Source of the DNA: Christensenella sp. UBA4626
GTDB lineage: Bacteria; Bacillota; Clostridia; Christensenellales; UBA1242
Length of the DNA: 64,000 nucleotides
Assembly: GCA_002406115.1 (NCBI GenBank)
Contig: DHNC01000035.1
Coordinates: forward strand, 23,349-87,348
Reading direction: 5' to 3'
Of this stretch, positions 1 to 64,000 are shown in pieces (the stretch's first letter is position 1; each line of letters starts with the position of its first letter). The notes beneath the pieces were generated by a model. It did not search any database. It saw nothing but the letters and a program-made list of their open reading frames with translations, and was not told the DNA's origin. A program made the position numbers and the translations under genes.

Positions 1-750
1 GAACTTCCAAAACATATCAAGCAAAACACAAAAATGATTGTCGTAACTGGGATGAGCAATGTTACTGGCGAAAGTCCTAATCTTAAAGCGATAGGTGAAA
101 TTGCAAAAAAACATAACATCATTTTTATGGTTGACGGGGCACAATCCAGTGGGCATTTGGTAATAGATTTACAAAATAACAATATTGATATGTATGCGTT
201 TGCAGGGCATAAAGGGCTTTACGCAATAACTGGCGTGGGCGGTTTGATTGTCAACAAAAATTTGCGCTTGACTCCAATTTTGGCTGGCGGCACTGGCACC
301 GAAAGCGAAAAACTGGACCAACCAACCGATTTGCCAGAGGGACAAGAGGCTGGCACTTTACCGTCAATCCCTATTGCGAGTTTGAGGGCGGGCGTTGAGT
401 TTTTGACAAAAAATTTTGATAGCATTCAAAATATCGAAAACGAATTGTCTTGTTATATGTTTGAGCAACTTTCACATTTGAAAGGTGTCAATTTGTATTC
501 CTCACCAAAAAGCAAAATTGTTTTTAGTTTTAATATTGAGGGGTTGGGCTGTTCCGATGTCGCAACCATTTTGGATAACAAATATGGTATTTGTGTCCGT
601 TCTGGTTTGCATTGCGCACCATTGATACACAAAAAACTTGGCACAATAAAAACTGGGGCGGTGCGTGCATCAATCGACTTTTTTAACACAAAACAAGAGA
701 TTGATAGGTTTATTAAAGCGGTCAAAGGAATTCAACTCACTTATTGTTAA
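1..750 (+). CDS. Class V aminotransferase / cysteine desulfurase, C-terminal part (5' end outside window)
   Basis: Frame 1 is open from base 1. Contains AFAGHKGLY (PLP-lysine context) and RSGLHCAP, both typical of NifS/CsdA-type enzymes. Confidence 0.8.
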   Translation, partial: ELPKHIKQNTKMIVVTGMSNVTGESPNLKAIGEIAKKHNIIFMVDGAQSSGHLVIDLQNNNIDMYAFAGHKGLYAITGVGGLIVNKNLRLTPILAGGTGTESEKLDQPTDLPEGQEAGTLPSIPIASLRAGVEFLTKNFDSIQNIENELSCYMFEQLSHLKGVNLYSSPKSKIVFSFNIEGLGCSDVATILDNKYGICVRSGLHCAPLIHKKLGTIKTGAVRASIDFFNTKQEIDRFIKAVKGIQLTYC

Positions 751-1504
751 ACATTGGCAGCAATTTGCAAATTAGGGCAAAAAGCACCAGCATACTTCCA
801 AAAATGATGTAGTAAAAATTGTATGGCAAAACAATGCTACTAAACAACAAAACCAACCCACAAGTAAAATAGGATTTGGATTTTGAGGCGTTAAAAAAGT
901 TGACCGCAAAATCTTTCCAACTGAATTTCTTTTGTTCAAGATTTAGGTCAGAATAATCAATTTTCACATTTGCCAAAACAAATTTTTCAAACAGTTTTTC
1001 TTTGTTAATAATCTCGATTTTTTTGCCTTTTAAAATGTCCAATTTCAAACTTTTATCGGCATTTTTGCATATAATTGTAAGGCTATCAAAATCATATTTT
1101 TTTGCACTCGCAATTATATTTAAAAAGTTTGCTTCATCCAAAACATCGACGTTTAGAGCCGAAAAATATATATGATTTTTTGCCTTATAAAAACCGTCAA
1201 AAATCTTATCCACATCAAAACATTTGTTCAAAATTTCAAATTGTTTGTTGGCGTCCAAAAGCCTAAATGCCAAAAAAGTTTTTTCAATATCTTCATTTTT
1301 AAGTTTTAATTTTGTTATCTTGGATTGCTTTTTGTTTGAAAAATAAAACAGCAAAAAACATATGCAAAATGCAATCAAAACGCTCAACCAAAATGTTGCG
1401 GTCAGACTTTTGATATAAAAATTTATCCAAGCAAAACAAATCAAAAACACACATAATGCCACAAAAATCTTGTCTATTAAATTTACAACTTTAAACCTTG
1501 ACAT
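737..1504 (-). CDS. Hypothetical membrane protein (2 N-terminal and 2 C-terminal TM segments around a soluble core)
   Basis: Long ORF with hydrophobic stretches at both ends. No recognisable motif. Start uncertain (ATG 1504 or TTG 1540) and no clear SD. Confidence 0.5.
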   Translation of the reverse strand: MSRFKVVNLIDKIFVALCVFLICFAWINFYIKSLTATFWLSVLIAFCICFLLFYFSNKKQSKITKLKLKNEDIEKTFLAFRLLDANKQFEILNKCFDVDKIFDGFYKAKNHIYFSALNVDVLDEANFLNIIASAKKYDFDSLTIICKNADKSLKLDILKGKKIEIINKEKLFEKFVLANVKIDYSDLNLEQKKFSWKDFAVNFFNASKSKSYFTCGLVLLFSSIVLPYNFYYIIFGSMLVLFALICKLLPMFNNK

Positions 1505-1704
1505 GATAAAATTTTTTACATATTTATAAAATTTAATCAAAAAGTATGCGTTTTTGCAGTATTTTTTGCGTTTTTTCGTAATTTTTTTAAAATTTTTTAA
1601 TTATTCCACATTTTTTATTTGCGTTTATATTGATTTGGGTTTGATTTTATTTGATTTGACAAATTGCTACAGAAAATATAAAATAAACATAATAGGGGAA
1701 AAAT

Positions 1705-2982
1705 ATGAAAGAGCAAACTTTAAATCTTGACGATTTGATTTTAAAAAAAGTTAAGGCTGAAACACTTACAAAACAGGATTATGACCGCATCGTGCGTTAC
1801 ATGGTGGGGAATGGCGTTGACAAAAACACCAAAAAGATTTTTATTGCTTTGGATCAGTTTGGGATGACAAAAGATGAAGTGTTGAATTTTTCTTTGGCGA
1901 TAAAGGAAAGTGGTTTAAGTTACAAATCAAACGATTGCATTTTAGAAAAACATTCCACTGGCGGCATTGGCGATAGCACAAGCCTGATTTTAATTCCTTT
2001 GCTCAGTTGCTTGGGATATAAGATTATCAAAACAAGTGGTCGCTCGCTGGTCTATGCAAACGGAAGTGCGGATAGGTTTAAAGCAATCCCTGGGTTTGAG
2101 CCATTGGAGTTTGATGAAATAGATGAAGCTATGACACGTTTTAATGCTTGCGTTTTAAGCCACGGTGCAGAATATTGCCCAGCGGACAAAATTTTGTATA
2201 AAGTTATCGAAACTTGCCATCTTGAAAGTAATATAAACTTTTTGGCTTCATCAATTGTTGCAAAAAAACTTACCAGTGGTGCAAGTGTTGTGTTGGTAGA
2301 CATCAAATACGGTGAAGCGAGCATGATTGAAGATTATTCAACCGCTTGCAGGCTTGAATCAATTTTGAGATACGTTTTCAAAAAATGTGGCGTTAAATGT
2401 ATCATTGCAATCACAAACACTCATCAACTTATCGGTCAAAGCGTTGGCAATGCTGTTGAAGTTGAGGATGCATTGGATGTTTTGCAAGGCAAGCACAATA
2501 TGCTGCGTGATGTTTCCACAAAATATGCGGTTGAAATGATGCTTAAAGTTGACAATCGCCTGAGCCGTAAAGATGCGGAAGATATGGTGAACACCGCTTT
2601 GGATACTGGCCTTGCATATAATCAGTTTTTGAATATTGTCAAAATGCAACACGGAGATGTTGAAGTTGTTAAGAATAGGGAGTTTTTCACACCAAAACTT
2701 CAAATCACATTCAAGGCGGATCGTCCTGGCTATGTTGGCAATATAAACGCTCTTTTGATGGGCGAATTGATACGCCGCCTATGCTCAAATAATCATAACG
2801 ACGATATCGGACTTGTTTTGAATGTGAAAATCGGCGATTATATAAATAAAGGTGACACAATTTTGACTTTATATTATGAGAATGAGGACCAGGTTAAACA
2901 GTATTTAAACGCTGTGAGAGGTTGCGTCCGTTTGACAAATGTAAAGGTTAAAAAAGTAAATCCGATTAAAAGGTTGGGATAA
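1705..2982 (+). CDS. pdp: Pyrimidine-nucleoside (thymidine) phosphorylase
   Basis: 425 aa with the HSTGGIGD motif and the overall thymidine phosphorylase family layout. SD AGGGGA lies upstream. Confidence 0.9.
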   Translation: MKEQTLNLDDLILKKVKAETLTKQDYDRIVRYMVGNGVDKNTKKIFIALDQFGMTKDEVLNFSLAIKESGLSYKSNDCILEKHSTGGIGDSTSLILIPLLSCLGYKIIKTSGRSLVYANGSADRFKAIPGFEPLEFDEIDEAMTRFNACVLSHGAEYCPADKILYKVIETCHLESNINFLASSIVAKKLTSGASVVLVDIKYGEASMIEDYSTACRLESILRYVFKKCGVKCIIAITNTHQLIGQSVGNAVEVEDALDVLQGKHNMLRDVSTKYAVEMMLKVDNRLSRKDAEDMVNTALDTGLAYNQFLNIVKMQHGDVEVVKNREFFTPKLQITFKADRPGYVGNINALLMGELIRRLCSNNHNDDIGLVLNVKIGDYINKGDTILTLYYENEDQVKQYLNAVRGCVRLTNVKVKKVNPIKRLG

Positions 2983-3392
2983 TGGAATATACAGTTGACT
3001 CGCTATTGCAGACGGAAAAATTGGCAAACGAATTTGTAAAAACGCTCAAACCCGGCGATGTTGTGGTTTTGCATGGCGATTTGGGTGCTGGCAAGACCAC
3101 TTTTACACAGTTTGTTTTTAAAGCACTTGGCGTGAAAGAGAATGTTACAAGCCCAACTTTTGCAATCTTAAAAACCTATCATGGCAAATTTGTTTTGCAC
3201 CATTTTGACGTTTATAGGATTACGGCAGATGAGGCCATCGAAGCGGGTTTTGATGAAATACTTGATGAAAAGGATAGTATAAAATTTGTTGAGTGGAGCG
3301 AAAATATTGCCTCACTTTTGCCAGAAAATTTGATACGTGTAAACATAAAATACATCAATGAAAATACGAGGAAGTTTAGTATAGAAAGATGA
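2982..3392 (+). CDS. tsaE: tRNA t6A37 biosynthesis ATPase TsaE
   Basis: 136 aa with GDLGAGKTTF P-loop, SPTF and HFDVYRI motifs. Start overlaps the pdp stop. Confidence 0.9.
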   Translation: MEYTVDSLLQTEKLANEFVKTLKPGDVVVLHGDLGAGKTTFTQFVFKALGVKENVTSPTFAILKTYHGKFVLHHFDVYRITADEAIEAGFDEILDEKDSIKFVEWSENIASLLPENLIRVNIKYINENTRKFSIER

Positions 3393-4432
3393 ATACATTG
3401 ATTATAAATACAGCAAATGAAAATTTGGAAATTGTCTTGAAAAAGCAAGACGATATTTTTTGCAAAATTTTAAATTCAAGTTCGCATCACAACGAAACAA
3501 TGTTGCCAGCAGTGGATGAGATTTTAAAACAAAACAACTTAAATATAAAAGATGTGGACAAGGTTGGCGTGGTGATTGGCCCTGGTTCTTTCACTGGAAT
3601 AAGGGTTGGTATTGCAACAATTAAGGCGTTTAGGGATGCTTTAAATATCGAGGCAAAGGGCATAAATAATTTGGACTATCTTTTTGCCTTGGCAAGCAAA
3701 CAAAACAAAGACTGCAAAACTGTTGCAATTCTTGGCAGCAAAAATAGTTATTTTGTTGCAACGCTTGTGAATGGAATGGTATATAAATATGAAAGGAATT
3801 TGACAAAACAGGAACTTTTGGATGTTGCACAGGGCGGTGTGATTGGGATGTTTAAATATGATAGCAATCTACCATGCTTTGAAGTTGAACTTGATGCAAA
3901 AGTTTTGCTTGATTGCTTTGAAAAAAGTGTAGACCATGCGTTGGTGCCAGTGTATTACCAATTGTCGCAAGCGGAAAGTGAAAAAATTAAGCGCGCAACA
4001 CTTGAAATCAAGGAAGCAGAGGTGCAAGATTTGATAGAGGTTTGCAAAATTGAGCAAGAAACAAATTTGCCAAACAAGATGAATAAAAGCGATTTTAAAA
4101 GTTCAATCTTAAACCCTAATCATAGGCTATTTGTGGCTTGTTTGGACAAAAAAATCATTGGTTTTATGGTCGTTGAAATGACGGACGAGTTGAATATCGA
4201 AAATATTGTGGTTAAAAAGGAATATAGAAACTATGGCATAGCCACAAGGTTGCTTGAATATGCAAAAGAGTTTGCTGAGTCGGCAAAAATTGATAGGCTG
4301 AGTTTGGAAGTGTCAAAAAACAACATCACAGCATTTTTGCTTTACAAAAAATTTGGATTTGAAATTAGACGAGTTAGAAAATCATATTATTTAGATGGGT
4401 CTGACGCTTTTGAGATGGTTAAAGAGGTTTAA
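3389..4432 (+). CDS. tsaB: TsaB (t6A37 protein) fused to RimI-type GNAT N-acetyltransferase
   Basis: N-terminal GPGSFTGIRVG (TsaB). The C-terminal ~145 aa carry a GNAT motif (VVKKEYRNYGIATRLL). Overlaps the tsaE stop by 4 nt. Confidence 0.8.
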   Translation: MNTLIINTANENLEIVLKKQDDIFCKILNSSSHHNETMLPAVDEILKQNNLNIKDVDKVGVVIGPGSFTGIRVGIATIKAFRDALNIEAKGINNLDYLFALASKQNKDCKTVAILGSKNSYFVATLVNGMVYKYERNLTKQELLDVAQGGVIGMFKYDSNLPCFEVELDAKVLLDCFEKSVDHALVPVYYQLSQAESEKIKRATLEIKEAEVQDLIEVCKIEQETNLPNKMNKSDFKSSILNPNHRLFVACLDKKIIGFMVVEMTDELNIENIVVKKEYRNYGIATRLLEYAKEFAESAKIDRLSLEVSKNNITAFLLYKKFGFEIRRVRKSYYLDGSDAFEMVKEV

Positions 4433-5931
4433 TTATAGTCGTCTGGTAGGTCGTTTAAAAGCAGTAGAGTGTCGGCAGAACTTAACAAACCAAAATATTG
4501 TTTTGCGTGGTTTAAATCATGTGCAAACAATATTTTTTTTGTTGGGTTGGCGTCTAAAATGCCTTTTGTGATTGCGTCCTTGTTTGTGTGTCCGACAATG
4601 ACGATAAAATCAAATTCACTTAACATTTTGCCAAGTTTTTGATTGATTTTTTCTTGAAATTTTCCGCCTTCAATTATGCCGGGGGTGACAACCATTTTTT
4701 TGCCTGAAGTGTGCTTTAAAACATCCAAAGATTGTTCGGCACTGGTCAAAGAACAATTGTAACTATCATCCAAAATATTTATTTGTCCTTTAATATATTC
4801 CAGCCGGTGAGGGGTTGGGGTTAAGGTGCTGATTGCTTTGCTTAAATCTTCTTTGGATATTCCAAGATTTATTGCCAAAGCGGCGGCAAGCAAAATATCT
4901 ATAATATTGTTTTTGCCAAGCAGCCGTGTTTTGCAATTAAACTCAAAATCTTTACAATGCAAAACAAACCTCATTTCAAAATCTTCAATTTTAATATCTG
5001 TTGCAAAAATATCAGAGGATTTATTTAAAGTTGAAACGGAAAATTTTCCGCCAATTTTTTCATCAAAAAGCGGTCTGATTTTTTCGCAATCCAAATTGTA
5101 AACGCAAGGTTTTTCTTTTAAAAATACGCATAGTTCATTTTTGGTTTTTACGATGTTTTCAATCGTCCTAAAAGTTTGCAAATGTTGTGGCGAAATTTGA
5201 GTTAAAATCCCATAGTCTGCACCAAACAAATTGCATAATTTTTTTATGTCATTTTTATGCCTTGCACCATATTCTAGAATTATAAAATCAACATTTAAAT
5301 CGGATTGATTTATAAACTTGCTTATTCCAAGTGGAGTGTTAAAACTCTTTGGCGGAGCAATCACTTTATATTTCCTTTTTAACATAGAAAACAAAATATT
5401 TTTAACTGTTGTTTTCCCGTTGCTGCCAGTTATTGCAATTACCTTTGTGTTGCTGTTTTTTATTTTATTTTGAGCGGTCTTTATAAATTTATTGTTTTTA
5501 ATTTTATTATAAAAATTTAAAAAATTTGCAAAAAACGGTGCAAAAATCATTAAAATTATGCTTAAAATTGCATAATTTAAGAAAAATACTGGCAAAATTT
5601 CAATTATTGAGGCAATTATGTAAATATTTTTTAACCTATTTGTTACAACTATCGGGGTCTTGTTGTTTGCTGCAATTTTGCAATAAATAAAGGGTAAAAA
5701 TAATAGAATAATTAAATTTGAAAAAAATGTGAAAAATAAATTAAAAATTAAAATTTGTGCGACAAAAATTGACAGAGAAAACACCTCAAAAATCCAATAT
5801 TTGAAATTAAAATATGATAAATATCGTATTGTGTTGTAATCTCGCAATTGAAATAAATGCAAATAATTTTGCAAACATATTATATTTGTTATCCCGATAG
5901 CGAAATTTAAATAATAATTAAAATAAATCAT
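4429..5931 (-). CDS. murF: Mur ligase, MurF-like (UDP-MurNAc-tripeptide--D-Ala-D-Ala ligase) with N-terminal multi-pass membrane region
   Basis: ITGSNGKTT P-loop at about residue 168, then DDSYNCS and TPGIIEGG motifs of the Mur ligase central and C-terminal domains. The first ~160 aa are hydrophobic. ddl is nearby. Confidence 0.7.
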   Translation of the reverse strand: MIYFNYYLNFAIGITNIICLQNYLHLFQLRDYNTIRYLSYFNFKYWIFEVFSLSIFVAQILIFNLFFTFFSNLIILLFLPFIYCKIAANNKTPIVVTNRLKNIYIIASIIEILPVFFLNYAILSIILMIFAPFFANFLNFYNKIKNNKFIKTAQNKIKNSNTKVIAITGSNGKTTVKNILFSMLKRKYKVIAPPKSFNTPLGISKFINQSDLNVDFIILEYGARHKNDIKKLCNLFGADYGILTQISPQHLQTFRTIENIVKTKNELCVFLKEKPCVYNLDCEKIRPLFDEKIGGKFSVSTLNKSSDIFATDIKIEDFEMRFVLHCKDFEFNCKTRLLGKNNIIDILLAAALAINLGISKEDLSKAISTLTPTPHRLEYIKGQINILDDSYNCSLTSAEQSLDVLKHTSGKKMVVTPGIIEGGKFQEKINQKLGKMLSEFDFIVIVGHTNKDAITKGILDANPTKKILFAHDLNHAKQYFGLLSSADTLLLLNDLPDDYN

Positions 5932-6656
5932 AAAAAATTTACCAAAAAATTGTTAAAAATAGCGTTTTGTTTTAGATATGCAAAATGGTCTGAATTTGCA
6001 ACATAAATCCTTGTTTGATGTTTGTTCTTTTTGATAATTTCATGAGCAATCCAGATAGGTGTTTCTTTGTCAAATTTGCCCCAAAAAAGTAAAATTGGAA
6101 AAGAGAAATTTATCATATTTTTTGTGTTTAAATTTACAACATTTTTAAAGGTTTGCTTGTTTGTATGGCTAAGTCCAAAATAATCCAACTTTTTAATTTT
6201 TTCTAACAAAAATTCATTTTTTTTGTGTTTTAATAGGCAAATTGTGTTATTTTTATCTATTTTTTTAAATAAATTAAATTTTTTTAAGCCGGCACCGCCC
6301 GTTGCAACCATTTTTTTAATATTGAAATTTTTGTCGTTTTTTGCAATCAAATTTAGGATTGTGACAACCCTAAAACCAAAACTGTGACAGACAATCTTGA
6401 TGCTAGCGATGTTAAGATTTTTGATTAAACAATAAACACAATTTGCGAAGTCAAACATATCCCAAATTTGATTGGTTGGGCTGATTGTGGGAAGGGTGAT
6501 AGCAAGCACATTTTGAGTTGCTTTTAAAATGTTTATCGAAGCGTCAAATGAATGTTTGTTGCCTCCCCAGCCGTGCAAAAACAAAACGCAATCATTTGTG
6601 TTTTTGTGGCTGCGATAATATGTGTAATCAATGACTTCGCCATGATAGCAAAACAT
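5928..6656 (-). CDS. Alpha/beta hydrolase
   Basis: 242 aa with HGWGG oxyanion-type motif and nucleophile elbow HSFG. Its stop overlaps the murF-like start by 4 nt (same operon). Confidence 0.7.
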   Translation of the reverse strand: MFCYHGEVIDYTYYRSHKNTNDCVLFLHGWGGNKHSFDASINILKATQNVLAITLPTISPTNQIWDMFDFANCVYCLIKNLNIASIKIVCHSFGFRVVTILNLIAKNDKNFNIKKMVATGGAGLKKFNLFKKIDKNNTICLLKHKKNEFLLEKIKKLDYFGLSHTNKQTFKNVVNLNTKNMINFSFPILLFWGKFDKETPIWIAHEIIKKNKHQTRIYVANSDHFAYLKQNAIFNNFLVNFL

Positions 6657-6735
6657 AATAGTTTTTATGAAAATATTTTTGAAATTGTCCTAAGCGGGCA
6701 GTAAACAAAAAGCAAAAGAAAGAATATAAAATAAC

Positions 6736-7809
6736 ATGAAAAAAATTTGTGTAGTTTTTGGTGGGCAAAGCCCCGAGCATGATGTGTCCATAATCACAGG
6801 GATGCAGTGTGCAAAATTTTTACAGGCAAAATATGATATTGAAAAAGTATATTTAGGGCTTGATAATAAATTTTATTTAGCAACAGATATTGACGATTTA
6901 ACTCAATTTTCCAACAAACAAAATTTAAAATTAAAGCCAGTCATTTTTGCTGATGGATTATATAAATTAGGCTTTGGACTTAAAAAAATTTGTGATGTCA
7001 GTTGCGTGGTGAATTGCTGCCATGGTGGCGTGGGTGAAAACGGTGCTTTGGCGGGCTTTTTTGAGGCTGTGGGCGTAAAGCAAACTACGGCATCCTGTTT
7101 GGCTTGCGGTATTGCAATGGATAAAAGCCTAACAAAGGAATTGGTTTCAAAAATTTGCGCCACGGCAAAAGGTGTTAAAATTGACAAGCAAAATTTTAAA
7201 GCTATGACCGAATACGTTATTGAAAACTTCAATTCCAAATTTATTGTAAAGCCAAATGCATTAGGCTCTTCGATAGGGGTAAAGGTTTGTGATAAAACCG
7301 ATTTTAAAGACCAAATTGAGGCAATTTTTGAACTCAATGATGACGCCCTTGTCGAAGAAAAAATAGAGCCGATGATTGAACTCAATCAAGCCTGCTACAA
7401 AAAAGGCGACCAATTGGTTTTGAGTGCGATAGAACAGCCGCTTAGCCACGCCGACTTTTTGACGTTTGACGAAAAATATCGTCATGAAAGCAAAACCAAA
7501 ATGAAGGACAGAATCATCCCAGCGAAAATTGACAAATCGCTTGAAGAGCAAATCAAAACGACCACAACTCTCATTTACGAAAAACTATACATGAATGGTG
7601 TGGTGAGAATTGATTATATGTTCAATTTAGAAACAAAAACATTGTATTTCAACGAAATCAACACAATCCCCGGCAGTTTGGCGTTTTACTTGTTTGAGCC
7701 GATTGGTATCGACTACATCAGCCTGATTGAGGATTTGATTGCCAACGCAACCACCCCAAAAAAATATTCGTATTTTGACACCAAGATACTTACAAAAAAA
7801 TTGCTTTAA
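6736..7809 (+). CDS. ddl: D-alanine--D-alanine ligase
   Basis: 357 aa with N-terminal VVFGGQSPEHDVSIITG and C-terminal ATP-grasp NEINTIPG motif. Confidence 0.9.
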   Translation: MKKICVVFGGQSPEHDVSIITGMQCAKFLQAKYDIEKVYLGLDNKFYLATDIDDLTQFSNKQNLKLKPVIFADGLYKLGFGLKKICDVSCVVNCCHGGVGENGALAGFFEAVGVKQTTASCLACGIAMDKSLTKELVSKICATAKGVKIDKQNFKAMTEYVIENFNSKFIVKPNALGSSIGVKVCDKTDFKDQIEAIFELNDDALVEEKIEPMIELNQACYKKGDQLVLSAIEQPLSHADFLTFDEKYRHESKTKMKDRIIPAKIDKSLEEQIKTTTTLIYEKLYMNGVVRIDYMFNLETKTLYFNEINTIPGSLAFYLFEPIGIDYISLIEDLIANATTPKKYSYFDTKILTKKLL

Positions 7810-7869
7810 AAAAAATAATTTGGTATAATAACCCTGTAAAATAACAATATTTGAAGAAAGGGGTTAATT

Positions 7870-9834
7870 GTGTCTGCTAGTTATGATAGTAAAGATTTGA
7901 TTGTTTTGGAAGGGCTGGATGCTGTACGTATGCGCCCGGGTATGTATATAGGTACAACAGGTGTAAAAGGTCTTCACCACTTGCTTTGGGAAATTATTGA
8001 CAACGCCATTGATGAGGTGGCAAATGGTTACGGCAACAAGGTCGAGGTTACTTTGCACAAAGACGGCACTGCGTCGGTTATGGACAACGGTCGTGGTATT
8101 CCAGTAAGCCCACACCCAAAACTTAAAATCAGCGGTGTAGAGGTGGTTTTCACTCAACTGCACGCTGGTGGCAAATTTGGCGATAACAACTACAAATATT
8201 CCGGCGGTTTGCACGGCGTTGGTGCTTCTGTTACAAACGCTCTCAGCCGTTATTTGGAAGTTACTGTTTTTAAAGACGGTCACAAATATTTTGCAAGGTT
8301 TGAGTCGGTTGAAAAGAACGGGAAAATCCACAGCGGTGTTCCAGTTCAACATTTGACCGAAATGGGCAAAACAACTTTAAAAGGCACTTATGTTCGCTTT
8401 TTGCCGGACGATAGGGTGTTTAAAGATATAAAATTTGATTACGATACGGTTTACGAACGTCTTAAAGAAACGGCATTTTTAAACAAAGGTGTGCACATCG
8501 AATTGATTGACGAACGCACCAACAAGCACGAAACTTTGTGCTTTGAAGGCGGTATCAGAGATTACGTAACCAGCCTTACAATGGACAAAAAACCATTGTT
8601 TGTGCCACCAATTTACATTGAAAATGAGATTGACGATACATTTGTATCGCTTTCTTTGCAATATGTTGATAATTACACCGAAAGCATTTATAGTTACGTC
8701 AACAACATTCCAACCCCAGAGGGCGGCACACACGAGGTTGGCTTTAAAACCGCACTCACAAAAGTGCTTAACGATTTTGCAAAAAAGCACGGACTTGTTA
8801 AAGATAAGGATATTCCTTTTATTGGCGATGACTTCCGTGAAGGGCTTGTGGCAGTGCTTGCAATCAAGATGAAAAATGTTCAGTTTGAGGGGCAAACCAA
8901 AACCAAACTTGGCAATGTTGAGGCTCGTTCTAGGGTGGAAAGTGTCTGCACACAAGGTTTAAACGAGTTTTTCCAAGCAAAGAAAAACGAAAATATTGGC
9001 AATATTATCATAGATAAGGCAAAAGGTGCGGCACGTGTTAGAGCGGCAGCAAAACACGCCAAAGATTTGACAAGGGCAAAGAACTCAATTGAGGGCAATA
9101 TGTTGCTTGGCAAACTTGCAAATTGCACCAGCAAAAATCCAGAATTGAACGAGATATTCATTGTAGAAGGTGACTCTGCGGGCGGCACAGCAAAGCAAGG
9201 CAGAGATAGGTATTTCCAAGCGATTTTGCCTTTGCGTGGCAAACCATTAAACAGCGAGAAAAAGCGTATTGACCAAGTGCTTGCAAATGAGGAAATCCGC
9301 ACGATTATCGGTGCGTTTGGAACTGGCATTGGTGAGGACTTTAAACTTGAAAACTTAAAATATCACAAAGTTATCATTTTAAGCGATGCCGACCAAGACG
9401 GTATGCATATCAGATGTATTCTTCTGACTTTCTTTTTCCGTTATATGCGTCCGCTTATCACAAACGGCAATATTTATGTAGGTATGCCACCGCTTTACAA
9501 GGTGACAACTAAAGATAAAACTTGGTATTGTTACACTGATGACGAACTTACAGAAATAACTTCAAAACTTAAAAATTACAATTTGCAAAGGTATAAAGGT
9601 CTTGGCGAAATGAGCGCCGAACAACTTTGGACAACCACCATGGACCCAGCGCACCGCAGCATGATTAGGGTTACTTTGGAAGATGCTATGATGGCGGACA
9701 AGCAAATCAGTATGTGGATGGGCGACGATGTGGGGCCAAGAAAGGATTATATAAACAAAAACGCAAACTTCAACAAAGTTGATGCCTTTGAAACAAAGAA
9801 AAACGACAAGCAAGATAAAGAAGGGGAAAACTAA
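7870..9834 (+). CDS. parE: Type IIA topoisomerase ATPase subunit, ParE-like (GyrB not excluded)
   Basis: GTG start after the SD AAAGGGG. Contains [35 protein letters not shown] and PLRGK motifs. Paired with a ParC-like subunit. Confidence 0.8.
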
Positions 9835-12257
9835 TGGCAAGACGAGAGATGAATTCTATTGAACCAACAGGCAATCTTTACACAATGACAGTTGAAGATG
9901 TTATGTCTTCAAGTATGTTGCCTTACAGCGAATATGTTATTATGGATCGTGCCTTACCTCGTGTTGAGGACGGCTTAAAACCAGTTCAACGCCGTATTTT
10001 GTACGATATGATTGAACTTGGCTTAACCCCAGACAAACCATTTAAAAAATCCGCACGTGTGGTTGGTGACACTTTGGGTAAATTTCACCCACATGGCGAT
10101 AGTTCAGTTTATGGCGCAATGGTGCGTATGGCTCAGGATTTTGTTATGGGCGAAAGGCTGGTTGAGGGGCAAGGTAACTTTGGCTCTATCGACGGCGACA
10201 GCGCAGCGGCAATGCGTTACACTGAGGTTAGATTGACACCGCTTGCATTGGAACTTATGCAGGATTTGGATAAGGACACAGTAAGTTTCAGTTTTAACTT
10301 TGACGACACTCTTAAAGAGCCGGATTATCTGACAGGACGCTTTCCTAACTTGTTTGTAAACGGTGCGTCAGGCATCGCAGTTGGTTTGGCAACAAACATC
10401 CCAACCCACAACCTTGGCGAAATGATTGACGGCTGTGTGGCATATATTGACAATCCAAATATAACCCTCACTGAAATGCTTAAAATCATCAAGGGGCCAG
10501 ATTTCCCAACTGGCGGCATGATTTGTGCAAGCAAGGATATGGAGGAAGCGTACGCAACTGGTCGTGGCAAAGTGACAATGCGTGCAGTTTTCCACACCGA
10601 AGATGACAAAAATGGCAAAACAAATATTGTCATAACAGAACTTCCTTATCAGGTGAATAAAGCGGAATTTTTGAAGTCAGTTGGCGACCTTAAAATCAAG
10701 ATGAAAGACGAACTTGCCGACATTTGCGATATCACGGATGAAAGTGACAAAACTGGTATCCGTGCGGTTATCACAATCAAAAAGGATGGCGATGTTGACA
10801 ATATTATTGCCTTGCTTTTAAAACACACCGATATGCAACTTAATTTCAACTATAACGTCGTTGCAATTGCTGACGGCAGCCCAAAACAACTTGGATTGCT
10901 GGCATATTTAAATTATTACATTAAATTCCAAAACGACATTATTGTGCGCAGGACAAAATTCGACTTGGAAAGGGCAAAGGCTCGTGCACATATTGTGGAA
11001 GGGCTTTGCGTTGCAATTGCAAACATTGATGAGGTTGTAAAAATTATCAAAACATCAAGTTCGGTGGCGGATGCAAAATCAAAACTGATGTCAAGGTTTA
11101 ATTTGACCGAAATCCAGACGCAAGCAATCTTGGATATGAGGCTTAGCAGATTGACTCACCTTGAAGTTGAAAAATTGCAAGAAGAACTTAAAGAATTGCA
11201 CAAAACGATTGAAGAATTGACCGCAATTTTGGGCAGCAAAGCACGTCAAATGACAGTGATTAAAAAGGAACTTAAAGAGATTAAAGCAAAATATGCAACA
11301 CCTCGCAAAACTCAAATTGTAACCAATTTTGAGGACTATGTTGTGACACCTATCGAAAAACTTTTAGATACTGAATGTGCGGTGGCAGTGACAAACGACG
11401 GTTTGCGCCTTAAAACTCTTGATATCAAGCAAATCCAAAACGCAAGCCCAACTTATAGTTACGACAACATCAATGCTCTTCACAAGGCGATTGTTCACAC
11501 CAGCATGAACAGCAAGGTTTACGCATTTACAAACTTTGGCAACTTTTTCAGCATCCCAGTTAGGGATATTCCAAACAGCAAATTCAGCACAAAGGGCACT
11601 GCAATGAGCGAAATTGCCCATGCGGAAACAAAAGAAAAGGTTGTTGGCTTGTTTGCGGAGCAGGATTTTGAAGAAAATACTGAACTTATTTTCACCACAC
11701 AAGACGGATATATCAAACGCAGCCCAGCAAGCGAATATGTTGGCTTAAAAACAGGCAGCGTGGCACTTAAACTCAAAGATTTTGACCGTGTTGTTTCCGT
11801 GCAGATAAACGACTATTTGCCATCAATTTTAATGGTTAGCAGCGACGGCATGGCTGTCAACGTGGAATATAAAACTGTGCCAGTGACAAAACGAGCAAGC
11901 GGCGGCGTTATTGGTATGAGTTTGAACGACAAAGAAAAGGTTATTTTCGCAAGTCAGGTCAACACTCTTGATAGAGTTTTGGTTGTAACGCCAGAGGGCA
12001 ATGGCAAAAAGTTCAGCCTTAACGAACTTCCAATCAGCGCACGCAACCGCAAGGGCTTGAAAATTGTGACAGGCAAGGAAAAAGTTTTTGCAATCATTTC
12101 ACCGATTGTGACAGGCGAAGTTGTGTTGCAAGATAAGGATAAAGTTTACGCAGTTGATGTGAATGATATCACAATTCAAACTCGCACAAGCGCTGGCAAA
12201 CCACTTATCGCCAAAACAAAACTCGCACTCAAAGATGTTGGCTTGTATTTAAATTAG
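9834..12257 (+). CDS. parC: Type IIA topoisomerase DNA-cleavage subunit, ParC-like
   Basis: Contains [11 protein letters not shown] (Gln as in ParC; GyrA usually has His) and active-site AAMRYTE. I found no GyrA-box (QRRGGKG) at the start of the C-terminal domain. Confidence 0.75.
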
Positions 12258-12390
12258 GATAAATTATAGATATCTAAAAAATGCAATGTATACAATGCAA
12301 TTTGCAAAAATCAAATAGCATTACATTTAAAATTTGTCAAAATACAACATATTTTGGCATTTTTTTTAACAAAATTTCATATGTAAATAT

Positions 12391-12711
12391 ATGGAAGTTT
12401 CTTTCCAAGAACTGAAATGCAAACAGGTTATCAACACGGTGGACGGCAAATGTTTGGGACATATCACCGACATAATTTTTGACATCGTCACCGCAAAAGC
12501 ACTTGGCTTTATTGTGCCGCAATCAAGTTCGGGTTTTTGGGGATTGTTTAAGGGAAGCAAAGATATTTTTATTCCATTCAATTGCGTTTGCAAAATTGGG
12601 GTGGATGTTATATTGGTGGAATTGTATGTTGAGGATAACAAAACGCCGCCGCCTCCACCTCCACCAAAAGGAAAACAAAATATAATCGCATTGAACCAGC
12701 AGGAAAGATAA
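12391..12711 (+). CDS. YlmC/YmxH-family (PRC-barrel) sporulation protein with poly-Pro tail
   Basis: The N-terminus (ELKCKQVINTVDGKCLGHITDIIFD...GFIVP) matches the YlmC/YmxH pattern. PPPPPPP run at 12646-12666. Confidence 0.7.
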   Translation: MEVSFQELKCKQVINTVDGKCLGHITDIIFDIVTAKALGFIVPQSSSGFWGLFKGSKDIFIPFNCVCKIGVDVILVELYVEDNKTPPPPPPPKGKQNIIALNQQER

Positions 12712-12905
12712 ATCAATTTTTATTTTTTATCCTAGGTTGCCAATTTTAAAACCGCATTTCCAAATTTAAGAGGATGAGGCGAGTTTCCAAATATTAGGTA
12801 AATAATTTCATGCTCATACCAGTTGTTGTGGTATTATATTTTTTATTATCAAAACAAAATTTTTGCATTAAATTTTAAAAACTTTAAAAATTGTATGTTT
12901 TTTTG

Positions 12906-12934
12906 TTGCTAAATTTGACGTTTTGTGGTATGCT
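12906..12934 (+). promoter_or_regulatory. Candidate sigma-A promoter for nrdR (TTGCTA-17-TATGCT with TGn extension)
   Basis: Hexamers read directly at 12906-12911 and 12929-12934. Confidence 0.4.
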
Positions 12935-13022
12935 ACTACAAAGAATATGTCGAACTTCAAGTCAACCTTGTTGATTGCAGTTTTGGACGAAAGCATTATA
13001 TAAAAAGGGAGAAAAATTTAAA

Positions 13023-13457
13023 ATGCGTTGTATATTTTGCGGTAATAATGAAAGTAAAGTTGTAGACAGCCGATATTTGAAAGACACCAGTATTCGTAGG
13101 CGTAGAGAATGCCTTGTTTGTGGCAAACGTTTCACAACTTACGAAACTGTTGAAGCAAATCCAATGGTTGTAACAAATGTTGACAATGTGCGTGAACCTT
13201 TCAAAATTGAAAAGTTGGTGGAAAGTGTTAAATATGCAATCTATTGCACAAACGTGGCAGAAACTGCTGAGGATATTGCCAGCAGGATTGAAACCAAATT
13301 GTTTGCACTTCAACAACAAGAAATCACAACAAAAGACATTGTGAAAGTGGCTTTGGATGTTTTGTTTGAAGTCAACGCAATGGCTTGTTTGGTTTATTAC
13401 ACTCAACATTCTGATTGTGAGACATTTGACGATGTCCGCAGATTTTTGAGCAAATAA
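13023..13457 (+). CDS. nrdR: Transcriptional repressor NrdR
   Basis: MRCIFCGNNESKVVDSR...CLVCGKRFTTYE zinc ribbon followed by an ATP-cone. SD AGGGAG. The track ORF starts earlier (12975), but ATG 13023 fits the family N-terminus. Confidence 0.9.
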   Translation: MRCIFCGNNESKVVDSRYLKDTSIRRRRECLVCGKRFTTYETVEANPMVVTNVDNVREPFKIEKLVESVKYAIYCTNVAETAEDIASRIETKLFALQQQEITTKDIVKVALDVLFEVNAMACLVYYTQHSDCETFDDVRRFLSK

Positions 13458-13478
13458 TTTTTTGGATTTATTCAATTT

Positions 13479-13505
13479 ATGCCTTGCTTGCGAGGCATTT
13501 TTTGT
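13479..13505 (+). terminator. Intrinsic terminator after nrdR
   Basis: ATGCCT/AGGCAT stem followed by a T-run. Confidence 0.6.
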
Positions 13506-13550
13506 TTTAAATTGTTTTCGGACGACATGATTTTGACAAAGTTTTAAAAA

Positions 13551-14216
13551 GTGGGTTATAATAATTTTATGAAAAACAAAAGCAAAGAAATTATTTTTTT
13601 ATCTTCGGCAATCATCGCACTTTGCGGTTTTATTGCCATTCTTATTATGTTAAAAGTTGGCTATAACTTCAAAATCGACGGCTTGAACGTTTTTTTGTAT
13701 GAACATCAAACCAATTTTTGGACAGGATTTTTTAAGGTTGTAACTTATTTTGGCGAATGGTGGGTGATTTTCCTAATCGGTGTTTTGGTGACAATTTTTT
13801 CAAAAGATAGAAAAGTGGGCTGGGTCAGTTTGATAGCTGCTGTCACCGCCGCTTTGCTTTGTGTTAGTGTCAAATATATTGTCCGCCGTCCACGTCCCGA
13901 AATGATGCTTATACATGAAATCGGATTTAGTTTTCCAAGTGCACATACAATGATAAGTCTTGCTTTTTATGGTGTGCTTATTTACTTTGTAAATAAAAAA
14001 ATCCGCAATATGCCATGCAGAATTGTTTTTAGCATTTTGCTTTCAATTTTGATTTTGACAGTAAGTTTTAGCAGAATTTATTTAAACGTACATTTTTGCA
14101 GCGATGTTTTGGCTGGCGTTTTGTTTGGATATGTTGCAATTTACATTGCCATTCAACTTGGCAAATTGATTTTTAAACCAAAGCCATCAAGTCAAATTTT
14201 AAACCAGCAAGACTAG
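13551..14216 (+). CDS. PAP2-family phosphatase (BcrC/undecaprenyl-diphosphatase-like), membrane
   Basis: KYIVRRPRP, PSAHT and SRIYLNVHFCSD correspond to the three PAP2 motifs. Several TM segments. Start is GTG 13551 or ATG 13569. Confidence 0.8.
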   Translation: MGYNNFMKNKSKEIIFLSSAIIALCGFIAILIMLKVGYNFKIDGLNVFLYEHQTNFWTGFFKVVTYFGEWWVIFLIGVLVTIFSKDRKVGWVSLIAAVTAALLCVSVKYIVRRPRPEMMLIHEIGFSFPSAHTMISLAFYGVLIYFVNKKIRNMPCRIVFSILLSILILTVSFSRIYLNVHFCSDVLAGVLFGYVAIYIAIQLGKLIFKPKPSSQILNQQD

Positions 14217-14253
14217 GCAACCACACAAATTTTAGCAATAAAAAACCAAAAAC

Positions 14254-14288
14254 AACTTGTGTTCACATCAAAAAGCACAAGTTTTTTG
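14254..14288 (+). terminator. Intrinsic terminator after PAP2 gene
   Basis: AACTTGTG/CACAAGTT stem followed by a T-run. Confidence 0.6.
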
Positions 14289-14350
14289 TTGCATTAAACT
14301 TGGTTTTGTGTTAAATTAAAGGCGAAAATATATTTATTTAGGAGTTTATT

Positions 14351-15931
14351 TTGATAACAGTAAGCAATGTTGCTGTCCAATTTGGCAGCAGAAAATTATT
14401 TGATGAAGTAAATTTGAAGTTCACAAAAGGTAATTGCTATGGCGTTATTGGTGCCAACGGTGCTGGCAAATCCACATTTATGAAGGTGCTTTCAGGTGAA
14501 TTGGAGCCAAATAAAGGTGAAGTTATTATCCCACCAAAAGAAAGATTGTCTGTTTTGGAGCAAAATCAGGAAAAATACAACGATTACACAGTTTTGCGTA
14601 CCGTGCTTATGGGGCATAAGCGTCTTGTTGAGTTGATGGACGAGCAGGAAAAATATTATGTAAAAGAGGACTTTACAGAAGAGGACGGCAATCGTTTGGC
14701 AGAATTGCAAGCCGAATTTGCCGAACTTAACGGCTGGGATGCTGAAAGTGACGCTCAAAAACTTTTAAATTCGCTGGAAATCCCACAAGAATTGCACAAC
14801 GAACTTATGGCTAATGTTGACAGCAAAATTAAGGTTAAAGTTTTGCTTGCCCAAGCCTTGTTTAGCAATCCAGACAACTTGATTTTGGACGAACCTACAA
14901 ACAATTTGGACGTCAAAACAATCCGCTGGTTGGAAGAATTTATTTTAAATTTTGAGAATACAATTATTATTGTCAGCCACAATCGTCACTTCTTAAACAA
15001 GGTCTGCACACATATTTGCGATATTGATTATGGCAAAATAAATTTGTATATCGGCAACTACGACTTTTGGTATGAATCCAGTCAACTGGCTTTGAGGCAG
15101 CAAAAGGAACAAAACAAAAAGGCAGAACAGCGTGCAAAAGAGTTGCAAGAATTTATTGCAAGGTTTAGTGCCAACGCCTCAAAATCCAAGCAAGCCACAA
15201 GCAGAAAGAAAGAGTTGGAACGTTTGACAATTGAAGACATCAAACCAAGCAGCAGGAAATATCCTTACATTGATTTTAAGTTTGACCAACGCATAGGCAA
15301 CGATATTCTGTACGTCAACAAACTTACAAAACCGGGTGTGTTTGAAAATGTTTCGTTTACAGTGCGTCCGGACAACAAAATTGCAATTATGAGCGACAAC
15401 AGCAATGTTGTGACCAGTTTGATGGACATTTTGGCAGGCAAGGACACAAATTACAAAGGCGAAGTTAGATGGGGCAAAACAATCACTCCAACATATTTGC
15501 CACAAAACAACAATGACTATTTTGAAAATTGCGATTTAAGCCTTGTGGAATGGATTGGACAATACACCAAAGAAACCGACGCAACATTCTTGCGCAGTTG
15601 GCTTGGCAGGATGCTTTTCAGTGGTGAAGAGGCAGAAAAAAAGGCAAAAGTGCTTTCCGGTGGCGAAAAAGTTCGCTGCATGATGGCAAGGATGATGTTG
15701 CAATCAGGCAATTTCTTGTTGCTTGACGAACCAACCAACCATTTGGACTTGGAATCCATCACCGCACTCAACAAAGGCATGGAAAGGTTTGAAGGTTGCA
15801 TGATTTTCTCAACTCACGACGAAGAAATTATGTCAACAGTGGCAAACAGAATAATCCGCATAAACAAAACTTTGGAGTACGACAAAGAAATTGATTACGA
15901 AACATATGTGGAAACACAAATGAAAAAATAA
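14351..15931 (+). CDS. ABC-F family ATPase (two ABC domains, no TM; translation-factor type)
   Basis: Two Walker A and signature sets (GANGAGKST; LSGGEKVR) with a charged inter-domain linker. TTG start. Confidence 0.85.
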   Translation: MITVSNVAVQFGSRKLFDEVNLKFTKGNCYGVIGANGAGKSTFMKVLSGELEPNKGEVIIPPKERLSVLEQNQEKYNDYTVLRTVLMGHKRLVELMDEQEKYYVKEDFTEEDGNRLAELQAEFAELNGWDAESDAQKLLNSLEIPQELHNELMANVDSKIKVKVLLAQALFSNPDNLILDEPTNNLDVKTIRWLEEFILNFENTIIIVSHNRHFLNKVCTHICDIDYGKINLYIGNYDFWYESSQLALRQQKEQNKKAEQRAKELQEFIARFSANASKSKQATSRKKELERLTIEDIKPSSRKYPYIDFKFDQRIGNDILYVNKLTKPGVFENVSFTVRPDNKIAIMSDNSNVVTSLMDILAGKDTNYKGEVRWGKTITPTYLPQNNNDYFENCDLSLVEWIGQYTKETDATFLRSWLGRMLFSGEEAEKKAKVLSGGEKVRCMMARMMLQSGNFLLLDEPTNHLDLESITALNKGMERFEGCMIFSTHDEEIMSTVANRIIRINKTLEYDKEIDYETYVETQMKK

Positions 15932-15968
15932 ACAAAACAAGCATTAAAGTTATAGCAGAGGTAAAATT

Positions 15969-16823
15969 ATGGTAGAAATTAAAAGAATTATTGAGGCAGC
16001 AAATCAAAGTTACAACCTCAACAACGGCAACAAAACAAAAGAATTGGAAGAACTTGAAAACATCGTGGCAACAAAATATTCAGTAAGCGATATTTGCGAA
16101 TATGTTGCACAGGTCCCATGGGCAGACGTTAAGCGTTTTCAAACAGTTGTAGAGGCAAAAAACGACGCTCATGCTTGCGTGGATTTTGCTTTAACTGTTA
16201 GGGGTGCGGACGTAAATAGTTTGCAGAAAAAAGTTATTGGGTTGAATGAACCTAGTTCAATTTATAAATTTGCAAACAACGTTATCGGCGCAGATGTTGC
16301 AGCACTTCAAGACGCAATCATCAAAACAAAACATACATATTGGATTGTCAAATTTGCATTAACGGTGAAAGATGTTGAAAAGGCTAGCCTTGAAGACGCA
16401 ATTTTGGCAACAAAAAATCCAGCGGCAATTTTTAGGCTTGCGGCAGGAGGCAAGGGCTATGATGTGCTTAAATTGCAACAGGTATTGATTGCAACTGTGG
16501 ATGCTTCACTTTTGTTCAGGTTTGCCTACGAGGTTAAGGGTGCAGACATTAAATCTTTGCAACAGGCAATTGAAAACACTCATAGGGCTTACGAAATCTA
16601 CAGATTTGCAAGGTTTATAAAAGGTGCTGATATAGACAGTTTGCAACGTGCTTTGATTGACTGTGGCGAGCCAAGATTCATTTATTATTTCGCAAGGTTC
16701 ATAAATGGCGCAAATGTAAATCTTTTAAGATATGTCTTGATGAATTTAAACGCAACCGAATATCTTGAAAAACTTAATCAAGAACAACCTGTTGTGGAGG
16801 ATACAACCGAACAAAAAATTTAA
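15969..16823 (+). CDS. Tandem-repeat protein: eight 28-residue helical repeats, no family recognised
   Basis: Pattern xxFAxxVxGADxxxLQxAIxxT recurs at exactly 28-aa spacing (anchors at residues 45, 73, 101, 129, 157, 185, 213, 241). SD AGAGGT. Confidence 0.6.
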   Translation: MVEIKRIIEAANQSYNLNNGNKTKELEELENIVATKYSVSDICEYVAQVPWADVKRFQTVVEAKNDAHACVDFALTVRGADVNSLQKKVIGLNEPSSIYKFANNVIGADVAALQDAIIKTKHTYWIVKFALTVKDVEKASLEDAILATKNPAAIFRLAAGGKGYDVLKLQQVLIATVDASLLFRFAYEVKGADIKSLQQAIENTHRAYEIYRFARFIKGADIDSLQRALIDCGEPRFIYYFARFINGANVNLLRYVLMNLNATEYLEKLNQEQPVVEDTTEQKI

Positions 16824-16849
16824 GCGTTAGGCTTGAAATGAAAACCAAA

Positions 16850-16882
16850 AGGGACAAGCTTAAAAGTTTTGTCCTTTTTTTT
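16850..16882 (+). terminator. Intrinsic terminator
   Basis: GGACAA/TTGTCC stem followed by a T8 run. Confidence 0.55.
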
Positions 16883-17044
16883 GTGACTGAAAACAACCAT
16901 AAGCGAGTTTTGAAAAATAAATTTGTTTATTTAAACAAAAAAGATTTTAGTTTTGTGCCATTATCTAGCGACAAATAAAGCAAATGTTATAAGATTATTT
17001 ATCCTCTCACTCATGATTGACAAAGCAAAATCATATATTTTTTT

Positions 17045-17299
17045 ATGAGCATGATGGGAGAAATTGAAAAAATGCTTGCCAGTTCCGGTGCATCAACAAA
17101 TTATAGGTTGGTAAACTTAGGTGGCGGGCAATTATATATCGAGGGCATAAAAACGGTTGTTGGCTTTGACCAAAACAAAATGCAATTTCAACTTAAAAAG
17201 CAGTTGTTGACCGTTGAGGGCAGCCAATTAAAGGTTAAATATTTGGACAAAACAACTTGCGTTATTGTTGGTGAGATTGTTTCCATGGTGGTGCAATGA
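17045..17299 (+). CDS. yqfC: YabP/YqfC-family sporulation protein
   Basis: 84 aa matching the family-like pattern (LYIEGIKTVVGFDQNKMQF...LTVEGSQLKVKYLD). Immediately precedes a YqfD-like gene. Confidence 0.7.
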   Translation: MSMMGEIEKMLASSGASTNYRLVNLGGGQLYIEGIKTVVGFDQNKMQFQLKKQLLTVEGSQLKVKYLDKTTCVIVGEIVSMVVQ

Positions 17300-18387
17300 A
17301 GTACGATTTAAAAGGCTATAATATCGACAACTTGCTAAAAACGCTATATAACAAAAAAATTGTGTTGATGAATGTCGAACGCCCATCTCACGACCAAGTT
17401 AAATTTGAAATTCCAGACAAATTTTGCAAAAAAGCACAAAAATACATCACAAATTTCAAAGCACAAAAAACTGCCAATATAATCAAACGTCTTCCAAAGA
17501 TTTTGGTGGCAAATTTAGGGCTTGTGATTGCTTTGTTTGTCGGTGCGATTTTTTATTTTTTTGCCGGCAACTATGTTTGGCAAATCCGTGTTTTTGGTGT
17601 TAAGGACTTAAATGTTGCAGATATTGTTCAAGTTTTAAAGCAAAATGGGGTGCAAACCGGAAAAATAAATGTTAAATCTGGGCAAGAGATACAAACAATT
17701 TTGCTGGAACATTACGACCGATTAGCGCAAGTTTCAGTGGTAAAAAAGGGCACAACGATAATCATAAATTTGAGCGAAAAATTGGTTTACGAGCTAGAGG
17801 AATATCAGCCGATAAAAGCGAATTTTAATGGGATTATAACCAGTTTGGATGTGGTGACCGGCAGTTTGAATGTTAAAATTGGCGACTATGTCAACAAAGG
17901 GGATATTTTGGTTTTGCCATTCAATTTGGACAAAAGTGGCAACAAAATTTCAGTAAAACCAATGGCAGAAATCCAAGCCAAAATGTTTGTGGTTGGGGCT
18001 TCAAAACTTACAAAACAGGATACCGTTTTAACCCGCACCGGCAAAAAACAACTCACTTACGAATATTACATTTTTAACCACCGCATATTTTGTGGCAAAA
18101 ATAAAAATTCGTTTGCTCTTTTTGAAAATGTAAGTTATAATGAAAATGTAAGCAGTCTGGTTCCGCTTAAAAGAAAGGTGACTTGCTTTTACGAACTTGC
18201 TCCAACGCAAATCGAGCATGATTTTGAAGCGGAAAAACAGTCACTTGTTGAAAAATCTCAGCAGGAAGCACAGGCAAAATTGCCACAAAATTATGAGTTG
18301 TTGGATCAACAGGTCAAAACTGAAATTGTGGCTGACACCATGTACGCTTACACAATAATTACAATTCAAGGGCAGATAAATGATTGA
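17296..18387 (+). CDS. yqfD: Sporulation protein YqfD-like
   Basis: 363 aa with a single TM near residue 75 followed by NYVWQIRVFG. Position after yqfC as in Bacillus. 4-nt overlap with yqfC. Confidence 0.7.
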   Translation: MKYDLKGYNIDNLLKTLYNKKIVLMNVERPSHDQVKFEIPDKFCKKAQKYITNFKAQKTANIIKRLPKILVANLGLVIALFVGAIFYFFAGNYVWQIRVFGVKDLNVADIVQVLKQNGVQTGKINVKSGQEIQTILLEHYDRLAQVSVVKKGTTIIINLSEKLVYELEEYQPIKANFNGIITSLDVVTGSLNVKIGDYVNKGDILVLPFNLDKSGNKISVKPMAEIQAKMFVVGASKLTKQDTVLTRTGKKQLTYEYYIFNHRIFCGKNKNSFALFENVSYNENVSSLVPLKRKVTCFYELAPTQIEHDFEAEKQSLVEKSQQEAQAKLPQNYELLDQQVKTEIVADTMYAYTIITIQGQIND

Positions 18388-19759
18388 GTTTTATGGCGAG
18401 CAACAAATTGATAAATCCATTTTGGAAGGGCTTAAACAAGTTGAACAACAAGTCTATTTGTTTTTGCATGCTCCAAAAAGTATAAAAGTAAATTTAAAAT
18501 TTGTTTCTCCGCAAGAAATTCGCACTCTAAATGCAAACACCCGCAATATTGATAGAGTTACGGATGTGCTGTCCTATCCATACACAAATGTCCAAGTTGG
18601 GCAAAAACTTAAACTTAAAGATTATGCTTGCGACATTGACCCTGTTGACCACAAGTTGTTGCTTGGTGACATTGTGCTTTGTGTTGAAAGGGCACAAAAG
18701 CAAGCAAAGGAATACGGCCACAGTTTGAAGCGTGAAATTTGCTTTTTGTTTTGCCATGCCATGTTGCACCTTTTTGGTTATGACCACATAGAAAAAGAGG
18801 ATGAAAAAATTATGACTGCCAAGCAAGAAGAGATTTTAAATTCCTTAAACATCACCCGTTTGACTTTTAAATCTGGTTTTGTCACCATTTTGGGGGAAAC
18901 CAATGCGGGCAAATCCACGTTGATAAATCAATTAGTGGGCGAAAAAGTGGCAATTGTAAGCCCAAAAAGCCAAACCACACGTGAAAATATAACTGGCATT
19001 TACAACGACAAAACTTGTCAAATCGTATTTTTGGACACCCCAGGTTATCACAAAAGGGCAACCAAAATTGACGACCAAATGGACAAGCAAATTGAAAATG
19101 CGCAAGCGGACACAGAAATTGTTTTAATGCTAATTTCAGCCAAAAAACCTTTGGTTCAGCAGTATGTTGCGCTCAACAAAAAAGTTACTGCCAGTGCCAA
19201 AAAGATTTTGCTTATCAACAAAATTGACGAGGTTAAGTACGAAAAATTGTACCCTCAACTTGCTGAATTAAGTTCGGTTGCAACAGTTGACGAAATCTTG
19301 CCAATTTCAGCCTTGACCGGCAAAAATTGCGATGTTTTGCTTGATATGATAAAAAAATATTTGCCCGAATACGACCATAAAATGAGATATTATCCGGTTG
19401 ACGAATACACCGATAAAAATCTTCGTCATATGTGTGCTGAAATTGTTAGGGAAAAGGCACTTTTGTTGCTTGATGACGAAATTCCACACGGCATTCAAGT
19501 GGTGGTGACAGATTATCGTGAAAATGAAAAGCCAATCCAAATTTTTGCGGATATGTATTGCGAAAAAGACAGTCACAAAGCAATAATTTTGGGCAAAAAT
19601 GGTGATATGATAAAGCAAATTTCCACAAAAGCAAGGCAGTCAATTGAAAAATTGGTGGGCGAAAAAGTAAATTTGCAAATATATGTAAAAGTGAAAGCCA
19701 ATTGGCGCAACGATGAGCGTGCGTTGAAAGATTTTGGCTTAACAGTCGAAACTGATTAG
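18380..19759 (+). CDS. era: Fusion protein: YbeY endoribonuclease + Era GTPase
   Basis: The N-terminal ~150 aa carry DVLSYP and HAMLHLFGYDH (H-x3-H-x5-H). These are followed by Era motifs G1 GETNAGKS, DTPG, NKID and a C-terminal KH region, all in one uninterrupted ORF. Confidence 0.85.
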   Translation: MIEFYGEQQIDKSILEGLKQVEQQVYLFLHAPKSIKVNLKFVSPQEIRTLNANTRNIDRVTDVLSYPYTNVQVGQKLKLKDYACDIDPVDHKLLLGDIVLCVERAQKQAKEYGHSLKREICFLFCHAMLHLFGYDHIEKEDEKIMTAKQEEILNSLNITRLTFKSGFVTILGETNAGKSTLINQLVGEKVAIVSPKSQTTRENITGIYNDKTCQIVFLDTPGYHKRATKIDDQMDKQIENAQADTEIVLMLISAKKPLVQQYVALNKKVTASAKKILLINKIDEVKYEKLYPQLAELSSVATVDEILPISALTGKNCDVLLDMIKKYLPEYDHKMRYYPVDEYTDKNLRHMCAEIVREKALLLLDDEIPHGIQVVVTDYRENEKPIQIFADMYCEKDSHKAIILGKNGDMIKQISTKARQSIEKLVGEKVNLQIYVKVKANWRNDERALKDFGLTVETD

Positions 19760-19804
19760 TGAATAAAATTCCAATCTCATCATAAAATAAATTAGGGGGT
19801 AAAT

Positions 19805-19957
19805 ATGAAATTTAAATCCGATTTAGCAAATGAATATTATTTGTCATTTCTCCGTACGGGTAACCCTTGTTTTTATGTGCTTGCCGCAGATTTTGAAAAG
19901 ACCGAAACTTTGCGTGAGCAGGTTTTGAGTGAGGCGGAAAATAGTTTAAGTCTTTAA
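19805..19957 (+). CDS. Small YqzL-like protein (50 aa, below the ORF-track cutoff)
   Basis: ATG preceded by the strong SD AGGGGG. Encodes MKFKSDLANEYYLSFLRTGNPCFYVLAADFEKTETL.... Sits between era and recO exactly like B. subtilis yqzL. Confidence 0.55.
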   Translation: MKFKSDLANEYYLSFLRTGNPCFYVLAADFEKTETLREQVLSEAENSLSL

Positions 19958-19961
19958 AATT

Positions 19962-20636
19962 ATGGATACAAAAGTTAAAGGTATAATCTTAAAACTGACT
20001 GACTATAAGGAAGCGGACAAACTTGCTTCCATTTTTAGTTTGGAGCAGGGTATAATCACTGCAAATTTTAGAGGTGTAAAAAAGGAAAAATCTAAATTAA
20101 AATCCTCTTGTATGCCGTTCACTTTTGCCGAGTTTAATATCAACAAAACAGGTGCAACAAGGACAGTTACGAGCGTAAACGTACTTGACGGTTTTTATGG
20201 CTTAACAATGGATTATAACAAAACAATTTTTGGATATATTGTGCTGGATATCATCAAAACCATTTTGCCACCCGAAAAGCAAGAGCCGGATTTGTTTGTC
20301 ATCACCCTCAATGCGTTAAAACAAATTGAAACAGAACAGCCTTGCGAGGCTTTGGTGTCATTTATCATCAAATTTATTGATTTCAGTGGCATGACACTCA
20401 ACTTTGACCACACAAATATTGTTTATCTTGACCGCACGACGGGCGAGTTTGTTTCAAGTGCAAATTTTGCCACCATGCAGATTGACAAAAAGGTTTATTC
20501 TTTCCTTAAATCGGTTGCATTAAATCAGCAAGGCGAAACCTATTCCGACACAATAAAAAAGCAGGCCTTACGCTTGCTAAATTTGATTTTGAAATGCAAA
20601 TTTAATGCGAAAATCAAGGCTTTTGAATTTGTTTAA
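19962..20636 (+). CDS. recO: DNA repair protein RecO
   Basis: 224 aa with an N-terminal OB-fold pattern (KGIILKLTDYKEADKLASIFS). Synteny after era. Confidence 0.85.
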   Translation: MDTKVKGIILKLTDYKEADKLASIFSLEQGIITANFRGVKKEKSKLKSSCMPFTFAEFNINKTGATRTVTSVNVLDGFYGLTMDYNKTIFGYIVLDIIKTILPPEKQEPDLFVITLNALKQIETEQPCEALVSFIIKFIDFSGMTLNFDHTNIVYLDRTTGEFVSSANFATMQIDKKVYSFLKSVALNQQGETYSDTIKKQALRLLNLILKCKFNAKIKAFEFV

Positions 20637-20688
20637 ACCAAGTTTATAAATTTTTACAATTTTTATCATAAAAACTTCTATTTAAATA

Positions 20689-20717
20689 TTGACAAATCAC
20701 ACTTTTGTGCATATAAT
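20689..20717 (+). promoter_or_regulatory. Consensus sigma-A promoter (TTGACA-17-TATAAT)
   Basis: Perfect hexamers at 20689-20694 and 20712-20717, upstream of the WG-repeat gene. Confidence 0.65.
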
Positions 20718-20740
20718 CAAAGCGTAAAAAGGAGTTTTAT

Positions 20741-22015
20741 ATGGGTTTATTGACAAAATTAAGTATGAAATTGAAATCATACAAAGAAGACTATTTTGAT
20801 TTTGAAGCCGCAACAGATAAAGGCGACGTAAAAATAGTTTGCAAAGATGAAAAATACGGTTTGCTTGATGCACAAAAACGTAAATTGATTACACAACTTG
20901 ATTACAACGAAATTTATGAAATTGATACAGATGTGTATGTTGCTGAAAAAGGTGGCAAAAAAGGCGTCATTGATGGTAAAGGCGAAGTCATCCTCCCAAT
21001 GATGTACGATACAATCAGCATGGCATCAAACAATCTTTTCAGTGTTGGCACATATGATAGCGTTAAAAGAGAATTTTCTTACACATTGGTTGATTTTAAC
21101 AACAAAACAGTAACAGATTTGACTTTCGACTTCCCAGTTAGTTTTCATTTTAACTATGCAATTGTAACAAAAAACGGCAAGTGGGGCACAATTTATGAAG
21201 CAAAAATGGCAGAAGGCATAAAAATCAGACCTGCTGCGCCTATCATTTACACCGACATTAGAGGCAAAATTTTTGATGGCTTGCTTGCTGTTAAACTTGA
21301 CAAAAAATATGGTTATATTGATTTGGAAGGTGACACTATTATTCCTTTCAAATTTGATATGGCTTCTGAATTTGAAAATGGCTATGCTTCTGTTTCTCAA
21401 TTGGGCAAAATGGGCAAAATTGACACCGAAGGCAAAAAAGTTGTTCCTTGCCGTTATGATTACGTTGAACCATTCGACGAAAATGGCCTTGCAGCAGTTG
21501 CTATTGACGGCAGATTTGGCTATGTAAACAAAAAAGGTAAGGAAGTTGTCCCTTGTTCAACAAAGGCTCGTGTTGGTGGCTGTGATGAAGAATTTAATCT
21601 GAGCATTTTAAGCCTTGAAAATGCGTATAAAGATCAAAAGAATACAATCAATTCAAAAACTGGCAAAAGCAAACTTGAAAAAGAGTATAACAAGGAAATC
21701 AAATTGATGTACCAAGCAAGGGAAACTTATTTGGCTTACATCAAAAAAGTTGAACAAAAACAAGCAGAAATTGAAAAATTCCGCAGCGATTATGTTGAAG
21801 CAATTGTATCTAAAAACAAAGGTAAAACAACCGAAGCAGAAGTTAAATCAGAAGAGGAAACAACTGCTGAAACAGTTGTTGAGCCAGTTGAAGAAGCAAA
21901 AACTGAAACAACAGAAATTGTTATCCCAGAATTTAACCCAGCAGAAGAGTTGGTAAACCCTGATGAAGAAGATGTTCAAGAAGTTCCAGCAGACGAACTC
22001 AAAACAAATGACTAA
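20741..22015 (+). CDS. WG (KWG)-repeat protein with acidic C-terminal tail
   Basis: Repeated K(Y/W)G(x)ID..G..(I/V)(I/V)P..YD units (KYGLLD, KKGVIDGKGEVILPMMYD, KWGTI, KYGYIDLEGDTIIPFKFD, KMGKIDTEGKKVVPCRYD, RFGYVNKKGKEVVPC). Confidence 0.75.
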   Translation: MGLLTKLSMKLKSYKEDYFDFEAATDKGDVKIVCKDEKYGLLDAQKRKLITQLDYNEIYEIDTDVYVAEKGGKKGVIDGKGEVILPMMYDTISMASNNLFSVGTYDSVKREFSYTLVDFNNKTVTDLTFDFPVSFHFNYAIVTKNGKWGTIYEAKMAEGIKIRPAAPIIYTDIRGKIFDGLLAVKLDKKYGYIDLEGDTIIPFKFDMASEFENGYASVSQLGKMGKIDTEGKKVVPCRYDYVEPFDENGLAAVAIDGRFGYVNKKGKEVVPCSTKARVGGCDEEFNLSILSLENAYKDQKNTINSKTGKSKLEKEYNKEIKLMYQARETYLAYIKKVEQKQAEIEKFRSDYVEAIVSKNKGKTTEAEVKSEEETTAETVVEPVEEAKTETTEIVIPEFNPAEELVNPDEEDVQEVPADELKTND

Positions 22016-22146
22016 TTTCATATAGGAAGATAGTTAGATTTAAAATATAGATTAAAAGACAACTGATTTAAGCAAACGCTATCAAATTAGTTGCCTTTTT
22101 TTTTGACGTTTTGTATCATATAAGGGTAAAATTTAAAAGGAGATTT

Positions 22147-24789
22147 ATGAAAAAGTACGTTTACTTATTCAGCGAAGGCGACGCCTCAATGCGTGAATTG
22201 CTTGGCGGTAAAGGCGCAAACCTTGCTGAAATGACAAAAATCGGTTTGCCAGTGCCACAAGGCTTTACAATTTCAACCGAAGCCTGCACACAATACTACG
22301 AAGATGGCAGACAAATCAACGCTGGTATTCAAGCAGAAATTATGGAATACATTGCCAAAATGGAAAAAATCACTGGCAAAAAGTTCGGTGATAAAGAAAA
22401 TCCATTGTTGGTTTCAGTTCGTTCTGGCGCTAGGGCATCTATGCCTGGTATGATGGACACAATTTTGAACCTCGGCTTGAATGATGAAGTTGTTGAAACT
22501 TTGTCACGCAAAAGCGGCAACCCTCGTTGGGCATATGACTGCTACCGCAGATTTATCCAAATGTTCAGTGACGTTGTTATGGAAGTTGGCAAAAAATATT
22601 TTGAAAAACTTATCGACCAACTTAAAGAACGTAAAGGCTACACATCTGACCTTGACATGGACGCAAATGACTTAAAAGAACTTGCAAACGAATTTAAGGC
22701 AGAATACAAAAAGCAATTGGGCAAAGACTTCCCAGTTGACCCAAAAGAACAACTTTTTGAAGCAATCAAAGCAGTATTCCGCAGTTGGGATAACCCACGT
22801 GCAAACATCTATCGTATGGATCACGACATTCCATATAGTTGGGGTACAGCAGTCAACGTTCAAATGATGGCTTTCGGCAATATGGGCGAAACATCTGGTA
22901 CAGGCGTTGCATTCACACGTAACCCAGCCACAGGTGAAAAAGGCTTGATGGGCGAATTTTTGATGAACGCACAAGGCGAAGACGTTGTTGCCGGCGTGCG
23001 CACTCCAATGCCAATCAGCAAAATGGCAGAAATTTTGCCAGAATGTTATGAACAATTTAAACAAATTTGCAACACTCTTGAACATCACTATCGTGATATG
23101 CAAGATATGGAATTTACAATTGAAGATAAAAAACTTTATATGCTTCAAACCCGTAACGGCAAACGTACTGCTGCCGCTGCAATCAAAATTGCTTGCGATT
23201 TGATTGACGAGGGTATGATTAGCGAAAAAGAAGCATTGATGCAAATTGATGCTAAATCTCTCGATATGCTTTTGCACCCACAATTTGACGCAGAAGCACT
23301 TAAAAATGCCGATAAATACAATGTTGTTGGCAAAGGTATCGCTGCAAGCCCAGGCGCTGCTGCTGGTACAATCGTGTTCACCGCAGAAGACGCTGTAAAA
23401 GAGGGCAAAGCAGGCAAAAAAGTTGTGCTTGTTCGTCTTGAAACCAGCCCAGAAGATATCGAAGGTATGAAATTCAGCCAAGGTATCTTAACCGTTCGTG
23501 GTGGTCAAACATCTCACGCTGCCGTTGTTGCTCGTGGTATGGGCACTTGCTGCGTTTCTGGTTGTGGCGACATCAAAATGGATGAAGAAAACAAATGCTT
23601 CACACTTGCTGGCAAAGTTTTCCACGAAGGCGACGCATTGTCACTTGATGGTACAAGCGGCAAAATCTATGATTGCATTATCAAAACTGTTCCTGCTGAC
23701 CCTAACAGCGGTTATTTCGGCCGCATTATGCGTTTGGCAGACAAATATAAAGCACTTGGCGTAAAAACAAATGCTGACACTCCAAAAGACGCTCAACGTG
23801 CAGCAGAACTTGGCGCTCAAGGCATTGGTTTGTGTCGTACAGAGCATATGTTCTTTGACCCAGCACGTATTGGCGCATTCCGTGAAATGATTTGTGCCGA
23901 CACTGTTGAAGAACGTGAACACGCTCTTGCAAAAATCGAACCTATGCAACAAGCAGACTTTGAAGGTTTGATGGAAGCTCTTAAAGGTCAACCTGTTACA
24001 ATCCGTTTCTTGGATCCACCTCTTCACGAATTTGTTCCAACAAGTGAAGAAGATATTGAAGCCCTTGCAAAAACACAAGGCAAAACAGTTGCTCAAATCA
24101 AACAACTTATTGCAGATTTGCACGAATTTAACCCAATGATGGGTCACCGTGGTTGCCGTTTGGCAGTTACTTACCCAGAAATTGCCATCATGCAAACAAG
24201 AGCAGTTATCAAGGCTGCAATTGCTGTTCAAAATCGTCATCCTGATTGGAAAGTTGTTCCAGAAATTATGATTCCACTTGTTGGCGAAATTAAGGAACTT
24301 CAATTTGTTAAACGTGTTGTCGTTGACACAGCAGACAAGGTTATTGCAGAGGCAAAATCTAACCTTAAATACGAAGTTGGCACAATGATTGAAATCCCAC
24401 GTGCCGCTTTGACCGCCGACGAAATCGCAAAAGACGCTGATTTCTTCTGTTTCGGTACAAACGACTTGACACAAATGACATTCGGTTTCAGCCGTGACGA
24501 TGCTGGCAAATTCTTGCCTTCATACTACGCAAACAAAATTTACGAAAGCGACCCATTTGCTCGTCTTGACACTAACGGCGTTGGTAAACTTATGGAACTT
24601 TCAATCCAACTTGGCAAATCAACAAATCCAAAACTTCACACAGGTATCTGTGGTGAACATGGTGGCGACCCTTCAAGTATTGAATTCTGCCACAAAATTG
24701 GTCTTGACTATGTAAGTTGCTCACCATACCGCGTTCCAATCGCAAGGCTCGCCGCCGCTCAAGCCAACATTAAATTTCCAAGGAAATAA
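22147..24789 (+). CDS. ppdK: Pyruvate, phosphate dikinase
   Basis: 880 aa with LGGKGANLAEM, phospho-His region GGQTSHAAVVARG and GLCRTEHMF. ATG 22147 follows the SD AAGGAG. Confidence 0.95.
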   Translation: MKKYVYLFSEGDASMRELLGGKGANLAEMTKIGLPVPQGFTISTEACTQYYEDGRQINAGIQAEIMEYIAKMEKITGKKFGDKENPLLVSVRSGARASMPGMMDTILNLGLNDEVVETLSRKSGNPRWAYDCYRRFIQMFSDVVMEVGKKYFEKLIDQLKERKGYTSDLDMDANDLKELANEFKAEYKKQLGKDFPVDPKEQLFEAIKAVFRSWDNPRANIYRMDHDIPYSWGTAVNVQMMAFGNMGETSGTGVAFTRNPATGEKGLMGEFLMNAQGEDVVAGVRTPMPISKMAEILPECYEQFKQICNTLEHHYRDMQDMEFTIEDKKLYMLQTRNGKRTAAAAIKIACDLIDEGMISEKEALMQIDAKSLDMLLHPQFDAEALKNADKYNVVGKGIAASPGAAAGTIVFTAEDAVKEGKAGKKVVLVRLETSPEDIEGMKFSQGILTVRGGQTSHAAVVARGMGTCCVSGCGDIKMDEENKCFTLAGKVFHEGDALSLDGTSGKIYDCIIKTVPADPNSGYFGRIMRLADKYKALGVKTNADTPKDAQRAAELGAQGIGLCRTEHMFFDPARIGAFREMICADTVEEREHALAKIEPMQQADFEGLMEALKGQPVTIRFLDPPLHEFVPTSEEDIEALAKTQGKTVAQIKQLIADLHEFNPMMGHRGCRLAVTYPEIAIMQTRAVIKAAIAVQNRHPDWKVVPEIMIPLVGEIKELQFVKRVVVDTADKVIAEAKSNLKYEVGTMIEIPRAALTADEIAKDADFFCFGTNDLTQMTFGFSRDDAGKFLPSYYANKIYESDPFARLDTNGVGKLMELSIQLGKSTNPKLHTGICGEHGGDPSSIEFCHKIGLDYVSCSPYRVPIARLAAAQANIKFPRK

Positions 24790-24811
24790 TAGTACTTTAA
24801 TATAAAACACA

Positions 24812-24840
24812 AAAAATCTCTCATAACGAGAGATTTTTTC
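24812..24840 (+). terminator. Intrinsic terminator after ppdK
   Basis: AAAAATCTCTC/GAGAGATTTTT stem with a T-run. Confidence 0.75.
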
Positions 24841-24954
24841 ATTTTATTTTCTTTAATGAAGAGGATTTGAATAAATCCGAGCATCAAGGGATATCAATAA
24901 AACAACAATTTGACAAACTAATTAAATAAATTTGGAAAATATTTGCAAAATGGG

Positions 24955-24983
24955 TTGATTTTTTATTTTTTTTCATATATACT
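24955..24983 (+). promoter_or_regulatory. Candidate sigma-A promoter for the tRNA pair (TTGATT-17-TATACT)
   Basis: Hexamers at 24955-24960 and 24978-24983, about 40 nt upstream of tRNA-Cys. Confidence 0.45.
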
Positions 24984-25021
24984 AATAGAGTTTTAAGCAC
25001 CGATGTGGAGCAATTTTATAT

Positions 25022-25096
25022 GGCACCATCGCCAAGTGGTAAGGCAAAGGTCTGCAAAACCTTCACTCACCAGTTCAAATCTGGTTGGTGCCTCCA
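25022..25096 (+). tRNA. tRNA-Cys (GCA), CCA encoded
   Basis: Folded by hand. Acceptor GGCACCA/TGGTGCC, anticodon arm AAGGT-CTGCAAA-ACCTT, T arm ACCAG-TTCAAAT-CTGGT, discriminator U, then CCA. Confidence 0.9.
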
Positions 25097-25168
25097 TCCC
25101 GCAAGGGAATACATATGAATAACCCGAAGTGGCGAAAAATCCTTCACCACGTCGGACAACCTTAATAT

Positions 25169-25254
25169 CCCGAAGTGGCGAAATGGCAGACGCACAAGAC
25201 TCAAAATCTTGCGATAGCAATATCATGTCGGTTCGACCCCGACCTTCGGGACCA
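25169..25254 (+). tRNA. tRNA-Leu (CAA), long variable arm, CCA encoded
   Basis: Acceptor CCCGAAG/CTTCGGG, anticodon arm CAAGA-CTCAAAA-TCTTG, T arm GTCGG-TTCGACC-CCGAC, discriminator A, then CCA. Confidence 0.9.
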
Positions 25255-25260
25255 ATCGAA

Positions 25261-25291
25261 AACACAAGTTTATGCAACTTGTGTTTTTTTT
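25261..25291 (+). terminator. Intrinsic terminator after tRNA-Leu
   Basis: AACACAAGTT/AACTTGTGTT stem followed by a T-run. Confidence 0.75.
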
Positions 25292-25401
25292 GTATTTTTA
25301 AAAGTAGGAAAAGTAAGAAAAAATTTACTTTGTGGTTGTTTTGCTTGACTTGGGGTGGAATATTGCGGTAGAGTGGACGTATAAGATATAAGGAGAGATT
25401 T

Positions 25402-25623
25402 ATGGCAAAGAAAAGTGAAAAACAGGACAAATTTTTGTGGACTGTAAAAGTGAGTGAAAAAGGGCAGATTGTTATCCCAAAGCAGGCTAGGGAAGAGTTT
25501 GATATTAAAGAGGGCGACACACTTTTGTTGCTTGGTGACAAGGCAAAAGGCATTGCCATTGCAAAATATGATGATTATTTAAAGTTTGCGGAAGCAATTT
25601 TTAAGGCAAATAAGGGGGAATAG
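25402..25623 (+). CDS. AbrB/SpoVT-family DNA-binding protein
   Basis: 73 aa with VSEKGQIVIPKQAREEFDIKEGDTLLLL (looped-hinge helix motif). Abuts the ABC ATPase start. Confidence 0.8.
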   Translation: MAKKSEKQDKFLWTVKVSEKGQIVIPKQAREEFDIKEGDTLLLLGDKAKGIAIAKYDDYLKFAEAIFKANKGE

Positions 25624-26340
25624 ATGTTAGAAATCAAAAATTTAACCAAAAAATATGGCGAAAAGGTGGCTGTTGACGATTTAAGTTTAACTGTCCAAAC
25701 TGGGCAAATTTGCGCTTTTATCGGTCACAACGGTGCGGGCAAAACCACCACTTTAAAGGCAATTGCTGGCATTTTGAATTTTGAGCAAGGTGAAATCAAA
25801 ATTGACGGCATTGATGTGAAGAAAAATCCAATGGAAGCAAAACGGATTTTGGCGTATTTGCCGGATAATCCGGACTTGTATGAATATTTAACCGGCATTG
25901 AATACCTCAATTTTATTGCCAACATTTTCAAAATGAGCGAAAGCGACCGCAAGCAAAAAATAGAGGAGTATGCAAAGCGAATCGGCATTTTTGATGCACT
26001 TCAAAATCCAATTTCCTCATATAGCCACGGGATGAAGCAAAAGTTGGCGCTCGTATCCGCACTTATTCACAGCCCACGTCTGTTGCTTTTGGATGAGCCT
26101 TTTGTCGGTCTTGACCCAATCAGCAGCCACGAAATGAAGTTGATTATGCAAGAAATGGCAAAGAATGGGGCAACAATTTTCTATTCCACACACGTTTTGG
26201 ATGTGGCAGAAAAAATTTGCGACCAAGTTGCAATAATTAAGCAGGGCAAACTGGTTGTGTTTGGCAAAATGGAAGAAGTGAAGGGTATGCAAAGCCTTGA
26301 AAATGTGTTCTTGGAGTTGGAAAATGACAAACACGATTAA
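25624..26340 (+). CDS. ABC transporter ATP-binding protein
   Basis: GHNGAGKTT Walker A, YSHGMKQK signature and LLLLDEP Walker B. Confidence 0.9.
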   Translation: MLEIKNLTKKYGEKVAVDDLSLTVQTGQICAFIGHNGAGKTTTLKAIAGILNFEQGEIKIDGIDVKKNPMEAKRILAYLPDNPDLYEYLTGIEYLNFIANIFKMSESDRKQKIEEYAKRIGIFDALQNPISSYSHGMKQKLALVSALIHSPRLLLLDEPFVGLDPISSHEMKLIMQEMAKNGATIFYSTHVLDVAEKICDQVAIIKQGKLVVFGKMEEVKGMQSLENVFLELENDKHD

Positions 26341-27916
26341 CCTGACAAAAATCTATATAAAAGAAACTTTAAGCCGCACATTCAACATAAAAGGCAAAAA
26401 AAAATTTAGTTCCACAGCACTTATAATCAGCCTATTGTTTTTACTTGTGGCATTCAGTATGGGCTACAATATGTACCTCATGGCAAAAAGTATGAATGCG
26501 TTCGGCTTTGCAAAAAATATTCTTTTGGTGGGCAGCGTTTTTAGTGCTTTTATGGTGCTAATGCTCACGATAACTGACACGCAAGGCTATTTTTACAAAA
26601 CCAAAGACTTTGAAATGCTTTCTAGTCTGCCGCTAAAACAAAGCGAAATTGTTGTCTCAAAATTGTTGAGTTCGTATTTAATTACGACGATTTATTCTTC
26701 AATGATTTTGCTGCCAACATTCGTCGTCTATTTCATATTTTGCAAAATTACAGTGGCAAATGTTGTGTTTGCTTTGCTTGCGTTGTTGCTTGCACCGGCA
26801 TTCAGTCAATTGCTGTGCAGCGTGTTTGCTTGGGCAATCAATGCAATATCTTCAAAAATGAAAAACAAAATGCTTATGCGCAGCATTTTAAGCGTTATCT
26901 TTGCAATTGGCATAACAGTTGTCATCTATTTTGCCAACAGCAACACAATGACCGCTATGCTTTCAGTGGAAACTCCATTGTGGTTTAAAATTGTGTTTCC
27001 GTTTGCACATTTCCTTCAAAAGGCAATGAGCGAAAGCTCAATTTTGCAGTTCCTGATTTTTGTTGCAATATGCTTGGCATATATGTCGGTTACAATTGCC
27101 ATAATCATGTTGGGTTACAACCGCATAAACAAAAACTTGCTTGTTACAACCTCAAAAAAACCAGTCAAACAAAAGCCGATAATTTACAAGCAAAAATCGG
27201 TTGTAAGTTCACTTTTGGCTAGGGAAGCACGTGGTTTTGTGATGAGCCCGACCTATCTTATGAACGGCATCATGGGGCCTTTGCTTGCGATTGTGCTTTC
27301 GTTTATGATGTACGGCATTTACAAATCTGTGCCAGCAACTGACCCAATTGTTGTCAGCATTTTTGTGGCGTTAGAAGTTTTCACAGTTCCACTTTGCCTT
27401 GGCATTGCACCAACAACCTCAGTTTCAATTTCAATGGAAGGCACAAAGTTTTTAAATTTAAAGAGTATGCCGGTGCGTTTTAAGGACATCGCTATAAGCA
27501 AAATTTTATTCAATTTATTGCTCAACTTGCCGTGTTTGCTTGTTGGCGAAATCGGATTTTGTCTGCTATTTAAACCAGGCATTGTTTTGAGTTTGATGAT
27601 AATCATTTTTAGCGTGATTTATCTGTTTATGTGTTCAGGTTTGGGCTTGCTTATCAACTTGCGTTTCCCAAAACTAAACTGGACAAACGAAGCCCAAGCG
27701 TCAAAACAAGGTTTGAGTCTGCTTATCACAATGTTTATCGACATGGCAATTTGCCTGTTCCCAATGATTTTATACTTCGCCTTGGCTGAAAAAATTGCAA
27801 CGTTCGGATTGGCACTTTACATCGGTCTATTCACAATTCCGGTTGCACTTGCATCCGTTGCAATCTACATTCTTTTGGCAACCATCGGCAACAAACTCTA
27901 TCAAAAAATCAATTAA
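26324..27916 (+). CDS. Multi-pass membrane protein, putative ABC exporter permease
   Basis: About 530 aa with more than 10 hydrophobic segments. ATG 26324 follows GGAG and overlaps the ATPase stop. Confidence 0.65.
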   Translation: MTNTINLTKIYIKETLSRTFNIKGKKKFSSTALIISLLFLLVAFSMGYNMYLMAKSMNAFGFAKNILLVGSVFSAFMVLMLTITDTQGYFYKTKDFEMLSSLPLKQSEIVVSKLLSSYLITTIYSSMILLPTFVVYFIFCKITVANVVFALLALLLAPAFSQLLCSVFAWAINAISSKMKNKMLMRSILSVIFAIGITVVIYFANSNTMTAMLSVETPLWFKIVFPFAHFLQKAMSESSILQFLIFVAICLAYMSVTIAIIMLGYNRINKNLLVTTSKKPVKQKPIIYKQKSVVSSLLAREARGFVMSPTYLMNGIMGPLLAIVLSFMMYGIYKSVPATDPIVVSIFVALEVFTVPLCLGIAPTTSVSISMEGTKFLNLKSMPVRFKDIAISKILFNLLLNLPCLLVGEIGFCLLFKPGIVLSLMIIIFSVIYLFMCSGLGLLINLRFPKLNWTNEAQASKQGLSLLITMFIDMAICLFPMILYFALAEKIATFGLALYIGLFTIPVALASVAIYILLATIGNKLYQKIN

Positions 27917-27965
27917 AAACAGCAAATGATTTAAACTGATGTTAGCATAAATTAGGTGCAATATT

Positions 27966-27997
27966 AAAAAATGACTATGTTCTTGTAGTCATTTTTT
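27966..27997. terminator. Bidirectional terminator between convergent genes
   Basis: AAAAAATGACTA/TAGTCATTTTTT stem, flanked by A-run and T-run. Confidence 0.7.
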
Positions 27998-28027
27998 AAT
28001 TATAGCAAACTTAATAAAACGTTTTCT

Positions 28028-28375
28028 TTATTTTAATTTAACTTTTATTGCAAGCACGCCATAGTGCTTTTCATTTTCGGTGGAGTAGAACTCGTGATAA
28101 ATTTTTTCAACTTGGCTGGCATTCAAACCATCAAATCCAACTTGGGGCAATGGCAAACTGTTTGTCATTTGTTTGAATGAGTTAAAATGTAACAAATCTT
28201 TAACAACGACTTCAATTGTTTGGTTTTTGTCGGCTTGATTTGCAAAAATAATGCAATCACCAACCTTAATTTTTTGGCGTTTTTCATCATTCAGCCTAAT
28301 TTCAAAAATCTTTGTTCCGTCTTTGATTTTTTCGAAGTAAATTGGTTGCAAATTCATGATATGTGTCATATGCAC
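28028..28375 (-). CDS. ASCH-domain (PUA-like fold) protein
   Basis: The N-terminus LQPIYFEKIKDGTKIFEIRLNDEKRQKIKVGDCIIF fits the ASCH beta-barrel pattern. Exact start unclear (GTG 28375, ATG 28369 or ATG 28357). Confidence 0.6.
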   Translation of the reverse strand: MHMTHIMNLQPIYFEKIKDGTKIFEIRLNDEKRQKIKVGDCIIFANQADKNQTIEVVVKDLLHFNSFKQMTNSLPLPQVGFDGLNASQVEKIYHEFYSTENEKHYGVLAIKVKLK

Positions 28376-29089
28376 CTACATATTGCTGTCACGGGTGAAG
28401 CATTCTTCCAAAGAGAGGTAGGCGTTCCTTGCGTGCTTGTTGCATCTTGAAAAATAGTCAAGCCCAATCATCAAAGAAAACACCAATTTTTTGTCGTTCT
28501 TTTCGCTGGCGATGTAAAGGGAATTTAAAAGCATAGTAAATTCTTCTTTTTCGTTGATTTTTAATTTAAAATTATCAATATTGGACATAATCAAGCGAAT
28601 GGTTGTCATGATTTTGTTGTAATAATTTTTTTGATAATCATTTGCATTCACAATGATATGTCTTTTTGAGTAAAGCGAATTTAGTGCGGTTTTAAAAGGC
28701 AAAATGATGCTTTCTGCAAAAACTTTAAATTCTTGCCCTAAATTTTCATCCGTTTTGAAAAACTTGTTTAAAAAGTCATAAAAATTTATTTCTTTGGTGT
28801 TAAAGCGATAGAGCAAACAATAAACAAACGCAATAATTTGTTTTTCGTCCGTTGGCATATTTAAGGTGTAAGTTTCATCCTCATTTTCAATAATTGCTTG
28901 CTTTAAATGTGCTACAAAATCGTAATTCACCAAAGTGGAGGCAATGATATTTTTAACTTTTTCATCCGCATTGACCAATTTTAAAATGGAAGCAATTTTG
29001 ATGTCCGCCAAAATATATTTGCCAGAAACAAACTCGTCACAAGCATTATTAAGTTCGCTCAATTCATAAACATTTTCGTTCATAAACAC
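28376..29089 (-). CDS. Hypothetical all-helical protein, co-operonic with the ASCH gene
   Basis: 237-aa ORF with SD GAGGTG. Its stop codon directly abuts the ASCH ORF. No motif recognised. Confidence 0.55.
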   Translation of the reverse strand: MFMNENVYELSELNNACDEFVSGKYILADIKIASILKLVNADEKVKNIIASTLVNYDFVAHLKQAIIENEDETYTLNMPTDEKQIIAFVYCLLYRFNTKEINFYDFLNKFFKTDENLGQEFKVFAESIILPFKTALNSLYSKRHIIVNANDYQKNYYNKIMTTIRLIMSNIDNFKLKINEKEEFTMLLNSLYIASEKNDKKLVFSLMIGLDYFSRCNKHARNAYLSLEECFTRDSNM

Positions 29090-29158
29090 CTCACAAATTA
29101 GAATAAGTATAACATCTAAAAATAATCAAAGCAAGAATTTAATTATGGTTTTAAAAAG

Positions 29159-29187
29159 TTGTCTTTTATTGTTGAATATTGTATAAT
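29159..29187 (+). promoter_or_regulatory. Candidate sigma-A promoter (TTGTCT-17-TATAAT)
   Basis: Hexamers at 29159-29164 and 29182-29187. Confidence 0.45.
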
Positions 29188-29291
29188 AAAGTCATAAATA
29201 GTGAGTTTGGATATTTTTTTTGCAAATTTTTAAATACAAAAATAATTGCAAAACGTCAAACTTTAAAGATTTACACAAAAGGATTTTAACT

Positions 29292-29828
29292 ATGGATTTT
29301 GTACCGGATAATACTGTCAACAAACTGATTTTGCTTTACGTTTTGGATAAAATGGAAATTCCGTTGACGGAAAACTCAATATTGGAGATTTGTTCCAGCC
29401 AAAACAATTGGGTGAACTGGATGGATTGTAAAGATTTGTTGGCTCAACTTATCACATCAAAATTTGTTTACAAACCAAACACCGAAAATGACGAAAGCAG
29501 ATACAATATCACCGTGGCAGGGCGTGAATGTTTGGCACAGTTCTACACTCGCATCCCAGCCAGTTTGCGTGGTCAGATTGACAAATTTGCGGATGAAAAC
29601 AAATTGCAATTTAAGCGTAACCAAGAGTATATCGCAAAATGCTATAAAAATGAGGACGGAAGTTACACTGTTGACCTTAAAATCCTCGAACCGCTTACAA
29701 CCGAATCAATCTTTTCGCTTTCAATAAAGTCGGACACTCGCCACAACGCAACAACGGCTTGCAAACGTTGGAGAGAGTTGGCAGCGAATGTTTACGAATA
29801 TGTTTACAGCAAAATAATTGACAATTAA
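29292..29828 (+). CDS. DUF4364-like putative regulator
   Basis: The N-terminus (NKLILLYVLDKMEIPLTENSILEICSS) resembles the wHTH-like DUF4364 family common in Clostridia. ATG 29292 follows AAAGGA. Confidence 0.55.
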   Translation: MDFVPDNTVNKLILLYVLDKMEIPLTENSILEICSSQNNWVNWMDCKDLLAQLITSKFVYKPNTENDESRYNITVAGRECLAQFYTRIPASLRGQIDKFADENKLQFKRNQEYIAKCYKNEDGSYTVDLKILEPLTTESIFSLSIKSDTRHNATTACKRWRELAANVYEYVYSKIIDN

Positions 29829-29854
29829 ACAATTAAAATTTCAAGGAGGGGTTT

Positions 29855-30718
29855 ATGAAATGTCAAAATTGTGGTGCCAGCATTGGCAATGTGAATTTTT
29901 GTCCAAATTGTGGCACAAAAGTTGTTAAAAATACAGGCGTGATGTCAAATAAAAATCGAAAAGGATTGCCTGTCCTTGTTTTTAAAAAGCATGGCTGGGT
30001 TGAAATTTATTATCCAGATTGCATTTTGACGGATGAAAATAAAAGCCTTTCAGTTTGTAAACGTGATGCAAAAGAAGTATTAGCAGAAAATTTTTGCGAC
30101 TTTAAAAAATATTCAGAAGAGCAACTTTTGAGGGATAGCAAGGCCTTAAAAATGATGAAAAAAGGCTATGATGTTTCTATCGACTATCTTGACGTTGATT
30201 TGAAAAAATTGCAAAAAGAATACGACGACGATGATGATTTCTTTGACAATGATGACGACGATGATGACGATTTCTTTGATAATGACGATGAAGATGAAGA
30301 TGAAGAGGACGCAGATTTCGACGATGAGGATGAAGACGAAGACTTTGATGATGACTTTGGCGATGATATAGATACGGATTTTGACGACGAAGTTGAGGAC
30401 TATGATGATGACATAGATGATAAATTTGCTAGGAACGAAAGAGAAGTAGAAGAAGAATTTGCTAGGAACGAGAGAGAAGTAGAGAATGAATTCCGAAAAG
30501 CCGAAAAAGAGGAAAAAAGAGGCTTTAAAAAGGCAAACAAAGAAATTAAAAACGATTTTAAAAAATCAAAAAAGGAAATTGATGACGATTTTAGACGAGC
30601 AAGAATGGATACTGAAAATGATTTCAGAAGGGCGAGGATGGAATCTGAAAACAATTTTAAAAAAATCAAAAAAAGCAAATTTGGTTTTGACGACGATGAC
30701 GACCGTCGTGGTTGGTAA
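29855..30718 (+). CDS. Zinc-ribbon protein with poly-acidic tract and 11-residue repeats
   Basis: N-terminal CQNCG...CPNCG. The Asp/Glu tract starts at 30224. Seven phased F-x10 repeats lie at about 30425-30655. Strong SD AAGGAGGGG. Confidence 0.65.
   Translation: MKCQNCGASIGNVNFCPNCGTKVVKNTGVMSNKNRKGLPVLVFKKHGWVEIYYPDCILTDENKSLSVCKRDAKEVLAENFCDFKKYSEEQLLRDSKALKMMKKGYDVSIDYLDVDLKKLQKEYDDDDDFFDNDDDDDDDFFDNDDEDEDEEDADFDDEDEDEDFDDDFGDDIDTDFDDEVEDYDDDIDDKFARNEREVEEEFARNEREVENEFRKAEKEEKRGFKKANKEIKNDFKKSKKEIDDDFRRARMDTENDFRRARMESENNFKKIKKSKFGFDDDDDRRGW
30425..30490 (+). repeat. Two tandem 33-nt coding repeats (FARNEREVE[EN]E)
   Basis: tttgctaggaacgaaagagaagtagaagaagaa followed by tttgctaggaacgagagagaagtagagaatgaa. 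Confidence 0.9.
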
Positions 30719-30822
30719 ATTTAACTTAAAAAAACACTTTGTTTATCTATAAAATTTAAATGTTTGCAATAAACCCATTTATTTCTCTGACGTTATAAAT
30801 ATGGATGTTGTTAAGTGCAACA

Positions 30823-30859
30823 AAAAAGGAGTGATACTTAAAAGTAAAACTCCTTTTTT
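30823..30859. terminator. Hairpin terminator between convergent genes
   Basis: AAAAAGGAGT/ACTCCTTTTTT stem with a 16-nt loop. Confidence 0.55.
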
Positions 30860-30926
30860 AAATCTAAATTTTGTGTCCTTTGTACATCAAATAAATCTTT
30901 CCGTTTGGCTAAAACGCTAACAAAAT

Positions 30927-31472
30927 TTAATAATAAATGCTGTTGTAGCGGTTTACGTTTTGGAACACATAAATTTCATTTTTAATATGATAAGAACTGT
31001 TAAAGCACCAACAAACAAAGGCAAAAATCGCTGGCAAATAAAATGAAATTTGATTGTAATAAACAAATGAAAGTAGGGAATATGTTGCGGCAGACACAAG
31101 CAATGCCAAAGCCACAATTGACAAAATGCGGGTTATAAAAGAATAGAGGTGGATAAAACTGCGTTTGTCAATATTCATCACAAAATTAACTCGGCTTGCG
31201 GATTTGCCTCTATGTTTAACCCTTTCCACATTCCTAAGTCCGTTGATTGCGTACAATATGGAAGTGAAAGCGTACATTGTGCTGAAAATCATAGTCACCG
31301 CCGCCAAAACAATCATCAAAACGGATGGAGCGGTTGAAAGTTTGAAGAGCATAATAATTTGCCAAACAAATGCAACAATAAACAGCACGGCAAAAAGCAT
31401 CCTCAATCTGATATCTCGTTTGATAGTTGGAACATCTTTGTTCAAATATTCAACTGTTTGCTTGTTATTCAT
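30927..31472 (-). CDS. Hypothetical membrane protein (about 4 TM)
   Basis: 181-aa ORF with hydrophobic segments. No obvious SD. Confidence 0.45.
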   Translation of the reverse strand: MNNKQTVEYLNKDVPTIKRDIRLRMLFAVLFIVAFVWQIIMLFKLSTAPSVLMIVLAAVTMIFSTMYAFTSILYAINGLRNVERVKHRGKSASRVNFVMNIDKRSFIHLYSFITRILSIVALALLVSAATYSLLSFVYYNQISFYLPAIFAFVCWCFNSSYHIKNEIYVFQNVNRYNSIYY

Positions 31473-31545
31473 ACAATAATTTTAAAATATTTTTTTATCC
31501 TTGTCAAACAAAGCCCAACACAAATTTTTAATTTAAAGTTAAAAT

Positions 31546-32550
31546 TCACACTAAAAGCACAATCAAACTTGCAAACACAGCCGCCAATACGCCTTGAACA
31601 AGTTTTTGCAAAATCACAAACCCAAATTTTATATCCAGTTTTTTCAAAAATGCAAACGATTGCATAATCACACATATGCCGCCAAATCCAATCAAGCCAG
31701 ACGCCGCAATCAGTTTTATTTTCAAAGGCAATAGGCAGTTATTCAGTTCAATCATGCCTCTTGTTATTTCTATCCCGCCGCACAAAATGGCTTTTAAAAT
31801 GTTGCCATTTTCACCCATCAATTCAAGCGGTTTTGTTAAAAAGCGGGCAGAGCAAATCAGGTCAATCATCAAAAATGCGAGCGTCATATATGCCCCCACA
31901 AGCAAAATGGAAATCAGGGCGTCATACACACTATCGGTCAAAATTGAGTTTGAATTTTTGCTTTCCACAATCACAGATTCGCCATTTTTTTGCTTTTTAC
32001 CTCTAAAAATCAGCCCGTTAAAAATGCTTGCCAAAATGTTTGCAATCAAAATAATAATACCCGCCTTGAATGAGCCAAAAATTGCAACGCCCACCGTTCC
32101 AACCATAAACATAGGGCCACTGACCGAGCAAAAGGATAGCATTCGTTTTGCGTCCTGCCTTGTGTAGACGCCTTTTTCAAACAAATCTGCCACCATTTTT
32201 GCCCCCATTGGGTAGCCAGAAAGCAAAGAGAGCAGGTACACACTTGAACTTGTTGCTGGCGTGTGATAGACCTTAAAAAACAGTTTGTCCAACTTGCTTT
32301 GTTTGGGCGGTATCAAGCCGATGATTATTTTTGTAAAGATGAAAAAAGGAAAAAGGCAGGGCAGCACTTTAAGCCCCCAAACCGAAATTGCATTTAAGCA
32401 ACTGGCAGAATATTTTGCGGGATTGGAGATAAAAACAAGGCAGACACAAATCAACAAAACAACCACAATTGTTTGCGAGGTTAAAATTTTGTGCTCAGAC
32501 TTTGAATTATTTAAATTTTGCATTTTATTTGCTTTTAACTTGCACATCAT
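31546..32550 (-). CDS. ylbJ: Sporulation integral membrane protein YlbJ-like (nucleoside-recognition/Gate domains)
   Basis: VWGLKVLPCLFPFFIF and LLSGYPMGAKMVADLFEKG...SFCSVSGPMFMVGTVG match the YlbJ pattern. Confidence 0.7.
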   Translation of the reverse strand: MMCKLKANKMQNLNNSKSEHKILTSQTIVVVLLICVCLVFISNPAKYSASCLNAISVWGLKVLPCLFPFFIFTKIIIGLIPPKQSKLDKLFFKVYHTPATSSSVYLLSLLSGYPMGAKMVADLFEKGVYTRQDAKRMLSFCSVSGPMFMVGTVGVAIFGSFKAGIIILIANILASIFNGLIFRGKKQKNGESVIVESKNSNSILTDSVYDALISILLVGAYMTLAFLMIDLICSARFLTKPLELMGENGNILKAILCGGIEITRGMIELNNCLLPLKIKLIAASGLIGFGGICVIMQSFAFLKKLDIKFGFVILQKLVQGVLAAVFASLIVLLV

Positions 32551-32602
32551 ATATAATGTATTCAGAAATACAATCGTAAATGATTTGGTTTAAAGGAGTA
32601 AT

Positions 32603-33394
32603 GTGAAAAAATTTGCATTAGTTTTAAGCGGTGGTGCGGCAAAGGGTTACGCCCACATTGGTGTGCTTAAAGTTTTGGAAAAATTAAATTTAAAACCTTC
32701 TTTGATTGTTGGCACTTCCATGGGGGCGTTGGTTGGCGGGATGTATGCCAGCGGCAGGACTTGCGACCAAATGATAAAATTGGGTCACGATTTTAATAGT
32801 CTTGGCAATTTCACTCTGACAGGGGCACTTTTTAGAGGTCACCTTTTGAATTCAAGCAAGATTGACAAACTTTTAAAGCGGGAATTGGGGGATTTTTCTC
32901 AACAAGATTGTGAAATCCCGTTTGTGGCCGTTGCAACTGACATAAATTTGGGCAAAGAGGCGCACCTCACAAAAGGATTGTTGAGGCAAAATATCCGTGC
33001 CAGCATATCCATTCCGGGCATATTTCAGCCGCAAGAAATTGATGGCAAGGTCTATGTAGATGGCGGGTTGTGCAACAATATGCCAGAAAATGTTGCCCGC
33101 AAACTTATGCCTGATGCAGTGATAATTTCAGTTGATTGCATCGGAAAATACGCCGATCAGGTTGAAAATTTAAGTCAAAAAACCTTGCAAAACGTGCTTA
33201 ATGCCACCACAATTTTAACGCAAAATGTGGTAAAGCTTAGGCGTCATTTTGCCGCTTTAAGGATTGTTATAAGCCAGCCGGACATAAGTCAGTTGGATTT
33301 CAAACCAGAAAAAGTTGATTTGTCCGTTTCTTATGGCGAAAAAGCCACACAAAAACTGGCAAAACAAATTCAAGAACTTTTAAAAGGAGAATAA
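32603..33394 (+). CDS. Patatin-like phospholipase
   Basis: GGAAKG glycine-rich loop, GTSMG nucleophile motif and a DGG motif. GTG start after AAGGAG. Confidence 0.85.
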   Translation: MKKFALVLSGGAAKGYAHIGVLKVLEKLNLKPSLIVGTSMGALVGGMYASGRTCDQMIKLGHDFNSLGNFTLTGALFRGHLLNSSKIDKLLKRELGDFSQQDCEIPFVAVATDINLGKEAHLTKGLLRQNIRASISIPGIFQPQEIDGKVYVDGGLCNNMPENVARKLMPDAVIISVDCIGKYADQVENLSQKTLQNVLNATTILTQNVVKLRRHFAALRIVISQPDISQLDFKPEKVDLSVSYGEKATQKLAKQIQELLKGE

Positions 33395-33395
33395 A

Positions 33396-34355
33396 GTGCT
33401 TTCAAATTCGATAAAACAAATGGCAAAAAAGATTGATGCGACCATTATTTTGCCAGAAGCAAATTTGGACAACCGCATTTATCAAGCCGCAAAAACGGTT
33501 TTGAAAAAAAAGATTGCAAAATTGATAGTTTTTGGCAACGCTTCCGAATTTGACGAAACTTTTAAGTCAAACGATTGTCAAATCATTGACATAAACACTT
33601 ATCCAAAAGAAATGTTTGTCGAGCAGTTGTTTGAGTTGAGGAAAAGCAAAGGCATCACAAAGCCACAAGCGGAAGAAATGCTTAAAAATCCGTTATATTT
33701 CGCCATGATGCTGCTTGTTGATAACAAAGCGGATGCGTGCGTTGCTGGTGCTCACTTTTCAACCGCAGACGTGCTTTTGCCCGCTTTGCAAATCGTAAAA
33801 ACAAAGCCAAACAAATCATTTGTCACCGGCAGCATGATTTTAACAAAAAAGGGCAAAAAGCCGCTTGTTTTTGGGGATGTTTCCTTGATTGAAAATCCAG
33901 ACCAAAACAAACTTGCAGAGATTGCAATTTCAAATGCGGAATTTATGCAAAAAGTGTTAGGGCAACAACCAAAAGTTGCAATGCTATCCTATTCAACACA
34001 TGGCAGTGCAAAAAGTGAAATGGTGGACAAGGTTAAAAATGCAACCGCTTTGGCAAAAGAAAAATCCGAATATCTAATTGACGGTGAAATGCAAGTTGAT
34101 AGTGCGCTTGACATTGAGACAGCAAAACATAAGGGCATAACAAGCGAAGTTGGCGGGCAAGCGAATGTGCTTATATTCCCGGATTTAAATGCGGGCAACA
34201 TAGGTTACAAACTGGTGGCTCGTTTGGGCGGATATCAAGCGATTGGGCCAATAATGCTCAACTTCAAAAAGCCAGTCACAGATTTGAGCCGTGGGGCAAA
34301 CGTAAACGAAATTTTGGACACGATTATCATCACAAAATTGCTTACACAATGCTAA
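33396..34355 (+). CDS. pta: Phosphate acetyltransferase
   Basis: 319-aa short-form Pta (ILPEANLDNRI..., SYSTHGSAKS, FPDLNAGNIGYK). Adjacent to ackA. Confidence 0.9.
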   Translation: MLSNSIKQMAKKIDATIILPEANLDNRIYQAAKTVLKKKIAKLIVFGNASEFDETFKSNDCQIIDINTYPKEMFVEQLFELRKSKGITKPQAEEMLKNPLYFAMMLLVDNKADACVAGAHFSTADVLLPALQIVKTKPNKSFVTGSMILTKKGKKPLVFGDVSLIENPDQNKLAEIAISNAEFMQKVLGQQPKVAMLSYSTHGSAKSEMVDKVKNATALAKEKSEYLIDGEMQVDSALDIETAKHKGITSEVGGQANVLIFPDLNAGNIGYKLVARLGGYQAIGPIMLNFKKPVTDLSRGANVNEILDTIIITKLLTQC

Positions 34356-34412
34356 TTTGTTTTGCAAAATCAAAATTTTGTGCTAACATAAAAATATTAA
34401 AAGGATAAAAAT

Positions 34413-35603
34413 ATGAAAGTTTTAGTAGTTAATGCTGGAAGCAGCAGTTTAAAAGCCCAACTTATGGAAACAGAAAATGGCAAAGTATTTGCCAACGCTT
34501 ATTGCGAACGTATCGGTTTGGAAGGTTCATTTATGACCTACAAATGGAATGGGGAAAAGGTTAAAATCGACAGTGCAATGCCAACTCACAAACAAGCATT
34601 CCAATTGTTTTTTGACACTTTGACAAGCAAAGAATATGGCGTTATCAAAAGTTTAAGCGAAATCAAAGCAATCGGTCACCGTGTTGTGAACATGGGTGAA
34701 AAATATTGCAAATCAATTGTCGTAACACCAAAAATCTACAAGGATATGCAAAAATGTGTTCAATTTGCACCTTTGCACAATCCAGGTGCTTTGACCGGTT
34801 TGCAAGCATGTATGGATTTAATGCCAGGCGTTAAAAATGTCACAGTTTTTGACACTGCATTCCACATGACCATGCCAGAAAAAGCATATATGTACGCTTT
34901 GCCTTATGAATATTATGAAAAATATGGCATCCGCAGATATGGCGCACACGGCACAAGCCACAAATATATCGCAAGGAAAGCCGCAGAAATTTTGGGCGAC
35001 CTTAAAGGCAAAAAAGTTATCTCTTGCCACCTTGGTTCAGGCAGCAGCATTTGCGCAATTTTGGACGGTAAATGTGTGGACACTTCTATGGGCTACACCC
35101 CTCTCGCTGGTGTAGTTATGGGCACACGTACCGGCGATATTGATGCCAGCGTGGTTACCGGCGTTATGAACGCAACTGGCAAATCAGCAGAAGAAGTTAT
35201 CAATATCTTCAACAAAAAGAGCGGTTTGTTAGGTTTGTCTGGTTACAGCGATATGCGTGATATTGAAGAGCATATCAACGAACCAAAAGTTAAATTGGCT
35301 TTCGACACTTTGTGCTATTCAATCAAAAAATATATCGGTGCATACGCCGCAGCAATGAATGGCGTTGATGCAATCATCTTTACGGCTGGCATTGGCGAAC
35401 ATGACGAACTCGTTCGTGAAGCAGTTTGCAAAGATATGGAATATTTGGGTCTTGAACTTGACGAAGAAAAGAACGTTAAACTCAACAAACCATTTGACCA
35501 AATTGTTGAACTTTCTCGTCCAACAAGCAAAGTTAAAGTATATCGTGTTCCAACCGATGAAGAATTTATGATTGCATTGGAAACCGCAGAATTGGTTAAA
35601 TAA
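34413..35603 (+). CDS. ackA: Acetate kinase
   Basis: MKVLVVNAGSSSLK, RYGAHGTSH and FTAGIGE motifs. Confidence 0.95.
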   Translation: MKVLVVNAGSSSLKAQLMETENGKVFANAYCERIGLEGSFMTYKWNGEKVKIDSAMPTHKQAFQLFFDTLTSKEYGVIKSLSEIKAIGHRVVNMGEKYCKSIVVTPKIYKDMQKCVQFAPLHNPGALTGLQACMDLMPGVKNVTVFDTAFHMTMPEKAYMYALPYEYYEKYGIRRYGAHGTSHKYIARKAAEILGDLKGKKVISCHLGSGSSICAILDGKCVDTSMGYTPLAGVVMGTRTGDIDASVVTGVMNATGKSAEEVINIFNKKSGLLGLSGYSDMRDIEEHINEPKVKLAFDTLCYSIKKYIGAYAAAMNGVDAIIFTAGIGEHDELVREAVCKDMEYLGLELDEEKNVKLNKPFDQIVELSRPTSKVKVYRVPTDEEFMIALETAELVK

Positions 35604-35605
35604 TT

Positions 35606-35632
35606 AAAAAAACGGTGCAAAGCCGTTTTTTT
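35606..35632 (+). terminator. Intrinsic terminator after ackA
   Basis: AAAAAACGG/CCGTTTTTT stem. Confidence 0.55.
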
Positions 35633-35759
35633 GCCGCCAAAATGCCTAATTTTTAGGTTTTTATAAGAGTAATAACTTTAAAACCTAAAAATGAAAATTA
35701 GGGCAAATTTAAAATGCTCAATAAATTTTATCAAATCACAAATTTGTTTAAAATTACGA

Positions 35760-35788
35760 TTGACAAATCATTTGAGCTTTGATATAAT
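35760..35788 (+). promoter_or_regulatory. Consensus sigma-A promoter (TTGACA-17-TATAAT) for rpmF
   Basis: Perfect hexamers at 35760-35765 and 35783-35788. Confidence 0.65.
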
Positions 35789-35845
35789 AGGTTCAGATTT
35801 TGTCGAGTGCTGTGTTGCAGCACGAATATTTATGGAGGTATTAAA

Positions 35846-36037
35846 ATGGCTGTTCCAAAGGGAAAAGTTTCAAAAGCACGCAGAGATAAACGTCGTGCAA
35901 ACTGGAAAGCCGCTGTTCCAACATTAGTTGAATGTCCACATTGTCATGAAAAGAAAGTGGCACACCAAGTTTGCAAAAATTGTGGTTACTACGATGGCGA
36001 ACAAGCAGTTTCAGTTGAAAAGAAAGAAAGTAAATAA
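35846..36037 (+). CDS. rpmF: 50S ribosomal protein L32
   Basis: [18 protein letters not shown]...[28 protein letters not shown]. The track ORF start 35807 is upstream of the true ATG. Confidence 0.9.
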
Positions 36038-36052
36038 TTATTTTAAATTTAA

Positions 36053-36077
36053 GTCCACCCATTTGGGTGGCTTTTTT
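36053..36077 (+). terminator. Intrinsic terminator after rpmF
   Basis: CCACCC/GGGTGG stem followed by a T-run. Confidence 0.75.
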
Positions 36078-36141
36078 CATCCGTTTGGCAAACGATATTA
36101 AATAATTTGCCAAAACTCAACAAATTGGTTAAAATATAAGC

Positions 36142-37257
36142 ATGGAAAAAATTATAAATTATTTAACGGAAAATCAGGCGGAAGTGGTCAAAATCATTTT
36201 GAGCGACACAAAAAGTGAAGCAAAAAAGATTATAGTCCACAAAACCACAATCAAAGGTCAAACAAAATGGCAAATCGAGCGTTATATTGGGGCACAAGTG
36301 TTTCACCAAAACGTCGGATTTGATGAGGTTTTATCTTTGCCTTTTATGGATTACAAGCAAATTACAGTGCAATGCACAGGCAAAACAGGCGTGTTTTCTT
36401 CTTCCAAATCGGGCTTTAAATTGAAGGAAAAACATACCGAAACAATCCAACCCGTTTTGGCATCACACAACAAGCAAAAGCAGTATTTTATAAATGAAGG
36501 CGACGATGTTCCGGCTTTGGTGGATTTGGGCGTTTTTACAAAAGAGCATAAAGTTGCTTCGGCAATGTATGACAAATTTAAGCAGATAAACAAATTTATT
36601 GAAATTATTGACGCCGAACTTAAAAATTACAACAAAAGCACAATAACAATCCTTGATTTTGGCTGCGGCAAAAGTTATTTGACCTTTTTGGTTTACTATT
36701 ATTTTTCAAAATTACGCAACATCAAAGCGGAAATCATTGGTTATGATTTAAAATCTGATGTTGTTGAGCATTGCAATCAAATCGCAAAAAAATACAATTA
36801 CGATGGTCTAAAATTTGAAGTTGCGGATGTAAAAAAGGATAAATTATACAACAACAAAATTGACATGGTGATAAGCCTCCATGCGTGCGACACGGCAACC
36901 GATTTTGCCTTAAATTTTGCGATAAACAACAATGTAAAATACATTTTTAGCGTGCCATGTTGCCAACACGAAGTCAATTTAAGCATCAAAAAAGCGGGTG
37001 ATTTTGACATTTTGCTAAAAGACGGCTTATTTAAGGAAAGATTTTCCGCTTTGCTAACCGATGCAATCCGCACCGAAGTGTTAAGGGCGGTTGGTTATTC
37101 GGTTGACGTCATTGAGTTTGTTGACTTTGCACATTCGCCAAAAAATGTTATGCTGCGAGCAACAAAAAACAGCAACAAAAAGTCTTATCAGGCGTTGCTG
37201 GAACTTAAAAACAAATATCAATTTAATCAAACTTTGCTTGATTTGCAGTGCAAATAA
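36142..37257 (+). CDS. Class I SAM-dependent methyltransferase
   Basis: ILDFGCGKSYLTF (motif I) and the downstream Rossmann pattern. Substrate unknown. Confidence 0.7.
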   Translation: MEKIINYLTENQAEVVKIILSDTKSEAKKIIVHKTTIKGQTKWQIERYIGAQVFHQNVGFDEVLSLPFMDYKQITVQCTGKTGVFSSSKSGFKLKEKHTETIQPVLASHNKQKQYFINEGDDVPALVDLGVFTKEHKVASAMYDKFKQINKFIEIIDAELKNYNKSTITILDFGCGKSYLTFLVYYYFSKLRNIKAEIIGYDLKSDVVEHCNQIAKKYNYDGLKFEVADVKKDKLYNNKIDMVISLHACDTATDFALNFAINNNVKYIFSVPCCQHEVNLSIKKAGDFDILLKDGLFKERFSALLTDAIRTEVLRAVGYSVDVIEFVDFAHSPKNVMLRATKNSNKKSYQALLELKNKYQFNQTLLDLQCK

Positions 37258-37273
37258 TTGTGGCAAAATTTAT

Positions 37274-37302
37274 TTTACAATCTTGATAATTTTTTGTATA
37301 AT
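37274..37302 (+). promoter_or_regulatory. Candidate sigma-A promoter for plsX (TTTACA-17-TATAAT)
   Basis: Hexamers at 37274-37279 and 37297-37302. Confidence 0.45.
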
Positions 37303-37357
37303 TAAATTATAAATTTAAAACATTGGGGAGTTGAAACTTCCTTAAAAGGATTTTGAT

Positions 37358-38359
37358 ATGAAAATAGTTGTTGATGCATTTGGTGGCGATTATGCACCTT
37401 TTGAAATTGTTGCTGGGGCGGTTAAGGCTCTTCAAGACAATCCAGAACTCAAAGTTGTTTTGGTTGGCGATAAGGATAAAATAACAGAAATTTTGCAAGA
37501 ATTGGTTTTTGTTAGCGATAGGTTGGAAATTGTCCACGCACCAGATGTTGTCACCAACGATGATGTGCCAACAGTTGCAATCCGCACAAAAAAATCTTCA
37601 AGCATTGTTGTGGCTTATGATTATTTAAAAACAAACGAAGATGCCGTGGCTTTGGTTAGTGCCGGCAGCACGGGGGCAACGCTCACAGGTGCAGTTTTAA
37701 AACTTGGCAGGGTTAAAAATGTTTCTCGTCCGGCTTTGGCACCTTTGCTTCCAACAATCAACGACAGCAAAGTTATGTTGGTGGATTGCGGCGCAAATGC
37801 AGATTGCAAACCGGAAAATCTTTTGGATTTTGCCGTGATGGGCGATATTTATATGCGTTCAATGGGTGTTAAAAAACCTCGCATCGGTTTGCTCAACATC
37901 GGAACGGAAGAGGAAAAGGGTGATGAAGTTCACAAACAGGCATATCAACTTCTTAAAACTGCCAAATTGAATTTTGTTGGCAATATTGAGGCAAGAGATG
38001 TGCTTAGAGGCAACGTCGACGTTGTCGTTTGTGACGGATTTTCAGGCAACGTTTGCTTAAAGGCTATGGAAGGCATTGCGGAAGTTTTGTTTAGCGAAAT
38101 CAAAGATATTGCAAAATCCTCATTTAAGGCAAAAATTGGGGCATTGTTCTTGAAAAAGAGCCTCAAAGGTTTGAAAGGCAAATACGATTATACAAAATGC
38201 GGCGGCGCACCACTTTTGGGCGTAAACAAAATCGTGCTTAAATGTCATGGCAACAGCAAAGCACCAATCGTTGCGGACACAATCCAGCAAGCGTACACTC
38301 TTGCAAAAAATAAATTAGTTGAAAAGGTGGCAAAAGCAGTTGAAAAAAGCGAAAAATAG
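37358..38359 (+). CDS. plsX: Phosphate acyltransferase PlsX
   Basis: MKIVVDAFGGDYAP, VSAGSTGA and CDGFSGN motifs. Confidence 0.9.
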   Translation: MKIVVDAFGGDYAPFEIVAGAVKALQDNPELKVVLVGDKDKITEILQELVFVSDRLEIVHAPDVVTNDDVPTVAIRTKKSSSIVVAYDYLKTNEDAVALVSAGSTGATLTGAVLKLGRVKNVSRPALAPLLPTINDSKVMLVDCGANADCKPENLLDFAVMGDIYMRSMGVKKPRIGLLNIGTEEEKGDEVHKQAYQLLKTAKLNFVGNIEARDVLRGNVDVVVCDGFSGNVCLKAMEGIAEVLFSEIKDIAKSSFKAKIGALFLKKSLKGLKGKYDYTKCGGAPLLGVNKIVLKCHGNSKAPIVADTIQQAYTLAKNKLVEKVAKAVEKSEK

Positions 38360-39005
38360 TTTCCTTGAATTATTTGAAAAGTGCAGTAAAGACCTAAAAA
38401 CTTTGGCATTCACTCATTCTTCTTACGCTCACGACCATGGCACTCAATGTAACGAACGTGTTGAGTTTTTGGGCGATAGTGTGCTTTCAACAATCGTAAG
38501 TGATTATTTGTATAAACATTATTTTTATGTTGAGGGCAAAATGAGCAAAATACGTGCAAGTTTTGTTTGCACGGACAGTTTGGCAGACCTTGCCAAGCAA
38601 CTTGACATTGCACCAAGGATTTTGTTTGGCAAAAGCTTCAAAAAAAGTGCCATTTCCAACGCAGTTTTGGCAGACACGATTGAAAGTATGATAGGTGTGA
38701 TGTATTTAACCTATGGTATGCCGTCAATCGCCAATGCGGTCTTGGAGGCTTTGCAGGTCAAACAAAAACTTGCCGCCGGATTGACCAGCACGGATTATAA
38801 AAGCAGTTTGCAAGTCATGATGCAGGAAAGCAAAAGGAAATTGACATATAAAGTTGAAACTTATTTAACCCAAGGCGGGCAAGAAAATTTCCGAGCAAAT
38901 GTGTTTGTCGATGGCGAGTTTGTGTCTTTTGGGCAGGGTTCATCCAAGCGAGAAGCCGAGCAAAATGCCGCTCATTTGGCAATCAGCAAACTTAACAAGC
39001 AATAA
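38340..39005 (+). CDS. rnc: Ribonuclease III
   Basis: AFTHSSY...NERVEFLGDSVL signature and a C-terminal dsRBD. No in-frame ATG. TTG 38340 sits 9 nt after AAGGTGG; TTG 38319 is the alternative. Overlaps the plsX end. Confidence 0.85.
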   Translation: MKKAKNSFLELFEKCSKDLKTLAFTHSSYAHDHGTQCNERVEFLGDSVLSTIVSDYLYKHYFYVEGKMSKIRASFVCTDSLADLAKQLDIAPRILFGKSFKKSAISNAVLADTIESMIGVMYLTYGMPSIANAVLEALQVKQKLAAGLTSTDYKSSLQVMMQESKRKLTYKVETYLTQGGQENFRANVFVDGEFVSFGQGSSKREAEQNAAHLAISKLNKQ

Positions 39006-39071
39006 AATAAGCCAGTCAAATCAAGGGATATTATTCGCACTTGATGTATAGAATATGTTGGGAGAGTTTTA

Positions 39072-39611
39072 ATGGAAAACAATTTGTTTGAACCAATTTT
39101 GGATCAAAATGAAAAAATTTTAAAAGTATACAAGCCAGATACAAAGCGAGCATGGTTTGGCACAATCGTCGTGGTTCTGTTGACCGCTCTTTGGCTTATA
39201 CCTGTCACAATTATATCTTTTTGTGCGGGCGGCGAAGCATTGTCAACCGCAATTATGTTGCTTGTATTTTCGGTGTTGTTTTTGGTTTGCCCAATCATTA
39301 TGGTCGCTTTGTGGTGCAAAAAAACGGTTTATGCCGTCACGGATAAACGTATAATCATTCGCACCGGTTATATCGGCGTTGACTTCAAAAGTCTAAATTA
39401 CAATATGCTGGGCGCAATAACAGTAAACGTTGGTTTATGGGATAAAATTTTACGTAGGAACACTGGCACAATTTCTTTTGGCAGTATGTCAAGCCCGCTG
39501 ACAAATCAAGGTGGGGCAAAGTTTATATTCACATACATTGTTGACCCTTATCAGACAAACAAAGAAATCAGTTCAATCATTGACCAATATCACAACAATA
39601 AAACTGAATAA
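39072..39611 (+). CDS. Membrane protein with bacterial PH (bPH_2/YdbS-like) domain
   Basis: Two TM segments followed by YAVTDKRIIIRTGYIGVDFKSLNY...ISFGS. Confidence 0.65.
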   Translation: MENNLFEPILDQNEKILKVYKPDTKRAWFGTIVVVLLTALWLIPVTIISFCAGGEALSTAIMLLVFSVLFLVCPIIMVALWCKKTVYAVTDKRIIIRTGYIGVDFKSLNYNMLGAITVNVGLWDKILRRNTGTISFGSMSSPLTNQGGAKFIFTYIVDPYQTNKEISSIIDQYHNNKTE

Positions 39612-39719
39612 AACAAGATAGCCTAACGGCTAAAAATTTAAAAATTGATAAAAATCATCAAAAATCATTTGCCAAAATCGGATTTTTGTGATAAAACTAT
39701 GACAAATCGGAGGATAAAT

Positions 39720-39917
39720 ATGTTATTTGAACCACCTATTGATTTATTGGTAGAAAAACTTGGTTGCAGATATATGGTTGCAGTCGTTGTAGGTTCTCGT
39801 GCAAAAGATTTGGAAAATAAAATTCCAACACTCCTCAACGGAAGTGCCAATCTTGCCATTGATTACGCAGCCAACGAAGTTGCACAAGGCGAAGTGATAG
39901 GGGTAAAATCTAACTAG
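39720..39917 (+). CDS. rpoZ: DNA-directed RNA polymerase subunit omega
   Basis: 65 aa, MLFEPPIDLLVEKLGCRYMVAVVVGSRAKDL. SD GGAGG. Position directly upstream of priA as in Bacillus. Confidence 0.75.
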   Translation: MLFEPPIDLLVEKLGCRYMVAVVVGSRAKDLENKIPTLLNGSANLAIDYAANEVAQGEVIGVKSN

Positions 39918-39918
39918 T

Positions 39919-42096
39919 ATGATTGCACAAGTGATTGTTGACATTTCCAATGACGCAGTCGACCGAGTTTTTGACTACATTGCACTTGAAGATACGCAAA
40001 TAGGTATGCGTGTCAAAGTTCCATTTGCTGGCAGATATGTGTTGGGTTATGTCATCAGCTTAAACGAAACATCACAAGTTAAATTGGACAAACTAAAAAC
40101 CATCGCAAAAAATTTGGAAAAAACACCAAAATTGTTGCCAGAGATATTGGACTTATGTCAGTTTATGTCTCGGCACTTTTTTTTGCGTTTATCCGACTGT
40201 ATTCGATTGGCGTTGCCGTCTTGCATAAGGCTGGACAGTCAGCATGAGCAGTTGGAATACAATTTGAGTTTGATTTACGACATTGATACAGCAATAAATA
40301 TCATCGGCAAGCGAGCAAAAAGCCAATTGGCGTGCGTTGCGTTTTTAAATGAAAATCAAACGATAAATTATTCAAAAGCAATTGAAATGTTTGGCAGGGC
40401 AAGTGTGGTTGCCTTGATTGAAAAAGGCATTGTTTTGAAATCTGCCACACGAAAAATGCGTACTCCGTCAGTTGCGGCAAGCACCGAGCAAAAAAATATT
40501 TTAACGCCGGCACAGGCAAGTGCGGTTGAAGCCATGGCAAATAAGGACAAAACATTTTTGCTTAAAGGCGTAACTGGCAGCGGCAAAACCGAAGTGTATA
40601 TGACAATCATTGAGCAGGCATTAAAGCAAAACAAAACTGCCATAATGTTGGTGCCAGAAATTTCTTTGACGCCACAGATGATGCAGCGATTTAACAGCCG
40701 TTTTCCAAATGATGTTGCGGTTTTGCACAGCAGATTGTCGGATGGCGAGCGATTTGACGAGTGGGAAAAGATTTACACAGGCAAGGCTCATGTTGTTTTG
40801 GGCGCCCGCTCAGCAATTTTTGCACCACTATCTAATTTAGGCGTCATTGTTATTGATGAAGAGCATGACGGCTCATATGTAAGCGAAAACAATCCAAGAT
40901 ACGACGCTCACACAGTGGCAGAATTTAGGGCGAGGGCAAACCATTGTCCGCTTATTTTGGGCAGCGCCACGCCGTCGCTGGAAAGTTACAACAAAGCAAT
41001 GAAAGGTGAATATTGTTTGGTTGAACTTAAAAATAGGATAAACGGCAGCGTCATGCCTGACATTGAAATAGTGGACATGACGGGCGAGGTTATGGATGGC
41101 AATATGTCGCCATTTTCAAAAAGCCTTATCACCAAATTGGATAGATGTATAAAAGATAAAAAGCAGGCAATTTTGTTTATAAATCGCCGTGGATTTGCCT
41201 CTTTTGTGATGTGCCGAGAGTGCGGTTATAGGGCAAAATGCGACGATTGCGAAGTAAGTTTGGTCTATCACAAAGAAGACAATCAACTCAAATGCCATTT
41301 TTGCGGCAAAAAATATAGGATGCTGACAAATTGTCCAAATTGCAATAGCACAAACATCCGTTATGGCGCAACTGGCACTGAAAAAGTTTGTGAAGAACTG
41401 GCAAATATGTTCAAAGACATTCCAATTTTCCGCATGGATAACGACACCACACGTGGTAAAGACGGTCACAAGAAAATTTTGACCGAATTTTCCCACACTT
41501 CACCAAGCATTTTGGTAGGCACCCAAATGATTGCAAAAGGTCATGATTATCCACTTGTTTCGCTTGTCGGCATTTTGGATGCGGATATAAGTTTATATAA
41601 CAGCGATTATAAGTCCAACGAAAGGACATTCCAACTTGTAACTCAGGTTGCAGGCAGGGCAGGCAGGAAAAATGCAGATGGGCACGTTGTGTTGCAAACC
41701 TATGCACCAAAACATTATGTCTATCGCTTTGCCCAAAATTATGATTACGAAGGCTTTTACGCAAAAGAAATAAATGTGCGACAAACCACCATGTTCCCGC
41801 CATTTAGCGTCATCTTGCGTATTTTGGTTAGTTCCATTAGCGACGAAAGGGCAAAAGAAGTGACCAAAAAAATTTATGACAATTGCTTAAACATCAAATC
41901 CAAATACGGCAAATCTATTATCTTTTTGCAGGCGATGCCTTCACCTGTCAAAAAAATCCAAACAAAATATCGCTATCAAATCTTGACCAGATTTGTTCCA
42001 AGTGATACAATAACAGCAGATTTTTACGCTGCTAGCGATTTGATTGAAAAAGATGTCAGCATTTTTGTTGAAACAAATCCTAACAGTTTGCGATAA
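39919..42096 (+). CDS. priA: Primosomal protein N' (replication restart helicase PriA)
   Basis: GVTGSGKTEVY Walker A, DEEHD box and Cys-rich zinc region (CRECGYRAKCDDCEVSL...CHFCG...CPNC). Confidence 0.9.
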   Translation: MIAQVIVDISNDAVDRVFDYIALEDTQIGMRVKVPFAGRYVLGYVISLNETSQVKLDKLKTIAKNLEKTPKLLPEILDLCQFMSRHFFLRLSDCIRLALPSCIRLDSQHEQLEYNLSLIYDIDTAINIIGKRAKSQLACVAFLNENQTINYSKAIEMFGRASVVALIEKGIVLKSATRKMRTPSVAASTEQKNILTPAQASAVEAMANKDKTFLLKGVTGSGKTEVYMTIIEQALKQNKTAIMLVPEISLTPQMMQRFNSRFPNDVAVLHSRLSDGERFDEWEKIYTGKAHVVLGARSAIFAPLSNLGVIVIDEEHDGSYVSENNPRYDAHTVAEFRARANHCPLILGSATPSLESYNKAMKGEYCLVELKNRINGSVMPDIEIVDMTGEVMDGNMSPFSKSLITKLDRCIKDKKQAILFINRRGFASFVMCRECGYRAKCDDCEVSLVYHKEDNQLKCHFCGKKYRMLTNCPNCNSTNIRYGATGTEKVCEELANMFKDIPIFRMDNDTTRGKDGHKKILTEFSHTSPSILVGTQMIAKGHDYPLVSLVGILDADISLYNSDYKSNERTFQLVTQVAGRAGRKNADGHVVLQTYAPKHYVYRFAQNYDYEGFYAKEINVRQTTMFPPFSVILRILVSSISDERAKEVTKKIYDNCLNIKSKYGKSIIFLQAMPSPVKKIQTKYRYQILTRFVPSDTITADFYAASDLIEKDVSIFVETNPNSLR

Positions 42097-42119
42097 AATT
42101 TAATTTAAAGGAGAAAAAT

Positions 42120-42596
42120 ATGGCAGTTAGAGAAATTGTCCAACACACAGATAGTTTTATTAGAAAAAAGAGCAAGCCAGTCAAAGTTTTTGACGACAAG
42201 TTGTGGCAACTGCTTGACGACATGAGGGAAACTGTAAATCTTGCTCATGGCTCAGGTTTGAGTGCTGTTCAAGTGGGTGTGCTTAAACGTGTTTATGTGG
42301 TTTGCATCAACGAAATTTATATGGAATTTATAAATCCAGAAATCATTGCAACAAGCGGCAAACAGTATCACAAAGAGGGCTGTTTGAGTGTAAAATTGCC
42401 TTTTGATTATGTCGAAAGACCTCAAACCGTAACTGTTAGGGCGTTTGACCGCTACGGCAATCAATTTACATTCACTTGCGAAGGGTGGACAGCGGTTTGC
42501 GTTTGTCATGAAACTGACCATTTGGATGGCGTGCTTTACATAGACAAAATTTGCACTCCACCAACAGGTTTTGTTGACGAGGATGAACAAGAATAA
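42120..42596 (+). CDS. def: Peptide deformylase
   Basis: GSGLSAVQVG, EGCLS and HETDHL motifs. Confidence 0.9.
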   Translation: MAVREIVQHTDSFIRKKSKPVKVFDDKLWQLLDDMRETVNLAHGSGLSAVQVGVLKRVYVVCINEIYMEFINPEIIATSGKQYHKEGCLSVKLPFDYVERPQTVTVRAFDRYGNQFTFTCEGWTAVCVCHETDHLDGVLYIDKICTPPTGFVDEDEQE

Positions 42597-43513
42597 TGAA
42601 AATTGTATTTTTTGGCACTGGTGAATTTAGTGCAGTTGTGTTAAAAAGTTTGGTTGAAAGCGGCAAAAATGTTGTCGCAGTTGTTTCGCAGCCGGACAAA
42701 GTTAATGGCCGAAATGGCAAAATAATTTATTCACCTATCAAGCAATTTTGCTTATCAAATGATATAAAATTGTTTCAGTTTGAAAAACTAAACAGAGATG
42801 GCGAAGCGGAGTTAAAAGCCTTAAATCCAGACGTATTTGTAACAGCAAGTTACGGGCAAATTATCAAACAAAACATCTTGGATATTCCTCGTTTTGGCAC
42901 TTACAATGTGCACGCAAGTCTGTTGCCAAAATATAGAGGCTCATCACCAATTCAATGGGCAATTATGAATGGGGAAAAGACAACCGGCATCACGATTATG
43001 AAAACCGAATTGGGCTTGGACTGCGGCGATATGTATCTTCAAAAAGAAATACAAATTGAAGATAGCGATACATCATCTAGTGTATTTAACAAACTTGCGA
43101 TACTAGGGGCGGAATGTATTAACGAGTTTTTGGATAATATAGAATTTTATTTGAAAAACGGCAAAAAGCAAGATGAAAGTCAAATGACCTATTTCCCTAT
43201 GATAAAAAAAGAGGATTATTTGCTTGATTTTAACCTGACGGCAAATGCGTTTGTAAACAAGGTTAGAGCGTTGGAAAATTGCTATTTTGTATACAACGGC
43301 ATGAGATATAAAGTTCAAAAAGCATCAAGCGTAAAAATGCAAGGCAAGCCGGGCGAAATTTTAAGTTGCAACTCAAAATCTGGTTTGATTATTGCCACAA
43401 AAACCGATGCTGTTGAGATAGAAACAATCCAGCCGGAAGGCAAACAAAAAATGCCAGCAAAAGCATATATGAATGCCAACAAATTTTGCTTGCATGATGT
43501 TATAAATAATTAA
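42596..43513 (+). CDS. fmt: Methionyl-tRNA formyltransferase
   Basis: MKIVFFGTGEFS..., NVHASLLPKYRGSSPIQWAI. Follows def. Confidence 0.9.
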   Translation: MKIVFFGTGEFSAVVLKSLVESGKNVVAVVSQPDKVNGRNGKIIYSPIKQFCLSNDIKLFQFEKLNRDGEAELKALNPDVFVTASYGQIIKQNILDIPRFGTYNVHASLLPKYRGSSPIQWAIMNGEKTTGITIMKTELGLDCGDMYLQKEIQIEDSDTSSSVFNKLAILGAECINEFLDNIEFYLKNGKKQDESQMTYFPMIKKEDYLLDFNLTANAFVNKVRALENCYFVYNGMRYKVQKASSVKMQGKPGEILSCNSKSGLIIATKTDAVEIETIQPEGKQKMPAKAYMNANKFCLHDVINN

Positions 43514-43522
43514 AAATTAAAT

Positions 43523-44539
43523 ATGAAAATTTTAAGCGATTTTACTTTAATAGAACTGAAAAATGAGTTGAAAGATTTGCCTCCTTTTAGGGCAAAGCAG
43601 ATTTTTGATGCCATTTTGCAGTCAAAAGATTACGACCAAATCCAATTTTCCGCAAATTTAAAGGCAAAATTGCAAAAGGAATATATTTTAAAACCAGTTG
43701 AAATCTTCAAGGTTTACACAAGTCAGGACGGAACAAAAAAGTATTTGCTTAAATTGCATGATAACAACCTTGTTGAGAGCGTGTTTTTACGCCAAAACTA
43801 TGGCAACACAATCTGCCTTTCAACGCAAGTTGGCTGCCGCATGGGATGTAAATTTTGTGCCTCAACTTTGAATGGTTTAATCCGCAATTTGACCGCTGGT
43901 GAAATGCTGTCTATAATTGCCGCCTTAAATGCGGACAACGGCAAATGCACGGAACGCAACTTTTCAAACATCGTATTGATGGGCAGCGGGGAGCCACTGG
44001 ATAATTTTGATAATGTTGTCAAATGGTTGGATTTAATTTGCTCACCGGACGGCTTTAATGTTAGCGAACGCAACATTTCTTTGTCTACGTGTGGTATTGT
44101 TAATCGTATTTACGATTTGGCAAAACTCAAATACAACATCACTTTGTGCATCTCACTCCACGCGACTGAGGACGAAATCCGAAAAACCATTATGCCAATT
44201 GCTAATCGCTACACGATTGAAGAAATCATCAAAGCGGTCAAAGACTATGTAAAAATAAACAACCGCCGTGTCGTTTTTGAATATTGCCTCATTGACGGCG
44301 TAAACAATAGAGAACAGGATATTTTGGCGTTAAAAAATCTCACAAAAGGCTTTAAAAGCCATGTAAACGTCATCTGCCTTAATCCAAATGGTGGCAGTTT
44401 GAAGGCAACAACCCGCCAACAAGCAGTTGATTTTGTCGAGCGTTTAAATGAGGAGGGCGTCAGTGCAACTTTGAGGCGTAGTCAAGGTGACGACATCGCT
44501 GGTGCTTGCGGAATGCTGCGTGCAAAACATTTAAACTAG
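43523..44539 (+). CDS. rlmN: 23S rRNA/tRNA A2503/A37 C2-methyltransferase RlmN (radical SAM)
   Basis: CRMGCKFCAS radical-SAM cluster, MGSGEP and a C-terminal GACG motif. Confidence 0.9.
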   Translation: MKILSDFTLIELKNELKDLPPFRAKQIFDAILQSKDYDQIQFSANLKAKLQKEYILKPVEIFKVYTSQDGTKKYLLKLHDNNLVESVFLRQNYGNTICLSTQVGCRMGCKFCASTLNGLIRNLTAGEMLSIIAALNADNGKCTERNFSNIVLMGSGEPLDNFDNVVKWLDLICSPDGFNVSERNISLSTCGIVNRIYDLAKLKYNITLCISLHATEDEIRKTIMPIANRYTIEEIIKAVKDYVKINNRRVVFEYCLIDGVNNREQDILALKNLTKGFKSHVNVICLNPNGGSLKATTRQQAVDFVERLNEEGVSATLRRSQGDDIAGACGMLRAKHLN

Positions 44540-44643
44540 TTTGATTTTGGGATAGATAAACATTTTTTGCGACAATATGTTTAGTTTTAATAAATAAATC
44601 AATTTAATTTTCTTTGCTTGATATTTAATTCATTTTATTCACA

Positions 44644-44675
44644 AAAAAATCACCATTTATTTGGTGATTTTTTGT
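44644..44675. terminator. Bidirectional terminator between rlmN and the convergent gene
   Basis: AAAAAAATCACCA/TGGTGATTTTTT stem. Confidence 0.7.
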
Positions 44676-44698
44676 TTCAAATCTATGTAAAAATGATT

Positions 44699-45139
44699 TT
44701 ATTCAGCATTAAATGTTTTGTAAGCAGTTTTCCAAATTGCTGCGTCCAATTTTTGCAAATAGATAGAAAGTTCACGGATTCTATCAATTATATCGTCAGA
44801 TTTTTGAATAGAAAGTTTGTAAGTCAACTTTTTCAAAATATGTGTTGTTGCGTCAAGGTCGGTTGCAGTGTTTACAAATTGAGTTTTGAGTTTGATTTCG
44901 TTTTGAAGCAACTCATTTGACCAAACAACCAAATTGCGTAAAAGGTTGTTTATTGTGTAATGGTCGAATTTTCCGTCAGCAAATTTTTGAAGATGGTCTT
45001 TGATTGCATCCAACAAAATGATTTGAGTTTTATTATCCTCAACAGCGTAAATATCTTCAACTTTTTCGCTCAACTCTTTGACGATAGGTTTGACGATTTC
45101 TTTGTATTTTTCAAGTGGAACACGCTTTAAAATTTCCAT
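44699..45139 (-). CDS. Hypothetical helical protein
   Basis: 146-aa ORF with strong SD GGAGG. No motif recognised. Confidence 0.55.
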   Translation of the reverse strand: MEILKRVPLEKYKEIVKPIVKELSEKVEDIYAVEDNKTQIILLDAIKDHLQKFADGKFDHYTINNLLRNLVVWSNELLQNEIKLKTQFVNTATDLDATTHILKKLTYKLSIQKSDDIIDRIRELSIYLQKLDAAIWKTAYKTFNAE

Positions 45140-45398
45140 ATTATCCTCCTAAAAGTATCTAGATTTTAGCATGATTTTTAAATTTGTCAAGTCCAAACTC
45201 AAATTTTCTTTTTTTGTCAAATGTATGCGACAAAAAATTTGTTTTTCTTTCAATTTTCGCTATTTTGAGCCTAATTTAACAAAAATTTAATTATATCGGG
45301 CAAAACAATCAAAATGTTTAACAGGATTTTTTTAAAGTTACTTTTTTTTTGTTTCCTTTTAAAATAGTTTGTGCTAAAATAAGGCTAAGGAGAGTATT

Positions 45399-46055
45399 GT
45401 GAAAAAAATAGTTGTTTCAGCATCAAGTTTGCCAGCAGGCAGAAATATGTCCAGCCAAATAGAGTATTTGGAGCGTGTTTCAAATTATGGCGCAGATATG
45501 TATCACTTTGATGTTATGGACGGGCAATTTGTTAAATATAAATCGGTTGATTTTGCGTATTTGGAGCAGTTAAAAGAGCGTACAGCATTGCTTTTCGATT
45601 GCCACCTTATGGTGAACGACCCAATCAAAGTGGTCGATAAATACATTAAAAACGGCGCAAACATCATCACTTTTCATCAAGAGGTTTTAAACGAAGAGCA
45701 AACACATAAATTGATTAAGCACATCAAAAGCAAAGGCGTTATGGCTGGCTTGGCAATTGATTTGGATACAGATATTTCAAAGGTTGACCCATTTTTAAGC
45801 GAACTTGATATGGTTTTGGTTATGTCAGTTAAAGCCGGCAAGGGCGGGCAAGAATTTCAAAAGTCCGCATTGCAAAAAATCAAATATGTGCGTGGCAAAA
45901 ATACAAAGATTTTGATTGAGGTTGACGGCGGCATAAACGACAAAACAGCCGCACAAGCCGTTCGTGCAGGGGCAGATATTGTTGTGAGCGGCAGTTATAT
46001 TTACAACAACGACGCATACGAGTCAATTCAAAAGTTAAAAGGTAACAATGGATAA
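45399..46055 (+). CDS. rpe: Ribulose-phosphate 3-epimerase
   Basis: HFDVMDGQFV, CHLMV, MSVKAGKGGQEF and VDGGI motifs. GTG start after AAGGAG. Confidence 0.85.
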   Translation: MKKIVVSASSLPAGRNMSSQIEYLERVSNYGADMYHFDVMDGQFVKYKSVDFAYLEQLKERTALLFDCHLMVNDPIKVVDKYIKNGANIITFHQEVLNEEQTHKLIKHIKSKGVMAGLAIDLDTDISKVDPFLSELDMVLVMSVKAGKGGQEFQKSALQKIKYVRGKNTKILIEVDGGINDKTAAQAVRAGADIVVSGSYIYNNDAYESIQKLKGNNG

Positions 46056-46758
46056 TAGATATTATTTTGAAAAGCCCAAAAATATAGAGAAATTGAATAT
46101 TCCTTTTTCTTTTTGTTTGTCCGGGCAGGAGGCTCAGCATCTGATAAAGGTTCGTAGGGCAAAGTTGGGTGAAAATATTGTTGCATTTTGCGGTGATGGC
46201 TTTGACTATCATTTTGAAATCACCGAGATTTTGAAAGATAAAGTCAAATTGAATTTAACTAAAAAACAAATCAACAAATCCTATAAAAAACAAGACATCA
46301 CAGTGTATTTGGCGATGATTAAAAATGACGCTCTCACTGAGGCAATCGACCATCTGGCAGAATTGAATGTAAAACACGTCAAGTTGTTTAAAGCGGACTT
46401 TTCCGTTGCAACTTTTGACGACAAAAAACTTGAAAAGCTCAATCAAATTTCAATTCAGGCAAGCAAGCAAAGTGAACGTGCGGATGTGATGACAATTGAA
46501 ATAATTGATAAAAACGATATTAAAAAAGAGAACAATAAAAATATCTTTTTTGCCTACGAAAATTCAACGGGCAAAATTGAGCCATTTGATGACGATTTTT
46601 CGCTTGTCATTGGGCCGGAAGGCGGTTTTTCTAAGGCGGAGGTGGAATATTTTTCCTCTTTTGCAAAAAATGTAAGTTTGGGCGACACCATTTTGCGTGC
46701 ACACGTGGCGTGCGTGGCGGGTGTCAGTATGTTAAAGGCGGTGAGTTATGCGTGCTAG
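46048..46758 (+). CDS. rsmE: 16S rRNA (uracil1498-N3)-methyltransferase RsmE
   Basis: HLIKVRRAKLGE N-terminal PUA-like part and IGPEGGFS...E SPOUT motif. Confidence 0.85.
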   Translation: MDNRYYFEKPKNIEKLNIPFSFCLSGQEAQHLIKVRRAKLGENIVAFCGDGFDYHFEITEILKDKVKLNLTKKQINKSYKKQDITVYLAMIKNDALTEAIDHLAELNVKHVKLFKADFSVATFDDKKLEKLNQISIQASKQSERADVMTIEIIDKNDIKKENNKNIFFAYENSTGKIEPFDDDFSLVIGPEGGFSKAEVEYFSSFAKNVSLGDTILRAHVACVAGVSMLKAVSYAC

Positions 46759-47992
46759 CGTTGTGACCTTGGGCTGTAAGGTTAATGAATATGAAAGTCA
46801 ATCAATAATGAATCAATTGAAACAAGCAGGCTATGAAATCTTTGAAGGATTGGTGCCTGCCGATGTTTACGTTGTCAACACTTGCGCCGTAACAAACACT
46901 GGCGAGCGGAAGTCAAAACAAGTGCTTGCAAAGTTGGAAAAACTCAATCCGAACGCAAAAATTGTGGTCTGTGGTTGTGCAGTTCAAAACAATCCTGCCA
47001 AATTTTTGGGCAACCCAAATGTGATTGCTTTGACAGGCAACAGCGGCAAACAAAAAATCATGGATTTCATCAACAAGCAGAACAAGGAATTGCCAGATTT
47101 GATGAATGAAAGTTATGACGATATGCCTCGTCCAATCGAAACCCGCACACGTCAATACATAAAAATTCAAGACGGCTGCAATTACTTTTGTTCTTATTGC
47201 CTTATTCCTTATGTTAGGGGTAGGAGCCGCAGCCGTGATTTGAACGACATTTTGGCAGAGATTTCCGAAACCAAAGCCAGTGAAATTGTTCTTACTGGCA
47301 TAAATATGAGCGATTATCGCATTGACGGCAAACTTGCTTTGGCAACTTTGATAGGCGAAGTTGACAAGTTGAACAAACGTTTCAGGATTTCATCAATCGA
47401 GTGCAATATTTTGGATGATGAGATGTTTAAGGTTTTGAAAAATTGCAAAAATTTCTGTCCTCATTTCCATTTGAGTTTGCAATCTGCGTGCAACCAAACA
47501 TTAAAGCGAATGAACAGGCGTTATACTATCGAAAAATTTATTGAAATTACAGATAGGATTCGCAAAGAATTTCCAACCGCCTGCATTTCAACCGACCTCA
47601 TTGTTGGCTTTAAAGGCGAAACGGATGAGGAATTTGAAACCACATTCAAAAACTTGCAACGCATAGGCTTTGATTTTATGCACATCTTCCCATACAGCAT
47701 TCGTTCTGGCACGGCAGCAAGCAAGATGGGCGGTGATGTGCCAGCGGATGTCGTTAAACAACGTGAAAAACGTTTGCAAAAATTAAATGCAGAATTTAAA
47801 TCCAAATTCTACGCAAAAAACAAAGAAACTGAACACAAACTGTTGGTTGAAATTGTTGACGAAAACTGTTCAATTGGCTATACTGATAATTATATATATA
47901 CATATTTGCCAGGCATATATAAAGTTGGCGAAATTGTTGATGTTAAGCTAAAAGACACCTTCAAAAAAGGTATGTCCGCTGAAAAAATTTAA
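46748..47992 (+). CDS. mtaB: tRNA ms2t6A methylthiotransferase MtaB (radical SAM)
   Basis: TLGCKVNEYES N-terminal domain, CNYFCSYC cluster and a C-terminal TRAM-like region. Follows rsmE as in Bacillus yqeU-yqeV. Confidence 0.85.
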   Translation: MRASVVTLGCKVNEYESQSIMNQLKQAGYEIFEGLVPADVYVVNTCAVTNTGERKSKQVLAKLEKLNPNAKIVVCGCAVQNNPAKFLGNPNVIALTGNSGKQKIMDFINKQNKELPDLMNESYDDMPRPIETRTRQYIKIQDGCNYFCSYCLIPYVRGRSRSRDLNDILAEISETKASEIVLTGINMSDYRIDGKLALATLIGEVDKLNKRFRISSIECNILDDEMFKVLKNCKNFCPHFHLSLQSACNQTLKRMNRRYTIEKFIEITDRIRKEFPTACISTDLIVGFKGETDEEFETTFKNLQRIGFDFMHIFPYSIRSGTAASKMGGDVPADVVKQREKRLQKLNAEFKSKFYAKNKETEHKLLVEIVDENCSIGYTDNYIYTYLPGIYKVGEIVDVKLKDTFKKGMSAEKI

Positions 47993-48118
47993 GGAGAAAA
48001 TATATCTAAAAACGATATATGATTTTCTTTTCGCTTGCTGAGATGCAAGCATTTATAAATCAAAAAGGAGAAAATTATATCAAGAGTGATATAAAATCTC
48101 CTTAAAAAGGAGAATATT

Positions 48119-48454
48119 ATGGAAGATTGCGTATTTTGTAAGATTAGAAAAGGTGAGTTGCCAAGCACAACTCTTTACAAGGATGATGATTTTATGATTA
48201 TTAAGGATATCAACCCACAAGCAAAAGTTCACCTTGTGGCAATCCCAACTGAGCATGTGCCAACTATCGACATGATGACAGATGAGGGCACAGCACTTCT
48301 TGGCAAAATTATGGGCAAAATCAGCCATATGCAAGCCGAACTCGGGCTTAACAATGGTTATCGCCTCATCATCAATCAAGGTGCGGACGCAGGTCAAACA
48401 GTTGCTCACGTTCACATCCACATCCTCGGCGGCGAAAAACTCAAAGAATTCTAA
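48119..48454 (+). CDS. HIT-family (histidine triad) nucleotide hydrolase
   Basis: CVFCKI... and the HVHIHILGG triad. Confidence 0.9.
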   Translation: MEDCVFCKIRKGELPSTTLYKDDDFMIIKDINPQAKVHLVAIPTEHVPTIDMMTDEGTALLGKIMGKISHMQAELGLNNGYRLIINQGADAGQTVAHVHIHILGGEKLKEF

Positions 48455-48457
48455 TCA

Positions 48458-48490
48458 AAAAACCACCAATATGCTTGGTGGATTTTTTTT
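48458..48490 (+). terminator. Intrinsic terminator after the HIT gene
   Basis: CCACCAA/TTGGTGG stem followed by a T8 run. Confidence 0.75.
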
Positions 48491-48579
48491 GTGAATACAA
48501 CAACCAAATATAAGTGTAGAGTTATGATAAATAGGGACATTTTCACAAAATGTTATAAATTTTTATTGTATAATAGATA

Positions 48580-48846
48580 CTACTGATTTTCGTGGTCAAA
48601 CTTAAATTCGCCGATTTCAATCCCAGTAATAAACGCCAATTTTATATATTTATCATATTCCAAAAAGTGCAAATAATCCCAATGCTCATGCAAGTAAAAA
48701 CACAAATCATCAACCAAATTTTTATTTTGGTCGCATAGCAAATTTTTTATTTTTTCTTTCGTTTCTTGAATGTTTTCGTATTCAAAACTTTCCTTTTCAT
48801 CAATATTTTTAAAAGTTTTACATTGTAAAATCAAATCAATAAACAT
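48580..48846 (-). CDS. Hypothetical small protein, divergent partner of the XRE regulator
   Basis: 88-aa ORF with very strong SD AAAGGAGGG. No motif recognised. Confidence 0.55.
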   Translation of the reverse strand: MFIDLILQCKTFKNIDEKESFEYENIQETKEKIKNLLCDQNKNLVDDLCFYLHEHWDYLHFLEYDKYIKLAFITGIEIGEFKFDHENQ

Positions 48847-48890
48847 TTTCCCTCCTTTTAAATCTTTAGATCAGTAAGCCAATCAATCCT

Positions 48891-48965
48891 TTACCGATAT
48901 AATGATAAAAATATAATAATACCGAAATATCGGTAAGTCAAACATTTTAACCATAATAATGGTAA
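48891..48965. promoter_or_regulatory. Three 18-bp palindromic operator-like sites (TTACCR-N6-YGGTAA)
   Basis: TTACCGATATAATGATAA at 48891, ATACCGAAATATCGGTAA at 48919 and TAACCATAATAATGGTAA at 48948, spaced 28-29 bp apart in the divergent intergenic region. Confidence 0.55.
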
Positions 48966-48986
48966 AATATTTTAAAGGTGGTTAAA

Positions 48987-49199
48987 ATGGAAGTATTTTC
49001 AAAAAGGTTAAGAGAATTACGAAAGAGTAGAAAAATGTCGCAACAAGAATTGTCTATCAAAACACATATCAGTCAATCAAATATTTCTTCTTATGAACTG
49101 GGGCAGAACAAACCAACAATTGATGCGATTATTGCATTGTGCAAATTTTTTAATGTCAGTGCGGACTATTTGATTGGTCTATCTGATGATTTAATCTAG
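48987..49199 (+). CDS. XRE-family helix-turn-helix transcriptional regulator
   Basis: FSKRLRELRKSRKMSQQELSIKTHISQSNISSYELGQNKPTIDAIIALCKFFNVSADYLIG is a classic HTH_3 pattern. Confidence 0.85.
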   Translation: MEVFSKRLRELRKSRKMSQQELSIKTHISQSNISSYELGQNKPTIDAIIALCKFFNVSADYLIGLSDDLI

Positions 49200-49390
49200 C
49201 CTTACCAATATTTCGGTAAAAGTAACCATTGAATTATTGATTGATGTTTTATAAAAATAATTTGATATCAAAGATGAGATTTCAATTTATTTTTGATAAA
49301 ATCTTTTTGGATTACATCTAATATAAATATGAGAAGTTAACAAAGTAAAATAGACAGTAAGGATTTTGTGCGGAAATTTTGTCAAAAACA

Positions 49391-49419
49391 TTGACAATGT
49401 TGTTATTTTTGCGTATAAT
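49391..49419 (+). promoter_or_regulatory. Consensus sigma-A promoter (TTGACA-17-TATAAT) for rpsU
   Basis: Perfect hexamers at 49391-49396 and 49414-49419. Confidence 0.65.
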
Positions 49420-49457
49420 AATTTTCAGTTTAGATCTAAAAGTGGGTGAGTAAGGAT

Positions 49458-49646
49458 ATGACAACAATTCGTTGTGGCGAAAATGAATCAATTGAAAGCG
49501 CTTTGAAACGTTTCAAACGTAAATGTCAAAAAGACGGCATTATTGGTGACTTGAAAAAGAAACAAGAATACGTAAAACCAAGCGTTGCTAAAAAAGAAAA
49601 ACAAAAAGCAGCACGCAAACGTGCCATGAAAAAATCTAGATATTAG
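49458..49646 (+). CDS. rpsU: 30S ribosomal protein S21
   Basis: ESIESALKRFKRKCQKDGI...KPSVAKKEKQKAARKRAMKK. ATG 49458 preferred over GTG 49446. Confidence 0.85.
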   Translation: MTTIRCGENESIESALKRFKRKCQKDGIIGDLKKKQEYVKPSVAKKEKQKAARKRAMKKSRY

Positions 49647-49653
49647 GATTTTG

Positions 49654-49682
49654 AAATCACTGGGTCGCCAGTGATTTTTTTT
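49654..49682 (+). terminator. Intrinsic terminator after rpsU
   Basis: AAATCACTGG/CCAGTGATTT stem followed by a T-run. Confidence 0.8.
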
Positions 49683-49856
49683 ACGATAATACATATTGAG
49701 AGAGTAGCAAAATAATTTGATTTGTTATGCAACAAAAAACAAACAACATTCAAAATTGTAGGCAAGGCATATTTGGTCTATCTTTAACCAACTGATTTTG
49801 CTATGAGACAAACTAAATGTAAGCAAACTTTGACTTTTAAATTTCATTTAAAATGT

Positions 49857-49885
49857 TTGCGTTTGTTTTTTTTGTGTGATATAAT
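49857..49885 (+). promoter_or_regulatory. Candidate promoter for pcrA (TTGCGT-17-TATAAT with TGn extension)
   Basis: Hexamers at 49857-49862 and 49880-49885. TG at 49877-49878. Confidence 0.5.
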
Positions 49886-49970
49886 CAAAATGTAAAACAA
49901 AAAACGATTTGGTTAAAGAATTTTCAAGGCAAATACCTAGTAAAATTTTTTTTAATCCAAAAGGAGGATT

Positions 49971-54223
<4,253 letters not shown>

Positions 54224-54227
54224 CATA

Positions 54228-54256
54228 TTGACAATTTGCATTTCCCGTGCAATAAT
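54228..54256 (+). promoter_or_regulatory. Candidate promoter (TTGACA-17-AATAAT)
   Basis: Hexamers at 54228-54233 and 54251-54256, upstream of the 109-aa ORF. Confidence 0.45.
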
Positions 54257-54283
54257 ACGCACATAAGTTAAGGAGATAAGTTT

Positions 54284-54613
54284 ATGACAAAGAAAACATT
54301 TACTTCAAAATTGCCAATGTCAAACAAAGTTGCTGTTATTGAAAAGGTTGAGGCATACATCCCAAAAGATTACCGTTTGGAATACAACCACTTTGATGCG
54401 GAAGATGTTTTGGTTGTTGATATTTACCACGAATATAAGGGCTATGCAGCCGAACTTCAATTTTCAGATAAAGGCGTTGAAATTGTAGACCAGCAAGATA
54501 AAGACCTTGAAATCCCATTGAATTCTATCGAAACAATTTGGGTTGGTGAACTTGAAGAAAACTATGGCAAGGCATATGTCAATAGTATAAATCAGACAAC
54601 TTTCAATATTTAA
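54284..54613 (+). CDS. Hypothetical protein
   Basis: 109-aa ORF with SD AAGGAG. No motif recognised. Confidence 0.5.
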   Translation: MTKKTFTSKLPMSNKVAVIEKVEAYIPKDYRLEYNHFDAEDVLVVDIYHEYKGYAAELQFSDKGVEIVDQQDKDLEIPLNSIETIWVGELEENYGKAYVNSINQTTFNI

Positions 54614-54767
54614 TAAACTGAATTTTAAATAGAAATCATGCTTCATTGTTACACACAAGCAAGAAAATTGCAGTATACAAGCAATAAAATTGCTGAATGC
54701 AAGCAAAAATTCATTAAAATTATGGCATCTGTTTTGCCGTTAACCTCAAAAACACTCTAATTTTGCT

Positions 54768-54795
54768 TTGAAATTTGAGTGTTTTTTTGTATAAT
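54768..54795 (+). promoter_or_regulatory. Candidate promoter for smc (TTGAAA-16-TATAAT)
   Basis: Hexamers at 54768-54773 and 54790-54795. Confidence 0.5.
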
Positions 54796-54823
54796 AATTA
54801 CACTTGTATACAAATGGGGAAGT

Positions 54824-57800
54824 ATGATAAATTTTAAAGAGATTGAAATAACCGGCTTCAAATCGTTTGCGGACACAACCCGCATTTCTTTTGACGGCGG
54901 TATCACTGCGATCGTAGGGCCAAATGGATGCGGCAAATCAAACGTAAGCGACGCCATCCGTTGGGTTCTTGGTGAACAATCCAGCAAAGCATTGCGTGGC
55001 AAAAGCATGCAAGACGTTATTTTTGCCGGCACTGAAAAACGCAAAAAATTGAGTTATTGCGAAGTGTCACTTGTTTTTGACAACACTCAAAAATGGTTTA
55101 ACATTGATTTGGACGAGGTTACTTTGACCCGTAAATTATATCGTAGCGGCGAAAGTGATTACATGATAAACAAAAAACCTTGCCGTTTGAAAGATATTCG
55201 TGACCTGCTTTACGATAGTGGTGTGGGTAAGGATGGTTATTCTATCATCGGTCAAGGTAGAGTTGACGAAATCATTCAATCAAAGCCGGAAGATAGGCGT
55301 GCAATTTTTGAAGAGGCGGCAGGTATCGCAAAATACAAAGCCCGCAAAACCGAAACTGAAAATCGCCTTGTCCGTGTGAGGGATAATTTAAGCAGGGCAA
55401 ACGACATCATCACCGAAGTTGAGCGTAGGTTGGGGCCACTTAAACGCCAAAGTGAAGATGCAAAAAAATACCTTGAATATCGTGACCAACTCAAACAAAT
55501 GGAAATTGATGCTTACGTTTATCAATTTGACCATGCAGCACAAACCAAAAATGACATAAATGTCAAATTGCAAGGATATAAGGACAATTTAAATGTTTTG
55601 ACAAATAGCCTTGAAACCGAGCAAGCAAAATATGACAAATCCATCAACGAAATTGACCAACTTGACAAACGTTCGGGCGAGTTGCATGACAAACTTCTTG
55701 CAGCAAACATCAGTTTGGAAAAAAGGCAGGGGGACACCCGTCTTTTGAACGAACAAACCCGCTATTTAAAAGAGCAAATAGACCGTTTAACCGCTCAAAT
55801 TGATAGCCTTAATATGGACATCAATCAAAAATCCGCTTTCGTTGGCAACGCCAGCGTGGTTTGCGATGAGGAAAAACAAAAATTGGCAACTCTCAATCAT
55901 GAGGCTCAGGAACTTAGCCAAAAGCATTTGACCCTTATCGACGATTTAACAAAAAACGAAACCGAAAAAGAGGAAAATCAACGCAGTTTGATTGATAACC
56001 TTGCCAAACTTACCGACATCAAAGCAAATTTGTCAGCATACATAGCAAAACGTGACGCTATGCTTGAAAATATTAAGAATGACACTGAAAAATTGAACGC
56101 TTTGCAGTCCGAGCAATTAACCTTAACCGGCATCGTCAAAGATTTGACAAAGCAGGTGGAAACACTTGGCAGCACAAAGCAAGAAAAAGAGGCATCAATC
56201 GCAAAAATATCCAATCAAATTGACAATTTAAGTCAGCAATTGGAAAGTTTGTCAGAGTCTATTTACGCATTAAAGACTGGCATTTCAAACAACACCAATC
56301 GCAAGAATATTTTGGCAAATTTGCAAGCAGATTTTGAAGGCTATCAGTTTGCTGTCAAACGTTTGATGCAGGATAGCAAATCCAATGCAAAACTCAACTC
56401 AGCAATCCAAGGCGTTGTTGGCAATATTATCTCTGTTGACCCAAAATTTTCAACTGCTATTGAAATTGCTTTGGGCGGCAGCATCCAAAACATCGTCACA
56501 AAAGACGAAAATGATGCAAAAACTTTAATCAGTTATCTTAAAGACGCTCGCTTAGGCAGGGCAACTTTCTTGCCAATAACTGCCATCAAGCCTCGTTATT
56601 TGTCCAATCAAGATAGGCAATATCTCAACACCACAGGCTGTTTGGGTGTGGCAAGTGAACTTGTAAAGACGGAAGCAAAATACAAGTCAGTGATTGAAAG
56701 TCTGCTTGGTGCAACCGTCGTTTGCGACAATTTGGACAACGCCGTATTCTTGGCAAAACGCAGCGGTTATGCTTTCCGTATTGTCACACTGGAAGGCGAT
56801 TTGTTGTCCCCACAAGGCAGTATGTCTGGCGGCAGCAAAAAGAGCAATGATAGTTCACTTTTAAGCAAAGAAAATGAGATTAAAGCCCTTGAACAAGATA
56901 TTGCAAACAAAACCAATGAGTTGCGTGCCTTGGAAAAGGAATATTTATCTCAAAATGAAAAGGCTGACAAATTTAAAGATTTGATGACAAGCGAAAATGC
57001 AAGTTTGCAACAAGTTAGCAGCGAATTTTACAGCAAAAATGCACAATTGGAGCATAACAATGCCAAATTGGAGCAATTGAACGAAGATATTTTCACATAT
57101 CAAAGTCAAATCAAGGTAGCAAGCAATATTGTTGGCGAATTAAATTCTCAAATCAATTCAATCGACCAAGTTGAGTTGGATTACACAGCGACCCAAGCAA
57201 AAGTGGGCGAGTTTAACGAAAACAACAAAAATGCTTATGAAGAATTAAAGTTGCGTAGGGATGAGTATCAGGAAGCACTCACTTCTTCCCGCATAAAAAT
57301 TGCCGCAACGGAAGAAAAGATAAAGTCGCTTGAAAAAGACATCGAGCAATACACAAACGACATCGCAACAACAAAGCAAACTATCGAGCGTTTGAACAAC
57401 GAATTGTTAAGTCAAATGCGTGTTTATGACGAAGCAATAAATTTAAACCGCTCTAAAAACCAAACTTCTGAAATTGACAATCTGAAATCTGAAATCGAGG
57501 ATTTGACAACAAAAATCAGTCAATTTGACGATTTTAAACAGACATTGATGCGTGAGTTGAAAGATTTGGACGATAAAAAGACATCTTTGACAGGCGATAT
57601 TGCCAAACTCAACAACAAAATTTATCAGGAAGAAACCAGACTTCAAAAAGTCGACATCGACATCGAAAATATGCAAGAACGTATTTATGAGGAATACGAA
57701 CTTACTTACAATGATTGCTTAAAATTAAAGCAAATTGGCGAAGACTTTGATTTGAAGGAAACTTTGATAAAGATAAGCAGAGTTAAAAATTTGATAAACT

Positions 57801-58450
57801 CACTCGGCTATGTCAATGTAAACGCAATTGAAGAGTATAAGTCTGAGGGGGCTAGATTTGAGGAAATGTCCTCACAGGTTGAAGACCTCAAAAAGGCGGA
57901 AGAGGATGCGGTAAACATCATCAAAGACTTGTCAAAAGAGATGCTGGATAAATTCAACACAGAATTTTCACAAATTCAAGAAAACTTCACCAAAGTGTTT
58001 AAAGAATTGTTCGGCGGCGGCAACGCAAGATTGGAAATTTTGCCAAGCGAAGATCCGCTTACTGCCGGCATTGAAATTATCGCTCAACCACCAGGCAAAA
58101 TGCTGAGCAATATCACGCTTTTGAGTGGTGGTGAAAAGACCATGACAGCGATTGCAATTTTGTTTGCGATTTTGAAACTTAAACCTATGCCATTCTGCTT
58201 CTTGGACGAAATTGAAGCAGCGTTGGATGATGCAAACATCGAGCGTTATGCGCAATATTTGAAACGTTTCAGTGACGAAACTCAATTTATTGTAATCACT
58301 CACCGTAAGCCAACAATGGAAGTTGTGGACACTTTGTATGGTGTTACAATGGAAGAAAAAGGCGTAAGTAAAATAGTGTCAGTTAAACTTAGCGATGCTG
58401 TCAAACTTTCCAGCGAGGAAGCACATAATAAAGAAGAGATAAAAGGTTAA
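54824..58450 (+). CDS. smc: Chromosome segregation protein SMC
   Basis: N-terminal GFKSF...GPNGCGKSN, long coiled coils, a hinge with GG-rich motif and C-terminal LSGGEK...LDE. ATG 54824 follows GGGGA. Confidence 0.95.
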   Translation: MINFKEIEITGFKSFADTTRISFDGGITAIVGPNGCGKSNVSDAIRWVLGEQSSKALRGKSMQDVIFAGTEKRKKLSYCEVSLVFDNTQKWFNIDLDEVTLTRKLYRSGESDYMINKKPCRLKDIRDLLYDSGVGKDGYSIIGQGRVDEIIQSKPEDRRAIFEEAAGIAKYKARKTETENRLVRVRDNLSRANDIITEVERRLGPLKRQSEDAKKYLEYRDQLKQMEIDAYVYQFDHAAQTKNDINVKLQGYKDNLNVLTNSLETEQAKYDKSINEIDQLDKRSGELHDKLLAANISLEKRQGDTRLLNEQTRYLKEQIDRLTAQIDSLNMDINQKSAFVGNASVVCDEEKQKLATLNHEAQELSQKHLTLIDDLTKNETEKEENQRSLIDNLAKLTDIKANLSAYIAKRDAMLENIKNDTEKLNALQSEQLTLTGIVKDLTKQVETLGSTKQEKEASIAKISNQIDNLSQQLESLSESIYALKTGISNNTNRKNILANLQADFEGYQFAVKRLMQDSKSNAKLNSAIQGVVGNIISVDPKFSTAIEIALGGSIQNIVTKDENDAKTLISYLKDARLGRATFLPITAIKPRYLSNQDRQYLNTTGCLGVASELVKTEAKYKSVIESLLGATVVCDNLDNAVFLAKRSGYAFRIVTLEGDLLSPQGSMSGGSKKSNDSSLLSKENEIKALEQDIANKTNELRALEKEYLSQNEKADKFKDLMTSENASLQQVSSEFYSKNAQLEHNNAKLEQLNEDIFTYQSQIKVASNIVGELNSQINSIDQVELDYTATQAKVGEFNENNKNAYEELKLRRDEYQEALTSSRIKIAATEEKIKSLEKDIEQYTNDIATTKQTIERLNNELLSQMRVYDEAINLNRSKNQTSEIDNLKSEIEDLTTKISQFDDFKQTLMRELKDLDDKKTSLTGDIAKLNNKIYQEETRLQKVDIDIENMQERIYEEYELTYNDCLKLKQIGEDFDLKETLIKISRVKNLINSLGYVNVNAIEEYKSEGARFEEMSSQVEDLKKAEEDAVNIIKDLSKEMLDKFNTEFSQIQENFTKVFKELFGGGNARLEILPSEDPLTAGIEIIAQPPGKMLSNITLLSGGEKTMTAIAILFAILKLKPMPFCFLDEIEAALDDANIERYAQYLKRFSDETQFIVITHRKPTMEVVDTLYGVTMEEKGVSKIVSVKLSDAVKLSSEEAHNKEEIKG

Positions 58451-58517
58451 ATACACAATATATTGTTGTGTATTCCTTTTGCTGTCAATAATTATTTAAA
58501 TTAAAAAAAGGGTCAAA

Positions 58518-59381
58518 ATGGGAATATTTAAAAAGTTTTTTGAAAGATTAAAATACGCTTTTAAACGTACAGAATTGGATGATGATTTTTACGACGAGTT
58601 GGAATCTATCCTTGTTTCCAGCGATATGGGCGTTGAAACTGCAATGGACATTATGGATGAACTTAAAGCGGTTTGCAAAAAGAAATTGATAAAAGACACC
58701 GATCGTGCGGAAAAGGAATTGAAACAACTTTTGATTGACAAATTGGATGCAGAAAAAGTTAAATTTAATTATCCGCTAATCATCACCGTTGTTGGCGTAA
58801 ATGGCGTTGGCAAAACCACCACAATTGCCAAAATGACAAAGTATTTTCAATCGCAAAAAAAATCGGTCATATTGGCGGCTGGCGACACTTTCCGTGCAGC
58901 AGCAACCGAACAACTTAATATGTGGGCAGATAGGCTTAAAACAAAGATTGTAAAACAGGGCGAAGGGGCAGACAGTGCGTCAGTCGTTTTTGACGCCATT
59001 TCAAGTATGAAAGCAAAGAATTTTGATGTCCTCATCGTCGACACCGCCGGCAGGCTTCACACAAAAACCAACCTTATGAAAGAGTTGGAAAAAATCAACA
59101 CAATTGTCAATCGTGAATATCCCGAGGCACAAAAACTCAACCTCATTGTGTTGGATGCTTCAATCGGTCAAAACTCAATTGCTCAAGTCAAGGCTTTTAA
59201 GGACAGCGTAAACATCGACGGCATTGTGCTTACCAAACTTGACGGAACTGCAAAAGGCGGCGTGGTTTATCCAATCATCAACGACCTTCAAGTTCCAATC
59301 ATATTCACCGGGTTTGGTGAAGGCGTGGACGATCTATCCGTCTTTGACGCCGAAAACTTTGTAAACAAAATTTTAATGTAG
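58518..59381 (+). CDS. ftsY: Signal recognition particle receptor FtsY (short form, NG domain only)
   Basis: GVNGVGKTTT, DTAGR and TKLDGTAKGG motifs. Confidence 0.9.
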   Translation: MGIFKKFFERLKYAFKRTELDDDFYDELESILVSSDMGVETAMDIMDELKAVCKKKLIKDTDRAEKELKQLLIDKLDAEKVKFNYPLIITVVGVNGVGKTTTIAKMTKYFQSQKKSVILAAGDTFRAAATEQLNMWADRLKTKIVKQGEGADSASVVFDAISSMKAKNFDVLIVDTAGRLHTKTNLMKELEKINTIVNREYPEAQKLNLIVLDASIGQNSIAQVKAFKDSVNIDGIVLTKLDGTAKGGVVYPIINDLQVPIIFTGFGEGVDDLSVFDAENFVNKILM

Positions 59382-59387
59382 GGCTTT

Positions 59388-59708
59388 ATGAATATAGAAG
59401 AGAGAGTTAGAGTTGCGGTTTTGGTTAAATATTATGGCAGGTTGTTGACGGCAAAACAAAGAGATATAATCTCAATGTACGTCGACAATAATCTTTCACT
59501 TGCTGAGGTCAGTGAAGAACTTAACATTTCCCGCCAAGCGGTTAAAGATGCACTAGATACCGCCTTTTTGTCATTGGAAAAGTATGAAAAAGAATTGAAT
59601 TTTATTGCAAGAGATTACAAACTTAAACAGACCATAGAAGACAAACCACTTGCCAGCATTGATATGGCAACAAGGTTGGAAATTTTATCTATTTTGGAGG
59701 ATAATTAA
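59388..59708 (+). CDS. ylxM: YlxM/UPF0122 putative HTH protein of the SRP operon
   Basis: YYGRLLTAKQRDIISMYVDNNLSLAEVSEELNISRQAV. Lies between ftsY and ffh. Confidence 0.8.
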   Translation: MNIEERVRVAVLVKYYGRLLTAKQRDIISMYVDNNLSLAEVSEELNISRQAVKDALDTAFLSLEKYEKELNFIARDYKLKQTIEDKPLASIDMATRLEILSILEDN

Positions 59709-61058
59709 ATGGGATTTTTTCAAAATTTAAGTGATAGATTAAATCATATTTTCAGCAAAATGACAAAGCGTGGCAAACTCACCCAACTGGAAATTAAAGA
59801 GGCGATGCGAGAAATCCGTATTGCACTTTTGGAGGCGGATGTCAACTATTCAGTTGCCAAAGATTTTTGTGCACGTGTAAGCGAAAAAGCGCAAGGCGAG
59901 GAAATTTTAAAAAGCCTCACACCAACACAACAAGTTGTCAAAATTGTGCGTGACGAATTGACCGCACTTATGGGCGGTGAAAATCAAAAATTGGCAGTTG
60001 CACCAAAGCCACCGACAGTTATTATGATGTGCGGCTTGCAAGGTTCGGGCAAAACAACAATGTGCGGCAAATTGGCACTCAAACTCAAAAAAGAGGGCAA
60101 AAAACCGCTTTTGGTTGCGTGTGATATCTATCGTCCAGCTGCCATCGACCAACTTAAAGTTTTGGGCAAATCAATCCAAATTGACGTGTTTGAGCGTGGC
60201 ACACAAAATCCAACAAAAACAGTTAAAGAGGCAATTGCGTATGCAGAAAAATTTGCGCTTGACACAGTGATTGTCGACACGGCCGGCCGTTTGCAGATTG
60301 ACCAAAAATTGATGGAAGAATTAAAGGACATCAAAAAGGCAGTCAACCCGACCGAAATTTTGCTTGTTATCGACAGTATGATTGGGCAAGAGGCTGTATC
60401 AGTTTCAACTGCATTTAATGACGCCCTTGATGTTACAGGCGTGGTGCTTACAAAAACCGACGGCGACACTCGTGGCGGTGCAGCGCTTTCAATCCGCCAA
60501 GTCATTGGTAAACCTATCAAATTTGTCGGCGTGGGCGAAAAATTGACCGATTTGGAGCCATTCTATCCAGACCGCATGGCAAGCCGTATTTTAGGCATGG
60601 GGGATGTGCTTACTTTGATTGATAAGGCACAAGAAGCAGTTGACGAAAAAACCGCAGCGGAAATGGAACGCAAATTCCGCGAAAATAGTTTTGATTTCAA
60701 CGATTATATCTCTCAATTAGATTCGCTCAAAAAAATGGGCGGGCTTAAATCCGTGCTTGGTATGATGCCAGGGCTGGGCGGAAAATTGCGTGACCTTGAA
60801 AATCAAATTGATGAAAAACAACTTGAAAAAAACAAGGCAATTATTCAGTCAATGACAGATAAAGAACGCAAAAATCCAGATATAATCAATGGCAGCCGCC
60901 GCCAACGTATTGCAAAGGGTGCAGGCGTGCAAGTCAGCGATGTCAACCAACTCATCAAACAATTCAACCAATCCAAAGAAATGATGCGTATGATGAAAAA
61001 TCCAAAAGCATATGGTGGGAAAATGGCAATGATTAAAAAGTTAATGGGGCAACCATAA
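59709..61058 (+). CDS. ffh: Signal recognition particle protein Ffh
   Basis: GLQGSGKTT, DTAGR and TKTDGDTRGGAALS motifs, plus a Met-rich M domain. Confidence 0.95.
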   Translation: MGFFQNLSDRLNHIFSKMTKRGKLTQLEIKEAMREIRIALLEADVNYSVAKDFCARVSEKAQGEEILKSLTPTQQVVKIVRDELTALMGGENQKLAVAPKPPTVIMMCGLQGSGKTTMCGKLALKLKKEGKKPLLVACDIYRPAAIDQLKVLGKSIQIDVFERGTQNPTKTVKEAIAYAEKFALDTVIVDTAGRLQIDQKLMEELKDIKKAVNPTEILLVIDSMIGQEAVSVSTAFNDALDVTGVVLTKTDGDTRGGAALSIRQVIGKPIKFVGVGEKLTDLEPFYPDRMASRILGMGDVLTLIDKAQEAVDEKTAAEMERKFRENSFDFNDYISQLDSLKKMGGLKSVLGMMPGLGGKLRDLENQIDEKQLEKNKAIIQSMTDKERKNPDIINGSRRQRIAKGAGVQVSDVNQLIKQFNQSKEMMRMMKNPKAYGGKMAMIKKLMGQP

Positions 61059-61108
61059 TGCTTTTGGAAAAGCATTCATCATACTAGCCATAAAATATTA
61101 TATTTTAT

Positions 61109-61186
61109 ATGAAGATGTTAAAAAATCCGAAGGCAAACGGGGGAAAGTTTGCTGTTATGAAGAAATTGATGAACGGACAGTTCTAA
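61109..61186 (+). pseudogene. Diverged duplicate of the ffh 3' end (tail copy 2)
   Basis: Encodes MKMLKNPKANGGKFAVMKKLMNGQF*, compared with the Ffh end MRMMKNPKAYGGKMAMIKKLMGQP*. No SD. Confidence 0.7.
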
Positions 61187-61215
61187 TTTCACACGGTTGA
61201 ATTCGGATTTTTTAA
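61118..61215. repeat. 14-bp perfect inverted repeat pair (TTAAAAAATCCGAA / TTCGGATTTTTTAA), 70 nt apart
   Basis: Arms read directly at 61118-61131 and 61202-61215. Confidence 0.9.
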
Positions 61216-61245
61216 CGATTGATATGCCTAACGCCAGTTTGGCAT

Positions 61246-61317
61246 ATGCGTATGATGAAAAATCCAAAAGCGTATGGCGGAAAAATGGCGATGATTAAAA
61301 AGTTAATGGGACAATAA
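61246..61317 (+). pseudogene. Near-identical duplicate of the ffh 3' end (tail copy 3)
   Basis: Encodes MRMMKNPKAYGGKMAMIKKLMGQ*. Five third-position synonymous differences from 60984-61058 and one codon fewer. No SD. Confidence 0.75.
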
Positions 61318-61348
61318 CCATTTTGTTTAAAAAAAATTGCCAAACCGC

Positions 61349-61377
61349 TTGACATATATCAAAAAACATGATAAAGT
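61349..61377 (+). promoter_or_regulatory. Candidate promoter for the rpsP operon (TTGACA-17-TAAAGT with TGn extension)
   Basis: Hexamers at 61349-61354 and 61372-61377. TG at 61369-61370. Confidence 0.55.
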
Positions 61378-61429
61378 GTAAAGTGAAATTACTTTACAGA
61401 CGTAATTAAAAAGACAAAAGGAGAAGATT

Positions 61430-61723
61430 ATGGCAGTTAAAATTAGATTAACTCGTTTGGGCGACAAAAAATCACCTTTCTATCGTGTTGTTGTTGCAGA
61501 TTCTCGTGTTGCTCGTGATGGTAAATATATCGAACAAATCGGTACTTACAATCCACTTGCAAACCCAGCAGAAATCAAAATCAACAATGAACTCGCAGCA
61601 AAATGGTTAAAGAATGGTGCTGAACCAACTGAAACCGCAAAAACTTTGCTTCAAAAAGTTGGTGTTTTGGAAGTTAAAGGCAACAGCGCTCCAAAAACCA
61701 ATAACAAGAAAAAGAAAGCATAA
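61430..61723 (+). CDS. rpsP: 30S ribosomal protein S16
   Basis: [42 protein letters not shown]. Confidence 0.95.
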
Positions 61724-61733
61724 GGAGTAGACT

Positions 61734-61967
61734 ATGCAAGAGATGTTGGAATACATTGTTAAAAATCTTGTGTCAAATCCTGATGCTGTTGAAATTGTGG
61801 CTGAAAACCAAGGTAAGACCAAGGTATACAAAGTTAAAGTTGATAGCAAAGATTTGGGTTCTGTTATAGGCAGAGGCGGATGCATTGCAAACGCAATTCG
61901 CACAGTTGTTAAATCAACTGCTGGCGAACACGCACGCATTGTTATCAAGTTTGACGAAAAAGCGTAA
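61734..61967 (+). CDS. KH-domain RNA-binding protein (YlqC/UPF0109)
   Basis: 77 aa with the GSVIGRGGCIANAIR GXXG loop. Follows rpsP. Confidence 0.85.
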   Translation: MQEMLEYIVKNLVSNPDAVEIVAENQGKTKVYKVKVDSKDLGSVIGRGGCIANAIRTVVKSTAGEHARIVIKFDEKA

Positions 61968-61971
61968 CCAG

Positions 61972-61998
61972 AAATGCGAGTTTGGCTCGCATTTTTTG
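61972..61998 (+). terminator. Intrinsic terminator or attenuator after the KH gene
   Basis: AAATGCGAG/CTCGCATTT stem followed by a T-run. Confidence 0.7.
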
Positions 61999-62043
61999 TT
62001 TGAAAATTGCTTATAGTTTGTTATAATAAATTTAGAGAGTTTT

Positions 62044-62541
62044 ATGGAAAAGTTATTAGAAATTGCAAAAATAGTTCGCCCACATGGCGTTAAAGGTGCG
62101 GTTAAAATTGTCAAATATATTGACGACAATTTTTCACATTTTTCAAAGGTGTATATCGGTCAAAAATTGCAGCCTGCAAATATGAAGTTGGTTTCAAAAT
62201 TGAACAACGATGCCTGCGTTGTGATGTTGGATATAATCAAAAGTTGCGAGGACGCTGAGAAATTTAGAAATCAATCAATTTATATCGACCGAACCGAATA
62301 TGAAGAGTATGAGGACAAGATTTATTTGACAGATTTAATCAACAAACCTCTTGTCACAACTGCCGGCAAAGAGTTGGGCGTTTTGGTGGATATTGATGAT
62401 TATGGTGCCAGTTCGATACTCACTTTCAAATGTGGTGCCGTGAGTTATCAATTGCCATATGTCGAAGCGATTTTGACATATAATCAAGACCTTGATTCGT
62501 TTGTGATTGATGAACAAGTTTTTAAGGATATCAGGATATGA
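62044..62541 (+). CDS. rimM: 16S rRNA processing protein RimM
   Basis: IAKIVRPHGVKGAVKI N-terminus and a PRC-barrel C-terminus. Confidence 0.85.
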   Translation: MEKLLEIAKIVRPHGVKGAVKIVKYIDDNFSHFSKVYIGQKLQPANMKLVSKLNNDACVVMLDIIKSCEDAEKFRNQSIYIDRTEYEEYEDKIYLTDLINKPLVTTAGKELGVLVDIDDYGASSILTFKCGAVSYQLPYVEAILTYNQDLDSFVIDEQVFKDIRI

Positions 62542-63263
62542 AAATAGACATTTTGACGCTTTTTCCAGATATGTTTGCTCCATTAAAGGAAAGTATAATC
62601 AAGCGTGCAGTTGAGGATAAAAAAATAGAGATAAACATCACAAATATCCGTGATTTTGCTTTGCCACCACATTATAAATGCGATGATATGCCTTTTGGCG
62701 GCGGGGCAGGCATGGTGATGATGTGTGAGCCATTGTTTAAAGCAATCCAGTCGGTCAAAACTGACGATAGCACCATATTTTATATGTCCCCAAGGGGCAA
62801 AGTTTTCAATCAAGGCATGGCTAGAGGACTTGCAAAGGTTCAGCATCTGATTTTGATTTGTGGGCATTACGAAGGCGTCGACCAGCGTGTTTTGGATTAT
62901 TTCAATATTCAAGAACTTTCTATTGGCGATTATGTTTTGACAGGTGGCGAATTGCCTGCTATGGTGGTGGCCGATGCGATAATCCGATTGCTGCCCGGCG
63001 TGATAAGTGCAGACAGCACAGTCGAAGAAAGTTTCAGCCAAACCGAGCACGAAACTATCACAAAAGACGCAAGGGGCAAAAAAATCAAAAGCAAACAAAG
63101 TTTAACCTTGTTGGAGTATAATCAATACACCCGCCCATCGGATTTTAACGGCTTAAAGGTGCCTGACGTGCTGCTTTCCGGCAACCACAAAAAGATTGCT
63201 GAATTTAGGCAAAAACAGGCAATTGAAATCACAAAAGCAAATCGTCCAGACTTGCTTAAATAA
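62538..63263 (+). CDS. trmD: tRNA (guanine37-N1)-methyltransferase TrmD
   Basis: MKIDILTLFPDMF, GGGAGMVM, CGHYEGVDQRV and YTRP motifs. 4-nt overlap with rimM. Confidence 0.9.
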   Translation: MKIDILTLFPDMFAPLKESIIKRAVEDKKIEINITNIRDFALPPHYKCDDMPFGGGAGMVMMCEPLFKAIQSVKTDDSTIFYMSPRGKVFNQGMARGLAKVQHLILICGHYEGVDQRVLDYFNIQELSIGDYVLTGGELPAMVVADAIIRLLPGVISADSTVEESFSQTEHETITKDARGKKIKSKQSLTLLEYNQYTRPSDFNGLKVPDVLLSGNHKKIAEFRQKQAIEITKANRPDLLK

Positions 63264-63272
63264 GGATAGAAT

Positions 63273-63812
63273 ATGAACATATTTGTTATGCGACATGGCA
63301 CAACCGTTTGGAACGAGTTGGGCATAATTCAGGGTAGGTCAAACAACAGATTGAGCCAATCTGGCAAGCAACAAGTTGAAGATGTTGCCCAAAATTTTGC
63401 GGGTAAAGTTGACGTTATTATTTGCTCACCTTTGATGAGGACTGTCCAAACCGCAAATATCATGAACAAATACCTCCATGTCAATGTTATAAAAGATGAG
63501 AGGTTGACAGAAATTGACCAAGGGATATTCACCGCAAGATGTCCTTCAACTTTTTCTGAAAAGGAAAAACTTTTAAAGGGTGAACGAGCAAAATCAGCTG
63601 GCATGGAAACTTATGAGGAATGCTATAATCGAGCTAAAAAGTTTGTTTTGGAGTTGAAAAACGACACAAGGCACCAAAATGTTTTGATTGTAACGCATAG
63701 ATGTGTGGCAATGTTTATTGAGGACATTTTAAATGGCTTGGACTTTAAACTGCCAGATTTTAAAAGCACAAACAATTTTAGCAATGCGGAAATAAAACAA
63801 TTTAGAATATAA
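63273..63812 (+). CDS. Histidine phosphatase (phosphoglycerate mutase) family protein
   Basis: RHGTTVWN catalytic RHG motif and downstream ...VTHR. Confidence 0.8.
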   Translation: MNIFVMRHGTTVWNELGIIQGRSNNRLSQSGKQQVEDVAQNFAGKVDVIICSPLMRTVQTANIMNKYLHVNVIKDERLTEIDQGIFTARCPSTFSEKEKLLKGERAKSAGMETYEECYNRAKKFVLELKNDTRHQNVLIVTHRCVAMFIEDILNGLDFKLPDFKSTNNFSNAEIKQFRI

Positions 63813-63821
63813 GGAGGCAAA

Positions 63822-64000
63822 ATGGTTGAAAAAATCATTGATTTTGACAATATAAAAAATTTAAAAATTGACACGACTGTCACCAGAGTTAAGGCGTTTG
63901 TCTTTAACGGCGATTTTTTGTATCTTGACAAAATTGACTATGGTTATATGCTGCCTGGCGGTCATGTTGAAGAAAATGAAGATTTTGACCTTGCTTTGAT
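63822..64000 (+). CDS. NUDIX hydrolase, N-terminal part (runs off the window)
   Basis: ATG after the SD AAGGAGG. LPGGHVEENEDFDLAL is the start of a Nudix box. No stop before base 64000. Confidence 0.6.
   Translation, partial: MVEKIIDFDNIKNLKIDTTVTRVKAFVFNGDFLYLDKIDYGYMLPGGHVEENEDFDLAL

What the first reader, a model, noticed from the sequence alone, without database searches (positions are those of the whole stretch)
60984..61317. Three serial copies of the ffh 3' coding end stacked between ffh and the rpsP promoter
The last 24 codons of ffh (60984-61058, MRMMKNPKAYGGKMAMIKKLMGQP*) recur twice downstream, each copy with its own stop codon. Copy 2 is at 61109-61186 (MKMLKNPKANGGKFAVMKKLMNGQF*, about 15 of 24 residues identical). 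Copy 3 is at 61246-61317 (MRMMKNPKAYGGKMAMIKKLMGQ*). Copy 3 differs from the in-gene copy by five substitutions, all synonymous third positions (GCA/GCG, GGT/GGC, GGG/GGA, GCA/GCG, GGG/GGA), plus loss of the final Pro codon. Neither downstream copy has a Shine-Dalgarno sequence, so they look like displaced gene ends rather than genes. A purely synonymous difference pattern fits two ffh ends that evolved separately under coding selection. It does not fit an in situ duplicate decaying neutrally. Elements that integrate into the 3' end of a gene while carrying a surrogate end (known for tRNA, tmRNA and some protein-gene att sites) leave this footprint, because each event pushes the former end downstream. 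Two events appear to be recorded here, yet almost no cargo remains (about 50 nt between copy 1 and copy 2, and about 60 nt between copy 2 and copy 3). That implies element loss or a miniature element. I do not recall the ffh 3' end being described as an integration hot spot.
Basis: partly seen in the sequence, partly recalled or inferred. Interest (0 to 1): 0.75.

Follow-up and report, generated by a model that had tools for sequence, protein, structure and literature searches.

The report
Stacked replacement ends of ffh
The gene for the signal-recognition-particle protein Ffh in this gut Clostridia bacterium is followed by two of its own former 3' ends, pushed downstream by short, gene-less, hairpin-forming "replacement-end" modules that are shared and reshuffled among related species, a kind of gene-end turnover so far described mainly for toxin genes.

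Summary
The same kind of stack, with 2 or 3 tails, occurs in over 70 contigs from independent samples and assemblers in at least eight other lineages of one uncultured gut Clostridia genus. It is a presence/absence polymorphism within species. About 70 more distant relatives lack it. Copy 3 is the ancestral end: it keeps the native flank, and relatives end in MGQ*. Copies 1 and 2 head two inserted modules (60984-61108 and 61109-61245). Each module holds a complete surrogate tail with a stop codon, then an inverted partial copy of that tail that forms a long hairpin with it, then a short terminal hairpin abutting the next tail's ATG. Both hairpins show compensatory changes. The modules start exactly where the Pfam M domain ends (residue 426). 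They are less diverged between species than ffh itself and have sharp boundaries. No integrase, cargo or phage link was found. Displaced tails lack start signals and show decay in some strains. Best reading: serial, precise insertion of miniature replacement-end modules, with the enzymology unknown.

The parts
59709..61058 (+). ffh CDS (449 aa). The Pfam SRP_SPB (M domain) match ends at residue 426, which is the first codon of the repeated tail.
60984..61108 (+). Module 1, the newest insertion. It holds the expressed surrogate tail (60984-61058, ...LMGQP*) and spacer 1 (61059-61108).
   Evidence: The same module is found at 95% identity in L082 and L096-L105 of another species, whose ffh body is only 88% identical. 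RNA fold -33.8 kcal/mol, z = -4.3.
60988..61084 (+). Long hairpin 1. The tail's 5' part (60988-61016) pairs with an inverted imperfect copy that starts at the Pro-stop codons (61052-61084). The loop holds the rest of the tail.
   Evidence: Inverted-arm score z = 5.8.
61090..61108 (+). Terminal hairpin 1 (ATAAAATATTATATTTTAT), abutting the ATG of copy 2.
   Evidence: Homologous hairpins occupy the same place in L085, L092 and L113.
61109..61245 (+). Module 2, the older insertion. It holds displaced tail 2 (61109-61186, ...LMNGQF*) and spacer 2 (61187-61245).
   Evidence: The same module sits in-gene and expressed in L084. Tail 2 is 96% identical there, against 88% for the ffh body. RNA fold -41.1 kcal/mol, z = -4.6.
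61117..61216 (+). Long hairpin 2. Arms are 61117-61146 and 61187-61216 (30 nt, 83% complementary, with the outer 15 bp perfect).
   Evidence: Inverted-arm score z = 10.0.
61222..61247 (+). Terminal hairpin 2 (ATATGCCTAAC/GTTTGGCATAT), overlapping the first 2 nt of copy 3.
   Evidence: The same hairpin precedes tail 2 in L082 and L099, and it carries compensatory changes in L084, L092 and L113.
61246..61317 (+). Copy 3: the ancestral ffh end (...LMGQ*), now untranslated and still joined to its native flank.
   Evidence: L002 and L003 end in MGQ*, and L002 has a similar flank after the stop (TAAtcatttta versus TAAccattttg). No inverted arm follows it (z = 0.8).
61349..61377 (+). Promoter-like site for rpsP (TTGACA-17-TAAAGT). 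It lies downstream of the stack and is not part of it.
61430..61723 (+). rpsP (S16), the conserved right-hand neighbour.

Best explanation
The region is a last-in, first-expressed stack of ffh 3' ends. Only the first tail (60984-61058) is translated, as part of Ffh. Copies 2 and 3 are former ends that are now untranslated.

Two successive insertions built the stack at one fixed point: the codon where the conserved M domain ends and the tail begins. Each inserted a short (about 100-150 bp), gene-less replacement-end module. A module brings three things:
- a complete surrogate tail with its stop codon;
- directly after the stop, an inverted partial copy of that tail, so the mRNA (or single-stranded DNA) folds into a long stem-loop enclosing the stop codon;
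- a short terminal hairpin.

The module takes over as the expressed end and pushes the former end downstream, where it slowly decays. Modules circulate among species of the genus. They are further shuffled by recombination and gene conversion between tails.

Shown: the displacement, the polymorphism, the module architecture, the sharing between species and the sharp boundaries. Inferred: that insertion is precise (site-specific or microhomology-directed) and that it needs no element-borne gene. The enzyme is unknown.
For: Real and recurrent:
- Arrays of 2-3 tails occur in L082, L084, L085, L092-L095, L096-L105, L111-L120 and L121-L130. These come from ENA, JGI and Logan assemblies made with different assemblers.
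- Both internal junction types of the window recur elsewhere: t1-sp1-t2 in L098 and L102, and t2-sp2-tail in L084.

Filled and empty haplotypes within species:
- P0105 (19 contigs, one tail) versus P0119 (21 contigs, three tails, +277 nt), with ffh 97.6% identical.
- H1 versus H2 in the L002-like species.

Polarity:
- Copy 3 keeps the native flank.
- Tail 2 is in-gene in L084.

Fixed insertion point:
- 8 of 11 junctions start at the same ATG, beside at least 5 unrelated hairpin families.
- That ATG is residue 426, where Pfam SRP_SPB ends.

Discrete modules with sharp boundaries:
- WIN versus L098: ffh is 12% diverged up to position -12, then 5-6% across t1, sp1 and t2.
- WIN versus L084: tail 2 is 3.8% diverged, while the bottom tails (29%) are each native from codon 2.

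Architecture:
- The inverted arm is present after tails followed by another tail (z = 4.6-10.3 in 11 of 14). It is never present after last or single tails.
- 7 base pairs have double compensatory changes (0 of 500 shuffles reach this; slid controls give at most 1). G-U pairs lie on the sense strand.
- Fold z-scores are -4.3, -4.6 and -5.4.

Displaced copies are relics:
- No Shine-Dalgarno sequence, and different reading frames.
- A frameshifted start in L096-type tail 2, a deletion in L111, A>E in L112, and A>T plus G>V in the P0035 species.
- Expressed tails show 18 synonymous and 0 nonsynonymous polymorphisms.
Against: - No recombinase, nuclease or reverse transcriptase was tied to the modules, and no excised or circular form was seen.
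- Terminal hairpins differ in sequence between module families, which argues against one sequence-specific enzyme.
- Module 2 as a whole is not clearly more conserved than its flanks. Its spacer is 13.6% diverged between WIN and L084.
- Covariation rests on about three independent lineages. Template switching can also produce it without selection (PMC8794818).
- Polymorphism in displaced tails is still mostly synonymous (12 synonymous versus at least 3 disruptive events). Explaining this needs frequent exchange with expressed copies.
- The window's own exact arrangement was seen only in one identical locus (L001), which may be the same assembly.
Confidence: 0.5

Rival explanations
1. Fold-back replication errors plus homologous recombination. 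A template-switch ('tandem inversion duplication') at the quasi-palindromic, ATG- and A-rich tail creates tail / inverted tail / tail in situ. Arrays then spread and diversify between strains by ordinary recombination and gene conversion. No mobile element and no site-specific enzyme are involved.
For: - The direct-inverted-direct order, with palindromic centres at both junctions, is exactly what is seen.
- Top and bottom tails are near-identical in several arrays: L113 has one synonymous difference plus a different last codon and stop, and L095 has three synonymous differences.
- There are signatures of quasi-palindrome correction, such as the perfect palindrome TGCTTTTGGAAAAGCA in spacer 1 and a nested 7-nt inversion in the L113 spacer.
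- Patchwork tail alleles show gene conversion (L134, L135, L140 and L100).
- Template switching is known to create and maintain hairpins (PMC8794818).
Against: - Adjacent tails in all three-tail arrays are heterologous (about 65-75% identity, longest shared run about 8-20 nt). This is too little homology for a right-hand crossover, yet bottom tails are native from codon 2.
- The terminal hairpins are not copies of the ffh sequence upstream of the tail.
- The inverted arm starts 0-8 nt after the stop in about eight distinct modules, which random junction remodelling does not predict.
- The 5/5 synonymous differences between copies 1 and 3 do not fit in situ divergence with one copy neutral.
Confidence: 0.25
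2. Integrase-bearing islands or prophages that carry a surrogate ffh end integrated twice. Internal deletions then removed nearly all cargo, leaving attL/attR-like repeats (CIME-like remnants).
For: - The footprint of repeated gene ends, with the newest expressed, matches the known behaviour of elements that target 3' ends.
- The ffh-rpsP spacer is a variable islet with unrelated ORFans in relatives.
- Haplotype H1 shows a displacement that did bring a 401-aa gene and left only the last 7 nt or so of tail 2.
Against: - No integrase or recombinase lies between or beside tails in the contigs examined. The islet ORFs tested have no significant Pfam or PADLOC family match.
- No viral contig carries the tail or the spacers.
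- No paper in the library reports ffh as an att site; only ffs is reported.
- Spacer sizes are uniform (28-72 nt) and share a conserved two-hairpin architecture with covariation. Independent deletions would give variable remnants.
- The inverted tail copies are unexplained by this model.
Confidence: 0.08
3. The stack is functional. Either it is a structured 3' UTR or terminator cassette that sets ffh mRNA 3'-end formation and stability upstream of the rpsP promoter, or it is a reservoir of silent tail cassettes that re-enter ffh by gene conversion or deletion.
For: - Hairpins are conserved, with compensatory changes and sense-strand G-U pairs.
- Folds are strong.
- Displaced-tail polymorphism is mostly synonymous.
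- A 20-nt patch identical to a displaced tail sits in the expressed tail of L134, L135 and L140.
- Direct repeats allow the stack to be popped by deletion: L098 and L102 lack one unit.
Against: - Single-tail haplotypes coexist at similar frequency within species.
- Top and bottom tails often encode nearly the same peptide, so there is no obvious gain in protein diversity.
- Displaced copies carry frameshifts, deletions and nonsynonymous changes.
- No + strand terminator is called by the consensus scan of 60700-62100.
- No Rfam family matches.
Confidence: 0.1
4. Assembly artefact: strain variants of the ffh end were concatenated by the assembler.
For: - Copies 1 and 3 differ like strain variants.
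- Two contigs (L093, L094) end inside an array, so the repeats do trouble assemblers.
Against: - Homologous arrays occur in dozens of samples, assembled with MEGAHIT, SPAdes, Logan and co-assemblies. They have identical junctions and ordered architecture.
- Copy 2 and the spacers are not strain variants of anything else in the locus.
Confidence: 0.01

Closest known systems
C-terminal displacement in rhs / vgrG / cdiA loci (arrays of orphaned 3' ends)
   Same: A new 3' end recombines onto a conserved 5' part and the old end is pushed downstream. Displaced ends lack initiation signals, keep a piece of the conserved coding sequence, and form serial arrays that differ between strains. Orphans can re-enter by homologous recombination (PMC8125069).
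   Different: - The gene here is an essential housekeeping gene, not a polymorphic toxin.
- No payload (toxin domain or immunity gene) comes with the new end.
- The displaced piece is only about 24 codons.
- The break point is the same codon in most junctions, rather than variable.
- Every inter-end spacer has an inverted tail copy and a terminal hairpin.
Integrative elements that target gene 3' ends and carry a surrogate end; tandem accretion and CIME remnants (own knowledge: ICESt1/ICESt3 at fda, SGI1 at trmE, tRNA/tmRNA islands)
   Same: Direct repeats of the gene end flank the inserted DNA. The newest copy is expressed. Serial events stack copies. Empty sites exist in relatives.
   Different: - No integrase was found, either at the locus or in phage collections.
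- The 'elements' are 100-150 bp in total, with no gene.
- The repeats are 65-95% identical over about 75 nt, not a short identical core.
- Inverted copies of the target sit inside each unit.
Single-strand hairpin recombination sites: CTX-phi attP(+) and integron attC (own knowledge)
   Same: A folded single strand with two inverted, imperfect copies of the target mimics a duplex site. New units enter at the promoter-proximal end and push older ones downstream (integron). Tandem arrays form and no element-borne integrase is needed (Xer-dependent elements).
   Different: - The target is a coding sequence, not dif or attI.
- No Xer- or IntI-type core motif was recognised by eye.
- No ssDNA replicon or cassette ORF is present.
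- This is a resemblance only and was not tested.
Tandem inversion duplications and short-range template-switch mutations
   Same: Direct-inverted-direct order with palindromic junction centres. Template switching can create and maintain hairpins with apparent compensatory changes (PMC8794818).
   Different: Flanking direct copies are often heterologous here, and junction hairpins are not derived from the local ffh sequence.
Mobile endonuclease ORF in Allomyces mitochondrial atp6 that carries a surrogate C-terminal coding end (own knowledge)
   Same: An insertion inside the 3' coding part brings an in-frame replacement end and leaves the original end as a downstream pseudo-end.
   Different: That element encodes its endonuclease. 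Here there is no ORF at all.

Membership tests
Integrase-borne island/prophage with surrogate gene end | Direct repeats of the target gene's 3' end flank the insert, and an empty site exists in relatives | tested here: met
   Three tails in the window. Empty sites in L131-L140 and L087.
Integrase-borne island/prophage with surrogate gene end | A tyrosine or serine recombinase gene next to one att site, with cargo between the sites | tested here: not met
   The spacers between tails, 28-72 nt, are too short to hold a gene in any array. The islet ORFs tested have no significant Pfam or PADLOC family match.
Integrase-borne island/prophage with surrogate gene end | A matching attP on a phage or other mobile element | tested here: not met
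   IMG/VR scans for the tail and for both spacer motifs gave 0, 0 and one chance hit. Plasmid and complete-genome collections were not scanned.
C-terminal displacement (rhs/vgrG/cdiA type) | A serial array of orphaned 3' ends downstream of one intact gene. Each orphan keeps conserved upstream coding sequence and lacks start signals. | tested here: met
   All tails share the KNPKAYGGK core. No Shine-Dalgarno sequence, and different reading frames.
C-terminal displacement (rhs/vgrG/cdiA type) | Each displaced end encodes a variable effector domain followed by a cognate immunity gene | tested here: not met
   Tails are 23-27 codons long. No ORF follows them within the array.
Tandem inversion duplication | Direct - inverted - direct copies of one sequence | tested here: inconclusive
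   The order is met. However, the flanking direct copies are heterologous in the window, L082, L084, L092 and L113.
Diversity-generating retroelement (TR/VR at a gene's 3' end) | Differences confined to template adenines, with a reverse transcriptase nearby | tested here: not met
   The differences are A>G, T>C, G>A, A>G and G>A, so they run in both directions. No ORF lies in the 372-nt spacer.
MITE / PATE / REP-type repeat | Multiple copies at many genomic sites, with terminal inverted repeats or target-site duplications | tested here: not met
   No other copy of the tail or the spacers occurs in the 64-kb window. Whole genomes could not be searched.
CRISPR array | Near-identical short repeats with unique spacers | tested here: not met
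   The repeats are 72-78 nt of coding sequence, 65-93% identical.
Described RNA family (Rfam 15) | A match at or near the gathering score | tested here: not met
   The best hits are 14-22 bits, against thresholds of 37-94 bits.
Intrinsic terminator | A compact G+C-rich stem with a 3-8 nt loop and a U tract | tested here: not met
   The scan of 60700-62100 calls none on the + strand. The hairpins are long or A/U-rich, so function as an atypical terminator stays open.
ssDNA hairpin att site (CTX-phi attP / integron attC) | Recombinase-specific core motifs and dependence on Xer or IntI | not testable with these tools
   Only the two-inverted-copies geometry is seen.

The most novel reading that the evidence does not exclude
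The modules are a new class of miniature (about 100-150 nt), gene-less mobile element. Each homes to one codon boundary of an essential gene (the M-domain/tail junction of ffh) and carries its own replacement for the coding sequence it displaces.

It would insert through a folded single-strand intermediate in which the tail and its inverted copy mimic the duplex target, as in CTX-phi or attC. Alternatively, it would insert as a retro-copied mRNA 3' end, since the unit runs from the base of the long stem to the end of the terminal hairpin. A host enzyme would mobilise it in trans.
Probability: 0.3. Interest if true: 0.85.

Novelty: new variant of a known kind. Interest (0 to 1): 0.62.

Why it matters
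- It extends gene-end displacement, known from polymorphic toxin loci and from integrase-borne islands, to an essential housekeeping gene with no payload.
- It defines a recurrent, structured, population-polymorphic module whose means of insertion is unknown.
- If the modules are autonomous in cis, they are a new minimal way for selfish DNA to enter an essential gene harmlessly.
- In any case the stacks are a readable, ordered record of past recombination events in uncultured gut Clostridia.
- They are a useful strain marker, and they cause contig breaks and mis-called Ffh C-termini in metagenome assemblies.

Tried and rejected
- **Assembly artefact.** Rejected because of recurrence across assemblers and samples.
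- **Simple tandem duplication of tail plus spacer.** Rejected because last tails never carry the inverted arm or hairpin.
- **Independent micro-ORFs.** Rejected: there is no Shine-Dalgarno sequence, the ATG is frameshifted in L096-type tail 2, and starts are degenerate in L092, L095 and L113.
- **Read-through or frameshift extension.** Rejected because the frames differ.
- **DGR, CRISPR, Rfam family, MITE.** See the membership tests.
- **Phage attP.** Three IMG/VR scans found nothing or only a chance hit.
- **Invertible (shufflon-like) segment between the inverted arms.** All contigs examined show one orientation.
- **dif-like or serine-att dyad symmetry at the tail start.** Inspected by eye and found unconvincing.
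- **The same phenomenon in more distant Christensenellales-like relatives.** None found in about 70 loci.
- **Literature search for ffh as an integration site.** Only ffs was found.
- **Short chimeric tail query to the protein database.** It returned only three proteins, but one (P0001) led to the first independent array.
Full report
**1.

ffh occupies 59709-61058. Its last 24 codons (60984-61058, MRMMKNPKAYGGKMAMIKKLMGQP*) recur at 61109-61186 (MKMLKNPKANGGKFAVMKKLMNGQF*) and 61246-61317 (MRMMKNPKAYGGKMAMIKKLMGQ*).
- Copies 1 and 3 are 93% identical over 69 nt (E = 7e-22). They are the only significant repeat in the 64-kb window.
- No other gene in the window has its end repeated downstream.
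- The five differences between copies 1 and 3 are all third-position synonymous transitions. The chance of that is 1e-4 to 1.2e-3.
- Neither downstream copy has a Shine-Dalgarno sequence, and both are out of frame with ffh.

**2. It is not an artefact, and it is not unique to this contig**

The organism is an uncultured gut Clostridia bacterium (Christensenellales-like MAGs). The gene order is smc-ftsY-ylxM-ffh-rpsP-KH-rimM-trmD.

A chimeric tail query found a 74-aa called ORF (P0001) on an independent Logan contig, L082. That contig carries a different three-tail stack: ffh(MGQP*), spacer 1, a new tail, a spacer, tail 2, a DUF2238 gene, rpsP. Further searches found stacks of two or three tails in these loci:

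| Loci | Source or lineage |
|---|---|
| L084, L085 | JGI/ENA metagenomes |
| L092-L095 | two further lineages |
| L096-L105 | 17 contigs carry this Ffh |
| L111-L120 | 21 contigs |
| L121-L130 | 24 contigs |

These come from MEGAHIT, SPAdes, Logan and co-assemblies. Both internal junctions of the window recur elsewhere: t1-spacer1-t2 in L098 and L102, and t2-spacer2-tail in L084. About 70 more distant relatives have one tail and ffh-rpsP spacers of 65-236 nt where measured.

**3. Polarity and polymorphism**

Copy 3 is the ancestral end.
- Close relatives end in MGQ* (L002, L003), and L002 has a similar flank after the stop.
- Copy 3 still adjoins the rpsP promoter region.

Tail 2 is the expressed, in-gene tail in L084. 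There it is followed by the same spacer 2 and then by a different, MGGQF-type tail like the single tail of the congener L087.

Stacks are presence/absence polymorphisms within species.
- In one species, with ffh 97.6% identical between haplotypes, 19 contigs have a single MGQ* tail. Another 21 contigs have an extra 277 nt (tail-spacer-tail-spacer) inserted exactly in front of that tail.
- In the L002-like species, haplotype H2 has three or two tails. Haplotype H1 has one tail plus a 401-aa ORFan.

**4.

Each inserted unit has three parts:
- a tail with its stop codon;
- 0-8 nt later, an inverted imperfect copy of the tail's own 5' or middle part;
- a short hairpin abutting the next tail's ATG.

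In the window the long stems are 60988-61016 with 61052-61084, and 61117-61146 with 61187-61216. The terminal hairpins are 61090-61108 and 61222-61247.

| Segment | RNA fold energy | z-score |
|---|---|---|
| Module 1 | -33.8 kcal/mol | -4.3 |
| Module 2 | -41.1 kcal/mol | -4.6 |
| Whole region 60975-61345 | -100.7 kcal/mol | -5.4 |
| Copy 3 plus native flank | -24.2 kcal/mol | -2.2 |

- Across 35 tails, the inverted arm is present after tails that are followed by another tail (z = 4.6-10.3 in 11 of 14). It is never present after last or single tails (z at most 2.7).
- In an alignment of homologous modules from three lineages, 93% of cells pair. Seven pairs carry changes on both sides (0 of 500 shuffles reach this; slid controls give at most 1). 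Four of those seven are in the terminal hairpin.
- G-U pairs lie on the sense strand, which points to an RNA or top-strand structure.
- Caveat: template switching can create such compensation without selection (PMC8794818).

**5. A fixed insertion point and discrete modules**

- Eight of eleven junctions begin at the same ATG, although they lie beside at least five unrelated hairpin families.
- That codon is residue 426, exactly where the Pfam SRP_SPB (M domain) match ends.
- Between the window and L098, ffh is 12% diverged right up to position -12. Tail 1, spacer 1 and tail 2 are then only 5-6% diverged.
- Between the window and L084, tail 2 is 3.8% diverged, against 7-13% upstream. The bottom tails differ by 29% and are each native from codon 2.
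- The modules are therefore younger than the genes they sit in. They have moved between species and have sharp left and right ends.

**6. Status of the displaced copies**

Expressed tails show 18 synonymous and no nonsynonymous polymorphisms within species. Displaced tails carry several defects:
- a frameshifted start (L096-type tail 2);
- a deletion (L111);
- A>E (L112);
- A>T and G>V (P0035 species);
- degenerate first codons (L092, L095, L113).

They are relics, not micro-ORFs. Their remaining polymorphism is still mostly synonymous. Much of it is shared with expressed alleles of single-tail strains. Patchwork alleles (L100, L134, L135, L140) show gene conversion between tails. Exchange between expressed and displaced copies is therefore frequent.

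**7. Mechanism**

| Model | What fits | What does not fit |
|---|---|---|
| Ordinary tandem duplication | Repeated tails | Last tails have no spacer features; excluded |
| Remnants of integrase-borne islands | Repeated gene ends with the newest expressed | No recombinase, cargo or phage counterpart; uniform, structured spacers |
| Fold-back template switching plus homologous recombination | Direct-inverted-direct order and palindromic junction centres | Heterologous neighbouring tails joined precisely at the first codon with too little homology for a crossover |

I therefore favour precise insertion of self-contained replacement-end modules at the M-domain/tail boundary. The enzymology is unknown, and later shuffling occurs by recombination. 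I hold this at about 0.5. The fold-back model is the main rival, at about 0.25.

Whether the hairpins serve insertion (a folded single-strand site) or ffh mRNA 3'-end formation is open. The consensus scan calls no + strand terminator in the region, and no Rfam family matches.

**8. Comparison with known systems**

- The closest described process is C-terminal displacement of rhs, vgrG and cdiA genes. It builds arrays of orphaned 3' ends through paired homologous and illegitimate recombination (PMC8125069).
- The closest footprint is that of elements integrating into gene 3' ends with a surrogate end.
- The present case differs from both in four ways: the gene is essential, there is no payload, the break point is fixed, and every unit has a two-hairpin architecture with an inverted copy of the target.
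- No paper in the library reports ffh as an integration site. Only ffs is reported.
- I rate it a new variant of a known kind, with interest 0.62. I give 0.3 probability that it is a new type of miniature mobile element.

Noticed in passing
L002:4347-6632; L003-L005, L015, L089, L092, L095 (ffh-rpsP spacer): In this genus the ffh-rpsP spacer is a hypervariable islet of 312-2284 nt. It holds unrelated ORFans: a 401-405-aa coiled-coil-like protein on the minus strand, 165-187-aa and 133-aa minus-strand ORFs, a 316-aa ORF, and one or two DUF2238 membrane proteins. None has a significant Pfam or PADLOC match apart from DUF2238.
   Followed up: partly
L002:5655-5700 (and L106-L109): Haplotype H1 keeps only the last 7 nt or so of tail 2 (ATTCTAA + ATTTCACAC) upstream of DUF2238. 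An MGQ*-type end arriving with a 401-aa gene therefore replaced most of an older tail-2 end. This is a displacement that did carry a gene.
   Followed up: partly
L134, L135, L140 (tail at 5276-5347 in L134); L100, L104 tail 2: These are patchwork tail alleles. A roughly 20-nt run of five synonymous differences in the expressed tail is identical to the middle displaced tail of the filled haplotype. This indicates gene conversion between expressed and displaced tails.
   Followed up: partly
L121:3948-4030 (P0035 species): A third, truncated tail remnant (MKKLMGGGF*, 9 codons) is preceded by a perfect 8-bp palindrome (ATATGAATTTATTCATAT) and followed by an ordinary terminator. The junction lies inside the tail rather than at its start.
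   Followed up: no
L093 and L094 (contig ends at 4084): Two independent contigs end inside the third tail of the array that L092 spans. The repeats therefore break short-read assemblies, and stacks are probably under-counted.
   Followed up: no
window 61059-61074: Spacer 1 starts with a perfect local palindrome, TGCTTTTGGAAAAGCA, inside the inverted arm. This looks like a quasi-palindrome 'correction' (template-switch) footprint.
   Followed up: no
proteins P0004-P0123: The Ffh tail beyond residue 426 is very variable in the genus. There are about 80 different tails among 120 clusters that are 87-90% identical overall. They fall into two length classes...LMG[QNSG]* and ...LMGG[GQN]F*. P0039 has a 471-aa read-on variant.
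   Followed up: partly
window 30822-30859: A 38-nt palindrome (AAAAAAGGAGTGATACTTAAAAGTAAAACTCCTTTTTT). It looks like an ordinary bidirectional terminator with A and T tracts.
   Followed up: no
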